Shown here: piece after piece, positions 1 to 10,547 of the stretch
Layout of the letters: each line of letters begins with the position of its first letter
Numbering within the stretch: the stretch's first letter is position 1
Virus record (IMG/VR): IMGVR_UViG_3300035501_000580
Direction: 5' to 3' (one strand)
Source: a virus
Taxonomy: Duplodnaviria; Heunggongvirae; Uroviricota; Caudoviricetes
DNA: 10,547 nucleotides
Translations under genes and position numbers: made by a program
Notes under the pieces: model-generated
What the model saw: only the letters and a program-made list of their open reading frames with translations
Told to the model about the DNA's origin: nothing
Databases searched by the model: none

Positions 1-76
1 TAAGTTGAGGAAGGGGGATGGACAGTTATATGGGTTGAGTTCTGGTCAGCTGAGTCTGGGGACTGGGTTAAGATGA

Positions 77-165
77 CAAAATGAAAGTAAAAGAGGGGAT
101 TTACTTACATGCTTATAAAAAATCCCCTGAGTTTTTCTTCAGGAGGTGTCAAAATGAAAGTAAAA
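77..165. repeat. 16-bp direct repeat CAAAATGAAAGTAAAA (77-92 and 150-165); partial third copy CAAAATG at 181-187
   Basis: Exact 16-nt match read directly from the sequence, 73 bp apart, in the non-coding left end. Confidence 0.85.
94..128 (-). terminator. Possible second intrinsic terminator hairpin
   Basis: 9-bp inverted repeat AGGGGATTT (94-102) / AAATCCCCT (120-128) with a 17-nt loop; followed on the minus strand by T-rich CTTTTACTTTCATTTT. The long loop lowers confidence. Confidence 0.35.
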
Positions 166-196
166 ATCAGGAAATAGTAACAAAATGTCAGAATAC

Positions 197-233
197 AAAA
201 AAACAATCCCTCAGAAGAAATCCAAGGGATTGT
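197..233 (-). terminator. Likely intrinsic terminator ending the minus-strand operon
   Basis: 9-bp stem ACAATCCCT (203-211) / AGGGATTGT (225-233), 13-nt loop, immediately followed on the minus strand by a T run (A197-A203 on +); lies downstream of the last minus-strand CDS. Confidence 0.6.
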
Positions 234-395
234 GTGACATATTCAGAAAGTTAGGTTAGCACATTTTACAATAATAGCATACTGTGTAATGATTAGTTTA
301 AGGTCTGATTATGTCAGCATATGTAATGATGGTCAAAATAAGGGTGGTCATAAACTTGGCGAAAAGTCGTGCGAAGAAAAGACCACAGATGGAAA

Positions 396-851
396 CTAAA
401 GGTTGATGGTCAGGTTTTCGATGTTGATATTAATCGTGATGCCTGAATTAGTTTCCGGTTCATTACATGCGTCTGTTTCCGGGGTTAGATTTACTGGATC
501 GTCGGTAGAAGCAGAAGTAGTAATAGGGGATGGTTTGAACAGTATGCAGTCATCGAGAGATACTAAACCATTTTCATATAGAGTCTGTTCGAGTTTTTTG
601 AATTTATCCTTGGAGTAGAAGTTAACCAAGAACGGGTCGAACAGTCTGAATTGATTATAATTGAGGGTGTCATTATATGTGAACCCAAACTTATCGAGGA
701 AGACACATTCATAAAGGAATAGGTATCCTCCTTTATATCTTTTAGTGACAACATTCATAATTTTCCCATGTTCGCCTTTCGTATTCGTAATGATGAGGTC
801 GAATTGTTTAGGGGTGTTGGAAAAATTAGATGTCGTAGAAGCTGTTTCCAT
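396..851 (-). CDS. Hypothetical phage protein (151 aa) with a low-complexity T/E/N-rich C-terminus
   Basis: ORF co-oriented with and overlapping the upstream gene by 26 nt; the only TAG stop among the window's genes; no family recognised. Confidence 0.75.
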   Translation of the reverse strand: METASTTSNFSNTPKQFDLIITNTKGEHGKIMNVVTKRYKGGYLFLYECVFLDKFGFTYNDTLNYNQFRLFDPFLVNFYSKDKFKKLEQTLYENGLVSLDDCILFKPSPITTSASTDDPVNLTPETDACNEPETNSGITININIENLTINL

Positions 852-1113
852 TTAGTTTATATTTTATTTCTGATACACAATGAGGGCAACGATAAGTGAA
901 AAATTGATAAAGTGGTTGGTTAGTTACTTTGGCCGACGTTAGACAAGGAGAAGAAGTACCTTGAAATCTATTCCTTGGGCCGGACAGACATTCATCATAA
1001 CAATCCATTAGTTCCATATCATTGCCACAGATTGGACATGATTTGGTATCGTATGGATAGAACTTGTGACCATTTACCTCTACGAGTGATGGAGAGATAT
1101 CAATGTTTTCCAT
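826..1113 (-). CDS. Small zinc-ribbon-like protein (CPICG...CPHC)
   Basis: Two CxxC pairs in a 95-aa ORF; tight packing with neighbours. Confidence 0.75.
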   Translation of the reverse strand: MENIDISPSLVEVNGHKFYPYDTKSCPICGNDMELMDCYDECLSGPRNRFQGTSSPCLTSAKVTNQPLYQFFTYRCPHCVSEIKYKLNGNSFYDI

Positions 1114-1124
1114 ATCACTGAAAG

Positions 1125-1487
1125 TTAAATGTTGGACAGTGGGATGTTATTGTCGAGAAGATAACGGATGCAGTTAAAGACGACATCAACGAAATTCAGA
1201 CCGTTACATTTTTGGAAGTCGGCGTCAGTGGTTTTCGGGTCACTGTAGTCCACATAACCTTCATAAATTTGTTCCCAATTCGGTTCTGAAGAAATACTGA
1301 TTCCGTTGTGTAATTCCATCAGGGCGGAAAGAGACCAAGCGGGAATATCATCAGGTCCCATCGAGTAATCCTGTTTAGCCAAGAGATATTTACCTGTTAC
1401 TGAGTAGAACATATCAGCAGTTTCAACAGGGACACCTTTAGATAGGAGAAACTCAGATTGTTGAATTGAGGTAGCTATTTTATTCAT
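1125..1487 (-). CDS. Hypothetical phage protein, paralog of 5860-6333 (T..QS..LL..G....AD...PAWSL motif)
   Basis: Shares 'TSIQQSEFLLSKGVPVETADMFY...PAWSLSAL' with 'TTIKQSSILLDCGINPDSADHHW...PAWSLWSL'; 2-nt gap (TAATCATG) to the upstream gene. Confidence 0.85.
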   Translation of the reverse strand: MNKIATSIQQSEFLLSKGVPVETADMFYSVTGKYLLAKQDYSMGPDDIPAWSLSALMELHNGISISSEPNWEQIYEGYVDYSDPKTTDADFQKCNGLNFVDVVFNCIRYLLDNNIPLSNI

Positions 1488-1489
1488 GA

Positions 1490-1834
1490 TTATTTCTTTT
1501 TTGAGCGATTATTTTTCGTAACGACTTCTTGTTCAAAATAGGGGTCATACCAGTTAAGGATACCGTCATCTTCATTGATTAGATAAACCCAGTAACCTTC
1601 TTCGAGTGGATTACCTTTGTTGTCTCTGGATTCGCCACTGATCCACCGAGCTTCAATTATTTCAACTGTTTTACCAGCGAAGTCGGAGTAAGGAGGATAC
1701 CATAATTCATCTTCTTCATCAGGGTCACAGATAATCAGAGGTTCATCATATCCGGGACAAACTTTAGAGAGAGATGATAGGTCTTTGACTTTTACTTTGT
1801 CTCCGACCTTGAAGTGGTTATTAGTTCTGTCCAT
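1490..1834 (-). CDS. Stand-alone module A (SH3/KOW-like) member of the window's paralog family
   Basis: FKVGDKVKVK...FAGKTVEII...YLINEDDGILNWYDPYFE matches the N-terminal module of the 210-249 aa paralogs; modules B and C are absent. Confidence 0.8.
   Translation of the reverse strand: MDRTNNHFKVGDKVKVKDLSSLSKVCPGYDEPLIICDPDEEDELWYPPYSDFAGKTVEIIEARWISGESRDNKGNPLEEGYWVYLINEDDGILNWYDPYFEQEVVTKNNRSKKK
1505..1519 (-). other. Gene-end motif copy ACGA-AAAATAA-TCGC
   Basis: + strand gcgattatttttcgt, within the last codons of 1490-1834. Confidence 0.65.
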
Positions 1835-1865
1835 TGTTTATTTTTTTAGACGATTTTCGTGACGA

Positions 1866-2198
1866 TTATTTACGGAAGAGTTCCACTTTGGTTGTACCGT
1901 TTTCGAGGGGAGTTTCAACTACATTAAAGTCGGTATATACATTGTCATTGATTTTGACATTACCAGTAGCGATGAAATTGTAGTAGTTGTCTTGACCGAT
2001 GTTGTAGGTAGTAGTACCATTTTCATAAACAACGTTGTCTTTGTTGCTTTTGAATTTACGGTAGGCTTCGCTGACTTTTCTGAAACCCATGACGAAAAGG
2101 AAACCACCAAGGATGAGAACTGCGATACCAAGATTACCGTTGATGATATGTTGATTATAAGCGGCCATCATTGAAAGACCTAAGAACATGCGTTTCAT
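1866..2198 (-). CDS. Small predicted membrane protein (110 aa)
   Basis: Hydrophobic stretch NLGIAVLILGGFLFVMGF followed by a basic segment; first gene after the tandem promoters. Confidence 0.8.
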   Translation of the reverse strand: MKRMFLGLSMMAAYNQHIINGNLGIAVLILGGFLFVMGFRKVSEAYRKFKSNKDNVVYENGTTTYNIGQDNYYNFIATGNVKINDNVYTDFNVVETPLENGTTKVELFRK

Positions 2199-2241
2199 TG
2201 TTTTTTGTTTTTTAGAGAGTTAAACTTGTTTTCTTTTTACA

Positions 2242-2316
2242 TTACAAAGATACTTGATTTTTTTGACTTGACCAAATTTTAAGTGCTAAAAATTTGTTAA
2301 ATCTTTTATCAATCAT
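2242..2316 (-). CDS. Possible 24-aa peptide MIDKRFNKFLALKIWSSQKNQVSL between the tandem promoters
   Basis: ATG at 2316 with A-rich upstream sequence, TAA at 2242-2244; it overlaps the promoter at 2245-2300, so it may be incidental. Confidence 0.25.
   Translation of the reverse strand: MIDKRFNKFLALKIWSSQKNQVSL
2245..2300 (-). promoter_or_regulatory. Bacteroidetes primary-sigma-type promoter P1
   Basis: TTTG (2276-2273), 20-nt spacer, TATCTTTG (2252-2245); matches the established -33/-7 consensus TTTG-N19-21-TAnnTTTG; upstream TTAAC-N6-TTAGC. Confidence 0.85.
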
Positions 2317-2344
2317 CTTTTCAATGTTCTTTTGTTTTACATTA

Positions 2345-2399
2345 CAAAGATACAAGTTTTTCTCGACATCTCCAAATAAAAACCGCTAAATAAAGCTAA
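2345..2399 (-). promoter_or_regulatory. Bacteroidetes primary-sigma-type promoter P2, exactly 100 bp upstream of P1
   Basis: TTTG (2376-2373), N20, TATCTTTG (2352-2345); upstream TTAGC-N5-TTAGC. Confidence 0.85.
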
Positions 2400-2419
2400 C
2401 AATATCTGAATACTGATTT

Positions 2420-2434
2420 ACGATTTATTTTCGT
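2420..2434 (-). other. Gene-end motif copy ACGA-AAATAAA-TCGT
   Basis: Overlaps the TGA stop of 2434-3183; 2418-2434 is a 17-nt exact match to 10335-10351. Confidence 0.75.
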
Positions 2435-3183
2435 CAATATTTCAAATGTCGTTCTGTGGTATCTTCATGACCAATCTCTGGATGTTTCATGAAGTAGAAT
2501 AGTGATTGACAGGCCGACTCATATACTCTGAAATAGTTACCGATTTTATACTGGTTCTCATCAAAGTCATCACCATAGTCATTCTTAGCGACCACATTGC
2601 CTATTTCATTTACATAGAAATAAACACCATAACGTTGAGCCCTCCAAGGAATAGGATTAAAGTCATTCCAATCTCTTTTATGTTTAGAGGGGAATAACAT
2701 GATTTCACCATCCTCATCAAACGTGCCATCTTTATGAAGTATCAGGTCGTTGTTGATATAGTATTTGTTTTTCTGGATTGTTTCTTCTCCGGGTAGTTTT
2801 GGTTTTCTCAGGAATATGCAATCACCATACATACTATCCACAACTACATCACCAATCATCGGACAGTAGAAGACTTGATTTTCTTCACATTTACCAAGGA
2901 TTTGAATTAGGTCGAGGATAGGGGTTTCAGTTCCATCTAAATTAACGAGAGCTGAGAAACAACCGGAAGTCCAGACGTTGTTATCTTCCTCAATGGTAAA
3001 ATAAGTTGAGTCTATTTTATCTTTAATGGTCACGATTTGGTCACAGAAATTACTCATGTCTTCTTTGAAATAGAAGGGGAGTTCAATCTTACCTATCGAG
3101 ATTTGTTTGGTGTTTGTATCTCTGTTCTCTAAATACCACTGTTGAGATTTGACTCTTACTTTATCACCTACATTTAATTTCAT
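2434..3183 (-). CDS. Three-module (A-B-C) paralog family protein, 249 aa
   Basis: VGDKVRVKSQQWY...FCDQIVTI...EED; FYCPMIG...MLFPSKHKRDWNDF; WRAQ...YFYVNEIG...IGNYF. Confidence 0.92.
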   Translation of the reverse strand: MKLNVGDKVRVKSQQWYLENRDTNTKQISIGKIELPFYFKEDMSNFCDQIVTIKDKIDSTYFTIEEDNNVWTSGCFSALVNLDGTETPILDLIQILGKCEENQVFYCPMIGDVVVDSMYGDCIFLRKPKLPGEETIQKNKYYINNDLILHKDGTFDEDGEIMLFPSKHKRDWNDFNPIPWRAQRYGVYFYVNEIGNVVAKNDYGDDFDENQYKIGNYFRVYESACQSLFYFMKHPEIGHEDTTERHLKY

Positions 3184-3200
3184 ATGATTGTTTGATTGTG

Positions 3201-3267
3201 AAAAATTTGGAGAATTGAATTTTATTTACTCTACAAATGTACAAGAAAAAATTCAATTCTCCAAATT
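3201..3267 (-). terminator. 20-bp perfect inverted repeat; probable terminator of 3310-4422, overlapping promoter P3
   Basis: AATTTGGAGAATTGAATTTT (3204-3223) and its exact reverse complement (3248-3267), 24-nt spacer; on the minus strand the stem ends in TTTTT. Confidence 0.6.
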
Positions 3268-3288
3268 AGTCATGCCAAAATATATTAA
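3234..3288 (-). promoter_or_regulatory. Bacteroidetes primary-sigma-type promoter P3
   Basis: TTTG (3265-3262), N20, TACATTTG (3241-3234); upstream TTAAT-N5-TTGGC; lies 50 bp upstream of the 3183 ATG. Confidence 0.8.
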
Positions 3289-3309
3289 AAATTCATTCAG
3301 TAAGTTCTA

Positions 3310-4422
3310 TTAATTTCGTGCGAATGAAATCGTTTTCCCCATAAGGTGGTCTTTAGGTGATTGATAAAATTCTCCATGTTCGACATCAACAATACATACA
3401 TCAGTTTTCATGTCTACATAGTTCACCTTAGAGTAGTCATATTTGTCACCATGAATTTCTTTGGCCATGTTGATGAAATACTCTTGACTTATTTTACGAT
3501 CTCGCTCAGCTTGGATGGGGTTTTCATCTGACTGTTTCTCGTCGAAGTCTTTCTCAGCGTTATTGATGAACCTTTTGATTGCTCGGTTTGATACTGATTG
3601 TCCAGTGTAACCATTCAAGTGGTGTCGTGGGGTTGACCAGAACGCACCATTCTCTGGACAGATGATACATACCTTGGTGTTTGAGTTTACATATTTCACC
3701 TTAGAGTAGTCGAATTTGTCACCATGAATTTCTTTGGCTCGGCGAATAAACTCATCCTGTGTCAGTTTGTGTTTCTCGTTTCGACATACAGCACAACCTT
3801 TTCCAGTGAGGTGGTCTTTAGGTGTCATCCAAAATTCACCATGTTTTGGACAGATGATACATACCTTAGTTCTTGCGTTTACGTACTTGGTTTTAGAATA
3901 GTCATACTTTTTACCATGCAGTCGTCGTGCCTCTTCAATAAACTCATCTGTTGTCATTTGGTGTTTATTATGCCAACAGTCCGGACAACCAAGTCCTTTC
4001 AAGTGGTTTATCGGGCTCATCCAGAACTCACCATGTTCAGGGCAGATGATACATACCTTGGTTTTTGAATTTACATACTCTACCAAGGAATAGTCATACT
4101 TGTCACCATGTACTTGTCGAGCTTGGTTAATGAACTTAGTTGTTGTCATCTTGTCAGCGAAACGAGGTTGGGATTTGTCCATTTCCAACTCGGTCTTGCG
4201 AATAAACTCAGTGTGTTCCTTTTGGTTGTCGAGGTTGATCTGATTTTCTCGACATGCTGGACAACCAAGGCCTTCCAAGTGGTTCTGCGGTGTCATCCAA
4301 AATTCACCATGTTCAGGGCAGATGATACATACTTTAGTTTTAGTGTTTACAAAATTGACTTTAGAATAGTCATACTTGTCACCATGTACTGCTTGTGCAG
4401 ATTCAATGAAATTTTTCGTCAT
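3310..4422 (-). CDS. DUF723-like zinc-finger-type repeat protein (5 repeats), homing-endonuclease-associated DNA-binding array without a visible nuclease domain
   Basis: Repeats FI..A..(V/I/L)HGDKYDYSK..YVN..TKVCIICP.HGEFW..P..HL.G.GC..C at aa 5-57, 97-149, 161-213, 225-277 and 316-368; the family name is from recall, not a search. Confidence 0.8.
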   Translation of the reverse strand: MTKNFIESAQAVHGDKYDYSKVNFVNTKTKVCIICPEHGEFWMTPQNHLEGLGCPACRENQINLDNQKEHTEFIRKTELEMDKSQPRFADKMTTTKFINQARQVHGDKYDYSLVEYVNSKTKVCIICPEHGEFWMSPINHLKGLGCPDCWHNKHQMTTDEFIEEARRLHGKKYDYSKTKYVNARTKVCIICPKHGEFWMTPKDHLTGKGCAVCRNEKHKLTQDEFIRRAKEIHGDKFDYSKVKYVNSNTKVCIICPENGAFWSTPRHHLNGYTGQSVSNRAIKRFINNAEKDFDEKQSDENPIQAERDRKISQEYFINMAKEIHGDKYDYSKVNYVDMKTDVCIVDVEHGEFYQSPKDHLMGKTISFARN

Positions 4423-4525
4423 AATACTATAACGTTTTTAAAAAAATTAAAATTAAAAATTAAAAAATTATTTGATTTTGTAAGATGTCGTTTAATTTAT
4501 CTTACATTATAATAATAACAAAAAA
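4423..4525. other. Extremely AT-rich spacer with (A)nTT repeats and an 8-bp hairpin (4479-4486 / 4499-4506)
   Basis: aaaaaaatt-aaaatt-aaaaatt-aaaaaatt run; TGTAAGAT/ATCTTACA inverted repeat; no TAnnTTTG box. Confidence 0.55.
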
Positions 4526-4855
4526 TTAGAGAGATGTCAACTTTTTGATAATATTTTTTCTTATTTTTTTGTTTTCCTCATTTCGTCTTTCGTCACGTAG
4601 GTCTTCAATATACTCTAATATATATAACCTCCGACCTTCATTCAAAAATACAGCCGCTCCTATTTCAAAGAAGTCGAATCGGTCGAAACAGTCCCTTGTC
4701 CATTTCATTTCTTTGGAAAGGTAATATTTCTTATTCTTATATCTTATCCGGACACAAAACTGAGGTTGAGGGTCATAGATGTTACCGGAGATAGGAACTA
4801 ACTTTACATTTTTCTTAGCTTCCTTTCTCAGTCGTTTCAGTATGGTTGTTTTCAT
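4526..4855 (-). CDS. Basic hypothetical phage protein (MKTTILKRLRK...), about 109 aa
   Basis: Start moved from 4942 to the ATG at 4855 to reduce overlap with the upstream gene; the start choice is inferred. Confidence 0.75.
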   Translation of the reverse strand: MKTTILKRLRKEAKKNVKLVPISGNIYDPQPQFCVRIRYKNKKYYLSKEMKWTRDCFDRFDFFEIGAAVFLNEGRRLYILEYIEDLRDERRNEENKKIRKNIIKKLTSL

Positions 4856-5318
4856 TTTCGTACTTTCGTTCGTCGTTAATTTTATCCAAGATATTATAGT
4901 AGTTGAGGAATAACAACCAACTGCATACATTAGGGAAGTCATGTGGTTCGGTTATCTCAGAAACAATGTCCAGGATCACAGTAATAATCCAAAACTTTTC
5001 ATTCCCCATGTATTTCCGCATGCGTTTCCTGATGAATGTGAAGTCCCCATAACCTTTGTCCTGTTTTTCCCTGATAACCTGTTCCATCCATCGTTCCACC
5101 CCTTCATCAGATTTCAGTATCATCCGGTCAATCACACAAGTGACCAACCATTCATTGGCATCTACTACCTCATCATCTTCAAATCCACGAAGGAAGAAGT
5201 CAGCACAACGACAACTGGAAATCTTATTATAGTTGTCATTAAGTTCACCAAATATTTCGATGGCTGAGTCTGGGACAGAATTTATCAGACGGTCGATGGT
5301 TTCTTTACTGGGAATCAT
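4815..5318 (-). CDS. Hypothetical protein (MIPSKETIDRL...), about 167 aa
   Basis: ATG at 5318 forms an ATGA overlap with the ASCH gene stop, which suggests translational coupling. Confidence 0.8.
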   Translation of the reverse strand: MIPSKETIDRLINSVPDSAIEIFGELNDNYNKISSCRCADFFLRGFEDDEVVDANEWLVTCVIDRMILKSDEGVERWMEQVIREKQDKGYGDFTFIRKRMRKYMGNEKFWIITVILDIVSEITEPHDFPNVCSWLLFLNYYNILDKINDERKYENENNHTETTEKGS

Positions 5319-5578
5319 TGGAAACTGATTACATAATATTGGACATCTGGTTGAGCTCCCCATTCTGGATTTCCGGTTCTGATGGAGATGTCAGTGATCT
5401 GAAAAGTCAAGGTTTCTGATGTGTAACCTTTATGGAAACAAACAGTATCGTAATTCGTATCGTCTAACCGTTTTGTCCAATAGGGTTTCACATCTCGGTA
5501 TTCCTCCCTTTTCACTCCTGACTCAATCATCTCATACCATTTGGATTTCAGGATAAGGTGTAGAGTTTTACCATTCAT
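5315..5578 (-). CDS. ASCH (PUA-like) domain protein, about 87 aa
   Basis: LHLILKSKWYEMIESGVKREEYR matches the ASCH GxKxxExR signature; the start at 5578 (MNGK) is inferred from the overlap. Confidence 0.8.
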   Translation of the reverse strand: MNGKTLHLILKSKWYEMIESGVKREEYRDVKPYWTKRLDDTNYDTVCFHKGYTSETLTFQITDISIRTGNPEWGAQPDVQYYVISFQ

Positions 5579-5822
5579 TATCAATTCCATCTTCAACTGG
5601 GACTTCTGGTTGCCAAGTAGACATGATTTTGAGTTCACCTTTCTGCTCCTTTTCTTTCAACTCATTCATAGCATCCTCATAAGTGTCAAACTCACAAGGG
5701 CAGATATGTTGCTTAGTAATGTTGAGGAATGAATACTTACCTCCTACCTTATGTTTGAAGATAGAGATGGTGTAGTATTTTTTCTTGTCGTAACGGTAAA
5801 TTGTAATAAAATCAGGCATCAT
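5568..5822 (-). CDS. Hypothetical phage protein (YSFLNITKQHICPCEF motif), 84 aa
   Basis: ORF tiles with its neighbours; CPC motif; no function recognised. Confidence 0.8.
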   Translation of the reverse strand: MMPDFITIYRYDKKKYYTISIFKHKVGGKYSFLNITKQHICPCEFDTYEDAMNELKEKEQKGELKIMSTWQPEVPVEDGIDNEW

Positions 5823-5859
5823 AATTTAACTAATTTTTATATTGTTTAACTATCTATGT

Positions 5860-6333
5860 TTACTGAGCTGAGTCCCATCCATCAACAAATTCCTGTAGAG
5901 TGGGTTGTCCCTCACAGTAGGTTGAAAACTTGGCCAAGACAACTAACTTAACCAGAACATCTAAAGGATCACCAGATTTATGGAAAATGACTTCCAGAGT
6001 TTCTTTAAGTGTCAGAGTAATGTCAACTTCATGATTTTGGTACACGATTATGGTCAACTCATATTTACTGGGGTTGATTCTCAGTGCATCTATCAGTGAC
6101 CAGAGAGACCAAGCAGGATACATGATGTCTGGATCCGTGTCTGAGTTCGGTAGTAGTTCACGTTGTAGACCATACTCATTATTTTCAAATCTTTCTTCAT
6201 ATTCGTTTTTCGTAATGAAGTTTCCCTCCATGTCTTTGAATATCCAATGATGGTCAGCTGAGTCAGGATTAATTCCACAGTCGAGAAGAATTGATGACTG
6301 TTTGATGGTTGTTACTGTTTTATTCGATGTCAT
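5860..6333 (-). CDS. Hypothetical phage protein, paralog of 1125-1487
   Basis: Shared N-terminal T..QS..LL..G...AD motif and PAWSL motif, with a longer insert between them. Confidence 0.85.
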   Translation of the reverse strand: MTSNKTVTTIKQSSILLDCGINPDSADHHWIFKDMEGNFITKNEYEERFENNEYGLQRELLPNSDTDPDIMYPAWSLWSLIDALRINPSKYELTIIVYQNHEVDITLTLKETLEVIFHKSGDPLDVLVKLVVLAKFSTYCEGQPTLQEFVDGWDSAQ

Positions 6334-6553
6334 ATTTTGGTTTAATTTGATATTCCTTTCTGGTTGGATCAGGAAATTGAGTTATCTCTATCGGTAGTGC
6401 CTCATCTATCCATCTTAAATCTGGCCAAAGTGCTGAGTCAATTTGGAACACATCTCCTCGACCACACCAGATTTTATAGTGGTTATGACGAGCTGGTTTT
6501 GATTTGAATAAGTGAAGGACATCATTTCCATCACGAGCTACATAAAATTTCAT
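6320..6553 (-). CDS. Small hypothetical phage protein (YVARD...LHLFKSKP...W), 77 aa
   Basis: ATGA overlap with 6550-7026; 14-nt overlap with the downstream gene. Confidence 0.8.
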   Translation of the reverse strand: MKFYVARDGNDVLHLFKSKPARHNHYKIWCGRGDVFQIDSALWPDLRWIDEALPIEITQFPDPTRKEYQIKPKYDIE

Positions 6554-7026
6554 TCTTCCGGTTTTTGATGTCGTTCCATTGCAGATAATAAAACTTGGTA
6601 GGATTGGAATAGTGGAGTTGACCGTGCGATTTCTTTCGTCTGGAAATAATTACATATCATCCATCGAGTTTGGTCTTTAGTAGTGTCCATCTCAGTGTCC
6701 TCCCGAATCGTTCCAACCTCATCAATGTAGTAGTAAGTGTCCCCTTCGTCACCTCGCCACCTCAGAGGAATCTTGTCTGACCATTTTGACCAATCCTGTT
6801 GTCTCTTGTTAGGAAATATCATCAGCTCACTATTAGGAAAATCAACAGGTCGACCAAATTCATCAAAGACAACCTCATCTCCATCTAAGACCTTGAACTG
6901 AAGCCGGCGGTACTCTAAAAAACTCTGGAAGTACATATCACCATAAAGAGGACTCCAAAACAACGTAGGAAACCACCGGAGTTCATCTCGGCTATGTAAA
7001 GTGTCGAATAGATTGAATTTACTCAT
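6550..7026 (-). CDS. Paralog family member with modules B+C only (158 aa)
   Basis: LFWSPLYG...FDEFG...MIFPNKRQQDWSKW; WRG...YYYIDEVG...CNYFQTKEIA; module A is absent. Confidence 0.9.
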   Translation of the reverse strand: MSKFNLFDTLHSRDELRWFPTLFWSPLYGDMYFQSFLEYRRLQFKVLDGDEVVFDEFGRPVDFPNSELMIFPNKRQQDWSKWSDKIPLRWRGDEGDTYYYIDEVGTIREDTEMDTTKDQTRWMICNYFQTKEIARSTPLFQSYQVLLSAMERHQKPEE

Positions 7027-7321
7027 GTTTTAGTCGATTATAGGTCTGGTAACTTTCTTCAAAAAACGGATCACTGAAGTCCGGAAAGAAAGCATCCATG
7101 ATTAACTTGGTTTCTACACTTGGTTCAGGGCTACGGTAATCAGGACAAATATAATTGCAGATTAACTGAGCGAACCTTTGACTTGGGTATTCTTCAATTA
7201 ATGTCTTGATTTCGTCGGCTCGGTTTTGAATCACACTGTTGGATTTGATTAGCTCATAAATCTGATAGTTGTAATTCTGCCTTTGACCGACACCAAGAGG
7301 TACATTGGTCACTATACTCAT
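7019..7321 (-). CDS. Hypothetical phage protein (EYPSQRFAQLICN...DPFFEES), 100 aa
   Basis: Overlaps both neighbours (ATGA with 7318-7950); unrelated to the flanking family. Confidence 0.85.
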   Translation of the reverse strand: MSIVTNVPLGVGQRQNYNYQIYELIKSNSVIQNRADEIKTLIEEYPSQRFAQLICNYICPDYRSPEPSVETKLIMDAFFPDFSDPFFEESYQTYNRLKHE

Positions 7322-7950
7322 TGTTCCGTATTTAATAGTTTATACAATTCACTATCTTCTGCGAATTCTCTCGTGCGAAAATAGTTGTGAATAACATATC
7401 TCTGTCGGTCTTGGTAACTGTCACAATCTCGAACATAAACAATATCACCAATATCATTCACATAGTAGTAAGATTGATTTATCTCAGCACGCCAACCTGT
7501 AGGGATGTTTTTCAGTTTTGTCCAATCTCTCTGGTACGCATCTGGAAACAGGAGACATTCACCAGCGGGACTTCCGTCGAGTCTTCCAAACCTGTCGAAT
7601 ATGTGAGCTCGGATATCTATTTCGGAATCTACCTCCCAAACCAAAATCTCACCAGTGTCCATTACATTCTTTAGTTCCACAAATCCATAAGCTGGTGAAT
7701 ACAAGATTGTCCCTTCTTTGAAATATCTCAGGATGTGGTTTATGTCCACCCGGCTTTCTTCAATCAGGAAATCATCATACCATTTGAACCTTCCATCATC
7801 TTCATACATCTGGTAACTTCCATCTGGGTTCACATCACAAACAGTCATGACCTCATCTATGAACTGTTCCATTCCAGATATAATTTTAGCTGATGAATTG
7901 AACTGACCGAGACTCACACGAACTTTATCGTATTTCGTATATTTAGCCAT
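7318..7950 (-). CDS. Three-module paralog family protein, 210 aa
   Basis: YDKVRVS...YEDDGRFKW; GTILYSPAYG...GECLLFP...RDW; WRAE..YYYVNDIG...HNYFRTRE. Confidence 0.92.
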   Translation of the reverse strand: MAKYTKYDKVRVSLGQFNSSAKIISGMEQFIDEVMTVCDVNPDGSYQMYEDDGRFKWYDDFLIEESRVDINHILRYFKEGTILYSPAYGFVELKNVMDTGEILVWEVDSEIDIRAHIFDRFGRLDGSPAGECLLFPDAYQRDWTKLKNIPTGWRAEINQSYYYVNDIGDIVYVRDCDSYQDRQRYVIHNYFRTREFAEDSELYKLLNTEQ

Positions 7951-7952
7951 CT

Positions 7953-8630
7953 TTAACTTTCCCTTTCTCGATAGATACGCCAGAATTTACTTCCTTTCGC
8001 ATCTCGTTCATTAATAAAATAGTTGTGGATTTTATACCTCATGTCATCTACGTCGGTGTGAAAATCCTTGGTCACTTGAATATGTCCAACCTCATCAACA
8101 AAGAAATATGAAAATCCAAAGTCCTTTCTCGGCCACTCATCAACTACTTCCAGTTCTTTCCATGATTTCACATCTTCATTAGGGAAAAGTGAAACGGGAA
8201 CATGAAGTGGAGTGTTGTCATGGTTGGGTTCACAATTAAACTGTCCATATCTGTTGAACTCATAACTCTGCATGTTTTTGAGAACTCGTATGGTCTGAGT
8301 ATCCGGGTTCAACATTTCTACGTAAACTGTGCCAAGAAAATTACACCACAAGTAATCATAGTCCTTGATGTTTCGGTAGATTGTTTGGAAGATATTAACA
8401 GGTTCAAAGCCAGCGAACATCTCATCTCGCCAAACATTTCCACCCCCATCCTCATCAATCAAATAACTGTCATCAATCACATCAGAGATAGTTACAGTCT
8501 GGTCACAAAATTTAACCATGTCAGGAGTGAAAATATAAGCACCACAAGTGACACCTACATTCAGGAATTTCTTAGTGTCATACCAATTTTTTGATTTGAC
8601 CACTACTCTATCACCTACTTTGTAATTCAT
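7953..8630 (-). CDS. Three-module paralog family protein, 225 aa
   Basis: VGDRVVVKSKNWY...FCDQTVTI...DEDGGGNVWRDEMF; LWCNFLG...SLFP...SW; YFFVDEVG...HNYF. Confidence 0.92.
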   Translation of the reverse strand: MNYKVGDRVVVKSKNWYDTKKFLNVGVTCGAYIFTPDMVKFCDQTVTISDVIDDSYLIDEDGGGNVWRDEMFAGFEPVNIFQTIYRNIKDYDYLWCNFLGTVYVEMLNPDTQTIRVLKNMQSYEFNRYGQFNCEPNHDNTPLHVPVSLFPNEDVKSWKELEVVDEWPRKDFGFSYFFVDEVGHIQVTKDFHTDVDDMRYKIHNYFINERDAKGSKFWRIYRERES

Positions 8631-8653
8631 ATCGTTTTCTTTTTACTGATTAG

Positions 8654-8668
8654 ATGATTTGTTTTCGT
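8654..8668 (-). other. Gene-end motif copy ACGA-AAACAAA-TCAT
   Basis: 2 nt after the TAA of 8671-9345; followed by CTAATCAGTA, like the AAATCAGTA after the 2420 and 9466 copies. Confidence 0.6.
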
Positions 8669-8670
8669 AA

Positions 8671-9345
8671 TTAATAGTGAAGTTTATGGTATGCTTGGTA
8701 AATGTCACTACGGAAGGCCTCAGCTCTCGTGAAGAAATAATTGAAAGCCTCATAACGGAGAATGTCACGTTCTGTTGTTTTATCTACTGTTCCTTGTATT
8801 GTTCCGTACTGGTCGATGAAGTAATATTCTGCCTCTTCATATCGCTCACTTCTGTGGAAACCAAGGAAATTCTCCCAAGTGTTTGTTTTTGAGTCTGGGA
8901 ATAAACAAGGCTGAGTTCCAATCACTTTTCCATTGAAGGTGACTTGACCATACTCATTGAATGTTGCTTCTTCTCCATCTGATGTCAGAACAGTGATGGT
9001 TTTGTCCTCATTCACATTTTCCAGTTTTACCTTACCACCATAAAGAGGACAATAGAGAACATAACCTTTCTTAGCATGTTTTAGAATGTCATATATGTTA
9101 GCGGGGAGGAATTCATCTTCCATCATTTCCTCAGTCCATCTATAACATCCACCATCCTCATCAACTGTAAATGTGCCATCTTTAAAGGTTTCTCGAACAG
9201 TGACTATTTGACCACAGTACCGTTGCATGTCCCTGAAAAACGTATTACCATCATCAAAAGAGATATGTCCATTGAATTGTCCATTGTAGAGACTGTCATA
9301 CCACTGAAGGGATTTAACTCTATATTGATTGTTGACTTTTTTCAT
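8671..9345 (-). CDS. Three-module paralog family protein, 224 aa
   Basis: YRVKSLQWY...YCGQIVTV...DEDGG.YRW; LYCPLYG...CLFP...TW; YYFIDQYG...NYFFTRAEA. Confidence 0.92.
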   Translation of the reverse strand: MKKVNNQYRVKSLQWYDSLYNGQFNGHISFDDGNTFFRDMQRYCGQIVTVRETFKDGTFTVDEDGGCYRWTEEMMEDEFLPANIYDILKHAKKGYVLYCPLYGGKVKLENVNEDKTITVLTSDGEEATFNEYGQVTFNGKVIGTQPCLFPDSKTNTWENFLGFHRSERYEEAEYYFIDQYGTIQGTVDKTTERDILRYEAFNYFFTRAEAFRSDIYQAYHKLHY

Positions 9346-9390
9346 TGTTTCTTGTTTTATTGGGTTTAACTTTGTTTTTTATTTACACTA

Positions 9391-9445
9391 CAAAGTTACT
9401 GGTTTTTTCTGACTTCTCCAAATAAAAACAGCTAATTAATGTTAA
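9391..9445 (-). promoter_or_regulatory. Bacteroidetes primary-sigma-type promoter P4
   Basis: TTTG (9422-9419), N20, TAACTTTG (9398-9391); upstream TTAAC-N5-TTAGC. Confidence 0.85.
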
Positions 9446-9465
9446 CAATTTCTGATTACTGATTT

Positions 9466-9480
9466 ACGATTATTTTTCGT
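9466..9480 (-). other. Gene-end motif copy ACGA-AAAATAA-TCGT
   Basis: Contains the last codons and the TAA stop of 9470-10186. Confidence 0.75.
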
Positions 9481-10186
9481 CATCGTCAGAACCAAACAAC
9501 AAATCATCAAAACAACCCGGATGTGATTCCATTGATGTCTGGTATTTTATAATCAAATCCTCATCATTGGGAGCATTGACATGAAATCCCTTGTAAATGT
9601 CTGACTTCCGAGCTTCATCTATAGTGGGAAAATAATTGTGAACCCTCCAACGTGTGAACTCCAATTTCTTTCCCTGTTCAATGTCATGTTTAATATCACC
9701 ATCGGAATCCACATAGTAATAAAAGTCATGTCGCTTCGCTTTCCAAGGTTTATTCGGAATCACAAACTCACTCCAATCCCGGCACTTTTCACTTGGCCAC
9801 AGAATACACTCTCCGGGTATGTTATCTCGCCACCGCCCAGACTTGTCAATTTCAATGATGGTTTGTTTATTCACCACACGAAGACCTATCGTATCCTTAT
9901 GTACATCTACGAGTTCAACATACCCAAAGACCGGAGACCACAAGATTGTCCCTTTCGCATAAGCCAAGATAACACTCAGGTCGAACTCATACAAGTCGAA
10001 CTCACATTCCATCCAGTCATTAACACCCTCATCTTCAACAATAGTATAACCCCAGTCGGTAATTCGTGCGATAGTGACAACCTGACCAATATACTTCTCT
10101 TTCGATTTCAGTATATTGTTATGGTACATCTCAACATACCATTTGTGGGACTTTACTCTAACTTTCTCACCAATGTTAAATTTCAT
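9470..10186 (-). CDS. Three-module paralog family protein with an acidic C-terminal tail, 238 aa
   Basis: IGEKVRVKSHKWY...YIGQVVTI...EDEG..W; GTILWSPVFG...GECILWPS..RDW; WKAK..YYYVDSDG...HNYFPT. Confidence 0.92.
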   Translation of the reverse strand: MKFNIGEKVRVKSHKWYVEMYHNNILKSKEKYIGQVVTIARITDWGYTIVEDEGVNDWMECEFDLYEFDLSVILAYAKGTILWSPVFGYVELVDVHKDTIGLRVVNKQTIIEIDKSGRWRDNIPGECILWPSEKCRDWSEFVIPNKPWKAKRHDFYYYVDSDGDIKHDIEQGKKLEFTRWRVHNYFPTIDEARKSDIYKGFHVNAPNDEDLIIKYQTSMESHPGCFDDLLFGSDDDEK

Positions 10187-10197
10187 GACACTAATTG

Positions 10198-10332
10198 TTA
10201 AAGGTCATAGTCAAAGTCGATTTCTGAGCCAATTTTATCATCAGCGAAACGGTTCAAGATTTCCATTACATCTGAAAGGTCATCTTCACCATACTCATCT
10301 TTCAGAGCATCTTCAAGTCGGATTTTTTTCAT
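10198..10332 (-). CDS. Unlisted 44-aa acidic protein MKKIRLEDALKDEYGEDDLSDVMEILNRFADDKIGSEIDFDYDL
   Basis: Hand-translated; starts 2 nt after the upstream stop (TAATCATG, the same junction as at 1487/1490) and ends 11 nt before the next ATG, filling the gap exactly. Confidence 0.8.
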   Translation of the reverse strand: MKKIRLEDALKDEYGEDDLSDVMEILNRFADDKIGSEIDFDYDL

Positions 10333-10334
10333 GA

Positions 10335-10547
10335 TTACGATTTATTTTCGTTTAGTTCAATTAAAATCTTATTGTCATCATGCGTGTTTCCAAGTACCTC
10401 CCATGTCTCAGGCTCATAACACCCATCATAATCTACTATGTCCAAATATTCCAAATCTTCAAACAACTTAGGATTGTCAGACTTAATAATCATCACAACG
10501 AACTTGAAATCTATAAATTTCACAATACCCCAGACGGTTGCATCATT
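10335..10547 (-). CDS. YopX-family phage protein, 5'-truncated by the window edge
   Basis: The frame is open to position 10547 (NDATVWGIVKFIDF...); C-terminal WEVLGNTHD resembles the YopX 'EV(I/L)GN(I)(Y/H)(E/D)' signature. Confidence 0.7.
   Translation of the reverse strand, partial: NDATVWGIVKFIDFKFVVMIIKSDNPKLFEDLEYLDIVDYDGCYEPETWEVLGNTHDDNKILIELNENKS
10337..10351 (-). other. Gene-end motif copy ACGA-AAATAAA-TCGT
   Basis: Encodes the final ENKS of the YopX-like gene; identical to the 2420 copy. Confidence 0.75.

Follow-up and report, generated by a model that had tools for sequence, protein, structure and literature searches.

The palindrome ACGA-N7-TCGT recurs through the genome of a T4-like giant phage far more often than expected, and it may be the recognition site of a factor with high sequence specificity that only this phage lineage possesses. 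We analysed a window of 10,547 nucleotides and the 217-kb record of the uncultivated phage to which it belongs, which has a CheckV completeness of 54% (46% of the genome missing), a Gp23-family capsid gene and host-type promoters of the Bacteroidota type. The motif occurs 32 times across the record against 0.91 expected (~35-fold) and four times in the window against 0.06, and the chance-level genome-wide frequency that the initial annotation had allowed for was not found. Spacing is strict: ACGA and TCGT are separated by 7 nt in 32 cases, by 6 nt in nine, and by any other length in only 0–4. Among the 256 possible 4-mers ACGA is the sole one to show such palindrome enrichment, which rules out a general selection for small hairpins. 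The resulting genome-wide set of 41 N6/N7 sites corresponds to about one exact 8-base bipartite word per 5 kb. A fuller consensus is RCGAW-N5-WTCGY, with a 6-base spacer tolerated, and A/T adjoins the two half-sites inside the spacer in 27 and 32, respectively, of the 32 N7 sites. Spacers and contexts are otherwise unrelated, apart from identical-spacer copies (four direct copies have the spacer AAATAAA in common); the defining feature is ACGA-N7-TCGT, and an A-rich core is not part of its definition.

Most copies lie inside genes (31 of the 41 sites) in all three reading frames, which rules out a peptide motif. In-gene copies in frames 0, 1, and 2 number eight, seven, and seven, and they use the rare codons ACG and TCG, which make up 5% of Thr and 3% of Ser codons, respectively. 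Shuffling codons with protein sequence and codon usage kept gave a mean of 1.4 in-gene copies and a maximum of 5, against the 22 present. In relatives at ~70% nucleotide identity the motif is absent at 12 of 12 alignable sites, and at six of these the relative specifies an identical or almost identical peptide through commoner codons. For example, TKNIR is written ACG AAA AAC ATT CGT in the phage and ACA AAA AAT ATC AGA in a relative, and YDNNSS is written TAC GAT AAC AAT TCG TCG and TAT GAT AAT AAT TCC TCA, respectively. This use of rare synonymous codons where relatives have commoner ones indicates nucleotide-level selection specific to the lineage, and these alignments show the motif to be restricted to this phage lineage and to have originated by synonymous changes. 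The initial annotation had proposed conservation at the nucleotide level, which frame independence and the codon-shuffle excess support. A 98.7%-identical strain covers one site and has kept the motif there, a closeness at which retention is uninformative. Time and again, selection seems to have prevailed over codon preference in placing a single exact bipartite word in the record. An excess of this size, attained even in genes through rare synonymous codons, implies that something reads the palindrome, and its absence from relatives at ~70% identity implies that the reader is recently evolved, highly specific, and genome-wide in its role.

All motif copies, arrays, and promoters described in the window lie on the minus strand. 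The five copies first reported there, at 1505, 2420, 8654, 9466, and 10337, have the sequences given and exceed chance; each is within 16 nt of a stop codon, in differing frames or after the stop. The perfect dyad ACGAAAATAAATCGT is found at 2420..2434, where the TGA stop of gene 2434-3183 ends in the first A of the dyad, and at 10337..10351, where its last T starts the TAA stop of a YopX-like gene and the ATG of a 44-aa open reading frame (10198-10332) follows 4 nt later. The 17-nt identity of these two copies and the (A/T)AATCAGTA tail are also seen in the sequence. At 9466..9480 the dyad ACGAAAAATAATCGT holds the TAA stop of gene 9470-10186 in its spacer and has an extra ACGA 2 nt upstream (to 9486). 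The variant ACGAAAAATAATCGC (1505..1519), at the 3′ end of gene 1490-1834 and 17 nt before the next ATG, has its outer A/T changed to G/C, the sole enriched mismatch class. The look-alike ACGAAAACAAATCAT (8654..8668) lies 3 nt past the gene 8671-9345 stop codon and is followed after 23 nt by the next ATG; its membership is uncertain because the TCAT half-site class is not enriched genome-wide. Paralogs were said to precede four of the five copies; three cases are firm, but the fourth is weak, gene 1490-1834 sharing only VGDKVKVK with the family. The report of no full-length mid-gene copy was mistaken, since a perfect dyad with a G+C-containing spacer, ACGATAGGTCTTCGT, sits at 9878..9892, midway through gene 9470-10186, where it reads T-I-G-L-R, and an N6 copy (7918-7931) lies in gene 7318-7950. 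The N6 copy is part of a composite at 7918..7938, 12–19 nt inside the 5′ end of that gene, in which it overlaps an ACGA-N3-ACGA direct pair. The degenerate tandem pair noted earlier is ACGA-N3-TCGT with another TCGT adjoining (1850-1860), in a word cluster TCGT-c-ACGA-aaa-TCGT (1850..1865) where genes 1866-2198 and 1490-1834 meet.

Genome-wide, the sites are moderately enriched at stops, starts, and promoters. Seven lie within 16 nt of a stop codon (1.9 expected), four or five lie within 5 nt before a start codon, at distances of 1–4 nt (0.3 expected), and 10 of the 41 precede an early, middle, or late promoter element by no more than 100 nt (~2.2 expected), with at most one following such an element at that range. 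Most sites fall outside this upstream range, and the early/middle gene region has the greatest site density. The suggestion that the motif marks gene 3′ ends holds for the stop-adjacent subclass, but the motif is not a general marker of this kind because most copies are inside genes. The dyad also forms the exact 5′ boundary of four ~100-nt promoter cassettes, whose identity averages ~80% per column against 27% amino-acid identity of the flanking paralogs. All four contain a strong host-consensus early promoter, TTTG-N20-TAnnTTTG, and the distance from dyad to -7 element is held at 67–69 nt despite a diverged linker. Cassette 1 has its 5′ edge at the dyad 2420..2434 and its host-type promoter, TTTG-N20-TATCTTTG, at 2345..2376; cassette 2 has its edge at 9466..9480 and its host-type promoter, TTTG-N20-TAACTTTG, at 9391..9422, the -7 element starting 67 nt after the dyad in each. 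Proteins of the window matched no Pfam family and had homologues only within their own cluster. A search of other viral contigs returned 89 singletons for the exact 15-mer and zero matches for the cassette pattern, and viral and metagenome scans found no close strain covering the window.

We tentatively interpret ACGA-N7-TCGT as a dispersed set of sites for a putative, highly specific dimeric DNA-binding protein; a dimeric binding site was also proposed in the initial annotation and is the best available reading. The factor would most likely be a homodimer binding double-stranded DNA, its two subunits touching half-sites one helical turn apart with the A+T-rich spacer lying between them, and selection on the DNA sequence itself would keep the sites, those in genes included. 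At the boundaries of transcription or translation units, the protein, once bound, could prevent read-through or adjust the activity of the following promoter or start. The phage 434 operator, bound by a dimeric repressor, is ACAA-N6-TTGT, and P1 C1 and RK2 KorB have dispersed operator sets. The phage motif resembles such operators in having inverted half-sites of 4 bp separated by about a helical turn and a nonconserved A+T-rich spacer, and the dispersed sets in its many copies, which are scattered through a large replicon and vary in their distance from promoters. It differs in the unusual sharpness of its sites, in their location mostly in coding DNA, in having as yet only a candidate for its cognate protein, and in being accompanied by sense-biased direct ACGA arrays, which have no counterpart among operators.

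One-mismatch variants as a whole are not enriched in the record and are, if anything, depleted (24 vs. ~40 expected); the only enriched classes are the mirror pair GCGA...TCGT (two) and ACGA...TCGC (three), with an expectation of 0.36. This mirror symmetry is as expected for half-sites read on duplex DNA and not for an RNA helix. The depletion itself counts against a dimer, transcription-factor sites being usually degenerate, as does the placement of about 60% of the sites at unremarkable in-gene positions, including in late structural genes. A speculative candidate for the reader is a 370-aa protein encoded in the window (3310..4422, minus strand), which has five tandem homing-endonuclease-type zinc-finger DNA-binding modules and no nuclease domain, and which is absent from two relatives (G001 and G006:C1) that both lack the motif. 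A recombinase or helix-turn-helix repressor had been suggested as worth seeking, but the few families searched in this 54% complete record yielded neither HTH_3 and ParB_N domains nor tyrosine (PF00589) or serine (PF00239) recombinases. Identification of the reader would uncover a viral counterpart of HIP1 or else a new global factor that regulates or insulates early transcription in giant phages. The motif is short, exact, and easily mutated, so binding, methylation, and RNA-end assays are feasible on synthetic DNA although the phage is uncultivated.

A bolder proposal, to which we give rather less credence than to a dispersed operator, is a viral iterated palindrome: a lineage-specific bipartite word installed in genes both early and late through synonymous changes to rare codons and read by a dedicated factor, such as the nuclease-less zinc-finger array, with function arising from the number of sites and not from their position. 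Such a word could mark phage DNA as self, organise the giant genome, or insulate the long one-directional early operons. To our knowledge, no iterated-palindrome system of this kind has been described for any phage.

It is possible, but unlikely, that the motif acts at the RNA level, with sense ACGA(AA), alone, arrayed, or in a 4-bp/7-nt hairpin with downstream UCGU, serving as the binding or cleavage site of an RNA-binding protein or endoribonuclease of the phage that controls early mRNAs, for which T4 RegA and RegB provide the comparison. Enrichment, with a sense-strand bias of 18 to 2, is also seen for direct ACGA-N3-ACGA pairs and for longer ACGA arrays. In the window these include a sense direct pair ACGAAAGACGA (4583..4593, context TGACGAAAGACGAAATG) immediately before an ATG, an array of four sense ACGA words, ACGACGAACGAAAGTACGA (4858..4876), between a TAA stop and the next ATG, and the array ACGAtACGAattACGA (5448..5463), one of four genome copies of ACGA-N1-ACGA-N3-ACGA. 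A general sense-strand excess of ACGA words is ruled out, isolated sense words being under-represented relative to the codon-shuffle null. The N7 dyad has sense-specific preferences of its own, for A at the second spacer position (25/32) and for A following TCGT (19/32), and a symmetric DNA dimer leaves both these and the arrays unexplained. An RNA element would also suit the several sites or arrays that adjoin start codons, the peak of density in the early/middle region, and a loop of either 6 or 7 nt. The stem, however, never extends (the next pair is Watson–Crick in 10 of 41 sites vs. 28% expected), compensatory variants are absent, wobble (G-U) variants are not tolerated, no second palindromic 4-mer is enriched, and of the two tolerated mirror-image variants one would pair G-U and the other A-C. 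Hairpins are marginal at most copies (-1.3 to -3 kcal/mol). With no mismatch enrichment, a stem fixed at 4 bp, and no wobble, a structural RNA hairpin or terminator is unlikely, and the original judgment that the motif is not a terminator stands. An intrinsic terminator, with a G+C-rich stem of at least 5 bp and then a U run, is ruled out by the marginal 4-bp stem and the lack of a T run; the terminator scan placed true terminators only at 233-203 and 145-124.

We regard as similarly improbable that the palindrome is of the HIP1 type. It would then be targeted by a DNA enzyme or structural system of strict specificity, such as a bipartite Type I-like methyltransferase whose gene lies in the missing genome half, and the number of sites, not their position, would be selected or driven by biased repair. 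HIP1 (GCGATCGC) of cyanobacteria is over-represented 15–300-fold, in and between open reading frames, and kept by selection (PMC5861425), and has been linked to methyltransferases (PMC4390886). The phage motif is likewise a strict palindrome tens of times over-represented, above the 15-fold level, in and between genes and in all frames, and both are apparently selected without an agreed function. In contrast to HIP1, the phage motif is bipartite with a variable spacer, viral and not cellular, present in ~40 copies and not thousands, and absent from all available relatives; conservation of sites between related genomes is 0/12 at ~70% identity. Restriction-enzyme-like sharpness, R/Y degeneracy at the outer base, the depletion of near-cognate sites, and the arbitrary in-gene positions of most sites, made by synonymous changes, favor a HIP1-type target. 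So does the near-absence of GCGC (a single copy in the record), which indicates that restriction pressure has shaped this genome. Against it are the use of two spacer lengths and the enrichment at the boundaries of genes and promoters. The 217 kb yielded no Type I M subunit, the sole S-subunit match is below the family cut-off, and the single methyltransferase observed is of the C5 kind, which would not recognize bipartite sites. Comparable motif density is also lacking in 401 Bacteroidota genomes and four MAGs, which further rules out mimicry of a host genome.

A recombination site for gene-cassette shuffling, in the form of a recombinase core site or the homology patch of a promoter cassette akin to promoter-early stem-loop (PeSL) cassettes in a T4-type hyperplastic region, seems doubtful. 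Recombinase core sites have a layout resembling 4-bp arms around a 6–7-bp A+T spacer, and the cassette boundaries, the cassette identity relative to flanking paralogs, and the four direct copies with identical spacers would all fit. PeSL cassettes mediate such shuffling in T4-type phages (PMC2839356, PMC4122927). The phage unit is like a PeSL in that its palindrome precedes an A+T-rich stretch and an early promoter of the host consensus type, in its recurrence next to ORFan genes within the variable early region, and in being much better conserved than the flanking genes. PeSL stem-loops, however, are stable terminators, whereas the phage palindrome, with 4-bp arms, no T run, and negligible stability, is not, and it also occurs ~30 times inside genes away from promoters. 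The initial annotation's suggestion of a recombination or insertion site thus receives little support, there being no tyrosine or serine recombinase in the 217 kb and most copies lying in genes, some of them conserved structural genes, with unrelated spacers; no relative sharing the window region was found. Chance, compositional artefact, or residual gene-duplication similarity is negligibly probable: the A-rich spacers of gene-end copies look like ordinary A+T-rich junctions and four copies have common ancestry through the promoter cassette, but the 35-fold excess, strict spacing, and codon-shuffle result (22 vs. 1.4) already refute such an origin, and the contexts and spacers of the sites are unrelated.

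Several other candidates were rejected. The best analogous dyads in relatives, TGCA-N8-TGCA and TCAGA-N4-TCTGA, have a 12-nt period and sit in coding repeats. The motif was in no paper that we found, the sole string match being an unrelated mycobacterial NrtR site. A general ribosome-binding or start signal is ruled out by the only ~2.3-fold enrichment of ACGAA in the 40 nt before starts. A late promoter is ruled out as well, the ATAAAT core being present only in the four identical copies, and the late motif of this phage is YATAAATA.

The window corresponds to bases 49894–60440 of a 217,491-bp IMG/VR virus record, which has 32% G+C, an estimated completeness of 54% (CheckV), a Gp23-family capsid gene and ~85% of its genes on the minus strand. 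The initial annotation described five minus-strand copies of an ACGA-N7-TCGT dyad at gene 3' ends, at 1505, 2420, 8654, 9466 and 10337. All five were found at these positions, and each has a stop codon no more than 16 nt away. The accompanying statement that no full-length copy is mid-gene does not hold, as a perfect copy occupies 9878–9892 within a gene, and a sequence scan located an N6 copy at 7918–7931. The earlier observation is genuine but its framing is too narrow: the true motif is the palindromic frame, and the A-rich core is not defining.

Four ACGA-N7-TCGT dyads are present in the window against 0.06 expected, and 32 in the whole record against 0.91. Among spacings from 0 to 25, N6 has nine copies and every spacing other than these two has zero to four; none of the other 255 tetramers forms a comparable dyad in the whole record. 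Copies with identical spacers occur at genome positions 52313, 60230, 62254 and 67465. In-gene N7 copies number 22, whereas shuffling synonymous codons within each gene gave 1.4 on average and never more than 5. Isolated sense ACGA words are fewer than this null predicts, so that the dyad pairs stand out further. Over all coding regions of the record, sense-strand ACGA reaches 47–62% of the codon-shuffle expectation and TCGT is at expectation, a deficit that points to CpG avoidance across NAC/GAN codon junctions.

Codon usage and comparison with relatives both argue that selection acts on nucleotides. The in-gene copies are spread over all three frames (8, 7 and 7) and use rare codons, ACG being 5% of Thr codons and TCG 3% of Ser codons. 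The nearest usable relatives, a 345-kb phage (G001) and a MAG contig (G006:C1) that has ~70% nucleotide identity to the record and is syntenic with its 153–208 kb, contain no N7 copies. The motif is found in the relative at none of the 12 sites alignable to either sequence, and at six of the 12 the peptide is identical or almost so in the relative (TKNIR, YDNNSS, PREGFV and DDLFR among them) and is encoded there by commoner codons. One direct ACGA-N3-ACGA pair has the same origin. The MAG contig (CAMEUD010000001.1, L145; 54 kb) was assigned to an 'uncultured Clostridia' MAG, shares synteny with the structural region of the record and resembles contigs in two Bacteroidales MAGs; it is probably a mis-binned phage contig.

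Counting N7 and N6 copies together, 32 of the 41 sites fall in the early/middle region (35–133 kb). Seven have a stop within 16 nt (1.9 expected) and four precede a called start by no more than 5 nt (0.3 expected); a fifth pre-start site precedes a 44-aa ORF at 10198–10332 that is absent from the gene calls. Promoters in the record have the Bacteroidota-type elements -33 TTTG and -7 TAnnTTTG. In ten cases an early, middle or late promoter element follows the site within 100 nt (~2.2 expected); at most one site lies within that distance downstream of such an element. In four sites, including those at 2420 and 9466 in the window, the dyad is the 5' edge of a repeated promoter cassette in which TGACGAAAA(T)AAATCGTA is followed by a variable linker of ~30 nt and a consensus promoter, with a fixed distance of 67–69 nt from dyad to -7 element. 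Mean column identity among cassettes is ~80%, whereas the paralogous genes preceding two of them are 27% identical in amino-acid sequence, so the cassette is not a remnant of duplication. The architecture is like that of the promoter-early stem-loop (PeSL) cassettes of T4-type phages, but here without their stable terminator stem (PMC2839356, PMC4122927).

The dyad belongs among the known kinds of dispersed recognition sites, as a new variant. Its best-supported reading, which we hold tentatively, is a site for a dimeric protein. The motif is sharply defined, with 24 one-mismatch variants against ~40 expected. Enrichment among the mismatch classes is confined to GCGA...TCGT and ACGA...TCGC, a mirror-image pair whose symmetry fits half-site recognition on duplex DNA. 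Next to each half-site, the spacer base is A or T in all or almost all copies.

It is unlikely that the dyad is instead an RNA-level element. As an RNA helix the mirror-pair variants would contain G-U in one and A-C in the other; stem extension was never seen, wobble variants showed no enrichment and hairpins were marginal. The window has true terminators, canonical tandem hairpins with T-runs on the minus strand at 233–203 and 145–124 (terminator scan), leaving the phage without need of the dyad for this role; they mark the end of the minus-strand gene block on the window's low-coordinate side. On the other side, A is favoured in the sense orientation both at position 2 of the dyad's spacer and after TCGT, and direct ACGA-N3-ACGA pairs are found 18 times in sense and twice in antisense (~0.9 expected). 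TCGTACGA occurs seven times, ACGA-N1-ACGA-N3-ACGA four times, and clusters of at least three ACGA/TCGT words 22 times against 2.3 expected; sense-strand ACGA arrays lie in the window at 4583, 4858, 5448 and 6203. Because of these strand-specific features, a reader acting on RNA, or one built of several modules, still has to be considered.

An iterated palindrome resembling HIP1, the highly iterated palindrome of cyanobacteria, is also improbable in our estimation. In its favour, ~60% of sites occupy unremarkable in-gene positions; against it, no comparable motif density was found in 401 Bacteroidota genomes and four MAGs. The exact 15-mer occurs once in each of 89 other viral contigs. A 238-aa protein of the record belongs to a cluster found on 12 contigs, of which the longest has 351,880 bp. 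A recombination site is very unlikely, and no tyrosine or serine recombinase was found in the 217 kb of this 54% complete record.

The strong selection signal makes the dyad worth attention. ParB_N and HTH_3 domains and a Type I M subunit were likewise not found in these 217 kb, 54% of the estimated genome, and the sole S-subunit match falls below its family's cut-off. A 370-aa product encoded at 3310–4422 (minus strand) and made of five tandem homing-endonuclease-type zinc-finger DNA-binding modules is a candidate reader, as a lead only. Modules of this type (phrog_681, phrog_559, DUF723) are known from phage HNH enzymes and from other homing endonucleases; the protein has no nuclease domain and no PDB relative by sequence. 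It is missing from the 345-kb phage and the MAG contig, both also without the motif.

CpG is at 0.19 of expectation in the 345-kb phage and 0.58 in this record, so that related giant phages differ sharply in CpG suppression. GCGC is present as a single copy in 217 kb (0.01 of expectation) and is absent from the 54-kb MAG contig, a pattern suggesting that the phage strongly avoids a restriction system specific for GCGC, even though the record encodes a C5 methyltransferase of its own. Outside the window, 17 head-to-tail copies of a 27-nt unit with a consensus near TTGCTACTATAACACGTTTGGACAATA span 182273–182705 of the record; based on our own ORF calls the array is inside a long minus-strand ORF and would therefore encode a 9-residue repeat.
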